The notes beneath the pieces are model-generated. The model saw nothing but the letters and a program-made list of their open reading frames with translations, did no database searches and had not been told where the DNA came from. Positions 1 through 64,000 of a DNA stretch of 64,000 bases are shown here, in pieces. This DNA is from Lachnospiraceae bacterium (GTDB taxonomy: Bacteria > Bacillota > Clostridia > Lachnospirales > Lachnospiraceae). The DNA lies in assembly GCA_028727605.1 (NCBI GenBank), contig JAQYOA010000018.1, positions 22,550 to 86,549 of the forward strand. Reading direction: 5' to 3'. The translations under genes and the position numbers were made by a program. Within the stretch, counting starts at the first letter, position 1. Each line of letters opens with the position of its first letter.

Positions 1-144
1 GAGGCCGCTGCGCAGGGCACTTCCGCCGCCGAAAACAAGCAGAACCTTTGAGCCTCCCCATTTTTTTGCTTCCGCTCCGGCTTGGTCTTCAGCGCCTCTT
101 CCGAAAACAACCTCTGTCGGGGTATACTGTACAAAATTATTCAT
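1..144 (-). CDS. Iron-containing alcohol dehydrogenase (butanol dehydrogenase BdhA/YqhD-like), 5' part only; runs off the window edge
   Basis: Not in the ORF track. My translation of the minus strand from ATG at 144 (SD AGAAAGGAG upstream) is MNNFVQYTPTEVVFGRGAEDQAGAEAKKWGGSKVLLVFGGGSALRSGL, the typical Fe-ADH N-terminus (F..PT.v.FG.G ... KVLLVxGGGS..RSG). Confidence 0.88.
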   Translation of the reverse strand, partial: MNNFVQYTPTEVVFGRGAEDQAGAEAKKWGGSKVLLVFGGGSALRSGL

Positions 145-162
145 AATATCTCCTTTCTGATG

Positions 163-999
163 CTATTCATATATTTTGAGGTGATCAGTGTATAATTCAT
201 AAATATCATCCCGCCTGTTCATAAGAGCAGGGATCTGATTTCTTGCCTGGGTCAGTACGTCCGGATCGAGTTCGCAAAGAAGCACTTCGGGACGTTCTCC
301 GGAAACGGCAAGAATTTCGCCGAAAGGATCTATGATCATCGAATGACCATAAGCATCGAAACTGGCTTTTGTTCCGCACTGTCCTGCAGCCACTACATAG
401 CAGGCATTTTCGATTGCCCTTGCCCGAAGAAGTGTTTCCCAGTGTTTCTCTCCTGTGGTATGGGTGAAATTTGCAGAAACCAGAAGGATTTCAGCGCCGG
501 CAACCGCCATCAGACGATACAGTTCCGGGAAACGGAGATCATAGCAGATCGAGAAGCCGAACATGCCAAGTTCGGTATCTGCCATGACAATCTCATTTCC
601 GGGTGCAATCTCATCCGATTCCCGGTAAACGGTTCCGCCTGGGATATCCACATCGAACATATGGAGTTTGCTGTAACAGGCGCGGGTCTCGCCGTCGGGT
701 CCGAACAGAAACGAAGTATTGGAGGGCATTCCCGTACCGTTTCGAACGGTCATACTTCCGCAGTGAAGGTAGACACCATAACGCTTTGCCAGACTGGAAA
801 ATCTCCTGCTTACGTATCCAGGAACCCCACTGGCATGACCGGCCAGATCCTTTCCGATGTATTCGGAAGTTTCGGGATATAAAATGAAGCTTGCCCCTCC
901 CCGGACTGCTTCTGCCACGGATTGTTCTGCCATTCTCATATTTTCGTTGACATCCTGTCCGGAATTCATCTGAACCAGACCGATGGTAAATTTTTTCAT
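163..999 (-). CDS. Carbon-nitrogen hydrolase (nitrilase superfamily, Nit1/YbeM-like amidase)
   Basis: Glu-Lys-Cys triad motifs YPE, YSKLHMFDV and ICYDLRFPE, plus RARAIEN and YGHSMIIDPFG. Start placed at ATG 999 (MKKFTIGLVQM). Confidence 0.9.
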   Translation of the reverse strand: MKKFTIGLVQMNSGQDVNENMRMAEQSVAEAVRGGASFILYPETSEYIGKDLAGHASGVPGYVSRRFSSLAKRYGVYLHCGSMTVRNGTGMPSNTSFLFGPDGETRACYSKLHMFDVDIPGGTVYRESDEIAPGNEIVMADTELGMFGFSICYDLRFPELYRLMAVAGAEILLVSANFTHTTGEKHWETLLRARAIENACYVVAAGQCGTKASFDAYGHSMIIDPFGEILAVSGERPEVLLCELDPDVLTQARNQIPALMNRRDDIYELYTDHLKIYE

Positions 1000-1109
1000 A
1001 ATGTTATCCACTCACCTCTCTTTGTCATGCTTGACACCTATGTTTTATTATAGCTCAAATTCCGGAAAACAGCTACTGCTTTTTCGGGAAATCCGGCAGT
1101 ACAACAGGC

Positions 1110-1147
1110 AAAAAGGAAGGAGCCTCTGCACAGGCAAAGGCTCCTTG
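1110..1147 (-). terminator. Intrinsic terminator after argG
   Basis: AAGGAGCCT...AGGCTCCTT stem with a T-rich tail on the minus strand, just downstream of the argG stop. Confidence 0.65.
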
Positions 1148-1165
1148 TATATTTTGCTGCTTTTC

Positions 1166-2389
1166 TTATTTTTTCTTTTCGTTTTCCAGCATCTTCATTG
1201 CGCGAACTTTCAGAGGCAGTCCAAACAGTGTGATAAATCCGCTTGCATCGTGGTGATCATACAGATCTCCGGTGGTAAAGGAAGCCAGGGATTCATTGTA
1301 AAGGCTGTACGGAGAGGTTTCACCGGCCTTGATAATATTGCCCTTGTAAAGTTTAAATTTGACTTCACCGGTTACATATTTCTGGGTTACATCAACAAAA
1401 GCCTGAACAGCTTCCCTAAGCGGTGTAAACCATTTTCCCTCGTAAACGATCTGGGCAAACAGATTTCCCATATCTTTTTTGGTCTTTAAAGTTTCACGGT
1501 CGAGAACCAGCTCTTCGAGCTGTTCGTGAGCAGCCATCAAAATGGTGCCGCCCGGAGTTTCATAGACACCGCGGGATTTCATACCAACAACGCGGTTCTC
1601 CACGATATCTACAATACCGATGCCGTGCTTGCCGCCAAGGGTATTCAGCTCGGTGATAATCTCGGAAACTTTCATTTCCTTTCCGTTTAAGGTTTTGGGA
1701 ATACCTTCTTCGAAAGTCATGGTCACATATTCACCTTCATCCGGGGCTTTCTCCGGGGTGACGCCAAGAACCAGAAGATCATCATAGTTTGGCTCATTTG
1801 CCGGATCCTCCAGCTCGAGACCTTCATGGCTGATATGCCACAGGTTGCGGTCACGGCTGTAACTGTGATTTGCGTCAAAAGGAAGATCAATGCCGTGCTG
1901 TTTGCAGTATTCAAGCTCATCATCACGGGACTGGAGTGTCCATACATCTGTCATTCTCCAGGGAGCGATAATTTTCAGATCCGGAGCAAGTGCTTTGATT
2001 GCAAGCTCAAAACGGATCTGGTCGTTTCCTTTTCCGGTGGCACCGTGGCAGATTGCGGTAGCACCCTCTTTGCGGGCAATTTCCACCAGTTTCTTTGCGA
2101 TGACCGGACGTGCCATGGAAGTACCGAGCAGATATTTGTGCTCGTATACGGCACCTGCTTTTACACAGGGCATAATGTAGTCGTCGCAGAATTCGTCAAT
2201 AATATTTTCAATGTATAATTTAGAAGCGCCGGAGAGCTTTGCTCTCTCATCCAGACCATCCAGTTCGTTTCCCTGACCGCAGTCTACACAGCAACAGACA
2301 ACATCATAGTCAAAGTTTTCTTTCAGCCACGGAATAATTGTGGTGGTATCCAGACCGCCGGAATACGCAAGAATTACTTTTTCTCTCAT
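1166..2389 (-). CDS. argG: Argininosuccinate synthase
   Basis: [23 protein letters not shown] and [11 protein letters not shown] motifs; 407 aa. Confidence 0.98.
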
Positions 2390-2479
2390 CGTTTCGTCCT
2401 CCCAGAAATTATTTGCTTTGTTAAATATACATCATGTTTTCAAAATATGCAAGATCTTTTTCATAAAAACAAAAAATAC

Positions 2480-2515
2480 TTGCATATTATACAGAAAAGA
2501 TGTATACTTATGCAA
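2480..2515. promoter_or_regulatory. Tandem ARG boxes overlapping divergent sigmaA promoters for argG and argC
   Basis: TGTATACTTATGCA (2501-2514) fits the TGnAT-N4-ATnCA ArgR box, with an imperfect second box at 2481-2493. Plus strand: TTGCAT(2480)-17-TATACT(2503). Minus strand: TTGCAT(2515)-18-TATAAT(2491). Confidence 0.7.
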
Positions 2516-2646
2516 TCGTAGAGACAAAGTGACGGATTTTTTTACGGAATGGGATTTCCGTTGAAAATTGGAAGTATTTGTTATATGATGATTACGGTTC
2601 GGCAGGAGAGCCGACCGTGACAGAACGCAAAGGAGAAAGATAGGAT

Positions 2647-3687
2647 ATGATCAAAGCGGGAATTATCGGATCAACAGGATATGCCGGCGGTGAGCTGGTG
2701 CGAATTTTGCTGGCACATAAGGATGTGGAAATCAAATGGTATGGATCCCGAAGCTATATAGATAAGAAATATGCATCTGTATATCAGAATATGTTTCAGC
2801 TGGTGGATGATGTCTGCAAGGATGACAACATGGAGCAGCTGTCCAAAGAAGTGGATGTCATTTTTACAGCAACCCCACAGGGGCTCTGCGCATCTCTGGT
2901 AAACGAAGAAATTCTTTCCGGAACAAAAGTGATCGATCTGAGCGCAGATTTTCGGATTAAAGATGTTGCCACCTATGAGAAATGGTACAAACTGGAACAT
3001 AAAGCTCCGCAGTATATTGAGGAAGCGGTTTACGGGCTTTGCGAGATTAACCGTGAACAGGTTCGGAAGGCACGTCTGGTGGCAAATCCGGGATGCTATC
3101 CCACCTGTTCCACACTTTCTATTTATCCGCTTTTAAAGGAAGATCTGATTGATGGAAATACAATTATTATTGATGCAAAATCAGGCACTTCCGGAGCCGG
3201 AAGAGGAGCAAAAGTAGATAATCTTTACTGTGAAGTGAACGAAAATATTAAGGCATATGGTGTGGCAAATCACCGTCACACACCGGAGATTGAGGAGCAG
3301 CTTTCCTATGCGGCGGGTTATCCTGTTACGCTGAATTTTACACCTCATCTGGTACCGATGAACCGGGGAATTCTGGTAACCGCCTATGCTTCCCTGAAGA
3401 AAGATGTGACAGAGGAAGAGGTACGTGCTGTATATCAGAAGTACTATGAGAACGAACGTTTTGTGCGTGTACTTGAGAAAGATGTCTGCCCGCAGACAAA
3501 ATGGGTGGAGGGAAGCAATTATGTGGATGTGAATTTCAAGATTGATCCGAGAACCAATCGGGTGATTATGATGGGAGCTATGGATAATCTTGTGAAGGGA
3601 GCGGCCGGTCAGGCTGTTCAGAATATGAATCTGATGTTTGGTCTGGATGAGGCAGAGGGGCTTCTGATGCCTCCGATGTTCCCGTAA
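2647..3687 (+). CDS. argC: N-acetyl-gamma-glutamyl-phosphate reductase
   Basis: GSTGYAG, ANPGCYPT, SGTSGAG and DNLVKGAAGQAVQNMN motifs. Confidence 0.98.
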   Translation: MIKAGIIGSTGYAGGELVRILLAHKDVEIKWYGSRSYIDKKYASVYQNMFQLVDDVCKDDNMEQLSKEVDVIFTATPQGLCASLVNEEILSGTKVIDLSADFRIKDVATYEKWYKLEHKAPQYIEEAVYGLCEINREQVRKARLVANPGCYPTCSTLSIYPLLKEDLIDGNTIIIDAKSGTSGAGRGAKVDNLYCEVNENIKAYGVANHRHTPEIEEQLSYAAGYPVTLNFTPHLVPMNRGILVTAYASLKKDVTEEEVRAVYQKYYENERFVRVLEKDVCPQTKWVEGSNYVDVNFKIDPRTNRVIMMGAMDNLVKGAAGQAVQNMNLMFGLDEAEGLLMPPMFP

Positions 3688-3748
3688 AAGATCCTACCAT
3701 ATAAGGTACAGACTGGATTTTATGAGAGGAAAGGGCAGGTAAAAGAGG

Positions 3749-4972
3749 ATGAAGAAGATTGACGGAGGCGTGACAGCCGCGAAAGGATTTTTTGCAGCAG
3801 GCGGTGCTGCCGGAATTAAAAAAGAGGGAAAAAATGACATGGCACTGGTGTACTGTGAGGTCCCCTGTGTGGCAGCGGGAACTTTTACAACCAATGTGGT
3901 AAAAGCCGCGCCGGTGAAGTGGGATCAGGAAATTGTGTACCATCATCCGGCTGCACAGGCAATTGTCTGCAACAGCGGGATCGCGAATGCCTGCACCGGA
4001 GCGGAAGGATATGGCTACTGCAGCGAGACCGCAAAAGTGGCTTCCAGAGAGCTTAACATTCCGGAAGATTCCGTGCTGGTTGCGTCCACAGGCGTAATCG
4101 GAAAACAGCTTCCTATGGAGAAAATTGCCGCGGGCGTCAGAATGCTCTCCAAAGAGCTTGCTTCGGATCGGGAAGCTGCTGCAAAAGCGGCACAGGCTAT
4201 CATGACGACTGACACAGAACCAAAGGAGGTTGCTGTGGAGGTGGAAATCGGCGGAAAGACGGTTACCATCGGAGGCATGTGTAAAGGATCCGGCATGATC
4301 CATCCCAATATGTGTACCATGTTAAGCTTTGTGACCACAGATCTTTGCATTTCCAAGGAATTGCTTCAGGAAGCGTTAAGTGAGGTGGTTCCGGATACCT
4401 ATAATATGATTTCCGTGGACGGGGATACTTCCACCAATGATACGGTTCTGCTGCTTGCAAGCGGCCTTGCCGGCAACCCGGAAATCAAAGAAAAAAATGA
4501 AGATTACCGTACGTTTGTTGAGGCACTTTTTGAAGTAAACAAAACCCAGGCAATGCATATTGCAGGGGACGGAGAGGGAGCGACAGCACTCTTTGAAGTG
4601 ACCGTCTGTGGAGCAAAGGACAAAGCACAGGCAGTGACACTTGCAAAATCGGTAGTGACCTCAAGCCTGACCAAAGCGGCGATTTTCGGACATGATGCCA
4701 ACTGGGGAAGAATTCTCTGTGCGATGGGATATTCCGGAGCAGATTTTGATCCAGAGAAAGTGGATCTCTATTTTGAGAGCGCCAAAGGAAAAATACAGAT
4801 TATTGCAGACGGTGTTGCAGTGGACTACAGTGAGGAAGAGGCTACAAAAATTCTCTCTGAGCCGAAGGTGACTGCAACGGCAGATATCCATATGGGTAAT
4901 GCCAGCGCCACGGCATGGGGCTGTGATCTGACCTATGAATATGTCAAGATTAATGCAGATTATCGTTCCTGA
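3749..4972 (+). CDS. argJ: Bifunctional ornithine acetyltransferase/N-acetylglutamate synthase
   Basis: [14 protein letters not shown] autoproteolysis motif, [15 protein letters not shown] and C-terminal INADYRS. Confidence 0.97.
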
Positions 4973-5009
4973 AACAAAAAGAGTCGGTACGAAAGAAGGA
5001 GAGCATAAA

Positions 5010-5906
5010 ATGGTAAATCAGATGTATCTGGACAAGGCGAACGTATTGATTGAAGCCCTGCCCTATATTCAGCGTTTTAACCGCAAAATTATTGTGGTGA
5101 AATATGGCGGAAGTGCCATGGTAGATCAGGAACTGAAAAAAAGTGTAATAGAGGACGTTGTTCTTCTGAAACTGGTTGGATTTAAGCCGATTATTGTCCA
5201 CGGAGGCGGAAAGGAAATCAGCCGCTGGGTGGGGAAAGTCGGTATGGAACCGAAGTTTAAAAACGGCCTTCGTGTGACGGATGCGGACACAATGGAAGTT
5301 GCAGAGATGGTGCTGAACAAGGTGAACAAAGAACTGGTCAGTCTGGTTCAGTCTCTGGGTGTCAAGGCTGTTGGAATCAGCGGAAAAGACGGCGGTCTTC
5401 TGAATGTGACAAAAAAATATTCCGACGGTGAAGATATCGGATTTGTGGGAGATATCAAAAAAGTGACACCGAAGGTGCTGTATGATCTTCTGGATCAGGA
5501 TTTTCTGCCGATTGTCTGTCCGGTGGGTATGGATGATGAGTTCAATACATACAACATCAATGCGGATGATGCAGCCTGTGCAATTGCAGAAGCTATGAAT
5601 GCAGAAAAGCTGGCGTTTCTTACGGATATCGAAGGCGTTTATAAGGACCCGAAAGACCCCTCCAGCCTGATTTCGGAGCTGCGTGTCAGCCAGGCTCGCA
5701 GGCTGATTGCCGATGGAAACGTGGGCGGCGGCATGATTCCGAAACTTCAGGGATGTATTGATGCCATTGAAAACGGTGTATCCAGAGTTCATATATTGGA
5801 CGGAAGAATTCCGCACTGTCTGCTGCTGGAGATCTTTACCAACAAAGGAATCGGTACCGCGATTCTCGATGAAAGCGAGGAAAAATATTACAATGAAAAC
5901 GAGTGA
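5010..5906 (+). CDS. argB: Acetylglutamate kinase
   Basis: [22 protein letters not shown] and GGMIPK motifs. Start at ATG 5010 after an AAGGAG SD. Confidence 0.97.
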
Positions 5907-7086
5907 AGCAATCCAAATGACGGAGCAGTATGTGCTTCATACTTACAATCGGTTCCAGCTTGTTCTGGATCATGGAAAAGGAGTTCATCTGTATGACACA
6001 GACGGGAAGGAATATCTTGATTTTGCCGCCGGAATCGCTGTGTACGCACTCGGATATGGAAATGAAACCTATAATCAGGCTTTGAAGGATCAGATTGACA
6101 AGGTAATCCATACTTCCAATCTGTTTTACCATGTTCCTCTTGGAACGGCTGCCAAAAAGCTTGCGGATGCCGCCGGGATGGATAAAGTTTTCTTTACCAA
6201 CAGCGGAACAGAGGCAATTGAAGGAGCCATAAAAGCAGCGAAAAAGTATGCCTATCTGAGGGATAAGAGCAGTGATCATGAAATTATTGCAATGAACCAG
6301 TCTTTCCATGGCAGAAGCCTCGGAGCTCTGTCGGTAACCGGAAATGCTCATTATCAGGAACCGTTTCTTCCTTTGATCGGCGGAATTAAGTTTGCAGATT
6401 TTAATGATCTGGAAAGTGTTAAGGCGCAGATCAATGAAAAAACCTGTGCGATTATCATGGAAACCATTCAGGGTGAAGGCGGGATCTATCCGGCGACAGA
6501 GGAGTTTTTAAAGGGCGTTCGTGCACTGTGTGACGAGCATGATATTCTTCTGATTCTGGACGAAATTCAGTGCGGTATGGGAAGAAGCGGAAAAATGTTT
6601 GCATGGCAGGAATACGGGGTAAAACCGGATATTATGACCTGTGCAAAAGCATTGGGCTGCGGAGTGCCGGTAGGTGCCTTTGTCCTGAATAAAAAAACGG
6701 CAGAGAATTCTCTGGTGCCCGGTGATCACGGTACGACTTACGGAGGAAATCCGCTGGCCTGCGCGGCAATCAATGCTGTGTTTGATATTTTTGAAAGAGA
6801 TCATGTGGCAGAACATGTGGCAGAGCTGACCCCATACCTTGAGCAGCGGCTGGATGAACTGGTGTCGGAATATGAGGTTCTGGAAGGACGCCGGGGAAAA
6901 GGCTTCATGCAGGGACTGATCGTGAAGGGTCGTCCGGTGGGAGAGATTATTCAGAAAGCGATTGAAAACGGATTGCTGGTAATTTCTGCCGGAAGCAATG
7001 TGCTGCGGCTGGTGCCTCCGCTGGTGATTACAAAAGAGGACATTGATGAGATGATTGAAAAGCTGAAAAAAGCGCTGGAATCCTGA
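5893..7086 (+). CDS. argD: Acetylornithine aminotransferase (class III PLP)
   Basis: [28 protein letters not shown] and HGTTYGGNP motifs. Start at ATG 5893, overlapping the end of argB. Confidence 0.95.
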
Positions 7087-7111
7087 TTTTAATCAGAGAT
7101 TGAACGGGCTG

Positions 7112-7156
7112 AAAAAAGGACGCACTTTCCATTTGGGAGGGATGCGTCCTTTTTTT
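7112..7156 (+). terminator. Intrinsic terminator of argCJBD
   Basis: AAAAAAGGACGCA...TGCGTCCTTTTTTT inverted repeat with a T-tract. Confidence 0.85.
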
Positions 7157-7253
7157 GCATAAAAAAAAGGAAATCGGTCAATTCTTTATTGCAGATGAGA
7201 AAAACTGATGTCCTTTAAAAAAGGATAACATTCCGGAAAAGGAGGAGTTGCAG

Positions 7254-7685
7254 ATGTCGGGAATGCTGACTGCATTGATTTCCGGTGCCCTGATGAGCAT
7301 ACAGGGAGTCTTTAATACAGATGTCACAAAACAAACCAGTACCTGGGTTGCTGCCGGGTGGGTTCAGTTGACAGCCTTTCTTGTGTGCACAGCCGCATGG
7401 CTTATAACCGGAAGAGCTCCCATCGGAGGAATCTGTCAGGTAAAACCCTGGTATACGCTGCTTGGCGGGGTAATCGGAGCATTTATTACAATCACGGTCA
7501 TTGGAAGCATGAACGCATTGGGGCCGGCGAAGGCTGCCATGCTGATTGTGATTTCCCAGCTGATTGTCGCATGGGTGATAGAACTTTTTGGCTTGTTTGG
7601 CATGGAGAAAACGGAATTTTCTTTGAGAAAGCTGATCGGTATGGGAATTGCGATTGGTGGAATTGTACTGTTTAAATGGGAATAA
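7254..7685 (+). CDS. DMT-superfamily small membrane transporter (YdcZ/DUF606-like)
   Basis: Hydrophobic ~143 aa with about 5 TM segments; the GALMSIQGVFN, LLGGVIGA and SQLIVAWVIELFGLFG patterns are typical of this family. Confidence 0.8.
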   Translation: MSGMLTALISGALMSIQGVFNTDVTKQTSTWVAAGWVQLTAFLVCTAAWLITGRAPIGGICQVKPWYTLLGGVIGAFITITVIGSMNALGPAKAAMLIVISQLIVAWVIELFGLFGMEKTEFSLRKLIGMGIAIGGIVLFKWE

Positions 7686-7701
7686 ACAACGAGATTTCTA
7701 C

Positions 7702-7730
7702 TTGTATTTTCCGGGTACTTTCGTTACAAT
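7702..7730 (+). promoter_or_regulatory. Putative sigmaA promoter of the comEA operon
   Basis: TTGTAT-17bp-TACAAT. Confidence 0.55.
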
Positions 7731-7793
7731 AGAAAATAAGTTATGCAGACACAAGGGACCTTGCGGCGGATCAGCCAAAAGGAGTGATGCACG

Positions 7794-8483
7794 ATGAAAA
7801 ATAGCTGCAAAAGAATCTTTATGCTGGCGTTCACGCTGGTTTTTTTGCTTTGCTCATGCAATGATACAGATACAGTTTATGAACTAAAAGATGACAGCGA
7901 GAGTGTAACTGCGGTATCCGGGAACCAACAGAATCCAACGGATGAAAAAACAGAGGAAATTACGGTTTCCGGATCATCGGAGGAGAAAAAACAGGGTACA
8001 CAAACGGGTGAAAAAAGTGAACTGCAGGTGTATATTTGCGGCGCAGTTCAAAATCCGGGAGTGTATACTCTTACAGAGGGCAGCCGTGTAGTAGATGCGA
8101 TCAGCGCGGCAGGAGGACTGAAAAGCGATGCCTGTGAGATCGCCCTCAATCAGGCCCGGGTGCTGTCTGACGGGGAACAGATTATCGTCTGGACACTGGA
8201 GGAAGCAAAGAACCTTGGACTTGACAAAGCCGGCGCACTGCAAAGTGCGGCGGACTCTGCCGACAGCGCGGACACATCCGGTGAGGAAAGCGGAAAAGTC
8301 AATCTGAACCGGGCATCAAAAGAACAGCTGATGACATTGCCGGGGATCGGAGAGACACGGGCGGAGGCAATTCTTTCCTACCGTGAGCAGAATGGACCGT
8401 TCCGGCAGATTGAAGATATCATGAACATTGATGGCATCAAAGAAAAAATGTTTGAAAAGATAAGGGGTTCTATTGAAGTTTAG
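7794..8483 (+). CDS. comEA: Competence DNA-binding protein ComEA (SLBB + helix-hairpin-helix), lipoprotein-like N-terminus
   Basis: VYICGAVQNPGVY (SLBB domain) and VNLNRAS..LMTLPGIGETRAEAI..YREQNGPF (HhH). N-terminal hydrophobic stretch ends in LCSC. Confidence 0.9.
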   Translation: MKNSCKRIFMLAFTLVFLLCSCNDTDTVYELKDDSESVTAVSGNQQNPTDEKTEEITVSGSSEEKKQGTQTGEKSELQVYICGAVQNPGVYTLTEGSRVVDAISAAGGLKSDACEIALNQARVLSDGEQIIVWTLEEAKNLGLDKAGALQSAADSADSADTSGEESGKVNLNRASKEQLMTLPGIGETRAEAILSYREQNGPFRQIEDIMNIDGIKEKMFEKIRGSIEV

Positions 8484-8500
8484 GACAATAAGGAGATAAC

Positions 8501-9190
8501 ATGGCAAAAAAAGTTCTGGTAGTCGATGATGAAAAATTGATTGTGAAAGGCATTCGCTTCAGCCTGGAGCAGGATGGCATGGAAGTGGACTGTGCATATG
8601 ACGGGGAGGAAGCACTGTCCATGGCAAGGGAGCATGAGTATGATATGATTCTGCTGGATCTGATGCTTCCAAAGCTGGACGGACTGTCCGTATGCCAGCA
8701 GATCCGGGAATTTTCCGATGTTCCTATTGTGATGCTGACCGCCAAAGGGGAGGACATGGATAAGATTCTGGGACTGGAATACGGAGCGGATGATTATATT
8801 ACAAAACCTTTTAATATCCTTGAGGTAAAGGCACGAATCAAAGCGATTATGAGACGAACCGCGCGAACGGAGCAGAAAGAGGAAAAAGCGAAGGTCGTGC
8901 AGGTAAAGGATCTGAAGCTGGACTGCGAGGGACGCAGAGTCTTTATCGGGGACAAGGAGATCAATCTGACCGCCAAAGAGTTCGACGTACTGGAACTTTT
9001 AGTCTTTAATCCAAACAAGGTTTACAGCCGGGAGAATCTGCTGAACATTGTCTGGGGCTATGAGTATCCGGGGGATGTGCGTACGGTTGATGTACATATC
9101 CGCCGCCTGCGGGAAAAAATAGAAAAGAATCCAAGTGAGCCGAAGTACGTTCATACAAAGTGGGGAGTTGGTTATTATTTCCAGGCTTAA
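8501..9190 (+). CDS. OmpR/PhoB-family response regulator (WalR/MtrA-like)
   Basis: Receiver motifs VVDDE, LLDLMLP and GADDYITKPF; winged-helix motif RTVDVHIRRLREKIE. Confidence 0.93.
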   Translation: MAKKVLVVDDEKLIVKGIRFSLEQDGMEVDCAYDGEEALSMAREHEYDMILLDLMLPKLDGLSVCQQIREFSDVPIVMLTAKGEDMDKILGLEYGADDYITKPFNILEVKARIKAIMRRTARTEQKEEKAKVVQVKDLKLDCEGRRVFIGDKEINLTAKEFDVLELLVFNPNKVYSRENLLNIVWGYEYPGDVRTVDVHIRRLREKIEKNPSEPKYVHTKWGVGYYFQA

Positions 9191-10613
9191 ATTAAAGGGG
9201 AAATGGAAAGCTCTGAGAAGCCTGCGCTTTCGCATTACGGTGATTCTGGTCGTGATCGGAATTGTTCCCTGCGTGATTGTGGAAAACGGAATTGTGCGAA
9301 GCTATGAGAACCGGGCGGTGTCGGTCAGAGCAGTGACAGTGAAAAATCAGTGCGATATTATCTGTAATCAGCTGATTCAGCAGAACTATATGGAAAATCC
9401 CACTTCGGCCGTTATCAACGGGGAACTGAATATGCTGACCAATATTTACGGCGGGCGGATTTTAATTATCAATGAGGATTTTTGCGTAATTCAGGACACC
9501 TATGATCTGGACCGGGGGAAAACAATTGTCTCTCAGGAGGTAATCTGGAGTTATCAGGGGAAAGAGACCACTCAGTATGATAAGAAAAATAATTATCTGG
9601 AGATGACTGCCAGGATTCAGAATACGGAGACGAAGGAGATCCTGGGAGTTATGCTGATCAGTATTTCTACTGATGAGATCCGGACGAATATGCAGATTCT
9701 CGAGACAAAAGGAATTACGATCCTTACGATTATCGGTATACTGGTTTTGATCTTCGGTTATCTTCTTGCGGGAATTCTGATGAAACCGTTCCAGAAGGTG
9801 ACAAGGGCAATTGAGGACATTACAGACGGATATCTGGATGAAAGCATTTCCGTTCCCGATTATCTGGAGACAGAACTGATTACGGATGCATTTAACAAAA
9901 TGCTTGGAAAAGTCAGGGCACTGGATGAATCGCGCCAGGAGTTTGTTTCCAATGTCTCTCATGAACTGAAAACGCCGCTGGCGTCTATGAAAGTGCTGGC
10001 AGATTCTCTGAATGCGCAGCAGGATGTTCCGGTGGAAATTTATCAGGAATTCATGCAGGATATTACACAGGAAATTGACCGGGAAAATCAGATTATCACT
10101 GATTTGCTTTCTCTGGTTAAAATGGATAAGAAAGCAGCAGATTTGAATATTACGCAGGTCAATATCAATGATTTGCTGGAACTGCTGTTGAAGCGCCTGC
10201 GGCCGATTGCGGCAGAAAAACATGTGGAACTGATTCTGGACAGTTTTCGCCCGGTGAATGCGGAGGTAGATGAGACGAAGCTTTCCCTGGCTTTTTCGAA
10301 TCTGATTGAAAACGGCATCAAATACAATGTCAGCGAAGGCTGGGTGAGAGTATCTCTGAATGCAGACCATAAGTATTTTTACGTGACGGTGGCGGATTCG
10401 GGCATTGGAATTCCGGAGGAATCGCTGGATCATATTTTTGAGCGGTTCTATCGGGTGGACAAATCTCATTCCAGGGAAATCGGAGGTACCGGTCTTGGTC
10501 TTGCGATTGCGCGGAATGCGATTGTCATGCACCGTGGGGCAATCAAAGTATACAGTAAGGTGGATGAGGGAACGACGTTCTCGGTTCGGATTCCGCTGAA
10601 CTATATTGTATAG
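9135..10613 (+). CDS. Membrane sensor histidine kinase (2 TM, HAMP, HisKA, HATPase_c); start codon uncertain
   Basis: H-box FVSNVSHELKTPL, N-box NLIENGIKY and G-boxes DSGIGI, FERFYRVD and GGTGLGLAI. Confidence 0.93.
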   Translation: MSRSTFIQSGELVIISRLKLKGKWKALRSLRFRITVILVVIGIVPCVIVENGIVRSYENRAVSVRAVTVKNQCDIICNQLIQQNYMENPTSAVINGELNMLTNIYGGRILIINEDFCVIQDTYDLDRGKTIVSQEVIWSYQGKETTQYDKKNNYLEMTARIQNTETKEILGVMLISISTDEIRTNMQILETKGITILTIIGILVLIFGYLLAGILMKPFQKVTRAIEDITDGYLDESISVPDYLETELITDAFNKMLGKVRALDESRQEFVSNVSHELKTPLASMKVLADSLNAQQDVPVEIYQEFMQDITQEIDRENQIITDLLSLVKMDKKAADLNITQVNINDLLELLLKRLRPIAAEKHVELILDSFRPVNAEVDETKLSLAFSNLIENGIKYNVSEGWVRVSLNADHKYFYVTVADSGIGIPEESLDHIFERFYRVDKSHSREIGGTGLGLAIARNAIVMHRGAIKVYSKVDEGTTFSVRIPLNYIV

Positions 10614-10622
10614 GAGGTGCCA

Positions 10623-11540
10623 ATGAGACGGTTTTGGTACGTGTTTCTGGCAGTTCTTATCATGAGCTGCTGTATTGGCTGCGATAAGCAGGAAGCAGCA
10701 TCGGCTTATCAATTGTTTTATCTGGACAGTACAGAGACGACGATTGTTTCTGAAGCATACAGCCCCGCAAACGATTCGGCGGAAAAGCTGGTAAAAGAAC
10801 TGATCGATGCCATGCAGGAGGCACCCCGAAAGCAGGAGAATAAGAAACTGCTGACCGGGGATAGTGAGATTCAAAGTTATACACTGGAAAATGGACTTCT
10901 GACGATCAATGTCGGAGCGGGTTATCTTGAGATGGAACGACCGCGGGAAGTGTTGGTGAGAGCAGCTCTGGTCCGGACCTTTGTACAGATTCCCGAGGTG
11001 GAGAAGGTGAAGATTCTTGTGGAAGGACAGCCTTTGACGGACCAGTCTGGGAAAGAAATCAAAGCGATGACGGCGGACAGCTTTGTGGAAAATTCAGGAA
11101 AAGAGATTAATCAGTACCAATATGCGACGCTTACTTTGTATTTTACGAATGCCGAGGGAGATAAGCTGGTGCCGGAGACCCGAAGGGTTCCCTACAGCAC
11201 AAACCTTCCTCTTGAGCGTGTGATCGTGGAACAGCTGATTAAGGGACCGAAGGAAGAAGGGCATTTTGCGGTACTGCCGGATACTGCCAATGTCCTCAGC
11301 GTTACGACTTCGGAGAAGATTACGTATGTGAATTTTGATAATACCGTGACAGATTCCATTTTGAATGTTGCGGAGGAAATATCGATTTATGCGGTGGTGG
11401 ATTCCATCACGGCGAATTGTAAGGTGGATAAGGTGCAGTTTTCCATCAATGGGGAAAGTGATGTAACTTTCCGTGAGAAAATCAAATTGAATCAGTTTTT
11501 TGAGGAAGATTTTTCTTATTTGGAGGACGATGGAAATTGA
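10623..11540 (+). CDS. Tandem GerMN-domain lipoprotein
   Basis: Lipobox-like CIGC. Two repeats of the LYF...L..E.R...LIKGP...VQFSING GerMN pattern. ATG 10623 follows an AGGAGG SD. Confidence 0.8.
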   Translation: MRRFWYVFLAVLIMSCCIGCDKQEAASAYQLFYLDSTETTIVSEAYSPANDSAEKLVKELIDAMQEAPRKQENKKLLTGDSEIQSYTLENGLLTINVGAGYLEMERPREVLVRAALVRTFVQIPEVEKVKILVEGQPLTDQSGKEIKAMTADSFVENSGKEINQYQYATLTLYFTNAEGDKLVPETRRVPYSTNLPLERVIVEQLIKGPKEEGHFAVLPDTANVLSVTTSEKITYVNFDNTVTDSILNVAEEISIYAVVDSITANCKVDKVQFSINGESDVTFREKIKLNQFFEEDFSYLEDDGN

Positions 11541-13792
11541 GAAAAAGGCCCATGTGCCTGATTAGTCTCATCTTTGCACTTGGTATCTGTCTGATGCGGA
11601 TGACAGGCGTGCCTCTCTGGGGCACGCCTGTTTTGTCTGATGATATGCAAAATTTCATACAGTCACAGAAACAGGTGCAGATTGTTGGGGAAATCAGAAA
11701 TTATGAAAAGAAAAGTAATTCTGCCGGATATCTGCTTTGTGACTGTACGGTAAAGCGGGCAGAATCAGAGGCTGTCTGCGAAAGACTTTATATGCTCTTT
11801 GAAGCACAGGATTTGCCGATCGGATCGGTTGTACATATTTTGGGCACGTTGAAAGTTCCGGAAGCGCCAGGGAATCCCGGACAGTTTGATGCCAAAAGTT
11901 ACTATGAAACAAAGGGAATCTGCTGTCTTGTATATGCGGATGAAGTCACAATTTTAAAAAAACAAAACCGGAATCTGCCGGAGGTGTTGAGAAAACTAAG
12001 GGAAGCTTGCGGGCGGCAGATGGAGGTCCTGCTTCCGGAAAAGGAAGCGGGTGTCATGCAGGCGATGCTGTTGGGAGATCGGTCGGCCCTTGACGACCAG
12101 GTAAATGCGTATTACCAGCAGGCGGGAATTGTACATGTTCTTTCCGTTTCGGGAATGCATCTTTCGCTGCTTGGGATGGGAATTTTTCATCTCTGCGGGA
12201 TTTTAAGATTGGGAAGAAAAAAATCCGCAGCAATTTCCGGTACCATGATGATTCTTTACGGAATTCTTACCGGATGCCACACAGCGACAGTCAGGGCAAT
12301 GATTATGTTTTGTGCGGCTATGGGTGCCCGGATCATCGGACGCACTTATGACGCGTTAAGCGCATTGGCGCTGGCGTCAACTCTGATGCTGGCAGAACAG
12401 CCCCGCCTGTTGTTTTCCGGGGGATTTCTGATGTCTGTGGGTGCGGTCCTTGGCGTTGTGCTTGTCTGTCCCATTCTGTTTCCGGAAGCTGGAACGGGCA
12501 AAACGGTTTGGGATAAGGTGCTGTCGGCAATCCGGGTTTATGCAGCGGTTACGGCAGTGATTCTGCCGCTGTGTGCCTGGTTTTACTATGAGATTCCGCT
12601 TCTTGGGGCTTTGCCCAATCTGCTTACGGGACCTACCCTGGCAGCGGTGCTGCTTCCGGGAGTGGGGGCATGTCTTATGGGATTTTTCAATCTGCAGGCG
12701 GCAGAGGTACTGATCTTTCCGGCTCGTATTCTTTTGAAATGTTATCTTGCCGCTGCGGAGACAATCAGCCGGGTTCCGGGCAGTGTATGGATCTGCGGCC
12801 AGCCGGAAATTTATCAGGTATGGGGATACTATTGCATTCTGATCCTTCTGCTTCTTGTTTTGCATGTGAAACAAAAACAGAGGAGGGAGGAAGAGGGGAA
12901 GAACCAGTTTGATACGATACAGAGAACCTGCAGCATGTTTGTACTATTTGTGGCGGCATTGTTTCTGTTTTGGCGGACGACGCCGGAATTTGAAGTGACG
13001 GTACTTGATGTGGGGCAGGGGGACTGCATTGAAGTGCGAAGCGGAGAATTTCATCTCCTGATTGATGGAGGAAGCAGCAGTGTCAGCAAGGTAGGAACTT
13101 ATCGGATTCTGCCCTGGCTGCGTCAGCAGGGAATCAGCAGATTGGACGGGATTGTGATCACACATCCGGACGAGGATCATATCAACGGAATTCTGGAAAT
13201 AATGAACGCGATAGCGGAGGGAAAGACGGCATTGCGTGTAAAGTATCTCTTTCTTCCGATCTGGATGAAAAACGGGGAAGCAGAGATTCCCCTGATTTCC
13301 TCCGCACAAAGTGCCGGAATCGTGGTACAATATCTTCAGGCGGGAGATCAGCTTCAAAATGGAAAGCTGAAACTCACAGTACTTCATCCAGAAGACAATG
13401 AATATTATCTGGAGCATACGAACGCAGGAAGTATCGTGCTGCAATCGGAGTATGAAGGCTTTCAGGCTCTTTTTACAGGAGATCTGGAAGGAGTGGGAGA
13501 GGACGCTTTAAAGAGAACGGCGCAGCATTGTGACTTTTTGAAAGTAGCTCATCACGGATCGGCAAATTCAACCGACCGGGAACTTCTTGCGCTGCTGGAA
13601 CCGTCGATCAGTGTATTTTCCTGTGAATGGCCGGGCAAGTACGGTCATCCGCACAGAGAATTGCTGGAGCGTCTTTGGGAGAGCGGCAGCAGGGTTTACG
13701 GGACTCCATCCTGCGGTGCCGTCACTGTGTGGAGAAAGAGCGGCCATACGTATTTAAGAGGATTCCTTTCATCAGAGGAATTCACATTTTAA
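11537..13792 (+). CDS. comEC: DNA uptake channel ComEC/Rec2 (OB fold, competence domain, metallo-beta-lactamase domain)
   Basis: GIVHVLSVSGMH, RAMIM, LDVGQGD, THPDEDH, KVAHHGS and YGHPH motifs. Confidence 0.95.
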   Translation: MRKRPMCLISLIFALGICLMRMTGVPLWGTPVLSDDMQNFIQSQKQVQIVGEIRNYEKKSNSAGYLLCDCTVKRAESEAVCERLYMLFEAQDLPIGSVVHILGTLKVPEAPGNPGQFDAKSYYETKGICCLVYADEVTILKKQNRNLPEVLRKLREACGRQMEVLLPEKEAGVMQAMLLGDRSALDDQVNAYYQQAGIVHVLSVSGMHLSLLGMGIFHLCGILRLGRKKSAAISGTMMILYGILTGCHTATVRAMIMFCAAMGARIIGRTYDALSALALASTLMLAEQPRLLFSGGFLMSVGAVLGVVLVCPILFPEAGTGKTVWDKVLSAIRVYAAVTAVILPLCAWFYYEIPLLGALPNLLTGPTLAAVLLPGVGACLMGFFNLQAAEVLIFPARILLKCYLAAAETISRVPGSVWICGQPEIYQVWGYYCILILLLLVLHVKQKQRREEEGKNQFDTIQRTCSMFVLFVAALFLFWRTTPEFEVTVLDVGQGDCIEVRSGEFHLLIDGGSSSVSKVGTYRILPWLRQQGISRLDGIVITHPDEDHINGILEIMNAIAEGKTALRVKYLFLPIWMKNGEAEIPLISSAQSAGIVVQYLQAGDQLQNGKLKLTVLHPEDNEYYLEHTNAGSIVLQSEYEGFQALFTGDLEGVGEDALKRTAQHCDFLKVAHHGSANSTDRELLALLEPSISVFSCEWPGKYGHPHRELLERLWESGSRVYGTPSCGAVTVWRKSGHTYLRGFLSSEEFTF

Positions 13793-13807
13793 ACAACAGG
13801 AGCAGAC

Positions 13808-14800
13808 ATGAAAAGTATATTAGAAGATATCAAAAATCAGGATTACAAAAGAGCTTACCTTTTTTACGGCGATGAGGAATATCTGAAAAATCAGTATAAG
13901 AACCGGTTGAAAAATGCGCTTGTTCCGGAGGACGATACAATGAATTTTTCGCGGTTTGAGGGAAAGGGAACAGACAGCCGCCAGGTGATTGACCTGGCGG
14001 AAACGATGCCTTTTTTTGCGGAACGCCGTGTGATTCTGATGGAAAATACAGGCTTTTTCAAAAATAAGGCAGATGAAATGGCAGATTACCTGGCAAATCT
14101 GCCGGATTATCTGGTGCTTTTGTTTGTGGAGGAAGAGGTTGATAAGCGGAGCCGCATGTATAAGGCATTGCAGAAATGCGGACGTGCGGTGGAGTTTGTG
14201 ACGCAGGATGAGAAGACGTTGATGACCTGGATCCTTGGGATGCTGAAAAAAGAAGGCAAGAAAATCACGCGGCCGGATATGGAACTTTTTCTGGAGAAAA
14301 CCGGAACGGATATGGGAAATATCGCCATGGAACTGGAGAAACTGCAGAGCTATACGATGGGAAGAGAGATTATTACCGCGAAGGATATTGAGGCTGTCTG
14401 TACGACACAGATTACAAACCGGATCTTTGATATGATCCGTGCGGTCACGGAGAAAAAACAGAGAAAAGCGCTGGAACTGTATTATGATCTTCTTTCTTTA
14501 AAAGAACCTCCGATGCGGATTTTGTTTCTTCTGGCCCGTCAGTTTAATCTGCTTCTTCAGGTCAAAGAGCTTTTGGCGGAACAGTGTGATCAGCAGACGA
14601 TCGCAAAGCGGACAGGGCTTTCGCCCTTTGTGGTGAAAAATTATATTCCTCTTTCCCGGCAGTACGAAAGAGAAGAGCTGGAAAAGGCAGTGGGGGATTG
14701 TGTACAGATGGAAGAGGATGTGAAAACAGGAAAAATCGGGGATACCTTAAGTGTGGAACTGCTGATTATCCGCTACAGCGGAGATGGCAGCGCATCTTAA
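13808..14800 (+). CDS. holA: DNA polymerase III subunit delta
   Basis: YLFYGDEEYL, AETMPFFAERRVI and ELEKL motifs; conserved position after comEC. Confidence 0.93.
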   Translation: MKSILEDIKNQDYKRAYLFYGDEEYLKNQYKNRLKNALVPEDDTMNFSRFEGKGTDSRQVIDLAETMPFFAERRVILMENTGFFKNKADEMADYLANLPDYLVLLFVEEEVDKRSRMYKALQKCGRAVEFVTQDEKTLMTWILGMLKKEGKKITRPDMELFLEKTGTDMGNIAMELEKLQSYTMGREIITAKDIEAVCTTQITNRIFDMIRAVTEKKQRKALELYYDLLSLKEPPMRILFLLARQFNLLLQVKELLAEQCDQQTIAKRTGLSPFVVKNYIPLSRQYEREELEKAVGDCVQMEEDVKTGKIGDTLSVELLIIRYSGDGSAS

Positions 14801-14845
14801 AAAAGGCTTCCGGGAGAGCAAAGTGATGCTCCCGGAAGCCTTTTT
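14799..14845. terminator. Bidirectional intrinsic terminator between holA and the rhamnosidase gene
   Basis: AAAAGGCTTCCGGGAG...CTCCCGGAAGCCTTTTT between convergent genes. Confidence 0.88.
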
Positions 14846-14858
14846 GTCTTCTGGTTGA

Positions 14859-17030
14859 TCAAAGTTTTCCAAAGAACAGATAGGAACCTTTTTCCACGGT
14901 TCTTTCCTGACCGTCAATCACGATGACTGCAGGAGACGGAGTTACGATTTCATATTTCCAAAAGCCGTTTTCTTTTTTCCAGCAGGAACGCAGCATTCCG
15001 CGGCGTGTCTGAAGTTCCACATTCAGGCAGTCAAGACGGGAATCCGGCTTTGGCTCAATACGAACTCGCTCGTAGCCCGGGAATTCCTCTACTGTGTGAA
15101 TTCCGGCAGCTTCTCCGAACACCCAGTCTGCAACGGATCCGTAAGCATAGTGGTTGAAGGAGTTCATATCGCTGCTCCAGAAATCGCCGTTTTCCATGAT
15201 GCCGTCCCAGTGTTCCCAGATGGTTGTTGCACCCTTGGTTACCGGATAGAGCCAGGACGGATACTCTTTTCGGAGCAGAAGAGAGTATGCCAGCTCTGTA
15301 TGACCGTAAGTGCTCAGGACATGGAGCAGATACGGAGTTCCCACAAAACCGGTTTCCAGACGGATACCGCATTGCCGGATACGGTCTGCGAGCTGATCGG
15401 CTGCGGCCTGGGGATCCGGTGCGAGACCAAAGTGAGCAGCAAGCACGCACTCTGTCTGGGTGGTGTATTCCGGATAGGTTTCCCGGAATGTGGTAAGAAT
15501 ATTCTGATAGAGTGTCTCGTAGGCAGAAACGTCTTCACCGAGAACTTTGCCCGCTTTGATGACCAGCTCTGTGGAATACGCATAAAAGGCGGATGCAATG
15601 AAATCCTCTCTTGAGGAGCCTTTGTAGCTGCCGGAAGGAGCATCCAGTCCAAGCCAGTCACCGTAATGTTCCCCTCCGGTCCAAAGATTCGGGGTAGTAG
15701 TGGTAGAAGTGATATAATCAATCCAGCCGGTCATACTTTTGAACTGATTTTTCAGGATCTGCGGATTGCCGTAAGCTAAATAAACCTCCCAGGGACAGAT
15801 GACGGCTGCATCGCCCCAGGCAGCACTTCCGTTTGGTGCTTCCAAAACATCGGGGATCACATGGCCGACTCTTCCTTCTGGGGTCTGGCAGGCAGCGAGA
15901 TCAGCAAGCCATTTGGTAAAGAAACGCTCTGCGTCATACTGGAAGCAGGCAGTGCGGCAGAAAACCTGTGCGTCTCCGGTCCAGCCAAGACGTTCATCTC
16001 TTTGCGGGCAGTCGGTGGGAACATCCAGAAAATTGCCTTTTTGGCCCCAGAGAATATTGTCGAAGAGACGATTCAGCATCGGATCCGAGCAGGAAATTCT
16101 GCCGGTGCGGCGCATATCCGAATGAACCGCAATGGCGATAAAATTCTCCGGTTTTGCATGATCCACACCGCCGGGGAAAGCATTTATCCGGATATAACGG
16201 AAACCGTAGAATGTCAGATGCGGCTTATAGGTCTGAAGACCATCCCGGCAGATATAACGGTAAATTGCCCTGGCGCTGCGGTAATTTTCCGTATAAAAAT
16301 TTCCGTCCTTGTCCAGAACTTCCGCGAAAGAGAGAGAGACTTCCTCTCCGGCAGAAGCGCTGACGGTGGTTTCTACATAACCGGTAACCTCCTGACCGAA
16401 ATCAATTACAAGTTCTCCTTTTGGAGTGTAAAAGATCTGTTCCGGAAACAGATGATCCTGTTCGTGAACTTCCTCGCCCTGCTGGGGAATCAGTGTGTGG
16501 TAAGGTCCGTCGAAAACAACGGCAGAAGTGCCCTCTTCCGGAACGACAGTCGCATCGTAGATTTCTCCGTCATAAATTTCGGAGAGCAGAATCGGACTTT
16601 TTGCGGTGGTCCAGGAGCTGTCGGTAACGACCTGCTCTGTGGAACCGTCAGAATAGAGAAGTGTCAGTTCTGCCAGCAGTCCGGCGGGATTTTTTTGCAG
16701 ATTGCTCTGTACTTTGGAATCAGTCCAGCCTGCAAGGCGTCCGCGGTACCAGCCTTTTCCGACCGTCACCATAAGGGTGTTTGTATCGGTGATCAGTTCT
16801 GTGACATCATATTCCTGATACTGAAGCCGCTGATCATAGCAGGTCCAGCCGGGAGCAAGGATGAAGTCTCCGACTCTGTTTCCGTTCAGGGAAGCCTCAT
16901 ACACGCCGAGGGCTGTGATGCGAAGAGTCGCTTTTTCAAGAGGTTTGCAAAGCGCAAAAGATTTGGAAAATACCGGGCAGACGTCCAAAAGGTCTGCAGC
17001 CGGCCGTATCCAGGATGCATTCCATTCCAT
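14859..17030 (-). CDS. Alpha-L-rhamnosidase (GH78), no signal peptide
   Basis: PTDCPQRDERLGWTGDAQVF, GATTIWEHWD, SFNHYAYGSV and FYGFRY motifs. Confidence 0.93.
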   Translation of the reverse strand: MEWNASWIRPAADLLDVCPVFSKSFALCKPLEKATLRITALGVYEASLNGNRVGDFILAPGWTCYDQRLQYQEYDVTELITDTNTLMVTVGKGWYRGRLAGWTDSKVQSNLQKNPAGLLAELTLLYSDGSTEQVVTDSSWTTAKSPILLSEIYDGEIYDATVVPEEGTSAVVFDGPYHTLIPQQGEEVHEQDHLFPEQIFYTPKGELVIDFGQEVTGYVETTVSASAGEEVSLSFAEVLDKDGNFYTENYRSARAIYRYICRDGLQTYKPHLTFYGFRYIRINAFPGGVDHAKPENFIAIAVHSDMRRTGRISCSDPMLNRLFDNILWGQKGNFLDVPTDCPQRDERLGWTGDAQVFCRTACFQYDAERFFTKWLADLAACQTPEGRVGHVIPDVLEAPNGSAAWGDAAVICPWEVYLAYGNPQILKNQFKSMTGWIDYITSTTTTPNLWTGGEHYGDWLGLDAPSGSYKGSSREDFIASAFYAYSTELVIKAGKVLGEDVSAYETLYQNILTTFRETYPEYTTQTECVLAAHFGLAPDPQAAADQLADRIRQCGIRLETGFVGTPYLLHVLSTYGHTELAYSLLLRKEYPSWLYPVTKGATTIWEHWDGIMENGDFWSSDMNSFNHYAYGSVADWVFGEAAGIHTVEEFPGYERVRIEPKPDSRLDCLNVELQTRRGMLRSCWKKENGFWKYEIVTPSPAVIVIDGQERTVEKGSYLFFGKL

Positions 17031-17135
17031 AAAATTAATACCTCCGTTTTCTTCTTACTTGACATTTAGCATAACAGATCGTACTCTATAAAAAAACCAC
17101 CAAATTTGGCTGGTTATAGGGGTGAATTTAACTAT

Positions 17136-17999
17136 ATGGAAGAGAAATATACCTTAGATCTGGAGCAGGTCGAAAACAAAACCGAGGGAAATCTGGTGAT
17201 TTTGCCTTACCGTCAGGGGGATATGGGAAGCCATGATCATCGGTTTTTTGAACTGGTGTACATCACGGGAGGCACTGCTGTGCAGACTCTGAATGAAGAG
17301 CGGATGGTGCTGTCTCCCGGAGACTACTTTATTATGGATTATGGAAGCGTTCACAGTTATTCCCAAAGCAATGAGCTGACACTGATCAATTGTCTGTTTT
17401 TGCCGGAGGTGATCGATGATACGCTGAAAGGATGCCGTACGGTGGAACAGCTGATGCAGGTATGCCTGATCCGGTATGATACGAGAGTGGTGGGGGAGAC
17501 GCCGGCAAACCGGGTTTTTCACGATGAGGATGGCCGGGTTTTATGGCTTCTGAAAGGCCTGGAAAAGGAATATCAGGAGAAACAGACCGGATACCGGGAA
17601 ATTTACAGGAGCCGTTTAAGGGAGATTCTGATTTTGACCCTGCGAAGTGTAAGAAAAGGGATTACGGAGCGCGCAAAGAATGAGGCCGTTATTCAGGTCA
17701 TTCGCTATGCCAATGAGCAATTTGACCGGGGAGCGTGTCTGAGTGAATTCTGCAGAAGAGAACATTACAGCGTTCCCTACATCAGCCGGAAATTTCATGA
17801 AGAGACAGGGATGACCTTCCGGGAATATCTTCAGAGGCTCCGGATTGAGAAAAGCTGTGAACTTCTGCAGGGAACAAGTCTGTCGGTGGAAGAAATTGCA
17901 GAACGGGTAGGATATGAGGACGCGAAATTTTATCGTCAGATTTTCAGGCGCATGGTAAAAATGACACCAAAAGAATATCGGAAATACGGAAGTATATAA
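17136..17999 (+). CDS. AraC-family transcriptional regulator (cupin + double HTH)
   Basis: HDHRFFELVYI cupin motif and C-terminal IAERVGYEDAKFYRQIFRR...TPKEYR; divergent from the GH78 gene. Confidence 0.92.
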   Translation: MEEKYTLDLEQVENKTEGNLVILPYRQGDMGSHDHRFFELVYITGGTAVQTLNEERMVLSPGDYFIMDYGSVHSYSQSNELTLINCLFLPEVIDDTLKGCRTVEQLMQVCLIRYDTRVVGETPANRVFHDEDGRVLWLLKGLEKEYQEKQTGYREIYRSRLREILILTLRSVRKGITERAKNEAVIQVIRYANEQFDRGACLSEFCRREHYSVPYISRKFHEETGMTFREYLQRLRIEKSCELLQGTSLSVEEIAERVGYEDAKFYRQIFRRMVKMTPKEYRKYGSI

Positions 18000-18038
18000 A
18001 AAACCCGGCCACATGACGGGATGGCCGGGAAATTTTTG
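17998..18038. terminator. Terminator between the araC-family gene and rpsT
   Basis: CCCGGCCA...TGGCCGGG stem flanked by A and T tracts between convergent genes. Confidence 0.6.
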
Positions 18039-18052
18039 TTTTTATGATATAT

Positions 18053-18316
18053 TTATGCGATTGAGTTTACAGCTTTGCTCAGACGAGACACTTTTCTGGC
18101 AGCGTTGTTTTTGTGATAAACGCCTTTAGAAGCAGCCTTGTCGATGGTAGAGATCGCATTTGTTAATGCAGCAGCAGCAGCCTCTTTATCTTTTGCAGCT
18201 ACAGCAGCATCTACTTTCTTCATGGAAGTCTTAACTGCAGAACGGATTGCTTTGTTGCGGTCAGCCTTCGTCTGATTTACCAGGATTCTTTTCTTTGCAG
18301 ATTTAATGTTAGCCAA
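18053..18316 (-). CDS. rpsT: 30S ribosomal protein S20
   Basis: ANIKSAKKRI...IDKAASKGVYHKNNAARKVSRL. TTG start at 18316 with a GGAGGTG SD. Confidence 0.97.
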   Translation of the reverse strand: MANIKSAKKRILVNQTKADRNKAIRSAVKTSMKKVDAAVAAKDKEAAAAALTNAISTIDKAASKGVYHKNNAARKVSRLSKAVNSIA

Positions 18317-18407
18317 ACTGTACACCTCCAAACTTTCTTTTAAAATAAATGATTGTTTTTGTGTCAGTGGAACAGACACGGACGTTCCACTTAAAACATG
18401 CTTTATT

Positions 18408-18436
18408 ATTCTATGCTATTTTCTTTGGTTTGTCAA
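18408..18436 (-). promoter_or_regulatory. SigmaA promoter of rpsT
   Basis: TTGACA-17bp-TAGAAT on the minus strand. Confidence 0.7.
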
Positions 18437-18523
18437 TAAGAAAAATAAAAAATCTTTCAATACATAATATAGAAAAATCAGAAGAGAATAGCAAACGTAA
18501 AAGGAAAGCATCAGGAGGGCGTT

Positions 18524-19435
18524 ATGATCGGGAAATATAGAATTCGGACAGATCTTGCAATGGAAAACGGTGAGAAGTACGAAAACGATGACGTGGAACT
18601 TTCCGGTGTGGTGATCCGGAAAGATTACAATCAGGAGAAAGATGTGCACACCACCTATGTCCAGATTCAGACAGAGCACGGTGCCAGGATGATGGAAAAG
18701 CCCATAGGGACTTATGTGACGATCGAAGCTCCGAATCTGACGGTATTGGATGAGGAATATCACAGGGAAATTGCCGGCGAACTGTCGGAACATCTGCGTG
18801 CTCTTTTGCCAGGGGGAGATGAAGCGGCAATTTTGGTGATCGGTCTTGGAAACCGTGACATCACACCGGATGCCCTGGGACCGCAGGTGGTGGAGAATCT
18901 GCAGATTACACGTCATCTCGTAAAGGAATATGGAGCTGCAGCGCTGGGAGAAAAATGTGCGCGAAAGATCAGCGCGCTTGTTCCGGGGGTGATGGCTCAG
19001 ACCGGTATGGAGACGATGGAGATTGTGCGCGGTGTTGTAAAGGAGACAAATCCGGATGTGGTGGTCGTGATTGATGCTCTTGCAGCGCGAAGCATCCGAC
19101 GGCTGAACTGTACAATTCAGCTGACGGATACCGGAATCAGTCCCGGTTCCGGAGTGGGAAATTATCGGAATGCACTGAATCAGGAGACGCTGAAGGTACC
19201 GGTGATCGGGATCGGAGTTCCGACTGTTGTGGATGCGGGTACCATTATTCATGATGCTGTAGCGGAACTTCTGGAATCACTGGAGGAATCAGAAATGGAT
19301 GAGTTTTTGGGAGAGCTGATCAGTCCGTCGCTGCAAAGCATGTATGTGACGCCAAAAGAGATTGATGAGACGATAAAGAGACTGAGTATTACGATTTCCG
19401 AAGGGCTGAACAAGGCATTTTTGTATAGCGGCTGA
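18524..19435 (+). CDS. gpr: Germination protease (GPR endopeptidase)
   Basis: RTDLA.E, GLGNRDITPDALGP, PGVMAQTGME and IDALAARS motifs; divergent from rpsT as usual. Confidence 0.96.
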   Translation: MIGKYRIRTDLAMENGEKYENDDVELSGVVIRKDYNQEKDVHTTYVQIQTEHGARMMEKPIGTYVTIEAPNLTVLDEEYHREIAGELSEHLRALLPGGDEAAILVIGLGNRDITPDALGPQVVENLQITRHLVKEYGAAALGEKCARKISALVPGVMAQTGMETMEIVRGVVKETNPDVVVVIDALAARSIRRLNCTIQLTDTGISPGSGVGNYRNALNQETLKVPVIGIGVPTVVDAGTIIHDAVAELLESLEESEMDEFLGELISPSLQSMYVTPKEIDETIKRLSITISEGLNKAFLYSG

Positions 19436-19458
19436 CATATCATAATAGCGGTGATGAT

Positions 19459-20826
19459 ATGGGGAAAAAAGAAAGAAAAGTGCGTTTTTTTCTGACAGTC
19501 TGTGCCCTTGCATCCGGAGGAATCCTGATGGGCAGAAGCATACAGATCATTCGTCGTGATCATTTTGCAGGAGGAAAGAAAATTCTGGAAAAAGCATATG
19601 AACAGGCAGGGGAGGCAGCGTTTTTGGTTCTTACGCCGTATCTGGGACTGGAAACGGAAGAGACAAAGGGAGGATGGATGCAGGAATTGCTTCTTGCTGT
19701 AAAGGAGCAGATCCCGTCTCTTGCACTGGAAGAGGAAGAAGAGGCAAAACGGCTGACGGAGGATGAGGAGACAAGTGCTGCTGTTTTAAGGGAAAACGAA
19801 CAGGCTTTGCAGGAACGGACACAGAGGGAGAATCAGCTGCAGACGGATCTGGAACAGGATGTGGGTAAGACAGCGGAGAGCAGTTCAGATGCGGATACAA
19901 ATACAGATACAAATACAGATACAAATACAGATACAAATACAGATATAAATTCGGATACCAATATAGATACCAATGCGGATATCAATGAAAATTCACAGGA
20001 AGAAGGGCAGGGGATGCAGACAGAGCCGGCAGTGGCAGTGATAAAAAAAGAAGAGATTTCCCTTGCGCAGCTTCAGGATTATCAGCAGCTGCTGAATCAG
20101 TTTTTCGTGGTAGATCCCAATACCAGCGCCAATCCTTCCCAGATTAATGCAGATCTGCTCCTTGGAGATGATATGACTCTGGAACAGGATCCGGATCAGC
20201 CCCAGATTCTGATTTACCACACCCATTCTCAGGAGGAATATGCGGATTCTGTGGAGGGGGATACTTCCACAACGGTGATTGGCGTCGGTGATTATCTGGA
20301 ACAGATTCTCACAGAGCAGTATGGATATCAGGTCATTCATGTGAAGGACACTTTCGATATGGTCGACGGGAAACTGGAGCGCAGCAAAGCATACAATTAC
20401 GCAGAACCGGTAATCTCCGCTATCCTTGCAGAAAATCCTTCCGTTCAGGTTGTGATCGATCTGCACAGGGACGGAGTGGATCCGGGAAAACATCTGGTGA
20501 CGGAAATTAACGGGAAGCAGACTGCACGGATTATGTTTTTTAACGGATTGTGCAGAACCAACCAAAACGGTGAGATCGCTTCCCTGCCGAATCCTTACAT
20601 TCAGGACAATCTGGCGTTTTCTTTTCAGCTGGAATATCTGGCAAAACAGTATTATCCGGAGTTTACACGCTGCATTTATCTGAAAGGGTACCGATATAAT
20701 CTGCACCTGATGCCCCGGTCGCTGCTTCTGGAGGTCGGTGCACAGACCAACACGGTAGAGGAGGCCAAAAATGCGATGGAACCGTTTGCGGATCTGCTGA
20801 ATAAAGTGCTGGAAGGAAAAGAGTGA
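19459..20826 (+). CDS. spoIIP: Stage II sporulation protein P (amidase/endopeptidase)
   Basis: ILIYHTHSQE, IDLHRDG, RYNLHL and LLEVGAQTN motifs; N-terminal TM; follows gpr. Confidence 0.93.
   Translation: MGKKERKVRFFLTVCALASGGILMGRSIQIIRRDHFAGGKKILEKAYEQAGEAAFLVLTPYLGLETEETKGGWMQELLLAVKEQIPSLALEEEEEAKRLTEDEETSAAVLRENEQALQERTQRENQLQTDLEQDVGKTAESSSDADTNTDTNTDTNTDTNTDINSDTNIDTNADINENSQEEGQGMQTEPAVAVIKKEEISLAQLQDYQQLLNQFFVVDPNTSANPSQINADLLLGDDMTLEQDPDQPQILIYHTHSQEEYADSVEGDTSTTVIGVGDYLEQILTEQYGYQVIHVKDTFDMVDGKLERSKAYNYAEPVISAILAENPSVQVVIDLHRDGVDPGKHLVTEINGKQTARIMFFNGLCRTNQNGEIASLPNPYIQDNLAFSFQLEYLAKQYYPEFTRCIYLKGYRYNLHLMPRSLLLEVGAQTNTVEEAKNAMEPFADLLNKVLEGKE
19894..19989 (+). repeat. 12-bp coding tandem repeat (GATACAAATACA x4 perfect + about 4 degenerate) in the SpoIIP linker
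   Basis: Read directly from the sequence; encodes DTNT DTNT DTNT DTNT DINS DTNI DTNA DINE. Confidence 0.9.
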
Positions 20827-20966
20827 TCAATGCAGTCGGCAGGGATAAGCGGCACACGAAAAATAAGCTTGCATTTTTTTCAAGGATTTCGTATCATACA
20901 GAATGAACAGCCACGCTGCGTGGAGATGATTACATAAGCAAACCAAAGATACCAGGAGGAAAAGAA

Positions 20967-22880
20967 TTGGCAGCGATTGATCAGAGCAAAATTCGAAATT
21001 TCTGTATAATTGCCCACATTGATCATGGAAAATCGACGCTGGCAGACCGGATTATTGAGAAAACAGGTCTGCTGACTGAGCGTGAGATGCAGGATCAGGT
21101 GCTGGACAACATGGATCTGGAACGGGAGAGAGGGATTACTATCAAGGCTCAGGCAGTCCGGACCATATATAAAGCAAATGACGGTGAGGAGTATATTTTC
21201 AATCTGATTGACACTCCCGGCCATGTGGATTTTAATTATGAGGTGTCCCGCAGTCTTGCAGCCTGTGACGGTGCATTGCTGGTGGTGGATGCTTCCCAGG
21301 GAATCGAGGCTCAGACTCTGGCAAATGTCTATCTGGCGCTGGATCATGATCTGGATGTATTCCCGGTGATCAATAAAATTGATCTGCCAAGCGCGGATCC
21401 CTCCAGAGTCATCGCAGAGATTGAGGATGTCATCGGAATTGAAGCGGAGGGTGCCCCGCAGATTTCCGCAAAAACCGGTCAGAATGTGGAGGAAGTGCTT
21501 GAGCAGATCGTGCACAAAATCCCGTCACCAAAGGGAGATGCAGATGCTCCGCTGAAAGCCTTGATTTTTGATTCGGTTTACGATGCTTATCGAGGAGTTA
21601 TTGTATCCTGTCGTATCATGGAAGGCAGTGTGCGCAAAGGGACCAGAATCCGTATGATGGCTACAGGGGCTGTGGAAGAAGTTGTGGAGGTTGGTTATTT
21701 CGGAGCCGGACAGCTGATTCCCTGTGAGGAGCTTTCGGCCGGAATGGTTGGATATATTACAGCGAGTATAAAAAATGTGCGTGATACCCGGGTGGGTGAT
21801 ACGATTACCGATGCAGACAATCCCTGTAAAGAGGCGCTGCCCGGTTATAAGAAGGTGAACCCTATGGTTTACTGCGGCATGTATCCGGCAGATGGAGCAC
21901 AGTATCAGGATCTGAGAGATGCGCTGGAAAAGCTGCAGCTCAATGATGCTTCTCTTTTTTATGAGCCGGAGACTTCGGCGGCTTTGGGCTTTGGATTCCG
22001 CTGCGGATTTTTAGGCCTGCTTCATCTGGAAATAATTCAGGAACGTCTGGAGAGAGAGTATAATCTGGATCTTGTGACAACTGCGCCCAGCGTTATCTAC
22101 AAAGTGCACAAGACGGACGGAACGGTGATTGACCTGACAAATCCCTCGAATCTGCCGGATCCCTCTGAGATCGATTATATGGAAGAACCGATGGTAAAGG
22201 CGGAGATCATGGTTACAACGGAGTTTATCGGGCCGATTATGGAACTGTGCCAGCAGAGAAGAGGTCAGTACCAGGGAATGGAATATATGGAGACGACCCG
22301 TGCGATGCTGCATTACCATTTGCCGCTGAACGAGATCATCTATGACTTTTTTGATGCATTGAAATCCAGATCCAGAGGCTTTGCCTCCTTTGATTATGAA
22401 CTTCTGGGATATGAACGAAGTGAGCTTGTGAAACTTGACATTCTGGTGAACAAGGAAGAAGTGGATGCGCTGTCCTTTATTGTTTTCGAAGGTTCTGCTT
22501 ATGAGCGCGGACGGAAAATGTGCGAAAAGCTCAAAGAAGAGATTCCAAGGCAGTTGTTTGAAATTCCGATTCAGGCTGCCATAGGATCAAAAATCATAGC
22601 AAGGGAAACGGTCCGTGCACTTCGCAAGGATGTGCTTGCAAAGTGTTACGGCGGTGATATCTCTCGTAAAAAGAAACTTCTGGAGAAACAAAAGGAAGGT
22701 AAGAAACGGATGCGCCAGGTGGGAAACGTGGAGATTCCGCAGAAGGCATTTATGAGTGTGCTGAAACTGGACGATAAAATAAAAAAACGAACGATGACGA
22801 GGAACCTTTGTTTTCGGAAAATACCCATGTCAGGGTATACGAAAAGAAAAGTTCCTCGTTTGCATTGCCATGTAACATAG
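20967..22880 (+). CDS. lepA: Elongation factor 4 (LepA), with a suspicious 33-aa C-terminal extension
   Basis: [33 protein letters not shown] and [24 protein letters not shown] motifs; TTG start after AGGAGG. Confidence 0.97.
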
Positions 22881-22941
22881 AAGATCAATGCGGGGGCTGA
22901 TGCGGCGCCGCATTTGGGGAAGCCTTGAGAGGAAAAAGCAG

Positions 22942-24072
22942 ATGGAAGAGAAAAAGAAACTGGAACTGTATGTGCATATCCCGTTCTGTGTGAGAAAATG
23001 TGCCTACTGTGATTTTGTATCCGGTCCGGGGAGCAGCAAAGAGCAGGAAAACTATGTGGAACGACTTCTCGAAGAGATCGAAAGAGCGGAGAGGGCGTTG
23101 GATTACCGGGTGGTTTCTGTTTTTTTCGGGGGAGGAACGCCCTCGATTCTGAACTGGGAACTTCTGGATCGTATTTTGAAAGAACTGAAAAGGCATTTTC
23201 TTTTTGCGCCGGAGGCGGAGATTACACTGGAGGCGAATCCGGGAACCGTGAATCCGGAAAAGCTTTCGGCATACCGCGGGGTCGGATTTAACCGGATCAG
23301 CTTCGGGTGTCAGTCCGTGCATGATGAGGAACTGAAAAGACTGGGAAGAATTCATACCTTTCAGGATTTTCGGGAGAGTTATTCTATGGCGCGCAAAGCC
23401 GGTTTTCAAAACATCAATGTGGATTTGATGTCCGGTCTTCCGGGACAGACCTGCGCTTCCTTTGCGGAAAGTCTGAATACAATTGCCCGGATGGAACCGG
23501 AACATATTTCCGTCTACAGCCTGATCATTGAACCGGGAACTCCTTTTGCGAATCAGAAGCTGGATCTTCCGGATGAGGATACTGAACGGGAAATGTATGA
23601 GATGACAGGACGGATTCTTGGAGACTATGGTTTTCTCCAGTATGAGATTTCCAATTATGCGAAACCCGGTTATGCCTGTATTCACAATAAGGGGTATTGG
23701 GAGCGGACGGACTATCTTGGTTTTGGTCCTTCGGCTGCTTCACTGTATCAAAACAGGAGATGGACAAATACGCGGGACCAAAAGAAATATATGGAAGAGG
23801 ACAAAACAGGGGATCAGATCCGTACAGAACAGGAAATACTGTCAGAGAAAGACTGTATGGAAGAATTCATGTTTCTCGGTCTTCGCATGACAGAAGGGGT
23901 CAGCAGGAAGAAATTTTCCGATCTGTTCGGAAAAAGTATGGAGAGTGTCTATGGAAAAGTTCTGGAAAAATACGAGCGGCTTGGCATGCTTGCGGTTAAC
24001 GGAGACAGAGTGGCCTTAAGCAGAGCCGGAATTTCCGTGAGCAATGTGATACTGTCGGAATTTCTTTTGTGA
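22942..24072 (+). CDS. hemW: Radical SAM heme chaperone HemW (HemN-like)
   Basis: YVHIPFCVRKCAYCDF (CxxxCxxC), GGGTPS, YEISNYA and HNKGYW (HNxxYW HemW signature); follows lepA. Confidence 0.9.
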   Translation: MEEKKKLELYVHIPFCVRKCAYCDFVSGPGSSKEQENYVERLLEEIERAERALDYRVVSVFFGGGTPSILNWELLDRILKELKRHFLFAPEAEITLEANPGTVNPEKLSAYRGVGFNRISFGCQSVHDEELKRLGRIHTFQDFRESYSMARKAGFQNINVDLMSGLPGQTCASFAESLNTIARMEPEHISVYSLIIEPGTPFANQKLDLPDEDTEREMYEMTGRILGDYGFLQYEISNYAKPGYACIHNKGYWERTDYLGFGPSAASLYQNRRWTNTRDQKKYMEEDKTGDQIRTEQEILSEKDCMEEFMFLGLRMTEGVSRKKFSDLFGKSMESVYGKVLEKYERLGMLAVNGDRVALSRAGISVSNVILSEFLL

Positions 24073-24085
24073 TCGGTTAAAACAA

Positions 24086-24124
24086 GAACAAATGTTTGCA
24101 TTTGCGCCTGCTCTGTGCTACAAT
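24086..24124 (+). promoter_or_regulatory. LexA (SOS) box overlapping the uvrA sigmaA promoter
   Basis: GAACAAATGTTT (24086-24097) matches the Firmicute GAAC-N4-GTTC box with one mismatch. It overlaps TTGCAT(24096)-17-TACAAT(24119), which has a TG extension. Confidence 0.75.
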
Positions 24125-24167
24125 CGAAAAAGGTTAGCAGATCAATGAGATACGAAGAGGGAAAATC

Positions 24168-26996
24168 ATGGCAGATAAGAAAGAATTTATCAGAATCAGG
24201 GGAGCAAAAGAGAACAATCTGAAGAATTTAAGTGTTGACATCCCCAGAAATCAGTTTGTAGTCTTTACCGGTCTGAGCGGTTCCGGTAAGAGCTCGCTGG
24301 CTTTTGATACAATTTATGCGGAAGGACAGCGCCGGTATATGGAGAGTCTTTCTTCCTACGCGAGGCAGTTTCTCGGACAGATGGAAAAACCGAATGTCGA
24401 GAGCATTGAAGGACTTCCGCCGGCAATTTCCATTGACCAGAAATCGACGAATCGGAATCCGAGATCCACAGTTGGCACGGTGACGGAAATCTATGATTAT
24501 TTTCGTCTTCTGTATGCCCGGATCGGAATCCCTCACTGTCCGAAATGCGGCAGAGAGATCAGCCGTCAGTCCGTGGATCAGATGGTGGATCAGATTATGG
24601 CCCTTCCGGAGAAAACCCGCATCCTTTTGCTGGCGCCGGTGGTTCGCGGCAGAAAAGGGCGTCATGAGAAGGTTCTGGAGCAGGCAAGACGAAGCGGGTA
24701 TGTCAGAGTGATGATTGACGGCAGCCAGTATGAACTCTCGGAGGAAATCAGCCTGGATAAGAATCTGAAGCATACGATTCAGATTGTAGTGGACCGTTTG
24801 ATGGTAAAACCGGGGATTGAAAAGCGGCTGACAGATTCTGTGGAGAGTGTGCTGGATATGGCGGAGGGCCTTTTGGTAGTTGATACGATGGATGGGAATC
24901 AAATGACCTTCAGTCAGAGCTTTTCCTGTCCGGACTGCGGAATCAGTATGGAGGAGATTGAACCGAGAAGCTTTTCCTTCAACAATCCTTTTGGTGCCTG
25001 CCCGAACTGTACCGGTCTTGGCTATAAAATGGAATTTGATGAAAAACTGATGATTCCGGATCCCTCTCTGTCTATAGCCCAGGGAGCAATCGCAGTACTG
25101 GGATGGCAGTCCTGCACGGATAAGAGCAGTTATACCAGAGCGGTACTGGATGCGCTGGCGGAGGAATATCATTTTTCTCTGGACACACCGTTTCAGGATT
25201 ATCCCAGGCAGATTCACGACATTCTCATTTATGGCACAGGCGAAAAGAAGGTAAAGGTGCATTACCGGGGACAAAGAGGCGTCGGCGTGTATGATGTGGC
25301 TTTTGAGGGACTGATTAAAAATGTAGAGCGTCGTTACCGGGAGACCGGTGCGGAATCCACCAAACAGGAGTATGAGACTTTCATGCGGGTGACTCCCTGT
25401 AAGGTCTGTCACGGTCAGCGTCTGAAGGCAACCTCTCTGGCGGTTACCGTGGGAGGAAAAAATATATACGAAGTTACAGATATGTCCATTGAGCAGCTGC
25501 AGAAATTTATGGACGGATTATCATTAAGTGAGCAGCAGAAGCTGATCGGAAAACAGATTTTAAAGGAAATTCATGCAAGAGTCGGTTTCCTGATCGATGT
25601 GGGTCTGGAATATCTGACACTGGCAAGAGGAACAGCATCCCTCTCCGGAGGAGAAGCTCAGAGAATCCGTCTGGCTACGCAGATCGGATCAGGGCTTGTA
25701 GGTGTCGCTTACATACTGGATGAGCCCAGTATCGGTCTTCATCAGCGGGACAATGACAAACTGCTGGCCACACTCCGGAATTTACGGGATCTGGGAAATA
25801 CGCTGATTGTCGTAGAACACGATGAAGATACCATGCGTGCCGCAGACTGCGTGGTGGATATTGGGCCCGGAGCAGGTGAGCACGGAGGAGAACTGGTTGC
25901 CATCGGCACGGCGGAGGATCTGATGAAAAATCCCGCCTCCATCACGGGAAAGTACTTAAGCGGCGAACTGAAGATACCGGTACCGGAAGTGAGAAATCAG
26001 CCGAAAGGCTGGCTCACAGTGGTCGGTGCCAAGGAACACAACCTGAAAAATATTGATGTTTCTTTCCCCCTTGGTGTGATGACCTGCGTTACCGGTGTTT
26101 CCGGATCGGGAAAGAGTTCTCTGGTTAATGAGATTCTTTATAAACGTCTGGCAAGGGATTTGAACCGGGCAAGAACCATTCCGGGACAACACAAAGAGAT
26201 CATTGGAATGGAACAGCTGGATAAGGTAATCGACATTGACCAGTCACCCATCGGAAGAACACCGCGCTCCAATCCGGCTACCTATACAGGACTGTTTGAT
26301 CAGATCCGGGATCTGTTTGCGGCAACGCAGGATGCGAGAGCGAGAGGCTATAAAAAAGGACGTTTCAGTTTCAATATTAAAGGCGGACGATGTGAGGCCT
26401 GCAGCGGAGACGGTATTATCAAGATTGAGATGCACTTTCTTCCGGATGTCTATGTACCCTGCGAGGTTTGCCATGGAAAAAGATATAACCGGGAGACGCT
26501 GGAAGTCAAATACAAGGGAAAAAGTATTTACGATGTACTGGATATGACAGTGGAAGAAGCGCTGGAGTTTTTCAGACCTGTGCCGTCTATTTACCGGAAA
26601 CTGGAGACCTTGTATGACGTGGGTCTTTCCTATCTGCGCCTTGGACAGCCTTCCACCACACTGTCGGGAGGTGAGGCGCAGCGGATTAAGCTTGCCACAG
26701 AACTTAGCAGACGCGGAACAGGGAAGACGGTCTACATTCTGGACGAACCGACTACGGGACTTCATTTTGCAGATGTGCATAAACTGGTATCGATCCTGAA
26801 GCGGCTCACAGAGGGAGGAAATACCGTGATTGTCATCGAACATAATCTGGATGTGATTAAGACTGCAGATTATATTATTGACATCGGACCGGAGGGCGGA
26901 GACAAGGGAGGAACGGTGATCGCCTGCGGTACGCCGGAGGAGGTTGCGAAAAATCCGATTTCCTATACGGGAAAATATGTCGGAAAATATCTCTAA
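24168..26996 (+). CDS. uvrA: Excinuclease ABC subunit A
   Basis: Two ABC ATPase modules ([24 protein letters not shown]) and zinc fingers; 942 aa. Confidence 0.99.
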
Positions 26997-27086
26997 AAAA
27001 CGCTTTCCATTTCCCGGCAGATTGATTATAATCTTTAGTGACAGCCCGTAGGGTGAAGAGGATTTTACGTTGGAAAGGGGAATACT

Positions 27087-28088
27087 ATGGCTGCAACGAC
27101 TGATATTGGAATTGACCTTGGGACGGCCAGTATCCTGGTATTTGCCAGGGGAAAGGGTATTGTGCTCAAGGAGCCGTCTGTAGTTGCATATGATAAAGAC
27201 GCTGATAAGGTGAAGGCGATCGGAGAAGAAGCCAGACAGATGATCGGACGGACACCCGGAAACATTATGGCCATCCGCCCGCTGCGTCAGGGTGTAATTA
27301 CGGACTTTCTGATTACAGAACGTATGCTGCGTTATTTTATACAGAAAGCGATGGGGAGAAAAGCTTTCCGGAAACCGAGAATCAGTATCTGTGTTCCGTC
27401 TCAGGTGACTGAGGTGGAGCGAAAAGCAGTGGAGGAAGCGACTTATCAGGCGGGTGCCAGAGAAGTTCTGATTGTTCCGGAGCCGGTGGCTGCGGCGATC
27501 GGGGCGGGAATTGACATTACCAAGCCCTGTGGAAATATGATTGTGGATATCGGAGGAGGAACAACCGATATTGCGGTAATTTCTCTTGCGGGAACAGTGG
27601 TATCGAATTCGGTTAAGCTGGCAGGAGAAAACTTTGATCAGGCGATTATCCGCTACATTCGGAAAAAGTATAATGTTTTTATCGGGGAGCAGACAGCGGA
27701 GGCTGTCAAAATACGCATTGGATCCGCATATCCGAGAGCGGAAGAGAAGACGATGGAGGTGCGGGGAAGAAATGTCATCACAGGTCTCCCAAAAACCATC
27801 ACGGTCTCTTCGGGAGAAATCAGAGAGGCACTTTCTCCGATTACATCACAGATCGCGGATGCGGTTTGTGCAATCCTTGAAAAGACGCCTCCGGAGCTGG
27901 CTTCGGATGTGGCTGATCGGGGAATTGTCCTGACCGGCGGAGGAAGTTTGCTGGACGGCGTTGAGGAATTGATACAGGAGAGGACAGGAATTGACACTAT
28001 GACGGCGGAAAACCCGGCCTGTGCCGTGGCTCTTGGAACAGGGCAGTACCGCGAAGTTATGGCGGAATTTGAGAGTCGGTTTTCATGA
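27087..28088 (+). CDS. mreB: Rod shape-determining actin homologue (MreB/Mbl paralogue)
   Basis: IGIDLGTAS, EPVAAAIGAG, VDIGGGTT and LTGGGSLL motifs. No mreC/mreD is adjacent, so it is probably an Mbl-like paralogue. Confidence 0.85.
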   Translation: MAATTDIGIDLGTASILVFARGKGIVLKEPSVVAYDKDADKVKAIGEEARQMIGRTPGNIMAIRPLRQGVITDFLITERMLRYFIQKAMGRKAFRKPRISICVPSQVTEVERKAVEEATYQAGAREVLIVPEPVAAAIGAGIDITKPCGNMIVDIGGGTTDIAVISLAGTVVSNSVKLAGENFDQAIIRYIRKKYNVFIGEQTAEAVKIRIGSAYPRAEEKTMEVRGRNVITGLPKTITVSSGEIREALSPITSQIADAVCAILEKTPPELASDVADRGIVLTGGGSLLDGVEELIQERTGIDTMTAENPACAVALGTGQYREVMAEFESRFS

Positions 28089-30334
28089 TGGAGAAAGAGA
28101 GAGTTGAGGGTTATGTGGAACACATAATCTTTCGGAACGAAGAAAATGGCTATACAGTTTTGAACCTGGCGATGGGGACCTCCGAGCTTACCTGCGTCGG
28201 GAATCTTCCCATGATCGGAGAGGGAGAACTGATTGAAGCGGTCGGAGTATACACAGAACATGCAACATATGGTCAGCAGTTCCGCATAGAATCCTATGAG
28301 ACGAAAGTCCCACAGGATTCTGTTGCTTTGGAGAGATACCTGGGATCGGGCGCAATCAAAGGTGTCGGAGCAGCGCTGGCGGCAAGAATTGTCCGTCGTT
28401 TTGGAGAGGATACCTTGAGGATTCTGCAGGAAGAGCCGGAACGGCTTTCCGAGGTGAAAGGCATCAGTGAGCGCAAGGCGCGGGAAATCGCGCAGCAGGT
28501 ACAGGAAAAATCGGAAATGCAGAATGCATTGATTTTTCTGTCCGGATATGGAATTGCGCTGAATCTGGGGGTGAAGATTTATCAGCAGTATGGTGATAAG
28601 ATGTACCGGATTCTGAAAGAGAACCCTTATAAAATGGCGGAGGATATTCCAGGGGTTGGATTCCGGACGGCGGATGAGATTGCAGGGCGGATCGGGATCA
28701 CCGTCAACAGTGAATATCGGATTAAGAGCGGACTGTGTTACATACTGAATCAGGCGTCTGCGCAGGGTCATGTATATCTCCCGGAGCGGATTCTCTTTGC
28801 ACGTGCAGCGGAACTTCTCGGAGTCGGGACAGACGATATGGAGATTTATCTGTCTGACCTGGCGATGGAGCGAAAAGTAATCCGGAAAGAAATTCCGGTG
28901 ACAGAAGAGGAAACGGAGCGGATTGTATATACAAGAGAGTACTATTATCTGGAACTCAATACAGCGCGGATGCTTCATGAATTGAATATCAGATGTGAGG
29001 AAAACCGGGAAGAAATCGAAAAACGGGTTGCTGCCATAGAAAAAAACAAGAAGATTGAACTGGACGAGATGCAGAAAACTGCAGTGATCGAGGCTGCCGT
29101 CAACGGCCTTCTGATTCTGACCGGAGGACCGGGAACCGGAAAGACGACTACGATTAATACGATGATTCACTACTTTGAATCAGAAGGACTTGATATCTTT
29201 CTCGCAGCACCCACCGGAAGAGCAGCCAAGCGGATGACCGAGGCTACCGGATGCGAAGCCTGTACAATTCACCGGCTTTTGGAACTGTCCGGGATCATGG
29301 AAGAATCCTCTTCCAATGTTCATTTTGAGAGAAATGCAGAGAACCCTCTGGAGGCAGATGTAATCATCATAGATGAGATGTCCATGGTGGATATTCATCT
29401 GATGCATGCACTGCTTTTGGCGATTGTGCCGGGAACCAGGCTGATTCTTGTGGGAGATCAGAATCAGCTGCCAAGCGTCGGACCGGGCAGCGTACTGCGT
29501 GATCTGATCCGTTCGGACTGCTTCCCGGTTGTGAGACTGACCCACATTTTCCGTCAGGCATCTCAAAGTGACATTGTAGTCAATGCCCATAAAATTCACA
29601 ATGGGGAAAAGGTACTTCTGGATAATAAAAGCAGAGATTTCTTTTTCCTGAAACGGTATGATGTCAATGTAATTCAAAAGGTTATTATCGCTCTGATTTC
29701 AAGCAAGCTGCCTTCCTATGTGGATGCAAGACCCCAGGATATTCAGATTCTGACTCCGATGAGAAAAGGAGCGCTTGGTGTGGAGAGCCTCAATCAGATT
29801 CTCCAGAAATATCTGAATCCGCCCTCGGATGATAAGGCGGAACGGGAATTTGGATCCGGCATTTTCCGTGAAGGGGATAAGGTCATGCAGATCCGTAATA
29901 ATTATCAGCTGGAATGGGAAGTGCGCGGTATCAACCAGGTTTGTGCAGAGAAAGGGATGGGTGTCTTCAACGGAGATATTGGAGTGATTCGAAGCATTAA
30001 CCCTTATACGGAAATCATTACGGTGGAGTATGACGAAGGAAAATTTGCGGACTATACATTTAAACAGGCAGATGAACTGGAACTTGCTTATGCGACAACG
30101 ATTCATAAGGCGCAGGGAAGTGAGTATCCGGCAGTGATTCTGCCGATTCTGGGAGGCCCCCGTATGCTGATGACCAGAAACCTTTTGTATACCGCAGTTA
30201 CAAGAGCAAGGAAATGTGTAACGATTGTCGGCAGTGATGTGACTTTTGAAGCAATGATAGAGAATCACATCGAAGAAAACCGTTATACCACATTGGCGCA
30301 GAGAATTCGGGAAATGAATACTCTGTCTGTGTAA
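28085..30334 (+). CDS. recD2: ATP-dependent RecD2 DNA helicase
   Basis: N-terminal OB and HhH regions; GGPGTGKTT, DEMSM, GDQNQLPSVG, TIHKAQGSEY and LYTAVTRA motifs. Confidence 0.95.
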   Translation: MMEKERVEGYVEHIIFRNEENGYTVLNLAMGTSELTCVGNLPMIGEGELIEAVGVYTEHATYGQQFRIESYETKVPQDSVALERYLGSGAIKGVGAALAARIVRRFGEDTLRILQEEPERLSEVKGISERKAREIAQQVQEKSEMQNALIFLSGYGIALNLGVKIYQQYGDKMYRILKENPYKMAEDIPGVGFRTADEIAGRIGITVNSEYRIKSGLCYILNQASAQGHVYLPERILFARAAELLGVGTDDMEIYLSDLAMERKVIRKEIPVTEEETERIVYTREYYYLELNTARMLHELNIRCEENREEIEKRVAAIEKNKKIELDEMQKTAVIEAAVNGLLILTGGPGTGKTTTINTMIHYFESEGLDIFLAAPTGRAAKRMTEATGCEACTIHRLLELSGIMEESSSNVHFERNAENPLEADVIIIDEMSMVDIHLMHALLLAIVPGTRLILVGDQNQLPSVGPGSVLRDLIRSDCFPVVRLTHIFRQASQSDIVVNAHKIHNGEKVLLDNKSRDFFFLKRYDVNVIQKVIIALISSKLPSYVDARPQDIQILTPMRKGALGVESLNQILQKYLNPPSDDKAEREFGSGIFREGDKVMQIRNNYQLEWEVRGINQVCAEKGMGVFNGDIGVIRSINPYTEIITVEYDEGKFADYTFKQADELELAYATTIHKAQGSEYPAVILPILGGPRMLMTRNLLYTAVTRARKCVTIVGSDVTFEAMIENHIEENRYTTLAQRIREMNTLSV

Positions 30335-30371
30335 GAAAGAAGCTTCCGGAAGAGAAGGAAAGGAAGCTTAC

Positions 30372-31130
30372 ATGAAAAAAGAAATTCTGAGAGTGGGAAG
30401 CAGGGCCGTAGATGCCCTTTATCCGAGAAGATGTCCGATCTGTGACGGTATTCTTCTTCCAAAGGAGAAATGGGTCTGCCGGGAGTGCACGGAAAAAGTG
30501 CGGATGATTTCCGGACCGAGATGCTGCAAATGCAGCAGCCCGATCCAGGATTCCTCCATGGAGTACTGTCGGGACTGTGCGCGAAATCTTCACAGTTATG
30601 AGGAAGGATTTGCAGCCTATCCCTACCGCGGTTTTATGGAAAAATCCCTGATGCGCTATAAATATCAGGGTCGTATGGAATATGCCGGATTTTATGCCAG
30701 ATCAATCTGCATTGGAAGCGGACAGTTCCTCCGCCGTATGAAACCCGATGTGCTGATCCCGGTGCCGCTTCATCCGGCAAGAATGAGGAAAAGAGGATAT
30801 AATCAGGCAGAAATTCTGGCGGTAAAAATCGGCAGGGAACTGCACCTTACGGTAGATTCAAAATCTGTGAAAAGAATCAAAAATACGAAGGCGCAAAAAG
30901 AACTGGGGAGAGCGGAACGGAGAAAAAACCTGGAACATGCTTTTTGCCTTGTCCCGGAGCGGATTTCGTACCGGAGAATTCTGCTGGTTGACGACATCTA
31001 TACAACAGGAAGCACGATTGATGCGATCGCCTCACTTCTCCTGGAAAGGGGAGCAGAGTCGGTGGGGTTTCTTGCAGTGGCAGCGGGAAAGGGAGACGAG
31101 AGTTTTGCGTCTTCCCGGGATACGGCCTGA
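30372..31130 (+). CDS. comF: ComF-family protein (double zinc ribbon + phosphoribosyltransferase domain)
   Basis: CPIC/CREC/CCKC/CRDC, PVPLH..R..KRGYNQA and LLVDDIYTTGST motifs. Confidence 0.9.
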   Translation: MKKEILRVGSRAVDALYPRRCPICDGILLPKEKWVCRECTEKVRMISGPRCCKCSSPIQDSSMEYCRDCARNLHSYEEGFAAYPYRGFMEKSLMRYKYQGRMEYAGFYARSICIGSGQFLRRMKPDVLIPVPLHPARMRKRGYNQAEILAVKIGRELHLTVDSKSVKRIKNTKAQKELGRAERRKNLEHAFCLVPERISYRRILLVDDIYTTGSTIDAIASLLLERGAESVGFLAVAAGKGDESFASSRDTA

Positions 31131-31274
31131 AATGTGGGAAAAACGGCGGGAAAGATTGTGTGAATCTTTTCAGAATTGCTTTCCATATTGGAAATCTTAT
31201 GATAAAATGATACCAGGGTTCAAAGATCGGACTTTTATTGACAATGAGATATTGCAGTAAAGGAGAATAGATTC

Positions 31275-31706
31275 ATGTTGAATGAAAAACGTGTACGGCA
31301 GATGACAAAGCTGGCACTTTACGAACAAAAGGAGGGAAAGAAAGCACAGAAGATCACCCGTTATTTTCGCAGTGACTATATCGGAGTGGCACTTTTGAAG
31401 AATTTCTTTTCTGCAACTTTTGCATATTTTCTGGTGCTTGGTTTTCTTGTCTTGTACCATATTCAATGGATTATGGACGAGATGGATTCGATCAATTATG
31501 TTTTCCTGCTCGGATGTATTGCGTTGTCGTATCTTTGTTTTCTGACCTTGTATTCCGCGATTGTTTATGGAATTGCGTCAGCACGGTATGCAGCTGCGCA
31601 AAAAAGTGTGAAGGAATATTGTCAGGAGCTGGATGCCCTGCAGAAGATCTATGATACAGAAGAGAAAAAAAGGCGCAGGGGCAGAAACAGGAGGGCTGAC
31701 TTATGA
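31275..31706 (+). CDS. Hypothetical membrane protein (2 TM, coiled/basic C-terminus)
   Basis: SD AAGGAG, two hydrophobic segments, and an ATGA overlap with the next gene. Confidence 0.75.
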   Translation: MLNEKRVRQMTKLALYEQKEGKKAQKITRYFRSDYIGVALLKNFFSATFAYFLVLGFLVLYHIQWIMDEMDSINYVFLLGCIALSYLCFLTLYSAIVYGIASARYAAAQKSVKEYCQELDALQKIYDTEEKKRRRGRNRRADL

Positions 31707-32773
31707 CAATCTTGATCGAGTGTAAAGAAAAATTAAAGGAACTATACGGTTCCTACAGCAGTTTCGTGCTTCCGGTCTGCAAGTTTTTGCTGGCCTTTGT
31801 TGTTTTCAATGAGATTAATCGTTCCATGGGCTTTATGAAGCTTCTGACGAGCACCTATGTCGTATTGATCCTTTCTTTGATCTGTGCGATTATTCCTATG
31901 GGAGGCATGGCCGCTCTTGCGATGCTGGTAATCATCGGACATTGTTTTGCACTGAATCTGATTGTTGCAGGGATCGCTGTGCTGATTATGCTGATTTTCT
32001 GGTTTTTGTATCTGCGTTTTGCACCGAAAGAAGGGACGGCATTGATTCTGACACCGCTCGCATTCTGGTTTCATATTCCGGCTGCAGCACCGATCGGATT
32101 CGGACTTGTGGGAACTCCGATGTCGGCACTGGCAGTATCCTGCGGTGTGGTGATTTACTCCTTTATAGAACTGATCCGGGATAAGATTTCCGTGATGCTT
32201 GGCAGCGGTGACGTGGAAATGCTGACGCTCGTGCAGGAATTGCTGAACGGGCTGCTTCGGGATGAAAAGATGCTTGTGACGATTGTTGCATGTGCGGCTG
32301 CGGTAGTGATTGTGAACTGTATCCGGAGAATCAGTGCGGATTATGCATGGCAGATTTCCGTTGTGTCCGGAGCTGTCATCTATGCGCTGATCATGATCGC
32401 GGGAAGACTGGTGCTGGATGTGGAGATTTCTCTTCCCGGAGTTCTGATTCAGGCGGCTGTTTCTGCAGTGATTGGTTTTATCCTTCAGTTTTTCCTGTTC
32501 GGAGCGGATTACTCGAGAAGCGAACATCTGGAATTCGAGGATGATGAATATTATTATTATGTAAAGGCGATTCCAAAATTTTCTGTTTCCAGAGCGGATC
32601 ATCGGGTAAAATATATTCAGGACGAGAATGAGGAATCCGCATTACAGACAGAAAAATATCATTCCGGCAGTTCCCCGGAAGAGTACCAGGAAGAGGTACC
32701 GCCGGTGGATGGGGAAAACTGTGAGGATGTGGATTACGAGTCAATGTTGGAGGATACCTTGAAAAATCTTTAA
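31703..32773 (+). CDS. Hypothetical polytopic membrane protein (about 8 TM) with a FEDDEYYYYVKAIPK motif and an acidic tail
   Basis: Long hydrophobic ORF with SD GGAGG, in operon context. Confidence 0.8.
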   Translation: MTILIECKEKLKELYGSYSSFVLPVCKFLLAFVVFNEINRSMGFMKLLTSTYVVLILSLICAIIPMGGMAALAMLVIIGHCFALNLIVAGIAVLIMLIFWFLYLRFAPKEGTALILTPLAFWFHIPAAAPIGFGLVGTPMSALAVSCGVVIYSFIELIRDKISVMLGSGDVEMLTLVQELLNGLLRDEKMLVTIVACAAAVVIVNCIRRISADYAWQISVVSGAVIYALIMIAGRLVLDVEISLPGVLIQAAVSAVIGFILQFFLFGADYSRSEHLEFEDDEYYYYVKAIPKFSVSRADHRVKYIQDENEESALQTEKYHSGSSPEEYQEEVPPVDGENCEDVDYESMLEDTLKNL

Positions 32774-32807
32774 AAAACAAATGATGGAATAGAAAGGGAG
32801 TGGCAGT

Positions 32808-33713
32808 GTGCATGGAATATGGACCTGGATTGTCTCGCGTGCAGCAGACTTCGGGCCGCCAAAAACAATAGAAGTGATCGATGTGGTACAGATTCTGCTG
32901 ATTGCATATTTTGTATATCATCTGATCCGATGGCTTCAGAATACAAAAGCATATACGCTGCTGAAAGGAATCCTTCTGATTGTAGCTTTTGTGATCGTGG
33001 CAAATATCTTTGAGATGCAGGCGATTCTCTGGCTGTTTGAAAATCTGGGCGGTGTGGCGATTACAGCGGTTGTCATTATTTTTCAGCCGGAACTGCGCCG
33101 TGTCGTGGAACAGTTGGGAGAGAAGAATCCACTCTCGGCACTTCCGTTCCCTTCCGGTCAGGAGGAGGCGGAGCGGTTCAGCGATGAGACAATCGGTGAA
33201 CTTGTCAGAGCCAGCTTTGAGATGGGGGAAGTTAAGACCGGTGCATTGATTGTTATTGAGAAGACAATTACTCTGGAAGATTATGAGAAGACCGGTATCC
33301 CGATTGACGGAATTCTGACAAGCCAGCTTTTGATCAATATTTTTGAACATAACACACCGCTGCACGACGGCGCAGTGATTGTCAGAGGAAACCGGGTAAC
33401 GGCTGCAACCTGTTATCTTCCGCTTTCGGACAATATGGCATTGAATAAGAACCTCGGAACAAGACACCGGGCCGGTGTCGGTATCAGTGAGATGACGGAT
33501 TCTCTGACCATCATTGTTTCGGAGGAAACCGGAAATGTTTCCTATGCGCAGGGAGGCGAGCTGCATACAGCAGTGACACCGGGAGTGCTGAGAGAACAGC
33601 TCCACCAGCTGCAGAAATTTTCCGCAAAGTCTGACGAGAAAAAGAGCCGGTATCATGTGCGCAGACTGAGAAAGGAAGGGGCGAAGAAAAATGAAACAAA
33701 AACTTCTAAATAA
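32808..33713 (+). CDS. cdaA: Diadenylate cyclase CdaA (c-di-AMP synthase)
   Basis: Three N-terminal TM segments; IIFQPELRR, TPLHDGA and GTRHRA catalytic motifs. Confidence 0.96.
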   Translation: MHGIWTWIVSRAADFGPPKTIEVIDVVQILLIAYFVYHLIRWLQNTKAYTLLKGILLIVAFVIVANIFEMQAILWLFENLGGVAITAVVIIFQPELRRVVEQLGEKNPLSALPFPSGQEEAERFSDETIGELVRASFEMGEVKTGALIVIEKTITLEDYEKTGIPIDGILTSQLLINIFEHNTPLHDGAVIVRGNRVTAATCYLPLSDNMALNKNLGTRHRAGVGISEMTDSLTIIVSEETGNVSYAQGGELHTAVTPGVLREQLHQLQKFSAKSDEKKSRYHVRRLRKEGAKKNETKTSK

Positions 33714-34995
33714 CCTTTCTCTGAAAATTGTCTCTGTGCTGATTGCGGTAGTCATCTGGTATGTGGTGGTCAGTGCAAACGATCCGATAAAACAGAAATA
33801 TATCGAAGTGCCGGTGAAGGTTACGAATGAGGCATACATTGCTGCGGGAAAGAAAACGTATCAGATCGATGAAGAATATCAGAGCGTACTGGTATATATT
33901 ACGGGAAACCGCTCCGTTGTGGATGGACTGAAAGCATCCGATATTACTGTGACGGCAGATCTTACACAGATTGTAACAATGGATACCAATCCGGTATATG
34001 TCCCGCTGACGGTTTCCTGTCCGGGAATCAAGCCTGAGAATATCCGGACAGAGACGGCTACGATTCCGATTGAGATTGAAGATGTGGACAGTGCCAAATT
34101 CCCGATTACAATTGATACGGGAAACACAAAACCATCCAAGGATTATGAAATCGGCAGGATGCAGACGGATCCGGAAAATATTACGGTGTCAGGTCCGGCT
34201 TCTCTGATCAAAAAGATCAGCAGTGTAGTGGCGAGTGTGGATGTGACAGATATGAGCAGTTCCGGAACTCTCAAAGCTGAACTGAAAATTATCGACAAGA
34301 ATCAGGATGAGATGTCAGAGTCCCAGATGAGCTTTTTGAGTTTTGACGGCGGAAGCGCCGAGGTGGATGTGGATATCACGCTCTGGAGACGCCAGGCTGG
34401 TATCAAACTGAAAGCAGAGTATCAGGGAACACCGTACAGAGGCTATCAGGTGACCAATATTTACACAACACCGGAAGAGATTACGGTGGCAGGTTCTGAG
34501 GAGGCATTGGCCGCGCTTGCAGCAAGCGGAAATACGATTGTTATTCCGTCAGACAAAGTATCTGTGGATGGTGCCAGGGAAGATTTTGAAACTACGGTTG
34601 ATATCAGCGATGTTTTGCCGGATACAGAGAATATGAAAATTTCAACCAGTTCTTCCAGCTCTGTAACAGTTCACGTGACGGTTCTTCCAAATGGAAGCAG
34701 AGAGTTTGCATTGGATGTGGATCAGATCGAGACAGAAAATCTGTCCCCCTATTTAACGGTACTGTATGATCAGACACAGATTTCGGTACGGATTAAGGCA
34801 TCCAATACAAATCTTGACAATCTGGATCTTTCCAGCATTAAGGCTTCCATAAATCTTGGGGGAATGAGTGCAGGGGATTATGAGGTGTCTGTGGAAGTGG
34901 AACTTCCTGATAATTATGAACTGGTGGATGAGGTAAAAACAACGATTCATCTGAAAGAGAAAGCTGTTCCAACAAAGGCAGCGGATACAGATTAG
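33691..34995 (+). CDS. cdaR: CdaA regulator CdaR (YbbR repeats)
   Basis: N-terminal TM (KIVSVLIAVVIWYVV) and repeated beta-rich YbbR-like units (PE.ITV.G); overlaps cdaA. Confidence 0.88.
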   Translation: MKQKLLNNLSLKIVSVLIAVVIWYVVVSANDPIKQKYIEVPVKVTNEAYIAAGKKTYQIDEEYQSVLVYITGNRSVVDGLKASDITVTADLTQIVTMDTNPVYVPLTVSCPGIKPENIRTETATIPIEIEDVDSAKFPITIDTGNTKPSKDYEIGRMQTDPENITVSGPASLIKKISSVVASVDVTDMSSSGTLKAELKIIDKNQDEMSESQMSFLSFDGGSAEVDVDITLWRRQAGIKLKAEYQGTPYRGYQVTNIYTTPEEITVAGSEEALAALAASGNTIVIPSDKVSVDGAREDFETTVDISDVLPDTENMKISTSSSSSVTVHVTVLPNGSREFALDVDQIETENLSPYLTVLYDQTQISVRIKASNTNLDNLDLSSIKASINLGGMSAGDYEVSVEVELPDNYELVDEVKTTIHLKEKAVPTKAADTD

Positions 34996-35007
34996 GAGGA
35001 ATAAAAA

Positions 35008-35280
35008 ATGGTATGCAGGAAAGTTGTGGTAAAAAATCCTACGGGTCTTCACCTGCGTCCGGCGGGTACACTGTGTAAAATGGCAATGCAGTATAAAGCG
35101 ATGATTACTTTTCGCTATGGTGATGGGAATACTGCAAATGCCAAAAGCGTATTGAGCGTTTTGGGTGCCTGCGTAAAGAGCGGTGATGAGATTGAACTGA
35201 TTTGTGAGGGTGAGGACGAAGAGACTGCGCTGAAAGAACTGGTGGAAACCATAGAATCAGGACTGGGAGAAGAACTGTAA
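35008..35280 (+). CDS. ptsH: HPr-family phosphocarrier protein
   Basis: GLHLRPA (His15) and ANAKSVLSVL (Ser46 region); 90 aa. Confidence 0.9.
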   Translation: MVCRKVVVKNPTGLHLRPAGTLCKMAMQYKAMITFRYGDGNTANAKSVLSVLGACVKSGDEIELICEGEDEETALKELVETIESGLGEEL

Positions 35281-35290
35281 AAAAACAGGG

Positions 35291-35332
35291 ACAGGGATAT
35301 TGCACATCATATTTTTGCAATATCCCTGTTTT
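35291..35332 (+). terminator. Intrinsic terminator after HPr
   Basis: ACAGGGATATTGCA...TGCAATATCCCTGT 14-bp stem followed by Ts. Confidence 0.85.
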
Positions 35333-35410
35333 GAATTGAAGTTGCGAAATGGCAGGTTGAATGTTATAATCATCGTATCATGAGTAATACGGGGAGCTAA
35401 GTGAAAAGAA

Positions 35411-36829
35411 ATGTATGAACGAAAGCAAAAGCTGCAAAATATGATTCTTCTGGTCATAGATGCTGTCTGCCTTGTGGTAAGCTATCTTCTGGCCAGCTGT
35501 TTGTCACTCTGGCTGAGGCCTGATAGTCTGCAGATCACGATGCATGATATCGTAGGAAGTTTGTGGATTGTATTTCTCGCCTATTTTTGTGTGTTCGTTT
35601 TTTTTAATATGAATCAGTATCTGCTGAAGAGAGATATATACGAGGAAATGGTATATGTGGTTAAAGTGAATGTGTTTGTTGCTGCGGTACTGGCGGTTGT
35701 CTTTTATGCGGCAAAACACATCTGGCTTTTACCAAGAGGAGTCTGGGTTAATACAGTGCTGCTGAATCTTGTCTTCATGTGTATAGGACATCTTGCAGCA
35801 AAAAAAATTTTGAAGGCGCATCTTGTCAGCGGACCGAAACAGCACATTTATCTTGTGACGACTTCGGACCGGGCTGAAAAAGTGCTTCGTCAGCTTTCTA
35901 TGTCGGAAGACTATGCAAGTTATGCGATCAGTATCGGAATTCTCGACGAAAATTGGAAAGGGAAAAAGATTCAGAATTGTCTGGTGGTAGCAGATAAAGA
36001 AACCCTCTTCGAATTTGCCAGGACACAGATTGTCGATGAGGTCTATATCAACGTTCCGGGTGAGAATCTGAAGTTTGTTGAGAATTGTATTCGCGGATTT
36101 GAGGAGATGGGGATCACAGTACACCTCAATATCAGCGTGCTGGAGGGACATGACGGATTCTGCAAACAGATTGATATGATCGGACAGTATCCGGTTGTCA
36201 GCTTTGCTCCGCGTTTTTATGATTATAACAAACTGGTGCTGAAAAGGCTGATTGACATTGCAGGTGCGATTGTCGGACTTTTGTTTACCGGGATCGTCAC
36301 AATTGTTCTGGCGCCGGCGATTAAGCTGGAGTCTCCGGGGCCTTTGTTTTTCAAACAGAAGCGGGTTGGAAGAAATGGACGTTATTTTTATATCTATAAA
36401 TTTCGCTCTATGTACGAGGACGCGGAAGAGAGAAAAGCCGCTTTGATGGAGAAAAACGAAATGAAGGGCGCCATGTTCAAGATGAAAGACGATCCGAGAG
36501 TAACCAGAGTGGGAAAATTTATTCGTGCCACCAGTTTGGATGAATTGCCGCAGTTCTGGAATATTCTGAAAGGGGATATGAGTCTTGTTGGAACACGACC
36601 GCCTACAGTGGATGAATTTCAGGCTTATGAGGCGCATCACAAACGGCGTCTTTGCATGAAACCGGGGCTTACCGGTATGTGGCAGGTGAGCGGAAGAAGC
36701 AATATCGAAGATTTCGAGGAAGTTGTCCGGCTGGACTGTTATTATCTTGATCACTGGTCACTGCAGCTGGATGCGAAGATTCTGCTGAAAACTTTTGTTG
36801 TGGTATTCAAAAAAGTGGGATCCAGGTGA
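35411..36829 (+). CDS. Priming polyprenyl-phosphate glycosylphosphotransferase (CpsE/WcaJ/WbaP type)
   Basis: N-terminal TM bundle; KRLIDI, YKFRSM, DDPRVT, SLDELPQ and KPGLTGMWQVSGRS motifs. Confidence 0.92.
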   Translation: MYERKQKLQNMILLVIDAVCLVVSYLLASCLSLWLRPDSLQITMHDIVGSLWIVFLAYFCVFVFFNMNQYLLKRDIYEEMVYVVKVNVFVAAVLAVVFYAAKHIWLLPRGVWVNTVLLNLVFMCIGHLAAKKILKAHLVSGPKQHIYLVTTSDRAEKVLRQLSMSEDYASYAISIGILDENWKGKKIQNCLVVADKETLFEFARTQIVDEVYINVPGENLKFVENCIRGFEEMGITVHLNISVLEGHDGFCKQIDMIGQYPVVSFAPRFYDYNKLVLKRLIDIAGAIVGLLFTGIVTIVLAPAIKLESPGPLFFKQKRVGRNGRYFYIYKFRSMYEDAEERKAALMEKNEMKGAMFKMKDDPRVTRVGKFIRATSLDELPQFWNILKGDMSLVGTRPPTVDEFQAYEAHHKRRLCMKPGLTGMWQVSGRSNIEDFEEVVRLDCYYLDHWSLQLDAKILLKTFVVVFKKVGSR

Positions 36830-36849
36830 AAAAACAAGGAGAAAGAGTT

Positions 36850-37956
36850 ATGAAAAAATATGATTACGTTTTAGTTGGAAGCGGTTTATTTGCCGGAACC
36901 ATTGCATATATGGCGGCGCAGGCAGGAAAAAGCTGTCTGGTACTGGAAAAGCGCAGCCATATCGGCGGCAATGTGTACTGTGAGGAGATAGAGGGCATTC
37001 ATGTACATAAATACGGAGCACATATTTTCCATACCAGTGATAAGAAAGTATGGGATTTTGTAAATTCGCTTGTGGAGTTCAACCGTTATACAAATTCTCC
37101 GGTCGCAAACTACAAGGGGGAAATTTACAATCTTCCTTTTAATATGAATACATTTAATAAAATGTGGGGTGTGGTAACACCGGAAGAGGCAAGAGCGAAA
37201 ATTGAAGAACAGAGAAAAACGGTGACCGGTGAACCGCACAATCTGGAAGAACAGGCGATCAGTCTGGTTGGCACAGATATTTATCAGAAACTGGTGAAGG
37301 GATATACGGAAAAACAATGGGGAAGAGACTGCAAAGAGCTTCCGAGTTTCATTATCCGCCGCTTGCCGGTGCGTTTTACCTACGATAATAATTACTTTAA
37401 TGACCGCTATCAGGGAATTCCGGTGGGCGGATACAATGTCCTGGTGGAGAAACTGTTTGAAGGTGCGGACATTCGGACCAACGTTGATTTTCTGGAACAG
37501 AAAGAAGCCTATGAGGCGATGGGAGAAAAAGTGATCTATACAGGTCCGATCGATGCCTACTATGCATTTTCACTGGGAAAACTGGAATACCGGACAGTTC
37601 GTTTTGAGACGGAAGTATTGGACACGGAGAATTATCAGGGTGTTGCGGTGGTAAACTATACAGATCGCGAGACTCCATATACCCGTATCATTGAACACAA
37701 ACATTTTGAGTTCGGCACACAGGAAAAGACAGTCATTTCCAGAGAGTATTCTACAGACTGGACGGAAGGAATGGAACCCTATTATCCTCTGAACGACGAA
37801 AAGAATCAGGCGTTGTATCAGAAATATGCGGAACTGGCAGCAAAAGAAGAAAAGGTGATCTTTGGAGGAAGACTCGGAGAATATAAGTATTATGACATGG
37901 ACAAGGTAATTGGATCTGCTTTGAGTCTGTGGGAAAAGATGTCCGGGGAAAAGTAA
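36850..37956 (+). CDS. glf: UDP-galactopyranose mutase
   Basis: VGSGLFA, HKYGAHIFHT, GYTEKQWG, EPYYP and GRLGEYKYYDMD motifs. Confidence 0.96.
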   Translation: MKKYDYVLVGSGLFAGTIAYMAAQAGKSCLVLEKRSHIGGNVYCEEIEGIHVHKYGAHIFHTSDKKVWDFVNSLVEFNRYTNSPVANYKGEIYNLPFNMNTFNKMWGVVTPEEARAKIEEQRKTVTGEPHNLEEQAISLVGTDIYQKLVKGYTEKQWGRDCKELPSFIIRRLPVRFTYDNNYFNDRYQGIPVGGYNVLVEKLFEGADIRTNVDFLEQKEAYEAMGEKVIYTGPIDAYYAFSLGKLEYRTVRFETEVLDTENYQGVAVVNYTDRETPYTRIIEHKHFEFGTQEKTVISREYSTDWTEGMEPYYPLNDEKNQALYQKYAELAAKEEKVIFGGRLGEYKYYDMDKVIGSALSLWEKMSGEK

Positions 37957-37972
37957 AAAAGGAGAAATAAAA

Positions 37973-39085
37973 ATGATGCGAAAAGATTACGAAGAAGAAG
38001 AACGCAGAGAAAAGAAACGAAAATCTTCGGAAAGCAAAAGTGTGTCTGCAGAGAAAAAGAGAAAAAAGGGAAACTGGTCAAATATTCTGACCATCGTTCT
38101 CATGATTATCTTTATTTTGCTGGTAGGTGTTTATGCCGTTTTGAATCATTATTACGGCAAGAGCAATTTTGTCAAAGACAGTGAGATTTCAATCAATCAG
38201 GATGCGGAGGCTGAGAGTACGGGACTGAGTGACGATGAAGCAGAGGCATTGCAGTCGGAAGCTTATGAGGCAACAAAAGATTTCACGCTGCCAAATAACA
38301 GCAATGTTTATAATATCCTGCTGATCGGCGTGGACAGAAGAGACAAAACCTGGTATGGAAATTCAGATTCCATGATTCTGGTTTCCATCAATAAGGAAAC
38401 CGGAAAGTTTATTATGACATCTTTCATGCGTGATTTGTATGCCATGATACCGGATGTGGGTGTAAAGAAACTGAATGCGGCCTGTGCATACGGCGGAGGA
38501 CCGCTGCTGGTGCGTACCATTGAGGAAAACTATAAGATACCGATTGACAATTATGCCAGTGTTGACTTTGATGCTATGATCGATATTGTAGATCTGGTGG
38601 GCGGAGTTGATGTGGAAATCAGTGAAGAGGAAGCCAGAGTAGCCAATGGATACATTGATGAAATGTGCAGACTTCGCAATGTGGATTCTTCGGGACATCA
38701 CTACAGCGGCTCTGGATTATGTCATATGGACGGATACCAGGCGGTTGCCTATGCAAGAATCCGTTATGTCGGAAATGCGGATTATCAGAGAACAGAGCGT
38801 CAGAGAATTGTATTGAGCAAAATTTTGGAGAAGGCAACCACACTCAGCGTAGCGGAGCTGAATACCATGGTTGAGAGCATTCTTCCGAAAGTGACGCATA
38901 ATCTCGATCAGTCGACACTTCTCAACCTGATCGGAGAATTGCCCACAATTCTGTCCTATGAGCGTGAGACAAGCCGCGTTCCGTATGACGGAATGTTTAC
39001 CACGAAAGGGGAGATGCTGGTACCGGATTTTGCGGCTACCATTGAAAAGCTCCAGTCCGATATTTATGGTACAGGCCAGGAGTAA
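37973..39085 (+). CDS. LCP (LytR-CpsA-Psr) family glycopolymer-peptidoglycan ligase
   Basis: Basic N-terminus and single TM; NILLIGVD, SDSMIL, RDLY, KLNAA and ARIRY..ADYQRTERQR motifs. Confidence 0.92.
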   Translation: MMRKDYEEEERREKKRKSSESKSVSAEKKRKKGNWSNILTIVLMIIFILLVGVYAVLNHYYGKSNFVKDSEISINQDAEAESTGLSDDEAEALQSEAYEATKDFTLPNNSNVYNILLIGVDRRDKTWYGNSDSMILVSINKETGKFIMTSFMRDLYAMIPDVGVKKLNAACAYGGGPLLVRTIEENYKIPIDNYASVDFDAMIDIVDLVGGVDVEISEEEARVANGYIDEMCRLRNVDSSGHHYSGSGLCHMDGYQAVAYARIRYVGNADYQRTERQRIVLSKILEKATTLSVAELNTMVESILPKVTHNLDQSTLLNLIGELPTILSYERETSRVPYDGMFTTKGEMLVPDFAATIEKLQSDIYGTGQE

Positions 39086-39234
39086 AAAGCAGGAAATTGC
39101 TTAAGAAAGTATGATTCCTGATAAGAAAATTGTAAACTATTTTATTGTCAGGATTCTTGAAATGATTTTGAAAATGTAGTAAGGTATAAAGAGTAAAAGA
39201 ATAGAAGAGTATCATTATGGGAGGATGAGTAAGC

Positions 39235-41475
39235 ATGAAGAGAAAATTTCTGGCTGCTGTAATACTCGGTCTTTCGATCTGCATAGCTCCGGTAGGAGTT
39301 CTGGCGTCCCAGATGCCTCAGGTTCAGACGGGCACTTCCACAAGCAGTGAGTCCGAGGAGGATCCTGTCATTTCTGCGACTCCGACACCTGCGGAAGAAG
39401 AGGCAGAGTGGGAAGCGGTTGAGCAGGATGGGACAACATATTATCGGTATGTTGTGATGAAAGATGGTCTTTCGACTGCAGCCAAGGGGTTACAGACAAT
39501 TGACGGAAAAATTTATTATTTTGACGAAAACGGCTTTATGGTAACCGGTGAAACATCGGTTACGGATGAAGAAGGCCGGACGGTAATCTATTATTTTGAA
39601 ACCCGGGGAGAAGATCCATCCAAAGATGATCTTGGGGCACAGGTTACCGGATTAGCGGAAAACGGAAAACTTTACAAACCGGAGCGTGCCGGTGAAGAAC
39701 TGGTAACGTTTGGAGAAGATCAGTATTATGCCGATTCGGAAGGCAATTGTGTAAAGAATGCAGTGCTCGAAGTTGACGGTAAACTGCTTCTGTTCGGCGA
39801 GGATGGAAAGCGTCAGGTAAAGACCGGATTTGTTACTTTAAAGAAAGAAGACGGTTCCAGAATCTATTATGTTGAGGATGGCGTTGTTTCCCGCGGAAAT
39901 AATTCACAGTATCAGCGAGAAGAAGATGAAGTCCGTTGGCTGAAGCTTTCCGGTGTGTGGTATCTGGTGGATGTCAGTGACGGTCATCTGCTTACCGGAT
40001 GGCAGAAGGTGGACGGTTCCCTCTATTATCTTTCTTTGGATGACGGAAAGATGCAGACCGGTGATCAGAAGAAGGGCGGCTGGCTGGAAATTGACGGCAG
40101 CTGGTATACTTTTGAGAGCTGGGGCGGTGCAAGATGCAATTGCTGGTATAAATATGACGGCGAGTGGTATTGGCTGCATGAGGACGGCAGAATGGAAACC
40201 GAAACCGTCGATTATGACGGATGTCGTTACTTTTTTGAGAGCTGGGGCGGCATGCTTCATGACACCTGGTATACTTACCAGAACCAGAAGTATTATCTGC
40301 ACAGCTGGGGCGGTGCCTACAGAAATGAATGGCTGACCGTAAATAATGTCCGCTACCGTGTGAAGGATGATTATTCATTCTATGCAAACGAATGGTTCAA
40401 AGAAGATGGAAAGTATTATTATTTCAAAGCGGACGGCGTGATGTATGCCAATGAGTGGCTGCAGCTGGACGGCAATTATTATTATCTGAAGTCTTCCGGT
40501 GAGAGATGTGCCAATGAGTGGGCGCAGGTGAATTCCAGCTGGTACTATTTCCGCGAGGATGGTACCCGTATTGAAAATGAATGGCTCAAATATGATAATG
40601 TCTGGTATTATCTGGGAGAAAACGGCAAAATGCTTTCCAGAGAATGGCTCAAATATGACGGAGAGTGGTACTTCTTTAAGAGCTGGGGCGGCATGTACGC
40701 TTCCGAATGGGCTCAGCATGACAATGAATGGTACTACTTCAAGAGCTGGGGCGGCATGTATCATGATCAGTGGCTGACCATTGATGGATATGATTATTAT
40801 TTCCAGAGCTGGGGCGGAAGATATCACGATATCACCGTTACCATTGACGGAAAGAAGTATCATTTTGACGCCAACGGACGCAAGACAGTAGTTGGATGGG
40901 TCTATATCGACGGATATCGTCGTTATCGGAATGAGGATGGCACGCTGTCCAACGATGTGACAGCAATTTTCAATCCGAGTTCGAAATACATAACAGTAGA
41001 CCGGAAACGGGGAATTACCACGATTTACGGATATAACAGTGAGACCAAGAAATATGACACACCGATCAAATCTATGCTGTGTTCTGTTGGAAATCCCATT
41101 GAGAATACAGAGGCAGGTACCTACACCGTGGGATGGCAGGTAACGAAAAAGAAGATGGTCGGCGAGAATAACTCTTATGTATGCTGGGCATCTTATGTAT
41201 CTCAGATTTACGGAGCTGTTTATTTCCATGGTGTGGCAAGTGATACAGAGGATCTGAATCATGTGTCCAGAAGTGCTTTTAATGCACTTGGAACGCCGCA
41301 GTCTCATGGCTGTGTGCGTCTTGCCGCATGTGATGCAAAGTGGATTTATCAGAATGTCAGCCGTGGCACCACCGTAAAAGTCGGTGACAACCTCGACTGC
41401 CCGATGAGCAGTCCTACCAGATATCAATGGAAAGGCGGAGAGTACGGACCGGATCCTACCTGGACAGATCTGTAA
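39235..41475 (+). CDS. Secreted L,D-transpeptidase (YkuD domain) with numerous choline/glucan-binding-type cell-wall repeats
   Basis: Signal peptide, about 20-21-aa aromatic repeats (W....WYYF...G.M), and the C-terminal YFHG...SHGCVRL catalytic motif. Confidence 0.88.
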   Translation: MKRKFLAAVILGLSICIAPVGVLASQMPQVQTGTSTSSESEEDPVISATPTPAEEEAEWEAVEQDGTTYYRYVVMKDGLSTAAKGLQTIDGKIYYFDENGFMVTGETSVTDEEGRTVIYYFETRGEDPSKDDLGAQVTGLAENGKLYKPERAGEELVTFGEDQYYADSEGNCVKNAVLEVDGKLLLFGEDGKRQVKTGFVTLKKEDGSRIYYVEDGVVSRGNNSQYQREEDEVRWLKLSGVWYLVDVSDGHLLTGWQKVDGSLYYLSLDDGKMQTGDQKKGGWLEIDGSWYTFESWGGARCNCWYKYDGEWYWLHEDGRMETETVDYDGCRYFFESWGGMLHDTWYTYQNQKYYLHSWGGAYRNEWLTVNNVRYRVKDDYSFYANEWFKEDGKYYYFKADGVMYANEWLQLDGNYYYLKSSGERCANEWAQVNSSWYYFREDGTRIENEWLKYDNVWYYLGENGKMLSREWLKYDGEWYFFKSWGGMYASEWAQHDNEWYYFKSWGGMYHDQWLTIDGYDYYFQSWGGRYHDITVTIDGKKYHFDANGRKTVVGWVYIDGYRRYRNEDGTLSNDVTAIFNPSSKYITVDRKRGITTIYGYNSETKKYDTPIKSMLCSVGNPIENTEAGTYTVGWQVTKKKMVGENNSYVCWASYVSQIYGAVYFHGVASDTEDLNHVSRSAFNALGTPQSHGCVRLAACDAKWIYQNVSRGTTVKVGDNLDCPMSSPTRYQWKGGEYGPDPTWTDL
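40117..40817 (+). repeat. Six identical AGCTGGGGCGG (SWGG) units within the cell-wall repeat region, mostly on a 63-bp period
   Basis: Copies start at 40117, 40240, 40303, 40681, 40744 and 40807. Confidence 0.8.
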
Positions 41476-41498
41476 TCAGTAATTATCAGTGTTTCGTG

Positions 41499-41545
41499 AA
41501 ATCCATCGGCAGTACGTGAAATCACATTCTGCCGATGGATTTTTT
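41499..41545 (+). terminator. Intrinsic terminator after the L,D-transpeptidase gene
   Basis: AAATCCATCGGCAG...CTGCCGATGGATTT stem followed by Ts. Confidence 0.8.
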
Positions 41546-41571
41546 AGACTATTGGAGGAAAGACAATCGAG

Positions 41572-42408
41572 ATGGATGCAGAAAATAAAAAAGAGAAGCT
41601 TTGTCAATATATGGAACAGCTGGCTTCTGAAGATCTGGTTCTGGCGTTTTCCGGAGGGGTGGACAGCAGCCTTTTGCTTTACCTTGCGGTGAATGCGGCA
41701 AAACGCCATGGCAAAAAAGTATATGCAGTGACATTTCAGACCAGACTTCATCCGCCCTGTGATCTGGATACAGCCAGAAGAGTGGCAGAGGAAATGCAGG
41801 CAATTCATCAGGTGCTTCAGGTGGATGAACTGGAGATGGAGGCAATCCGGACAAATCCGGTCAACCGCTGCTATCTTTGTAAGCATCATTTGTTTGAAAA
41901 ACTGATTGAGTTTGCAAAGAACCATCATGTGGACCGGATTCTTGACGGAACCAATGAAGATGACCTTCATGTTTACCGGCCGGGAATTCGTGCGCTGGAA
42001 GAGCTGGGAATCAAAAGCCCTCTTGCAGACTGCCATGTGACAAAAAAAGAAGTGAAACAGTTTGCAGAGGATTTCGGTATCTCCGTGGCACATCGCCCAT
42101 CTGCTCCCTGTATGGCTACCAGACTTCCTTATGGCAGTCCTCTGGATTATGAGCTTCTGGAACGGATCGCAGCAGGAGAAGAGTGGCTGCATGAACAGCT
42201 GGGAGCGGAGAAAAATATTCGATTGAGAGTCCATAGAGATCTGGTACGGCTGGAAGTGGAAAAAGAAAGTATGAGTCTGGTACTGGAACGGAAAGAGGAA
42301 ATCACAAAAAGACTGCATGAACTTGGTTTTGTTTACGTTACGTTGGATCTGGAGGGCTTCCGATCGGGAAGCATGGATACTCATCTGAAAGGAGAGAATA
42401 ACAGATGA
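41572..42408 (+). CDS. larE: LarE-family ATP-dependent sulfur transferase (PP-loop)
   Basis: AFSGGVDS PP-loop; NRCYLCK, DGTNEDD..YRPG, PSAPCMATRLPYG and DLEGFRSGSMD motifs. Confidence 0.85.
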   Translation: MDAENKKEKLCQYMEQLASEDLVLAFSGGVDSSLLLYLAVNAAKRHGKKVYAVTFQTRLHPPCDLDTARRVAEEMQAIHQVLQVDELEMEAIRTNPVNRCYLCKHHLFEKLIEFAKNHHVDRILDGTNEDDLHVYRPGIRALEELGIKSPLADCHVTKKEVKQFAEDFGISVAHRPSAPCMATRLPYGSPLDYELLERIAAGEEWLHEQLGAEKNIRLRVHRDLVRLEVEKESMSLVLERKEEITKRLHELGFVYVTLDLEGFRSGSMDTHLKGENNR

Positions 42409-42893
42409 AAGCGATTTTGAGTGCAGACAGAAACTGGGGGATCGGCCATCAGGGAAGACTGCTGGTGACGATTCCGTCGGATATGCGTTTCTTTCGGGAG
42501 ACAACAATGGGAAAAGTCGTGGTTATGGGAAGGAAAACTTTGGAGACACTTCCGGGTGGTCAGCCCATGAAGGGAAGAACGACGATTCTGTTAAGCCGTG
42601 ATCCGAAGTTTTGTGTTCGGGGAGCTACGACCGTGCACAGTAAAGAAGAGCTGTTGAAAATACTCGAATCTTATCCGGACGAGGATATTTATGTGGCGGG
42701 AGGAGGAGAAATCTATTCCATGCTTCTTCCCTACTGCGATACAGCCCTGGTAACCAGAATTGATATGGAATATCAGGCAGATACATTCTTTCCGAATCTG
42801 GATCAGTCGCCGGAATGGGAACTGGTGGAAGAAGGAGAGGAACAGACCTGTTTTGACATTGAATTTTATTTTACAACTTACAGGAGAAAATAA
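42405..42893 (+). CDS. folA: Dihydrofolate reductase
   Basis: WGIG..G.L...IPSDMRFFRETT, VVMGRKT, VAGGGEIY and ADTFFP motifs. Confidence 0.95.
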   Translation: MKAILSADRNWGIGHQGRLLVTIPSDMRFFRETTMGKVVVMGRKTLETLPGGQPMKGRTTILLSRDPKFCVRGATTVHSKEELLKILESYPDEDIYVAGGGEIYSMLLPYCDTALVTRIDMEYQADTFFPNLDQSPEWELVEEGEEQTCFDIEFYFTTYRRK

Positions 42894-42933
42894 AAAAGGG
42901 ACTTTGCATATTTTCGTGCAAAGTCTCTTTTTT
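42892..42933. terminator. Bidirectional intrinsic terminator between folA and the telA-like gene
   Basis: AAAAAAGGGACTTTGCA...TGCAAAGTCTCTTTTTT between convergent genes. Confidence 0.85.
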
Positions 42934-42970
42934 CTATCGGTATTTTTGAAAAGCGTCAGTCAGTAAAAAA

Positions 42971-44125
42971 TCATGCACCTGCCTGACGGTTTCCGCCGCT
43001 GGCCATTTCCAGCATCTTATTTTTGATTTCATTTTCGAGCTGTACCAGTTCTGCCTCAGCCGCCCGCCGTTTTTCACGGCCGTCCTGCTGGATTTTCATC
43101 ACTTCATCCAATGTAGAGATCAAGGTCTGATTAGTGGATTTGAGGGTTTCAAGATCCACAATACCGCGTTCGGATTCTTTTGCGGTTTCGATGGTTGCAG
43201 TTTTCAGATTTGCTGCATTTTTCTTCAAAAGTTCATTGGTCATATCGGTGACCTGGCGCTGTGCTTTTGCAGCTTCTGTGGAATGATGAATGCCAAGTGC
43301 GATAACCATCTGATTCTTCCAGAGAGGAATCGTATTGACGAGGGTGGACTGAATTTTTTCTGCCATCACAGCGTCACTGTTCTGAATCATACGGATCTGC
43401 GGTGCGGTCTGGATGGAAACCATACGGGTCAGTTCCAGGTCATACAGTTTTTTCTCAAAACGAGTGCAAAGGTCTTCCAGATCCTTTGCCGCCTGAGCGT
43501 CCTCTGCCAGTCCCGACAGCTGAGCTTTGCGCTGGAGCTCGCAAAGATCTGTAGAACGCACCAGATCCAGTTTCTTTTTTCCGGCCAGAATGTACATTGT
43601 GAGTTCTTTGAAGTAATTGAGATTCTGAGCGTACATCTGATCCAGAAGTGCGATATCTTTGAGCAGCTGACGCTGATGATCCTCCAGAACATCACAGATT
43701 TTATTGACGTTTACTTCCGCTTTATCGTATTTCGATTTCATTGCATTGAGTTTGCTGGAACTCTTCCGGAAGAAGGAAAACGGTCCTTTTTCTTCTTCGG
43801 CATCAAAGGATTTCAGCTCTGTCACAACGGAAGAGAGCAGATCGCCTACTTCCCCGAGATCCTTTGTCCTGACATTCTCCAGTGTTTTTTCAGAAAAATC
43901 CGCCATTTTTTTCTGGGCGCCGGATCCGTATTGAAGAATTCCGTTGGTATTGGTTAAATCGATCTGAGAAACAAAATTGTCAACCATTTGTTTCTGCTCT
44001 GCTGAGAGGACGGAATCATCCAGTACCTCTGCTTTTGGTTGAGCGACAGGACGGGCCGGTTCAGGCTCCGGGATTCCAAAGCTTAAAGTTGGTGTTTCGT
44101 TTAATACCTTCAAATCTTCACTCAT
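42971..44125 (-). CDS. Toxic anion resistance protein (TelA/YaaN family)
   Basis: ILQYG..AQKK, QTAPQIRMIQ, NTIPLWKNQM and ERGIVD.ETL motifs; coiled-coil. Confidence 0.92.
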   Translation of the reverse strand: MSEDLKVLNETPTLSFGIPEPEPARPVAQPKAEVLDDSVLSAEQKQMVDNFVSQIDLTNTNGILQYGSGAQKKMADFSEKTLENVRTKDLGEVGDLLSSVVTELKSFDAEEEKGPFSFFRKSSSKLNAMKSKYDKAEVNVNKICDVLEDHQRQLLKDIALLDQMYAQNLNYFKELTMYILAGKKKLDLVRSTDLCELQRKAQLSGLAEDAQAAKDLEDLCTRFEKKLYDLELTRMVSIQTAPQIRMIQNSDAVMAEKIQSTLVNTIPLWKNQMVIALGIHHSTEAAKAQRQVTDMTNELLKKNAANLKTATIETAKESERGIVDLETLKSTNQTLISTLDEVMKIQQDGREKRRAAEAELVQLENEIKNKMLEMASGGNRQAGA

Positions 44126-44156
44126 GATAGTTCTCCTTTTCACTGTGTAGAGTTGG

Positions 44157-45350
44157 TTATTGCAAATGAAGTCCGTTCATTCCCTTGCCCGTCAGTCCTT
44201 CCTGCGCGAGCATAGCTTCCAGAACGGAAATATCGGATGAGATATCCCATGCGGTTGTCTGGAACAGATCATTCAGAAGTTTTTCAAAAGCCTCATTAAT
44301 CGTGTCAAGGGTCTGTTCAATTTCTTTCTTGGTTTTCCGGATATTTTCACTTTGGATGGGTTCCCGATCGAAATTCCGGTAGGAATCAAGAAGCTTCCAG
44401 GTTGTCGGCATATAGTAATCCATGAATTTTCGAAGCTGCGCAATTTCTTTCGGGCGTTTTTTTGCTTCACTTAAAATTCGTGTCACCACCAACTCCAGAC
44501 GGCTCAGTTTGGAAGAAATGACTTCTCCCGGAAGATCTTCATTGCACTGATGAATTTTGTGAATATAGTCTTCGCATTCGGCAAGCATCTCCTGATATTC
44601 GAGTGTCAGTCCGGAAGCTTCCAGCTCTTTTTTTCGTTTCTCCTGCTCCAGCTGCTGCTGGTATTGATGCTCCAGAAGCTCCTGATACTGATGGTAGCAG
44701 TTGTTGGTCACCATCAGACAGGTGTTGTCTTTATCCAAATGTCCCTGACGGAACATGGATTTCTCAATCATACGGGAGAGTTCAGGCAGAAGCTCTTCCC
44801 GGGTAAGATTCATGCGGTCTGAGAGTTCCCCAAGAGAAATATATTCTCTCGAGCCCAGGATACTGCAGATCTGTCGGAAATGGCGCACCAGATTCCGATT
44901 CTTCTTTCCCTTCCGAATAAAAATACTTCCGGTTCCGGTGAGACCGAGAAAGACAGCAAGGAGAATCAGAAGGACAGTGTGAAAACCGCCGCCGATCAAA
45001 GCGATGAGAATGCCAAGGCTGGCAAGACCGAAAATTCCGGAAAGAAGTCCCCCTACGGTAAGCTGAAAACCTCCGGTGAAGGTAAGATCCGATGGAGCCA
45101 TGAAACGTTCTTTGTTTTGCATGCGCAAAGTCATCCACTGGTTTAGACCGGGCTTTTGTACTGTATTTTTTTCCGGGGCGGAAGAACTGCCGTCTGCACG
45201 GTAAGGTCCCTGACGGCTGGGATATACAAACTGGTTAATTGTCTCTGATATTTTCTGATTTAATTCCTGAAAATTCTGGGAATTGACTGCATTATCTACC
45301 AGTCGGCCGATGCTGTCGCCGACATCTTTCAAATCATCTTCAAAACTCAT
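44157..45350 (-). CDS. XpaC-family (5-bromo-4-chloroindolyl phosphate hydrolysis) membrane protein
   Basis: Two TM segments and C-terminal LRKFMDYYMPTTWKLLDSY...DISSDISVL; classical partner upstream of telA/yaaN. Confidence 0.82.
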   Translation of the reverse strand: MSFEDDLKDVGDSIGRLVDNAVNSQNFQELNQKISETINQFVYPSRQGPYRADGSSSAPEKNTVQKPGLNQWMTLRMQNKERFMAPSDLTFTGGFQLTVGGLLSGIFGLASLGILIALIGGGFHTVLLILLAVFLGLTGTGSIFIRKGKKNRNLVRHFRQICSILGSREYISLGELSDRMNLTREELLPELSRMIEKSMFRQGHLDKDNTCLMVTNNCYHQYQELLEHQYQQQLEQEKRKKELEASGLTLEYQEMLAECEDYIHKIHQCNEDLPGEVISSKLSRLELVVTRILSEAKKRPKEIAQLRKFMDYYMPTTWKLLDSYRNFDREPIQSENIRKTKKEIEQTLDTINEAFEKLLNDLFQTTAWDISSDISVLEAMLAQEGLTGKGMNGLHLQ

Positions 45351-45451
45351 TCTGCATCCTTTCTGTCGAAAACTTATTTTTATGAATCAGTCGTCGCTCT
45401 TTGTATGTTTCTACTCCGGAATCGACGAAAACAGGAATATCCGTTCATTTC

Positions 45452-45480
45452 ATTATACAATGACAAAACTGTGCTGACAA
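45452..45480 (-). promoter_or_regulatory. Putative sigmaA promoter of xpaC-telA
   Basis: TTGTCA-17bp-TATAAT on the minus strand. Confidence 0.55.
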
Positions 45481-45604
45481 GTTTACAAATGTCAGATTTA
45501 TACAATTTTGCACAGCGTTGTAAACGGGTCGCAAAATGAGAAGAATTGTGTTATGATATGAATAATGGGTGGCTTTACCCGTATGGAAACGGAGGTATCA
45601 AAAA

Positions 45605-46660
45605 ATGTACAGAGATCACACAAAAACAGTAAAAATCGGAGATCGGGTGATTGGCGGAGGAAATCCCGTATTGATTCAGTCTATGACAAATACGAAGACG
45701 GAGGATGTAAAGGCAACGGTAGCACAGATTCATGCGCTGGAAGCGGCAGGTTGTGAGATTATCCGCTGTGCAGTTCCGACCAGTGAGGCAGCCAGTGCAC
45801 TCTCCGAGATCAAAAAACAGATTTCGATTCCTTTGGTTGCCGATATTCATTTTGATTATAAACTGGCAATCGCGGCGATGGAGAATGGTGCCGATAAAAT
45901 CCGGATCAATCCCGGCAACATCGGAAGCATTGATCGGATCCGTGCAGTGACAGATACGGCCCGCGCGCTCAATGTTCCGATTCGGGTGGGCGTAAACAGC
46001 GGTTCACTGGAAAAAGAACTGGTGGAAAAGTATCATGGAGTGACAGCCGAAGGTCTGGTAGAGAGTGCACTGGACAAAGTAAAGATCATCGAGGATCTGG
46101 GCTATGATAATCTGGTGATCAGCATCAAATCTTCGGATGTCATGATGTGCGCCAAAGCACACGAACTGATTGCAGCACAGACAGATCATCCGCTGCATGT
46201 GGGAATTACCGAGGCGGGCACACTTTACTCCGGAAACATTAAATCGGCGGTAGGTCTTGGCATTATTCTTTATCAGGGAATCGGTGATACGATTCGTGTG
46301 TCACTTACCGGGGATCCGCTGGAGGAAGTGAAGTCTGCCAAACGAATTTTGAAAACACTTGGTCTTCGCAAAGGAGGAATCGAGGTTGTCTCCTGCCCGA
46401 CCTGCGGACGAACCCAGATCGATCTGATCGGTCTTGCAAACAAAGTGGAAACATTGGTTCAGCAGTATCCGCTGGATATCAAAGTAGCCGTTATGGGCTG
46501 TGTGGTTAACGGACCGGGCGAAGCGAAGGAAGCGGATCTTGGAATTGCCGGGGGCAAAGGTGTCGGACTGCTGATCAAAAAAGGTGAGATTGTGAAAAAA
46601 GTTCCGGAGGATGTGCTTCTTGATACTCTGAAGGAAGAACTGGATCACTGGGGAGAATGA
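45605..46660 (+). CDS. ispG: (E)-4-hydroxy-3-methylbut-2-enyl-diphosphate synthase
   Basis: IQSMTNT, ADIHF, RINPGN, SCPTCGR and MGCVVNGPGE motifs. Confidence 0.97.
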   Translation: MYRDHTKTVKIGDRVIGGGNPVLIQSMTNTKTEDVKATVAQIHALEAAGCEIIRCAVPTSEAASALSEIKKQISIPLVADIHFDYKLAIAAMENGADKIRINPGNIGSIDRIRAVTDTARALNVPIRVGVNSGSLEKELVEKYHGVTAEGLVESALDKVKIIEDLGYDNLVISIKSSDVMMCAKAHELIAAQTDHPLHVGITEAGTLYSGNIKSAVGLGIILYQGIGDTIRVSLTGDPLEEVKSAKRILKTLGLRKGGIEVVSCPTCGRTQIDLIGLANKVETLVQQYPLDIKVAVMGCVVNGPGEAKEADLGIAGGKGVGLLIKKGEIVKKVPEDVLLDTLKEELDHWGE

Positions 46661-46700
46661 GAAGATCAATGCGATATTCTGCAGAGAGGTGAACAAAAGG

Positions 46701-49700
46701 ATGGAGAAAAGTTTTCAGGAAGTTTTCCCGAAGTTAAAAACGGAGGGTGCCCTGTCAGAACTGCTGGAGAGTGTGGAAATTTCCCGGATTGCAATTAACA
46801 AAAAGAAGGATTTACTGCGCGTGTATCTGGTCAGTCATCAGTGGATTCATAAAAAGTATATCTATCAGCTGGAGCGGGAAATCAAGGGACAGCTGTTTGG
46901 TGAAGTACCATTGATGGTCAGAATCATCGAGCGATTTTATCTGTCCAGGCAGTATACACCGGAGAATTTTCTGGAGGTGTATCATGACAGCATTCTGCTG
47001 GAACTGAAAAACTACAGCATTTTCTTATATAATCTCTTTTCGAATGCCAGAATCACATTCCCGGAGACGGATACTATGCATCTGGTTCTGGTCGACTCTG
47101 TCATTGCCAGGGAGAAAGAAAGCGAACTGGTACGAATTCTGGAGAAAATTTTCTGTGAGCGCTGCGGCTTTGATTTGAAGATTCAGACAGAACTCCTGAA
47201 GATGGAAGGCGAGAGCAAAGCCATGAAAAATTCTGAATTAAAGATTCAGGAAGAAGTGAGGCATGTTCTGGCGAGAACACATCTTGGGGAGCAGCTGGAG
47301 GAGAAAAAGCGGAAGGAAAAACAGGAAGCAGCGAAACATCCGGATGGACACACAGCGGAAAAAGCGGAGCAGGAAAAGTGGAAAAACAAAAGAGGAGCGA
47401 AAGGCGGATTTGGAAAACGAATGGAGGATCAGCCGAGAAAATCTTCCAATCCGGATGTGGTTTACGGGCGTGATTTCGACGATGAGTGTGTGGAAATCCT
47501 CTCAATCGGCGATGAGATCGGAGATGTGGTTATTCGGGGCCGGATTCAGAGTGTAGATACCAGAGAAATCCGGAATGAACGAACCATTTTTATGTTTACG
47601 ATCACTGATTTTACAGATACCATCTCCGTAAAGCTGTTTGTGTCGAACGGGGAAGTGCCGGACATGAAAGCAGCTATCAAACCGGGCGCATTTCTCAAGG
47701 TGAAAGGAAAAACAACAGTGGATTCCTTTGACCATGATTTGACCGTAATGTCAGTCTGGGGCATCAAGAAAATTACAGATTTCCGTACAGGGCGCAGGGA
47801 TACCAGCCCGATGAAGCGGGTGGAACTGCACTGCCATACCAAGATGAGTGATATGGATGGAGTCACAGATGCTGCAAAACTGGTAAAGCGCGCCTATGAA
47901 TGGGGACATCCGGCAATTGCGATCACGGATCACGGCGTTGTTCAGTCATTTCCGGAGGCAAATCACGCCATGGAAGATATTGACGGTGCTTACAGGAAGA
48001 AATATCAGCAGGAGCATCCGGAGGCGACCAAGGAAGAGCTGAAGAAAGTATCTGCTCCGTTTAAAGTGATTTACGGGATGGAAGCTTATCTGGTGGATGA
48101 CCTGAAAGATGTGGTGGTAAACAGCAAAGGGCAGAGTATCCACGGGGATTATGTCGTATTTGATATTGAGACGACAGGTTTTTCTCCTGTAGTCAACAAA
48201 ATCATCGAGATTGGTGCTGTCCGTGTGGAGAACGGGGCAATTGTGAAGAAATTTTCGACCTTTGTAAATCCCAAAGTTCCGATTCCGTTCCGTATTGAAA
48301 ACCTGACGGGAATCAATGACAATATGGTGCTCGATGCGCCGGAGATTGAGACGGTGCTGCCGCAGTTTATGGAGTTCTGCGAGGGAGCTGTGATGGTAGC
48401 TCATAATGCCTCTTTCGATATGAGTTTTATTGAGCATAACTGCGCGCTTCTGGGTATTGAGCGGGAATTCACGACCGCAGACACTGTGGCGATGGCACGG
48501 TTTCTGCTTCCGGGATTGAACCGGTTTAAGCTGGATACTGTGGCAAAGGCGGTGGGAGTGCCTTTGGAGAACCATCACAGAGCCGTGGATGATGCAGGAT
48601 GCACAGCGGAAATTTTTATCAGGTTTGTAAAGATGCTGGAAGAGAGAGGAATTTCCACACTGGACCAGCTGAACGCAGAGGGCAAGGTTTCTGAGGAGGC
48701 AATCCGAAAACTTCCGACTTATCATGCAATTATTCTGGCGAGAAATGAGACCGGAAGGGTGAATTTATACCGTCTGGTGTCTGAGTCACACCTGAAATAT
48801 TATAATCGGCGGCCGAGGCTGCCCAAAAGTGTATATCTGAAATACCAGGAAGGACTGATGATCGGATCTGCCTGTGAAGCAGGAGAACTGTATCAGGCCA
48901 TCCTTCGGGGAGAATCGGATCCGGAAATTGCCCGTTTGGTTGACTTTTATGATTATCTGGAAATTCAGCCCCTGGGGAACAATGCATTTATGATCAACAG
49001 CGAAGATGTTTCGGCTGTCAACAGCGAGGAAGATCTGATTGAAATAAATAAAAAGATTGTGAAACTGGGAAATCAGTTCAAAAAACCGGTAGTTGCCACC
49101 TGTGATGTGCATTTTATGGATCCCGAGGATGAGATTTACAGGCGGATTATCATGGCCGGAAAGGGGTTTGATGATGCCGATCAGCAGGCTCCGCTTTATC
49201 TGCGCACGACGGAGGAGATGCTGGAGGAATTTTCCTATCTGGGGAGTGAAACAGCGGAACAGGTTGTGATTACCAATCCGCAGAAAATTGCAGATATGGT
49301 AGAAAAAATTTCCCCCATCCGTGCCGGAAAGTTTCCGCCGGTCATTGAGGATTCGGACAAAACACTCAGGCGAATCTGCTACGACAGAGCACATGAAATC
49401 TACGGAGAAGATCTGCCGGAAATTGTTTCAAGCCGGCTGGAACGAGAGCTGAATTCGATCATTTCCAATGGATATGCGGTGATGTATATCATCGCTCAGA
49501 AGCTGGTTTGGAAGTCCAATGAAGACGGTTATCTGGTGGGATCCCGCGGATCGGTTGGTTCTTCTTTTGTGGCGACGATGGCCGGTATTACGGAAGTCAA
49601 TCCGTTAAGTCCTCACTATTACTGTGAAAAATGTCATTACAGTGAATTTGATTCCCCGCGTGTCAAAGAATACGTGGGAAGAGCGGGCTGCGATATGCCG

Positions 49701-51227
49701 GATGCCGTTTGCCCGAATTGCGGCGCTCCGTTAAAGAAAGCCGGATTTGATATTCCTTTTGAGACCTTCCTGGGATTTAAGGGAAACAAGGAGCCGGATA
49801 TCGACCTGAATTTTTCCGGAGATTACCAGAGTAAGGCACACAAGTATACAGAGGTTATTTTTGGAGCCGGCCAGACCTTTCGTGCCGGTACAATCGGTAC
49901 GCTGGCAGATAAAACGGCATTTGGCTATGTGAAGAATTATTATGAAGAGCGGGGTCAGCATAAACGGAACTGTGAGATTGACCGGATTGTGGAAGGATGT
50001 ACCGGAATACGGAGGACGACAGGCCAGCATCCCGGAGGAATTATTGTGCTTCCTTTCGGAGAGGACATCAACTCTTTTACACCGGTTCAGCACCCGGCGA
50101 ACGATATGACAACCGATATTATTACGACACATTTTGACTATCACTCGATCGATTCCAATTTGCTGAAACTGGATATTCTCGGGCACGATGATCCTACTAT
50201 GATTCGAATGCTGGAAGATATCACAGGTCTGGACGCACAGACAATCCCTCTGGATAATCCGGAGGTGATGTCGCTGTTCAAGAGCACAGAAGCGCTGGGG
50301 ATTAAACCGGAAGATATCGGAGGCTGTCCCCTTGGATGTCTGGGTGTTCCGGAATTCGGAACGGATTTTGTTATTCAGATGCTTCTGGATACTAAACCGC
50401 AGTCCTTCTCGGATCTGATTCGAATTTCCGGTCTGTCTCATGGAACAGACGTGTGGCTTGGAAATGCGCAGACACTGATTGAGGAAGGAAAGGCAACGAT
50501 TTCCACTGCGATCTGTACCCGTGACGATATTATGATTTACCTGATTGATAAGGGGCTTGAGAGTGAGCTGTCCTTTACCATTATGGAAAGTGTCCGTAAG
50601 GGAAAAGGACTAAAACCGGAATGGGAAGAGGAGATGAAAGCGCACAATGTCCCGGACTGGTATATCTGGTCCTGCAAAAAGATTAAATATATGTTCCCGA
50701 AAGCACATGCAGCTGCTTATGTTATGATGGCTTACCGTATTGCTTATTACAAAATTTTCGAGCCGCTGGCTTATTATGCAGCCTATTTTTCCATCCGTGC
50801 ATCTGCATTTTCCTACGAATTGATGTGCATGGGACGGGAACGCCTCGAATACTACATGAAAGATTATGAGAAACGCAAGGATACTCTCTCCAAAAAAGAG
50901 CAGGATACGATGAAGGATATGAAAATTGTTCAGGAAATGTATGCCCGGGGATTTGATTTTGTTCCGGTAGACTTGTATACGGCCAAGGCGCATCTGTTTC
51001 AGGTGGTGGATGAGAAACATCTGATGCCGGCACTGGATTCTATCGAAGGTCTGGGAGATAAAGCAGCCGACGCAGTTGTGCTGGCTGCCAGAGATGGAAA
51101 ATTCCTTTCCAAAGATGATTTTCGGGATCGCACGAAAGTGAGTAAATCCGTGATTGATTTTATGGATGATCTGGGCGTGTTTGGAGACATTCCGGAGAGC
51201 AATCAGTTTTCACTGTTCGACTATTGA
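46701..51227 (+). CDS. polC: DNA polymerase III alpha subunit, PolC type
   Basis: OB fold; PHP domain (ELHCHTKMS, AITDHG); embedded exonuclease (FDIETTG, HHRAVDD); VGSRGSVG, PDIDLNF and YMFPKAHA motifs. Confidence 0.98.
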   Translation: MEKSFQEVFPKLKTEGALSELLESVEISRIAINKKKDLLRVYLVSHQWIHKKYIYQLEREIKGQLFGEVPLMVRIIERFYLSRQYTPENFLEVYHDSILLELKNYSIFLYNLFSNARITFPETDTMHLVLVDSVIAREKESELVRILEKIFCERCGFDLKIQTELLKMEGESKAMKNSELKIQEEVRHVLARTHLGEQLEEKKRKEKQEAAKHPDGHTAEKAEQEKWKNKRGAKGGFGKRMEDQPRKSSNPDVVYGRDFDDECVEILSIGDEIGDVVIRGRIQSVDTREIRNERTIFMFTITDFTDTISVKLFVSNGEVPDMKAAIKPGAFLKVKGKTTVDSFDHDLTVMSVWGIKKITDFRTGRRDTSPMKRVELHCHTKMSDMDGVTDAAKLVKRAYEWGHPAIAITDHGVVQSFPEANHAMEDIDGAYRKKYQQEHPEATKEELKKVSAPFKVIYGMEAYLVDDLKDVVVNSKGQSIHGDYVVFDIETTGFSPVVNKIIEIGAVRVENGAIVKKFSTFVNPKVPIPFRIENLTGINDNMVLDAPEIETVLPQFMEFCEGAVMVAHNASFDMSFIEHNCALLGIEREFTTADTVAMARFLLPGLNRFKLDTVAKAVGVPLENHHRAVDDAGCTAEIFIRFVKMLEERGISTLDQLNAEGKVSEEAIRKLPTYHAIILARNETGRVNLYRLVSESHLKYYNRRPRLPKSVYLKYQEGLMIGSACEAGELYQAILRGESDPEIARLVDFYDYLEIQPLGNNAFMINSEDVSAVNSEEDLIEINKKIVKLGNQFKKPVVATCDVHFMDPEDEIYRRIIMAGKGFDDADQQAPLYLRTTEEMLEEFSYLGSETAEQVVITNPQKIADMVEKISPIRAGKFPPVIEDSDKTLRRICYDRAHEIYGEDLPEIVSSRLERELNSIISNGYAVMYIIAQKLVWKSNEDGYLVGSRGSVGSSFVATMAGITEVNPLSPHYYCEKCHYSEFDSPRVKEYVGRAGCDMPDAVCPNCGAPLKKAGFDIPFETFLGFKGNKEPDIDLNFSGDYQSKAHKYTEVIFGAGQTFRAGTIGTLADKTAFGYVKNYYEERGQHKRNCEIDRIVEGCTGIRRTTGQHPGGIIVLPFGEDINSFTPVQHPANDMTTDIITTHFDYHSIDSNLLKLDILGHDDPTMIRMLEDITGLDAQTIPLDNPEVMSLFKSTEALGIKPEDIGGCPLGCLGVPEFGTDFVIQMLLDTKPQSFSDLIRISGLSHGTDVWLGNAQTLIEEGKATISTAICTRDDIMIYLIDKGLESELSFTIMESVRKGKGLKPEWEEEMKAHNVPDWYIWSCKKIKYMFPKAHAAAYVMMAYRIAYYKIFEPLAYYAAYFSIRASAFSYELMCMGRERLEYYMKDYEKRKDTLSKKEQDTMKDMKIVQEMYARGFDFVPVDLYTAKAHLFQVVDEKHLMPALDSIEGLGDKAADAVVLAARDGKFLSKDDFRDRTKVSKSVIDFMDDLGVFGDIPESNQFSLFDY

Positions 51228-51247
51228 TGAGGCTGTCTGCCATGAAG

Positions 51248-51276
51248 TTGCATTCTTTGACGGCATGGTTTATAAT
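51248..51276 (+). promoter_or_regulatory. Putative sigmaA promoter of the three-gene unknown operon
   Basis: TTGCAT-17bp-TATAAT. Confidence 0.65.
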
Positions 51277-51348
51277 CGTACCGTATAGTTATGAGGAAAC
51301 AGATACGAAGATGGATAAATTTCCTGAAAAGGCAATAAGGTGAATACA

Positions 51349-54300
51349 TTGAAGAGAAGATTGGAACAACTGGTAAACGGAAGATTTGAATATGAGGTTC
51401 CGCATCTGCTCCTCTCGGTTACAGAAATCTCGCTTACTCTTGTTGAGGGCCATAATTACCGTGGAGAACTGGGGATCGGAGCAGAGGACGGAAGAAAAAT
51501 ACAGGGTTTTGTGACAACGGATCATCAGAGAATCATTCTGGCAAAGGACCGTTTCCTGGGCACTGTCAGTACAATCGAATACGGAGTGGACATTACCGGA
51601 CTTGAGGCCGGAGATGTGATATCGGGAACCATTACTGTCAGCAGCAGCATTGAGGAACGTCAGATTCCGGTGACAGTCCGGGTAATGGAGGCACAGCTAA
51701 ACAGTTCGGTGGGAGAAGTCGGAACTCTGGAAGAATTTGCACGTCTGGCATCAAAGAATTTCCGGGAGGCGTTCGGCCTTTTTACAAAACCGGAGTTTGT
51801 GAAACTGCTGGGAGGCAGCAACCGGCAGTATCTGTCACTGTATAAAGGTATGGCTCATAATCCGGTAACTTATCAGCATCTGGAAGAATTCCTGGTGTCT
51901 TCCGGGAAAAAGGAACCTGTTAAGCTGACTCTGGATCAACAGAAAAAACAGATTTACAGCATAGAAGATACGCAGAAGGATACGCTGTATCTGTATAAAA
52001 ATACGTGGGGCTATGTCCGAATGGAAATCGAAGTGATCGGTGATTTCCTGGAAGTTGACAAGACGGTTGTGACTTCGGAAGATTTCATCGGGAGCGTATA
52101 CGGACTGGAATATATTATCCGGAAAGAGAAGCTTTCCTCCGGCCGCCATTACGGAAAAATCATCATCCACAATGTGCATCAGCAGCTGGTCTTTGAGATA
52201 GAGGCTTCTCCTGGCGGTGTAAAAGGCAGACCGATGGAGCTGGAGGAAGAACGGATTCTGGCGGAACTGACCAGAGGTTATCTGGATCTTGCAGTGCACA
52301 GAACAGATTACCGCAGCTGGTATGAGAATTCCTGGGAAAAGGTACAGGCTCTAAGAAAGATATCCGGAAGTACGCAAAAGGTGTTATTCTGGGAAGCTTA
52401 TCTGTATGAGACAAATGAGGAAGAGGAAAAGGCGGCGGAAGTGCTGCAGAGAATGCGTGATCTGCAGATTCCGCTCACCAATGGTGTGGAACAGGGAATC
52501 TATGTGTATCTGGCGAAAAAAGCAGGTGTGCGGAAAATCAGCCATGCAGAAATGCTGCGTGAGATTCAGGGATTTTACCGGCAGGAACCAAACAGTCCGA
52601 TTCTGCTGAAAATCCTGACCGAAATTGATGACACCGGGAAAGAGTCACTGACCAGATGGCTGTATGCGATGGAGCAGTGTTATGAGATGGGATGTACCAG
52701 TCCGCTGCTCTACCTTATGGCAGCGAATCTGCTCTTGCGCCAGGAGGGTCAGCTTCGGCGAATGTCTGACTTTATGATCCAGGTTCTCAGATTCACGCAG
52801 AGAGAACATTTGCTGACAGAGGAGCTGCTGAAAAGAGCTGCTTATCTGACGGATCATGGGAAAACGTTCAATGAAGCGATTTATCGGTTCCTCTGTAAAG
52901 GGTATGAGCAGTTTCCGTCAGATGAAGTGCTTGAGGCGATCTGTAAACTGATTATGAAGGGCCATCCGACACAGGAGAAATATTTCCGATGGTATGCGCT
53001 GGCTGTGGAGCATAATATCAGAATTACCCGTCTGTATGAATACTACATTGAAACGATGAGCCGTGATTTTGAAGGGCTTCTTCCTCAGGCTATTCGCATG
53101 TATTTTTCCTACAGTAATACCCTTTCCAGCAGAAAAAAGGCATTTGTATATGCAAACGTCATCCGAAATAAAGAAGCGGATGAAGCCACCTATGAAAGCT
53201 ACCGGGATGCAATGATACGGTTTGCCAATGAGCAGATTTTGAAAGGGCGTATGAACGATGATTACGCGTTAATTTACCGGGAATTTCTGGAAGAACCGGG
53301 AGATCCCAAAACTGCAAAAGCCATCGCGGAAGCGCTTTTTACACGGAAAATTATCTGCCGTGACAAGAACATCCGCCAGGTAGTTGTCTGCCATAATGCC
53401 ATGGAAAAAGAGACCTCTTATCCGGTGACGGACCGGATTGCTTATGTCCGGATTTACAGTCCGGATGCCCGGATTCTGCTGGAGGATGAAAAGCGAAGGC
53501 GGTTTGCAACAACGGTTGAGTATACAGAAGAACCTTTAATGGAATGTCATGAGATGGCAAAATCCTGCGGAAAATATCAGGTGGAGAATCCGGGGCTTCT
53601 CTTGCATCTGTGTCATGAAAGCTCCTCACAGATGGAGCTTTCCGAATCCAATCTGTCCTGGTACCAACAGGCTGCTTCCTGCAAAGAATTTACAAAAGAA
53701 TACCGCTGCCTGATTGAGAAAAAACTTCTGGAATACTATCTGGCACATGAACGGGACATGGCAGTGGAAGCAGCGGTTTTTGCACTGGATGATCAGGAAT
53801 ATGCCAGAGTGGATAAGGCAGCTGTTATGAAACTGCTGGTAGACCAGGGACTGTATACGCGTGCTTTTGATCTTGCAGAAAAGTTTGGATACGAGAAGGT
53901 TCCTGCAGACTGTCTCTTACGTCTGGCAAGTCATATGATTTTAATCAGGGAACTGGCCGAGGAGGAAGAACTCTTGTATCTGGCTTCCTATGTGTTTGAT
54001 CAGGGATTGTATGACGAAATTCTGCTCTGTTATCTTCGGGATTATTATGTTGGTCCTGTCGAAAAAATGTGCAGGGTCTGGGAGAAAGTGAAAGGCTTTC
54101 AGATGGAAAGCGATAAACTGGAAGAACGGATTCTGACCTGGTCCATGTTTGTCAGAAAGTATCCAAAGCAGGACCAGAAGATACTGGAAAGCTACATTAT
54201 GCAGACCGGTCGCGAAACGGTGATACTGGCTTATATTACCTATATTTCAATCGGTTACTTTATGGATGACTACGATGTCTCGGATCAGATGTTTGAGTAT

Positions 54301-54879
54301 CTGGAGAGAATCTATGAAAGAAAGTGGAAGCTGGATGAGATCTGCCGACTGGCACTTCTGAAGTATTATGCCGGAAAAACGGAACTCACTGATCGCCAGA
54401 TTCAATATGCGGCGGCCTTCCTTCATGAATTTAATCAAAAGGGCCTGCGGTTCTCATTTTATCAGAAACTTCCGGCTTTTCTGACAGAAGCCTACCAGGT
54501 GGATGACAGAATCTTTGTGGAAGAGCGGTTTTCTGCAGAGGATAAAGTCATGATTCATTACCGTATCGGAGCCGAAGGCAAATGGAAAGACGAACCGATG
54601 TTGAATATGTATCAGGGACTTTTTGTGAAAGAATTTCTGTTATTTTACGGGGAAAAACTGGACTACTATCTGACTGTGGAGAGTAGAAACGACAGCAGGG
54701 AATACCCGAAAAAGACGATCTGTATGACAACGAACCGGGAAGACGGAATGACCAGGTATCAGCTGCTGAATAAGATACTGGCTGCGAAAACCATAGGAAA
54801 CAAGGAAAAAACAGCCGATGCTGCCAGAGTATATCTGCAGCAGGAGGCACTGGTGCACAGCTGTTTTAAAATGCTGTAG
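51349..54879 (+). CDS. Large uncharacterised cytoplasmic protein (two N-terminal Ig/BACON-like beta domains, long helical repeat region, C-terminal beta sandwich; resembles the DUF5717 family)
   Basis: Open frame of about 1176 aa with genome-typical codon style. TTG start 6 nt after AAGGTG; no signal peptide. The family name is from recollection and unverified. Confidence 0.75.
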   Translation: MKRRLEQLVNGRFEYEVPHLLLSVTEISLTLVEGHNYRGELGIGAEDGRKIQGFVTTDHQRIILAKDRFLGTVSTIEYGVDITGLEAGDVISGTITVSSSIEERQIPVTVRVMEAQLNSSVGEVGTLEEFARLASKNFREAFGLFTKPEFVKLLGGSNRQYLSLYKGMAHNPVTYQHLEEFLVSSGKKEPVKLTLDQQKKQIYSIEDTQKDTLYLYKNTWGYVRMEIEVIGDFLEVDKTVVTSEDFIGSVYGLEYIIRKEKLSSGRHYGKIIIHNVHQQLVFEIEASPGGVKGRPMELEEERILAELTRGYLDLAVHRTDYRSWYENSWEKVQALRKISGSTQKVLFWEAYLYETNEEEEKAAEVLQRMRDLQIPLTNGVEQGIYVYLAKKAGVRKISHAEMLREIQGFYRQEPNSPILLKILTEIDDTGKESLTRWLYAMEQCYEMGCTSPLLYLMAANLLLRQEGQLRRMSDFMIQVLRFTQREHLLTEELLKRAAYLTDHGKTFNEAIYRFLCKGYEQFPSDEVLEAICKLIMKGHPTQEKYFRWYALAVEHNIRITRLYEYYIETMSRDFEGLLPQAIRMYFSYSNTLSSRKKAFVYANVIRNKEADEATYESYRDAMIRFANEQILKGRMNDDYALIYREFLEEPGDPKTAKAIAEALFTRKIICRDKNIRQVVVCHNAMEKETSYPVTDRIAYVRIYSPDARILLEDEKRRRFATTVEYTEEPLMECHEMAKSCGKYQVENPGLLLHLCHESSSQMELSESNLSWYQQAASCKEFTKEYRCLIEKKLLEYYLAHERDMAVEAAVFALDDQEYARVDKAAVMKLLVDQGLYTRAFDLAEKFGYEKVPADCLLRLASHMILIRELAEEEELLYLASYVFDQGLYDEILLCYLRDYYVGPVEKMCRVWEKVKGFQMESDKLEERILTWSMFVRKYPKQDQKILESYIMQTGRETVILAYITYISIGYFMDDYDVSDQMFEYLERIYERKWKLDEICRLALLKYYAGKTELTDRQIQYAAAFLHEFNQKGLRFSFYQKLPAFLTEAYQVDDRIFVEERFSAEDKVMIHYRIGAEGKWKDEPMLNMYQGLFVKEFLLFYGEKLDYYLTVESRNDSREYPKKTICMTTNREDGMTRYQLLNKILAAKTIGNKEKTADAARVYLQQEALVHSCFKML

Positions 54880-54895
54880 CAGGAGGGAAAATACG

Positions 54896-56143
54896 ATGGA
54901 ACTGAAGAACTTAATACTTGGTTTCGATTTTGGGGAGAATTATTCGCAGCTCTGCTGCTACGACAGAAATGTCAGGGATGCGGTGTCTCTTCCTGAAAAA
55001 GCCGGATCGGATGTTATGCTGATTCCGACCAAATTGGGAAAGGCGCTCGATCATGAAGAATGGCAGGCCGGTTCTGATGCACGGAAATTTGCCGGAGATC
55101 AGAACGGGGTTCTGCTGGATAGGATCTATGAGATTTGCATCGGAGCAAACCCCTGCATGGTGGAGCAAAGGGAATATACCCCCGGGGAACTGCTTGGCAT
55201 TTTTCTGCGGGAAGTACTGAAAAAGGCAGGCATTGACCATCCGGAACTGCAGATTGCCGGGATTATGATCACAACAAAACGTCTGACACGGCCCTTTGTG
55301 GAAAATGTACGTTATGCTTATAGTCTTCTCGGAATTCCGAGAGGAAGGGCATACCTGCAGGAATACGACGAAAGCTTTTACTATCACACCATGTATCAGA
55401 AACCGGAGCTTTGGAGCAGAAAGGTAGCACTGTTTCATTTTGAGGGAGATGAAGTTGCCTTTTCAAGCCTTTCCATCAGCCGAAAAACGAAACCGGCTTC
55501 TGTGACGGTAAAACGGGGAGCAAGAGTACATCTGGGGAGAAAACCGATGGATCGGGACCGGGATTTCGGACATCTGATTTCGGAAGTGACAGGTGCGGAA
55601 ATCTATTCCAGTGCCTATCTGGTTGGAGATGGTTTTGATCAGTCCTGGGCAGGAAATTCTCTGAAACTTCTCGCAAAGAATCAGCGCCATATTTTCGGAG
55701 GAAACAATCTGTTTGCAAAGGGTGCCTGCTATGGAGCGAGAGAGAAAGTGGAAGAGCGTATGCTGAAAGGATACCTGTTCCTTGGAAATGACCTTGTGCG
55801 ATCCAATATCGGCATGGATATGATTATCAATGGATCACCTGCTTATTATCCGCTGATTACCTCGGGAGTAAACTGGTATGAGGCAGAGAAAGAATGTGAA
55901 CTGATTCTTGACGAAACGGATGAGCTGGTGTTTGTGGTGAGTTCTATGGAGGAAGGAAAGAGAAATCGTTATACGATGAAGCTATCCGGACTGCCGAAAC
56001 GGCCGAGAAAAACGACAAGAATTCACCTGAAACTGGAATATGATTCGCCGGTGACCTGCCAGATTACGGCAGAAGATCTCGGATTCGGAGAGATGTTTCC
56101 GGCTACCCACAAGGTGTGGCATGAAACCATGGGGGAGGCGTAA
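54896..56143 (+). CDS. Divergent Hsp70/actin-fold protein (resembles clostridial DUF5716-type proteins)
   Basis: N-terminal ILGFDFGENYS, YLVGDGF and FAKGACYGA motifs; C-terminal LSGLPKRPRKTTRIHL resembles the DnaK substrate-binding beta domain. ATG follows AGGAGG. Confidence 0.7.
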   Translation: MELKNLILGFDFGENYSQLCCYDRNVRDAVSLPEKAGSDVMLIPTKLGKALDHEEWQAGSDARKFAGDQNGVLLDRIYEICIGANPCMVEQREYTPGELLGIFLREVLKKAGIDHPELQIAGIMITTKRLTRPFVENVRYAYSLLGIPRGRAYLQEYDESFYYHTMYQKPELWSRKVALFHFEGDEVAFSSLSISRKTKPASVTVKRGARVHLGRKPMDRDRDFGHLISEVTGAEIYSSAYLVGDGFDQSWAGNSLKLLAKNQRHIFGGNNLFAKGACYGAREKVEERMLKGYLFLGNDLVRSNIGMDMIINGSPAYYPLITSGVNWYEAEKECELILDETDELVFVVSSMEEGKRNRYTMKLSGLPKRPRKTTRIHLKLEYDSPVTCQITAEDLGFGEMFPATHKVWHETMGEA

Positions 56144-56146
56144 AGC

Positions 56147-56917
56147 ATGAGCGGTTACATATTATGTCAGGTAAAGCGTGCCAGACATCCGTATTATATC
56201 ACAAATATCAGCACGAACATTTACTCGATTGAAGAGCTTTGCTACTATCTGTATAACAATATTTATCTGCTGGATGAAACGATCATCAACAAGGAGCTGC
56301 TGGTATGGCTGAAGGAGGAACTTCATTTAAGGAGGCTGTATCAGAAATTATCGGTTATTCTGGAGGAGAAAAAAGGGATCGGAGAGTTTATACTTCCGAT
56401 CTTTAAAGAGATTAATTACCTTTCTCACGATCAGTTTCGGGAAATGAGCGAACGACTGAAACGTTTTGAAGAGCAGCCGGAGATTGTGAGAAAGAAATTA
56501 AAAGGCGATTATCTGGTGGAGCATGAAAAATACACCAATGCAATTCGTGTTTACCAGCAGACACTGAAAGAGACGAGCGGCACCTCCATGGGGCATCAGT
56601 TTGTAGGATGCATTTATAATAATATGGGATGTGCCTATGCCAGCCTTTTCCAGATGAACGAGGCACTGGAGTGCTTCCGGAAAGCATACGAAGAACTGCA
56701 TACCCGCGCATCGCTGAAAAGCTATTTATTTGCTTTTTATATGAGTCAGGGAAAAGATGCATATGAAAAGAAAGCGGAAGAGCTGAAGGTGGATGGAGAG
56801 ACCAAGAAAGAGATGGACTCCAAAATTGTGGAAGCGATGCAGGTGGAATTGCCCAGAGATCTGGATGGAGCCCTTGCCGCCTGGACGAGAGAATACCATA
56901 AAAGCACGGGAATGTAA
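56147..56917 (+). CDS. Uncharacterised TPR-containing protein
   Basis: TPR-like helices GDYLVEHEKYTNAIRVYQQTL and IYNNMGCAYASLFQMNEALECFRKAYE; starts 3 bp after the previous stop. Confidence 0.75.
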   Translation: MSGYILCQVKRARHPYYITNISTNIYSIEELCYYLYNNIYLLDETIINKELLVWLKEELHLRRLYQKLSVILEEKKGIGEFILPIFKEINYLSHDQFREMSERLKRFEEQPEIVRKKLKGDYLVEHEKYTNAIRVYQQTLKETSGTSMGHQFVGCIYNNMGCAYASLFQMNEALECFRKAYEELHTRASLKSYLFAFYMSQGKDAYEKKAEELKVDGETKKEMDSKIVEAMQVELPRDLDGALAAWTREYHKSTGM

Positions 56918-56924
56918 AAAAGGG

Positions 56925-56954
56925 TTGACAAAAAAGCGCAATTGATTGTATAAT
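56925..56954 (+). promoter_or_regulatory. SigmaA promoter of the trp operon
   Basis: TTGACA-18bp-TATAAT. Confidence 0.8.
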
Positions 56955-56979
56955 AAGTAACGTGCTAATAAATTAATTG

Positions 56980-57278
56980 TTTAAACCGATGAAGTGGAGA
57001 TAACGTTACAAGCGCACTCTCAGAGAGTCCGGGCAGGTGTGAGCCGGGCAGGAAGCGGGGTAGCAAATGGACCACGGAGGGCACAGGGAAAGGGAATAAA
57101 AGCCGGATGGCCTGATCCCGAGTATTCTGTGACGTAGGGCATACGTTAGTTGCCGGGAATATGATGGTATTCCGATGAGCGTGTGAGCATTCACAAAACA
57201 AGGTGGCACCACGGATAGTATATAATATCCGCCCTTGGCAGAGAGTTTAGATAAAATCTCTGCCAGGGGCGTTTTTTT
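56980..57278 (+). ncRNA. Tryptophan T-box riboswitch (tRNA-Trp-sensing antitermination leader)
   Basis: Stem I motifs CAGAGAG and GGTGTGA, specifier TGG at 57068-57070, AGTA motif, T-box AAGGTGGCACCACGG (57200-57214) and a downstream terminator. Confidence 0.92.
57229..57278 (+). terminator. T-box attenuator terminator
   Basis: CGCCCTTGGCAGAGA...TCTCTGCCAGGGGCG followed by TTTTTTT. Confidence 0.9.
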
Positions 57279-57334
57279 GTCGCCGGATAAAAGAGGAATA
57301 TCGAAACGTCATTAAGAAAGGAGCAGCATGAGTT

Positions 57335-58876
57335 ATGAAACAGACAACGTATGAAGAAATCCAGACAATCGCTGCATCCGGGAGATACCGGAAAGTGCCG
57401 GTGAGCCGGGAGATGTATTCGGATATCCGAACACCGATTGAGGTTCTGCGTATCCTGCAGGAAAACAGCGGTCACTGTTTTATGCTGGAGAGCGCAGAGG
57501 ATCGGAAACAGTGGGGAAGATATACCTTCCTCGGTTATGATCCGGCGCTGGAAGTGACTTGTACGGATGGGGAATTGATTTTGACTGCCAGAGAGGAAAT
57601 TCTGGCAAACATCCTTGGAGAGAAAATGGTGAATCCGGAGAATCTGCCATCCGGACAGATGCGGGTGAAAATGAGGGATGTCCCTCCGGGAGAAATGATT
57701 GAACAGATTCTGGAAGCGAACCGGAGCCCGAGAATTGACACATTGCCGACTTTTACCGGAGGTCTTGTGGGATATTTTTCCTATGACTACATCAAATACA
57801 GTGAACCGTCTCTGAAGCTTGATGCAGCGGATGAGGAACAGTTCAAGGATGTAGATTTGATGCTCTTTGATAAAGTAATCGCCTATGATAATTTCCGACA
57901 GAAGATTATTCTGATGGTTAATATGGAAACGAAAAATCTGGAAGCGGGTTACCAGGAGGCTGTCACCGTACTGGATACCATGGAAAAACTGATTCGCAGC
58001 GGAAAGGCGGAAAAGAGAGCAGAAGGGCATTTGCGTTCCGAGTTTCGGCCTTTGTTTTCCGAAAAGGAATATTGTGAAAAGGTGGAACAGGTAAAACATT
58101 ATATCCATGAGGGGGATTTGTTTCAGCTGGTTCTCTCAAATCGGCTGGAAGCAGATTTTGAGGGAAGTCTTCTGGATACGTATCGTGTACTGAGAACGAC
58201 GAATCCGTCCCCCTACATGTTTTATTTCTGCAGCGAAGATGTGGAAATTGCAGGCGCATCGCCGGAAACGCTGGTAAAAGTGGAGAATGACGAAATCCGT
58301 ACATTTCCGTTGGCAGGAACCAGACCGAGAGGAAAGAACAGTGAGCAGGATGCAGCTTTGGAAAGAGAGCTTCTGTCAGATGAGAAAGAGTGTGCAGAAC
58401 ATAATATGCTGGTGGATCTTGGGAGAAATGATCTCGGAAAACTTTGCAGGTTCGGAAGTGTCGAAGTGGAAAAATATATGTTTGTGGAGCGTTATTCCCA
58501 TGTTATGCATATTGGCTCCACAGTAAAAGGACAATTGCGGGAGGATGCAAAAAGTGTAGATGCAATTGCATCGGTACTTCCTGCGGGCACCCTTTCCGGA
58601 GCTCCCAAAATCCGTGCCTGCCAGATTATCCAGGAACTGGAAGGAAACAAGAGAGGGATTTACGGAGGAGCGATCGGCTATCTGGACTTTACCGGGAATC
58701 TCGATACCTGTATTGCAATTCGTCTTGCTTTCAAGAAAAACGGGAAACTGTATGTGCGGTCCGGCGCCGGAATTGTTGCAGACAGCGTTCCGGAAAAAGA
58801 ATATCAGGAGTGCATTAATAAGGCAAAAGCGGTACTGCAGGCTCTGAAAGAAGCGGAAGGGGGAATGGATTTATGA
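57335..58876 (+). CDS. trpE: Anthranilate synthase component I
   Basis: FMLESA, NPSPYMF, ASPETL, PLAGTRPRG, EHNMLVDLGRND and PAGTLSGAPK motifs. Confidence 0.97.
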   Translation: MKQTTYEEIQTIAASGRYRKVPVSREMYSDIRTPIEVLRILQENSGHCFMLESAEDRKQWGRYTFLGYDPALEVTCTDGELILTAREEILANILGEKMVNPENLPSGQMRVKMRDVPPGEMIEQILEANRSPRIDTLPTFTGGLVGYFSYDYIKYSEPSLKLDAADEEQFKDVDLMLFDKVIAYDNFRQKIILMVNMETKNLEAGYQEAVTVLDTMEKLIRSGKAEKRAEGHLRSEFRPLFSEKEYCEKVEQVKHYIHEGDLFQLVLSNRLEADFEGSLLDTYRVLRTTNPSPYMFYFCSEDVEIAGASPETLVKVENDEIRTFPLAGTRPRGKNSEQDAALERELLSDEKECAEHNMLVDLGRNDLGKLCRFGSVEVEKYMFVERYSHVMHIGSTVKGQLREDAKSVDAIASVLPAGTLSGAPKIRACQIIQELEGNKRGIYGGAIGYLDFTGNLDTCIAIRLAFKKNGKLYVRSGAGIVADSVPEKEYQECINKAKAVLQALKEAEGGMDL

Positions 58877-59469
58877 TTCTGTTAGTCGATAACTATGACA
58901 GCTTTTCCTATAACCTTTATCAGCTTGTGGGAGCGATTTGTCCGGATATTCGGGTAATACGAAACGATGAACTGACAGTCGGGGAGATTCTTGAACTGTC
59001 ACCGGAATCGATTATCCTTTCCCCGGGACCTGGAAGACCGGAAAATGCGGGCCGGTGCGTTGAAATTGTACAAAAGCTTGGGAAGACGATCCCGATCCTC
59101 GGTGTATGCCTCGGTCATCAGGCGATCTGTCAGGCCTATGGCGGAGAAATTACCTATGCAAAAGAACTGATGCATGGGAAACAGTCGCAGACGAAACTGG
59201 ATTGCTCTTCTTCCCTGTTTGCGGGACTTCCGGAGGAGATTTTGGTGGCTCGTTATCATTCTCTGGCTGCCAGCGAAGCATCCCTTCCGATGGAGCTAAA
59301 AGTTACGGCCCGTACACTGGACGGAGAGGTTATGGCGGTGGAACACCGGGAATATCCGGTGTATGGTGTTCAGTTTCATCCGGAATCTATTATGACTCCG
59401 AAAGGAGAAGAGATACTGAGAAACTTTGTTGCGATCGGAAAAGAAATTTCAAAAGAGAAAGGCAGGTAA
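58873..59469 (+). CDS. trpG: Anthranilate synthase component II (glutamine amidotransferase)
   Basis: [22 protein letters not shown] and QFHPES motifs. Confidence 0.96.
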
Positions 59470-59474
59470 AAGAA

Positions 59475-60485
59475 ATGATTAAAGAAGCGATTATGAAACT
59501 GGCAAAGGGAGAAAATCTGACATATGAGACGGCAGAAGCTGCCATGGATGAGATTATGGGAGGAGAGGCAAGCCAGGTTCAGATGAGTGCCTTTCTTACC
59601 GCAATGAGTTTAAAAGGGGAAACGATTGAGGAGATTACAGCATGTGCAGCCGGTATGAGAAAGCATTGTGTCCGCCTTTTGCATGATCAGGAAGTGCTGG
59701 AAATTGTAGGAACCGGAGGAGATCATTCAAACTCCTTTAATATTTCCACAACGGCATCCCTGGTTGTATCGGCAGGCGGTGTTCCGGTGGCAAAACATGG
59801 CAATCGTGCTGCATCAAGTAAATCCGGCGCAGCAGACTGTCTGGAAGCGCTGGGAGTAAAGATTGCACTTGAACCCGAGAAAAGCACGGAAGTGCTGAAG
59901 AAGATCGGAATTTGTTTCCTGTTTGCACAGAATTATCATCTTTCCATGAAGTATGTTGCTCCGGTGAGAAAAGAGCTTGGAATCCGAACTATTTTTAACA
60001 TACTTGGTCCATTGACAAACCCTGCGGGTGCTACCATGCATCTGATGGGTGTCTACGATGAAAGTCTGGTACAGCCGCTGGCTGAGGTGCTTTCAAACCT
60101 GGGAGTAAGCAGAGGAATGGTTGTATATGGTCAGGACGGATTGGATGAAATTTCCATGAGCGCACCTACTTCTGTCTGCGAGATCCGTGACGGGAAATTT
60201 ACTTCCTATGTGATCACACCGGAAGAACTGGGACTGCAAAGATGCAGCAAAGAAGAACTGGTAGGCGGTACTCCCAAAGAGAATGCTGAAATCACCAGAA
60301 GAATTCTTTCCGGGGAAAAGGGTCCGAAACGTGATGCGGTTGTGATCAATGCAGCGGCAGCACTCCATATTGCAAAAGAGGATCTCTCGTTAAAAGAAGC
60401 GGTTGCAGTTGCAAAGGAACTGATCGACAGCGGAAAAGCACTGCGGCAGCTGGAGGAATTTGTTCGTCTGACAAATACGTTATAG
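59475..60485 (+). CDS. trpD: Anthranilate phosphoribosyltransferase
   Basis: [22 protein letters not shown] and [13 protein letters not shown] motifs; start at ATG 59475. Confidence 0.97.
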
Positions 60486-60540
60486 TTCCGGAAATCTCCG
60501 AAAACAGGTAACTTCGAAATGGGGAAAGGATGGATAGGTT

Positions 60541-61353
60541 ATGATACTGGAAACAATTGCGAATGCGGCAAAGAAAAGAGTCATCGAACGGGAAAAGATA
60601 CACCCGGCAAGTGAGGTAGAACGTCTGGCAAGAGAGCGGAATCCGGACACCGGTTTTCCTTTTGAAAAAGCGCTGGCAGCTCCGGGGATATCCTTCATCT
60701 GCGAAGTGAAGAAAGCATCTCCGTCCAAAGGTGTGATTGCTCACGACTTTCCCTATCTGGAGATTGCAAAAGAATACGAGGAGGCGGGAGCAGCAGCAGT
60801 TTCCTGCCTGACAGAGCCGGAATTTTTTCTGGGATCGGATCAGTACCTTCTGGAGATCGCTTCTCAGATATCAATTCCTGTACTGCGGAAAGATTTTACC
60901 GTTGATTCTTATATGATTTATGAGGCGAAGCTGCTGGGAGCATCGGCAGTCCTTCTGATTTGCTCTCTGCTGTCCGACGGACAGCTGAAGGAGTATCTGG
61001 AAATCGCACATTCCCTGGGGCTCTCCGCGCTTGTGGAGGCACATACGGCGAAAGAGATTGACCGGGCCGTGATGGCCGGAGCAAGAATGATCGGAGTCAA
61101 CAACCGAAATCTGAAAGATTTCACGGTGGATATCAACAACAGTGAACGTCTCCGTAGCAGGATTCCGGAAGGAATTCTTGCAGTTTCCGAGAGCGGAATC
61201 CGGACACCTGCGGACGTGGAACGACTGTACCGGAACGGTACCGATGCGGTGCTGATTGGAGAAACACTGATGCGCAGCCAAAACAAAAAAGAAGAATTGA
61301 AAAGACTGTCTTCGCTGTGCGGGAAGGATCCGGGAGGGGAATATCACAAATGA
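60541..61353 (+). CDS. trpC: Indole-3-glycerol phosphate synthase
   Basis: EVKKASPSKG, LRKDF, GVNNRNL and SESGI motifs. Confidence 0.97.
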   Translation: MILETIANAAKKRVIEREKIHPASEVERLARERNPDTGFPFEKALAAPGISFICEVKKASPSKGVIAHDFPYLEIAKEYEEAGAAAVSCLTEPEFFLGSDQYLLEIASQISIPVLRKDFTVDSYMIYEAKLLGASAVLLICSLLSDGQLKEYLEIAHSLGLSALVEAHTAKEIDRAVMAGARMIGVNNRNLKDFTVDINNSERLRSRIPEGILAVSESGIRTPADVERLYRNGTDAVLIGETLMRSQNKKEELKRLSSLCGKDPGGEYHK

Positions 61354-61958
61354 AGGAAAAAACAAAGATTAAGATCTGCGGTCTTTCCAGACTGTGTGAC
61401 ATAGATTATGTGAATGAGATAAAACCGGATTACGTTGGATTCGTATTCGCAAAAAGCCGCCGCAGGATTTCAAAAGAGCATGCGTTAACGCTGAGGCAGA
61501 AACTGGATCCGGATATTCAGGCAGTGGGTGTTTTCGTCAATGAACTGGCACCGGTAGTTGCAGGATATCTGGAATCGGGAATCATTGATGTGGCACAGCT
61601 GCACGGCAGTGAGGACGAAATTTATCTGCATAATCTGCGGCTTCAGACCGGACAGCCGATTATCAAGGCATTTTCGGTCAGAAACGCGGACGATGTAAAA
61701 AGGGCCTGCGAAAGTACGGCAGATTACATCCTCCTGGATCATGGGAAAGGGGGAACGGGAACCGCATTTGACTGGACACTTGTACAGAATATGAAGCGGC
61801 CGTTTTTTCTTGCAGGAGGTCTGGGCCCGGAAAATATAGAAAAAGCAATTGCCGATGTCCATCCGTTCGGCGTGGATATCAGCAGCGGTGTGGAAACCGA
61901 TGGATATAAAGATTATCACAAAATACAGGATTGCGTAAGGAGGATCAGAAATGTCTGA
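61350..61958 (+). CDS. trpF: Phosphoribosylanthranilate isomerase
   Basis: KIKICGL, QLHGSE, GGTG..FDW, LAGGL and DISSGVE motifs. Confidence 0.96.
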
Positions 61959-63135
61959 CGGAAGATTTGGGATTCATGGAGGGCAGTATGTGCCGGAAAC
62001 TCTGATGAATGAAGTGATCAATCTGGAAAAACAATATAATTATTATAAAAATGACCCGGAATTTTGTCGGGAACTGGATGAACTGATGAGAAATTATGCA
62101 GGGCGTCCGTCACTTCTTTACTATGCGGAGAAAATGACAAAAGATCTGGGAGGAGCCAGGATTTATTTGAAACGGGAGGATCTGAATCATACAGGATCCC
62201 ATAAAATCAACAATGTACTGGGCCAGTGTCTGCTTGCAAAGAAGATGGGTAAAACCCGGATTATTGCAGAAACCGGAGCAGGACAGCACGGCGTTGCAAC
62301 AGCGACAGCGGCTGCACTTATGGGTATGGAATGCGAGATTTTCATGGGAAAAGAGGACACAGAGCGGCAGGCTTTGAATGTGTACCGTATGGAACTTCTG
62401 GGAGCAAAAGTCCATGCTGTAACCACGGGAACCATGACCTTGAAAGATGCAGTAAATGAAGCAATGAGAGAGTGGGCTTCCCGTGTGGAAGACACCCATT
62501 ATGTGCTGGGATCTGTGATGGGACCGCACCCGTTTCCGACGATTGTCCGGGATTTTCAGTCTGTGATCAGCCGTGAGGCAAGGGAGCAGATCCTGGAAAA
62601 GGAAGGAAAACTTCCCAAAGCTGTTATGGCCTGTGTGGGCGGAGGCAGCAATGCGATGGGCATGTTTTATAATTTTATCAATGATCCGGAGGTGCGCCTG
62701 ATTGGCTGTGAAGCAGCCGGCCGTGGAGTACACACGGCAGAAACCGCTGCCACGATTGCCACGGGAACACTGGGAGTATTTCATGGAATGAAGTCTTATT
62801 TCTGTCAGGATGAATACGGACAGATTGCACCGGTTTATTCGATCTCTGCGGGTCTGGACTATCCGGGAATCGGTCCCGAACATGCTTATCTGCATGACAT
62901 CGGAAGAGCGGAATACGTTCCGGTGACGGATGATGAGGCTGTAGCTGCGTTTGAATATCTGGCAAAAACAGAAGGAATCATCTGCGCCATTGAAAGTGCA
63001 CATGCAGTGGCTCATGCCATTAAAATTGCGAAGGAATTTAGCCCGGAGGATTCAATTATCATCTGTCTTTCCGGACGAGGCGATAAGGATGTAGCGGCAA
63101 TCGCAAGATATAGAGGGAGGGATCTTCATGAGTAA
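61951..63135 (+). CDS. trpB: Tryptophan synthase beta chain
   Basis: [30 protein letters not shown] and SAGLDYPG motifs. Confidence 0.98.
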
Positions 63136-63910
63136 AGTAACAGACGCATTTGCAAATGGAAAAGCATTTATTCCGTTTCTGACAGCCGGTGACCCGAGTC
63201 TGGAGAAAACAGAGGACTATATTCTGGAGCTGGAAAAGGCAGGAGCGGACCTGATTGAGATCGGAATTCCCTTCTCTGATCCGATCGCAGAAGGAGTCGT
63301 AATCCAGGAAGCGGATCTGCGCGCTCTGAAAGGTGGAACAACGACAGACGGGATCTTCGAAATGGTAACATCTGTGAGAAGCAAAACGCAGATTCCGCTG
63401 GTGTTTATGACTTACCTGAATCCGGTATTTCACTATGGATATGAGCGTTTTTTTGCCCGCTGTGAGGAAGTCGGAATCAACGGAATTATCATTCCGGATC
63501 TGCCGTATGAGGAAAAGGGAGAACTCCTGGAAATTGCGAGAGCGCATGGAGTTGATGTTATTTCTCTGATTGCTCCCACCTCAGAACAGAGAATCCAGAA
63601 GATTGCTTCCGATGCCGAAGGATTTATTTATCTTGTATCATCCATGGGCGTTACGGGAATGAGAAGTGAGATTAAAACGGATCTCAAATCGATGATTGAT
63701 GCAATCCGCAGCGTGACGGATGTGCCGATTGCCGTTGGATTTGGAATTAATACCACAGAACAGGCAGGAAAAATCGCCGGTATGGCGGATGGTGTCATTG
63801 TGGGGAGCGCAATTGTCAAAATGATTGCCAAGTACGGAGCACATGCCGAACAGCATATCTATGCGTATGTGCGAATGATGAAAGAGGCTGTACGTCAGAG
63901 TGAGAAATGA
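63128..63910 (+). CDS. trpA: Tryptophan synthase alpha chain
   Basis: [30 protein letters not shown] and DGVIVGS motifs. Confidence 0.97.
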
Positions 63911-64000
63911 TGCGGCTGATCGCCGATGGCGAATGGTAAAAGCGTTGCGTGTTTGAAAATTCTGTGATAAGATCCCATCTTTGACACTTGGAAAACTGTA

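Follow-up and report, generated by a model that had tools for sequence, protein, structure and literature searches.

What do three closely packed genes between polC and the trp genes of a Lachnospiraceae genome encode, and do their products work together? The locus, ∼5.6 kb long, lies in a stretch of 64,000 nucleotides (the window, to which all coordinates refer) and had been described in a first-pass annotation as an uncharacterised operon for a giant scaffold, a degenerate Hsp70-like protein and a TPR protein. We have examined the three ORFs, their relatives in other genomes and the known systems that they resemble.

Organization of the locus and architecture of ORF1 and ORF3

All three ORFs are on the + strand, separated by gaps of exactly 16 and 3 bp as originally noted, and the placement between polC and the trp operon also holds, with ispG and polC (46689-51227) upstream and, downstream of ORF3, a promoter with 12/12 consensus positions (56925) and a T-box leader (56980-57239) followed by trpE, trpG and trpD. 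The near-consensus promoter that had been assigned to the trio, with putative expression in vegetative growth (TTGCAT-17 nt-TATAAT, 51248..51276, + strand), stands in part: its -10 hexamer is perfect, but its -35 hexamer is weak, matching TTGACA at only 3/6 positions, and the site is absent from a consensus promoter scan in which at least 4/6 matches were needed in each hexamer. No terminator-like site was found between the polC stop (51227) and ORF1, and transcription of the trio may therefore continue by read-through from polC. From spacing and synteny we infer that the three genes form a single transcription unit. The highest Kyte-Doolittle 19-residue window is ∼1.0 in ORF1-ORF3 and no N-terminus is hydrophobic, in keeping with the earlier statement that there is neither a signal peptide nor a clear transmembrane helix; the three proteins are predicted to be cytoplasmic.

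ORF1 (51349..54879, + strand) encodes 1176 amino acids from a TTG codon at 51349. The frame also opens at a GTG at 51340, giving 1179 amino acids, and the TTG is the likelier start because it has AAGGTG 6 nt before it, the protein then begins with MKRR in agreement with the family consensus, and the database representative P0124 is itself 1176 amino acids long. Two Pfam models, DUF5717_N (PF18984; E 5e-250, 832 bits, profile 2-872 of 875) and DUF5717 C-terminal (PF18983; E 4e-94, 316 bits, profile 1-306 of 306), match over their full lengths and exceed their curated cut-offs of 25. The AF2 model (pLDDT 88.2; 1176-aa numbering) comprises a PapD/MSP-like Ig domain (residues 16-114), a helical insert (127-184), a second PapD/MSP-like Ig domain (190-288), a TPR-like solenoid (297-663), a beta domain (665-729), a second TPR-like solenoid (734-1049), a beta-sandwich (1051-1126) and a C-terminal helical hairpin (1136-1175). 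In Foldseek and VIA comparisons the Ig domains match PapD/MSP/ASH Ig domains (Z 10-12, rmsd ∼2 Å) and the solenoids match TPR scaffolds, among them Ctr9, Ski3 and Naa15, so that model and structural matches agree on the large Ig plus alpha-solenoid scaffold first proposed. Neither Pfam nor structure comparison of the AF2 model revealed an enzyme domain, and ORF1, as modelled, is a non-enzymatic scaffold of ∼1180 amino acids.

ORF3 (56147..56917, + strand, ATG start) encodes a 256-aa putative adaptor with an N-terminal conserved domain of ∼110 residues that belongs to no known family, two TPR motifs at about residues 120-190 and a C-terminal tail. The TPR assignment of the first reading is borne out by TPR_2, whose 27.2 bits are borderline relative to the Pfam cut-off of 27, together with family-profile matches to solved TPR proteins in the PDB, with E values down to 2e-39 over positions 120-190; the same profile gives no PDB match for positions 1-110. 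Fusions of ORF3 to DUF5716, the family to which ORF2 belongs, occur in P0356 (35% identity across the whole of ORF3), at locus L083 and in an Atlas cluster with 93 members.

Descent of ORF2 from Hsp70

ORF2 (54896..56143, + strand) begins with an ATG preceded by AGGAGGG and encodes a lidless pseudo-Hsp70 of 415 amino acids that matches Pfam DUF5716_C (PF18980) with an E value of 6e-100 and 334.5 bits, against a cut-off of 34.7, over profile positions 2-294 of 296. Its AF2 model (pLDDT 96.4) has the Hsp70 fold, a two-lobed actin-fold nucleotide-binding domain (NBD, residues ∼4-290) and then a beta-sandwich substrate-binding domain (SBD-beta, residues ∼293-413), with an invariant motif at D394-x-G-F-G398. 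Foldseek relates the model to DnaK with an E value of 6e-20, and in VIA residues 5-413 of the model are colinear with DnaK 2-502 (Z 21.1, 376 residues); at the level of profiles, DUF5716 finds DnaK in the PDB with E 8e-5 and hhalign pairs ORF2 with DnaK of the same genome at 94%. No PF00012 match was obtained for ORF2 at E ≤0.1, and in a search of the whole genome dnaK and mreB were the only matches. ORF2 descends from Hsp70, and both its NBD core and its SBD-beta persist.

Set against canonical DnaK, with which it shares the NBD core, the SBD-beta fold and profile-detectable homology, ORF2 lacks the phosphate loops, the catalytic Lys and Glu, subdomain IIB and the lid. In ORF2 and 118 DUF5716 family members the TT positions of the phosphate-1 loop (DxGTT) are D/E/N/K/R, the GGGT positions of the phosphate-2 loop (DxGGGT) are variable and mostly charged, the equivalent of the catalytic DnaK K70 is hydrophobic and that of the catalytic E171 is mostly Q. 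The stretch between the phosphate-2 and adenosine motifs has 46-63 residues as compared with 129 in DnaK, reflecting deletion of subdomain IIB, and only 260-278 of the ∼380 NBD residues align structurally (VIA). There is no helical lid, the chain stopping at residue 415 straight after the last SBD-beta strand. The degenerate Hsp70-like protein of the first-pass annotation is thus recognizable by both profile and structure, with its ATPase motifs gone. Motif loss is no proof of lost nucleotide binding, however, and ORF2 may bind nucleotide despite it: DUF5716 retains a conserved adenosine-like motif, G-x-G-F, and has Asp/Glu at the position of DnaK D8.

Ssz1 and Hsp110/Sse1 are among the best structural matches of ORF2 (4gni, 5mb9, 6sr6, 3d2e and 2qxl; VIA). 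Both belong to the atypical Hsp70s, which do not cycle as foldases but serve as stable partners; in the yeast ribosome-associated complex, a segment of Zuotin, the partner of Ssz1, is held by the Ssz1 SBD. Unlike ORF2, whose loss of the ATP site is read from its sequence, Ssz1 and Sse1 have retained ATP binding as well as subdomain IIB, and their partners, the J-protein Zuotin or an Hsp70, have no counterpart in the trio operon, where Pfam gives no J-domain match and the helical insert of ORF1 homologues contains no HPD. ORF2 would be a clear example from nature of an Hsp70 that has become a nucleotide-free structural protein.

Conservation of the trio and a multi-Hsp70 cluster in sister families

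DUF5716 is present in 292 of 301 Lachnospiraceae genera (97% of those sampled), in 243/249 high-quality Lachnospiraceae genomes and in 82/151 Lachnospirales genomes, and was found in none of 384 Clostridia genomes outside that order. Order and strand of the trio are identical in 97/100 loci of other genomes, including the five most divergent genera, so that the arrangement is not a matter of chance and the co-conservation sought by profiling gene neighbourhoods and phylogeny is established; at one locus (L062) DUF5716 occurs without DUF5717 upstream. Among high-quality genomes without DUF5716, DUF5717 is missing too in 4/5 and is present at a contig end in the fifth, and the trio genes appear to be lost together. 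The trio is single-copy in the source genome and its flanks across genomes are variable housekeeping genes, which together with its near-universality upholds the earlier placement in the core genome rather than in an island. It is a vertically inherited, single-copy, near-universal Lachnospiraceae cassette. Lachnospiraceae rank among the most abundant human and animal gut bacteria, and the operon is a trait of this family that is not found outside the order. In some Lachnospiraceae a fourth gene, encoding a membrane and coiled-coil protein, is added to the trio.

In sister families of the Lachnospirales (loci L105-L108 and L110) we observe a cluster of 7-8 genes in the order scaffold, Hsp70, GrpE-domain protein, pseudo-Hsp70, Hsp70, Hsp70-VWA fusion and longer TPR protein. 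The DUF5717 scaffold, which is whole or split, the pseudo-Hsp70 of DUF5716 type and the TPR protein of ORF3 type each have a homologue in the trio, in the same relative order. What the cluster has in addition is a GrpE-domain protein of 640 amino acids and three motif-intact Hsp70s, one of them VWA-fused. Paralogues A, B and C, including the VWA fusion, retain all ATPase motifs in the same alignment in which DUF5716 has lost them. The pseudo-Hsp70 of the cluster has ∼530 residues and keeps subdomain IIB, as compared with 415 without IIB in ORF2, and its TPR protein has ∼390 residues as compared with 256 in ORF3. No J-domain was recognized among the genes scanned, by Pfam match or as an HPD in the helical insert of the ORF1 homologue. 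The trio is not free-standing, as the dedicated machine first envisaged would be; it appears instead to be a reduced form of this cluster, whose survival in sister families provides a fuller version for comparison.

As to novelty, ORF1 and ORF2 match Pfam DUF5717_N, DUF5717 and DUF5716_C at full length and with high scores, and PF18984, PF18983 and PF18980 are catalogue entries without assigned function; a literature search on the DUF5716/DUF5717 names returned a sole, unrelated mention. The claim of an undescribed system thus holds for function in the literature searched but not for the families, which are already catalogued.

Models for the function of the cassette

Co-conservation and the occasional ORF2-ORF3 fusion make it very likely, as had been supposed, that the trio works as a single complex. 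The reading that we favor, with a probability of roughly 0.6, is that of a cytoplasmic, ATP-independent complex in which the products of ORF1, ORF2 and ORF3 would assemble stably as scaffold, nucleotide-free clamp and TPR bridge. The pseudo-Hsp70 would operate without nucleotide, since no ATPase, J-protein or exchange factor is left in the operon, in distinction to the canonical DnaK/DnaJ/GrpE system. Its SBD-beta might serve as a permanent peptide clamp on a partner segment or client, by analogy with the grip of Ssz1 on Zuotin, with ORF3 linking it to the scaffold and the Ig and TPR surfaces of ORF1 offering further binding sites. Given the loss of nucleotide motifs and IIB, and the makeup of the operon, the specialised chaperone module suggested earlier is unlikely in its usual ATP-driven sense. 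Its position among housekeeping genes suggests that the trio serves constitutively in assembly or proteostasis and not in defence. A bolder version, which we advance tentatively and regard as doubtful, would have the trio as what survives, in ATP-independent form, of the core of a bacterial Hsp70 machine belonging to an undescribed class confined to Lachnospirales. In Lachnospiraceae this core would have become self-sufficient, a platform for assembly in the cytoplasm whose housekeeping role is essential or nearly so; the full machine would consist of a PapD/MSP-TPR megascaffold, a TPR adaptor, the pseudo-Hsp70, three active Hsp70s (one VWA-fused) and a dedicated GrpE-domain exchange factor, and would lack a recognisable J-protein. 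Identifying clients or partners of the trio could expose lineage-specific cell biology and a new use of the Hsp70 fold.

It is also conceivable, if rather unlikely, that the trio still takes part in an ATP-driven chaperone cycle by recruiting the housekeeping DnaK/DnaJ/GrpE, for example via the TPRs of ORF3, the pseudo-Hsp70 then serving DnaK as a regulator or as a partner of the Hsp110/Ssz1 kind. The genome does have dnaK, and the motif-intact Hsp70s and GrpE-domain protein of the ancestral cluster indicate that scaffold, pseudo-Hsp70 and TPR parts evolved to function together with active Hsp70s. Eukaryotic Hop, SGTA and CHIP recruit chaperones through TPRs, and the ORF3 profile matches the TPR domains of Sti1/Hop, SGTA, Tah1 and FKBP51; these are, however, found among generic TPRs, with designed consensus TPRs scoring best. 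The structural similarity of ORF2 to Sse1/Hsp110 and Ssz1 would fit such a partner, yet ORF2 lacks subdomain IIB, the contact surface in Hsp110 and GrpE complexes, and no J-domain was found, either by Pfam or as an HPD in the conserved helical insert of ORF1 and of its homologues in sister families. Less probable still is a cytoskeletal or polymer module in which a cytoplasmic superstructure for cell shape or positioning would be built from the ASKHA core of ORF2 or from the MSP-like domains of ORF1. MSP polymerises in nematode sperm and ciliary scaffolds contain ASH domains, and the ASKHA fold, the MSP/ASH similarity, the very long superhelical repeats of the ORF1 model and the additional membrane and coiled-coil gene are all in its favor; but ORF2, with its SBD-beta, clearly belongs to the Hsp70 lineage and not to those of MreB, ParM or FtsA, it has no nucleotide site for polymer dynamics, and the fold likenesses of ORF1 go no further than a common beta-sandwich.

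A conflict or anti-phage system we consider very improbable. The idea stems from the Hsp70-GrpE-TPR themes of the NTP-dependent conflict systems described by Kaur et al. (2020, PMC7159879). There, neighbourhoods of GAP1-N2 GTPases in actinobacteria and firmicutes contain HSP70 and GrpE together with an HSP70 that has no peptide-binding domain and with beta-sandwich repeat proteins carrying a DnaJ or TPR fusion, a combination that the trio and its relatives resemble in theme. The GTPase and effectors that define those systems are absent from the trio: no GTPase domain, and thus no GAP1-N2 TRAFAC GTPase, was detected in it or in ispG, polC, trpE, trpG and trpD, none was seen among the genes scanned in the sister-family cluster, and cassette and flanks have no effector domain. 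The Hsp70-VWA fusion of the sister cluster weakly matches the PADLOC candidate PDC-M61B (E 4e-7), but PADLOC-DB 2.0 models give no match to ORF1, ORF2 or ORF3 at E ≤0.01. The trio behaves as a core gene set rather than a mobile or variable one, and its near-universal presence and vertical inheritance in single copy among housekeeping genes are the opposite of what is seen in defence islands.

Layout of the locus

Three open reading frames occupy positions 51340-56917 (+ strand) of the window, encoding a DUF5717 scaffold (ORF1), a DUF5716 pseudo-Hsp70 (ORF2) and a TPR protein (ORF3), and they are separated by gaps of 16 and 3 bp, as the first-pass annotation had stated. The frame of ORF1 opens with GTG at 51340, and TTG at 51349 is the probable start because AAGGTG lies 6 nt upstream, the resulting N-terminus (MKRRLEQL) is close to the family consensus (MKRRMEQL) and the database entry representing this exact protein has 1176 aa. 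ORF2 begins behind AGGAGGG with ATG at 54896 (+), 16 bp past the ORF1 stop, and ORF3 with ATG at 56147 (+), 3 bp past the ORF2 stop. No membrane-spanning or signal-like hydrophobic stretch occurs in any of the three, in keeping with the earlier description of proteins that lack signal peptides and TM helices.

The window copy lies directly between polC (46689-51227, preceded by ispG) and the trp leader, the position originally assigned to it. The promoter proposed for the trio, TTGCAT-17-TATAAT, is present at 51248, but to call it near-consensus goes too far: its -35 element agrees with the consensus at just three positions, and the site is absent from the promoter-scan list. A promoter/terminator scan of the window found no terminator-like site between polC and ORF1, and there are no Rfam matches upstream of ORF1. 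Downstream of the trio a promoter at 56925 matches the consensus at 12/12 positions and is followed by a T-box leader (56980-57239; 75.7 bits, E 1e-15) and by trpE, trpG and trpD; the leader scores below the Rfam gathering value of 93, though the whole model is matched. After the promoter-like site and ahead of the start of ORF1 comes a 10-codon ORF (51312-51344, MDKFPEKAIR and a stop) whose TGA overlaps both GTG 51340 and the Shine-Dalgarno-like AAGGTG; it may reflect chance or a small leader peptide.

A scaffold, a pseudo-Hsp70 and a TPR protein

Pfam places ORF1 in DUF5717_N + DUF5717 as a full-length member. Its AlphaFold2 model, built on 56 homologues (mean pLDDT 88), places a beta-sandwich at residues 16-114, a helical insert at 127-184, a second beta-sandwich at 190-288, an alpha-solenoid at 297-663, a small beta domain at 665-729, a second solenoid at 734-1049, a C-terminal-side beta-sandwich at 1051-1126 and a helical hairpin at 1136-1175. 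The two N-terminal sandwiches match PapD/MSP/ASH folds (Z 10-12, rmsd ∼2 Å over 85-100 residues), among them VAP-A MSP, nematode MSP, pilus chaperones, HYDIN and CEP192, and the solenoids resemble by Foldseek, at low TM-score, the TPR-type scaffolds Ctr9, Ski3, Naa15 and OGT. Model and fold matches together bear out the notion of a giant Ig/solenoid scaffold. None of the searches run found a catalytic domain in ORF1, and single-sequence PDB searches with ORF1 and ORF2 gave no matches. The helical insert, with its invariant NPVTYQH..EEF loop, was considered as a J-domain and rejected, since neither ORF1 nor its sister-family homologues have an HPD; the loop is not kept in the latter.

The DUF5717 family is modular among loci from other genomes (L084, L085, L088-L095, L101, L102): one subgroup of genera (1097-1111 aa) is without ∼90 residues around profile positions 745-838, the first ∼295 profile positions are missing in one genus and ∼182-500 in another. 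Comparison of the window with the corresponding locus of a named Fusicatenibacter MAG (L003) gives identities of 87% for polC and ispG, 81% for ORF3, 69% for ORF2 and 57% for ORF1, so that the scaffold evolves much faster than its neighbours.

ORF2 belongs to DUF5716 by Pfam, and its structure model (pLDDT 96.4) is colinear with DnaK 2-502, comprising the nucleotide-binding domain (NBD) and SBD-beta of the substrate-binding domain (SBD), with a structural match by VIA of Z 21.1 over 376 residues and a Foldseek E of 6e-20; the best superposition is with the domain-docked 'stimulating' state. A 118-member ORF2 profile finds DnaK chains at E 8e-5, aligning the N-terminal NBD and the SBD 'GIPPAPRG...DxGTG' region in order, and hhalign against the DnaK of the window's own genome returns 94% probability. 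The ATP motifs were checked by aligning DnaK, sister-family paralogues and Lachnospiraceae DUF5716 and by tallying the 118-sequence family alignment. Phosphate loop 1 Thr-Thr is replaced by variable charged residues and the GGGT of loop 2 by variable, mostly acidic or basic ones, the Lys70 equivalent is hydrophobic and the Glu171 equivalent mostly Gln, leaving as remnants only Asp/Glu at the DnaK D8 position and the G-x-G-F of the adenosine motif. By sequence, then, ORF2 appears to have no ATP site, and fold, profile homology and motif loss agree with its initial reading as a degenerate Hsp70-like protein. The distance from phosphate loop 2 to the adenosine motif is 46-63 residues in Lachnospiraceae DUF5716 vs 129 in DnaK, which amounts to deletion of NBD subdomain IIB; the 260-278 of ∼380 NBD residues that align structurally to ORF2 fit such a loss. 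The chain ends directly after SBD-beta and therefore has no lid. Only G276 and, near the C-terminus, the D394-x-G396-F-G398 hairpin are strictly invariant in the family.

ORF3 gives one borderline single-sequence TPR match in Pfam, and a 36-member family profile strongly matches solved TPR proteins in the PDB at positions 120-190, upholding its assignment as a TPR protein. The same profile search found no matches to its well-conserved first 110 residues.

Linkage, and a larger cluster in sister families

Of 301 Lachnospiraceae genomes, each from a different genus, 292 carry DUF5716_C, as do 243 of the 249 of high quality, nearly always once; DUF5716 and DUF5717 are each single-copy in the window's genome. 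Linkage was followed in 100 loci, 80 from named genomes (Fusicatenibacter, Scatomonas, Oliverpabstia, Blautia and others) and 20 from further genera, the five most weakly matching ones among them. The order DUF5717-DUF5716-ORF3 on one strand is kept in 97, and ORF2 and ORF3 form one polypeptide in the database protein P0356, a true fusion, in locus L083 and in a 93-member Atlas cluster, so that the co-conservation in relatives on which the annotation of a single system hinged is indeed found. Contig ends account for two of the three exceptions; in the third (L062:1-9700, a contig of an uncultured Blautia MAG) the 8.4 kb upstream of DUF5716 and ORF3 contain no DUF5717, several short reverse-strand ORFs lying where it would be expected, a layout that may stem from insertion, rearrangement or misassembly. 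Among five high-quality Lachnospiraceae genomes without DUF5716, four are also without DUF5717, and in the fifth DUF5717 is cut by a contig end.

Flanking genes are variable and of ordinary metabolism: polC precedes the trio in just some members of the family, and the trp operon follows it only among the closest relatives; a search for conserved flank partners returned only variable housekeeping genes (aminotransferase, amino-acid ABC transporter, pur, trp, sometimes polC). A shared ORF2/ORF3 reading frame was likewise dismissed, as it occurs in the window but in only 23 of 98 loci, and the database protein P0267 was discarded as a fusion, its tail being low-complexity and without ORF3 similarity. 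Another database protein, P0010 (670 aa), joins DUF5716 (68% identical to ORF2) to Pfam DUF1538 (PF07556); as it is known from only one 4.6-kb contig, faulty gene calling or assembly may account for it. In 4 of 20 diverse genera (L094, L097, L099, L100) a co-oriented fourth gene of ∼400 aa overlaps ORF3 or starts within 19 bp of it. Its product belongs to no Pfam family, is charged and coiled-coil-like in composition and contains two hydrophobic segments around residue 180-215; the window lacks the gene, and a search of the window's genome with one query did not find it.

A class-level sample placed DUF5716_C in 12 of 12 Lachnospiraceae genomes and none elsewhere, with only two other-family genomes of the order included; an order-level sample of Lachnospirales, with matches in 82 of 151 genomes, overturned this impression of restriction to Lachnospiraceae. 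In sister families there are usually two or three matches in tandem, each frame being ∼500-560 aa. Five of six sister-family regions examined contain the same cluster, with its genes in this order: DUF5717, as one gene or divided between an Ig-rich N-terminal gene and a solenoid gene, Hsp70 paralogue A, a ∼640-aa protein with a C-terminal GrpE domain, a DUF5716-type protein of ∼530 aa, Hsp70 paralogue B, Hsp70 paralogue C carrying a fused VWA domain, and an ORF3-type TPR protein of ∼390 aa. The ATPase motifs are all intact in A, B and C. In these clusters the DUF5716-type protein has already degenerated, yet a segment of IIB length is still there. None of the three motif-intact paralogues occurs in the window's genome, where PF00012 matches only dnaK and mreB, and the Lachnospiraceae cassette, the window's included, therefore appears to be a reduced form of this larger cluster. 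All ATP-driven parts and the exchange factor would have been lost, and the pseudo-Hsp70 and TPR protein both trimmed. The mreB gene (PF06723, E 6e-140), the sole Hsp70-Pfam match in the genome besides dnaK, lies within 27087-30334 of the window, where a RecD2-type helicase gene follows it, stop and start overlapping.

Proposed working and alternatives

The trio is a Hsp70-derived system without ATPase, a real, family-defining operon in a major gut lineage, of which the window copy is an ordinary three-gene member. DUF5716 and DUF5717 are already catalogued in Pfam as DUFs, and a literature search found no published work on either family. Starting from the homology, architecture, motif loss, strict linkage, fusion and reduction documented for the trio, we suggest that the three proteins would form one cytoplasmic complex in which the pseudo-Hsp70 works nucleotide-free and its SBD-beta grips a peptide segment belonging to a partner or client, and the TPR protein and scaffold would supply the remaining binding surfaces. 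The closest analogy for ORF2 is Ssz1 of the ribosome-associated complex, one of its top structural matches. We assign a probability of roughly 60% to this ATP-independent complex and clamp.

The main rival, that the trio recruits the housekeeping DnaK, strikes us as unlikely, and a polymer or cytoskeletal role as more doubtful still. Least credible is a role in a conflict system, given a cassette that is near-universal, single-copy and in a housekeeping context, and that contains no GTPase, effector or PADLOC match.

Elsewhere in the window, at 42971-45350 (-), a TelA (toxic anion resistance) gene adjoins one whose product has a 5-bromo-4-chloroindolyl phosphate hydrolysis (XpaC-like) domain; both are divergent from ispG and polC.
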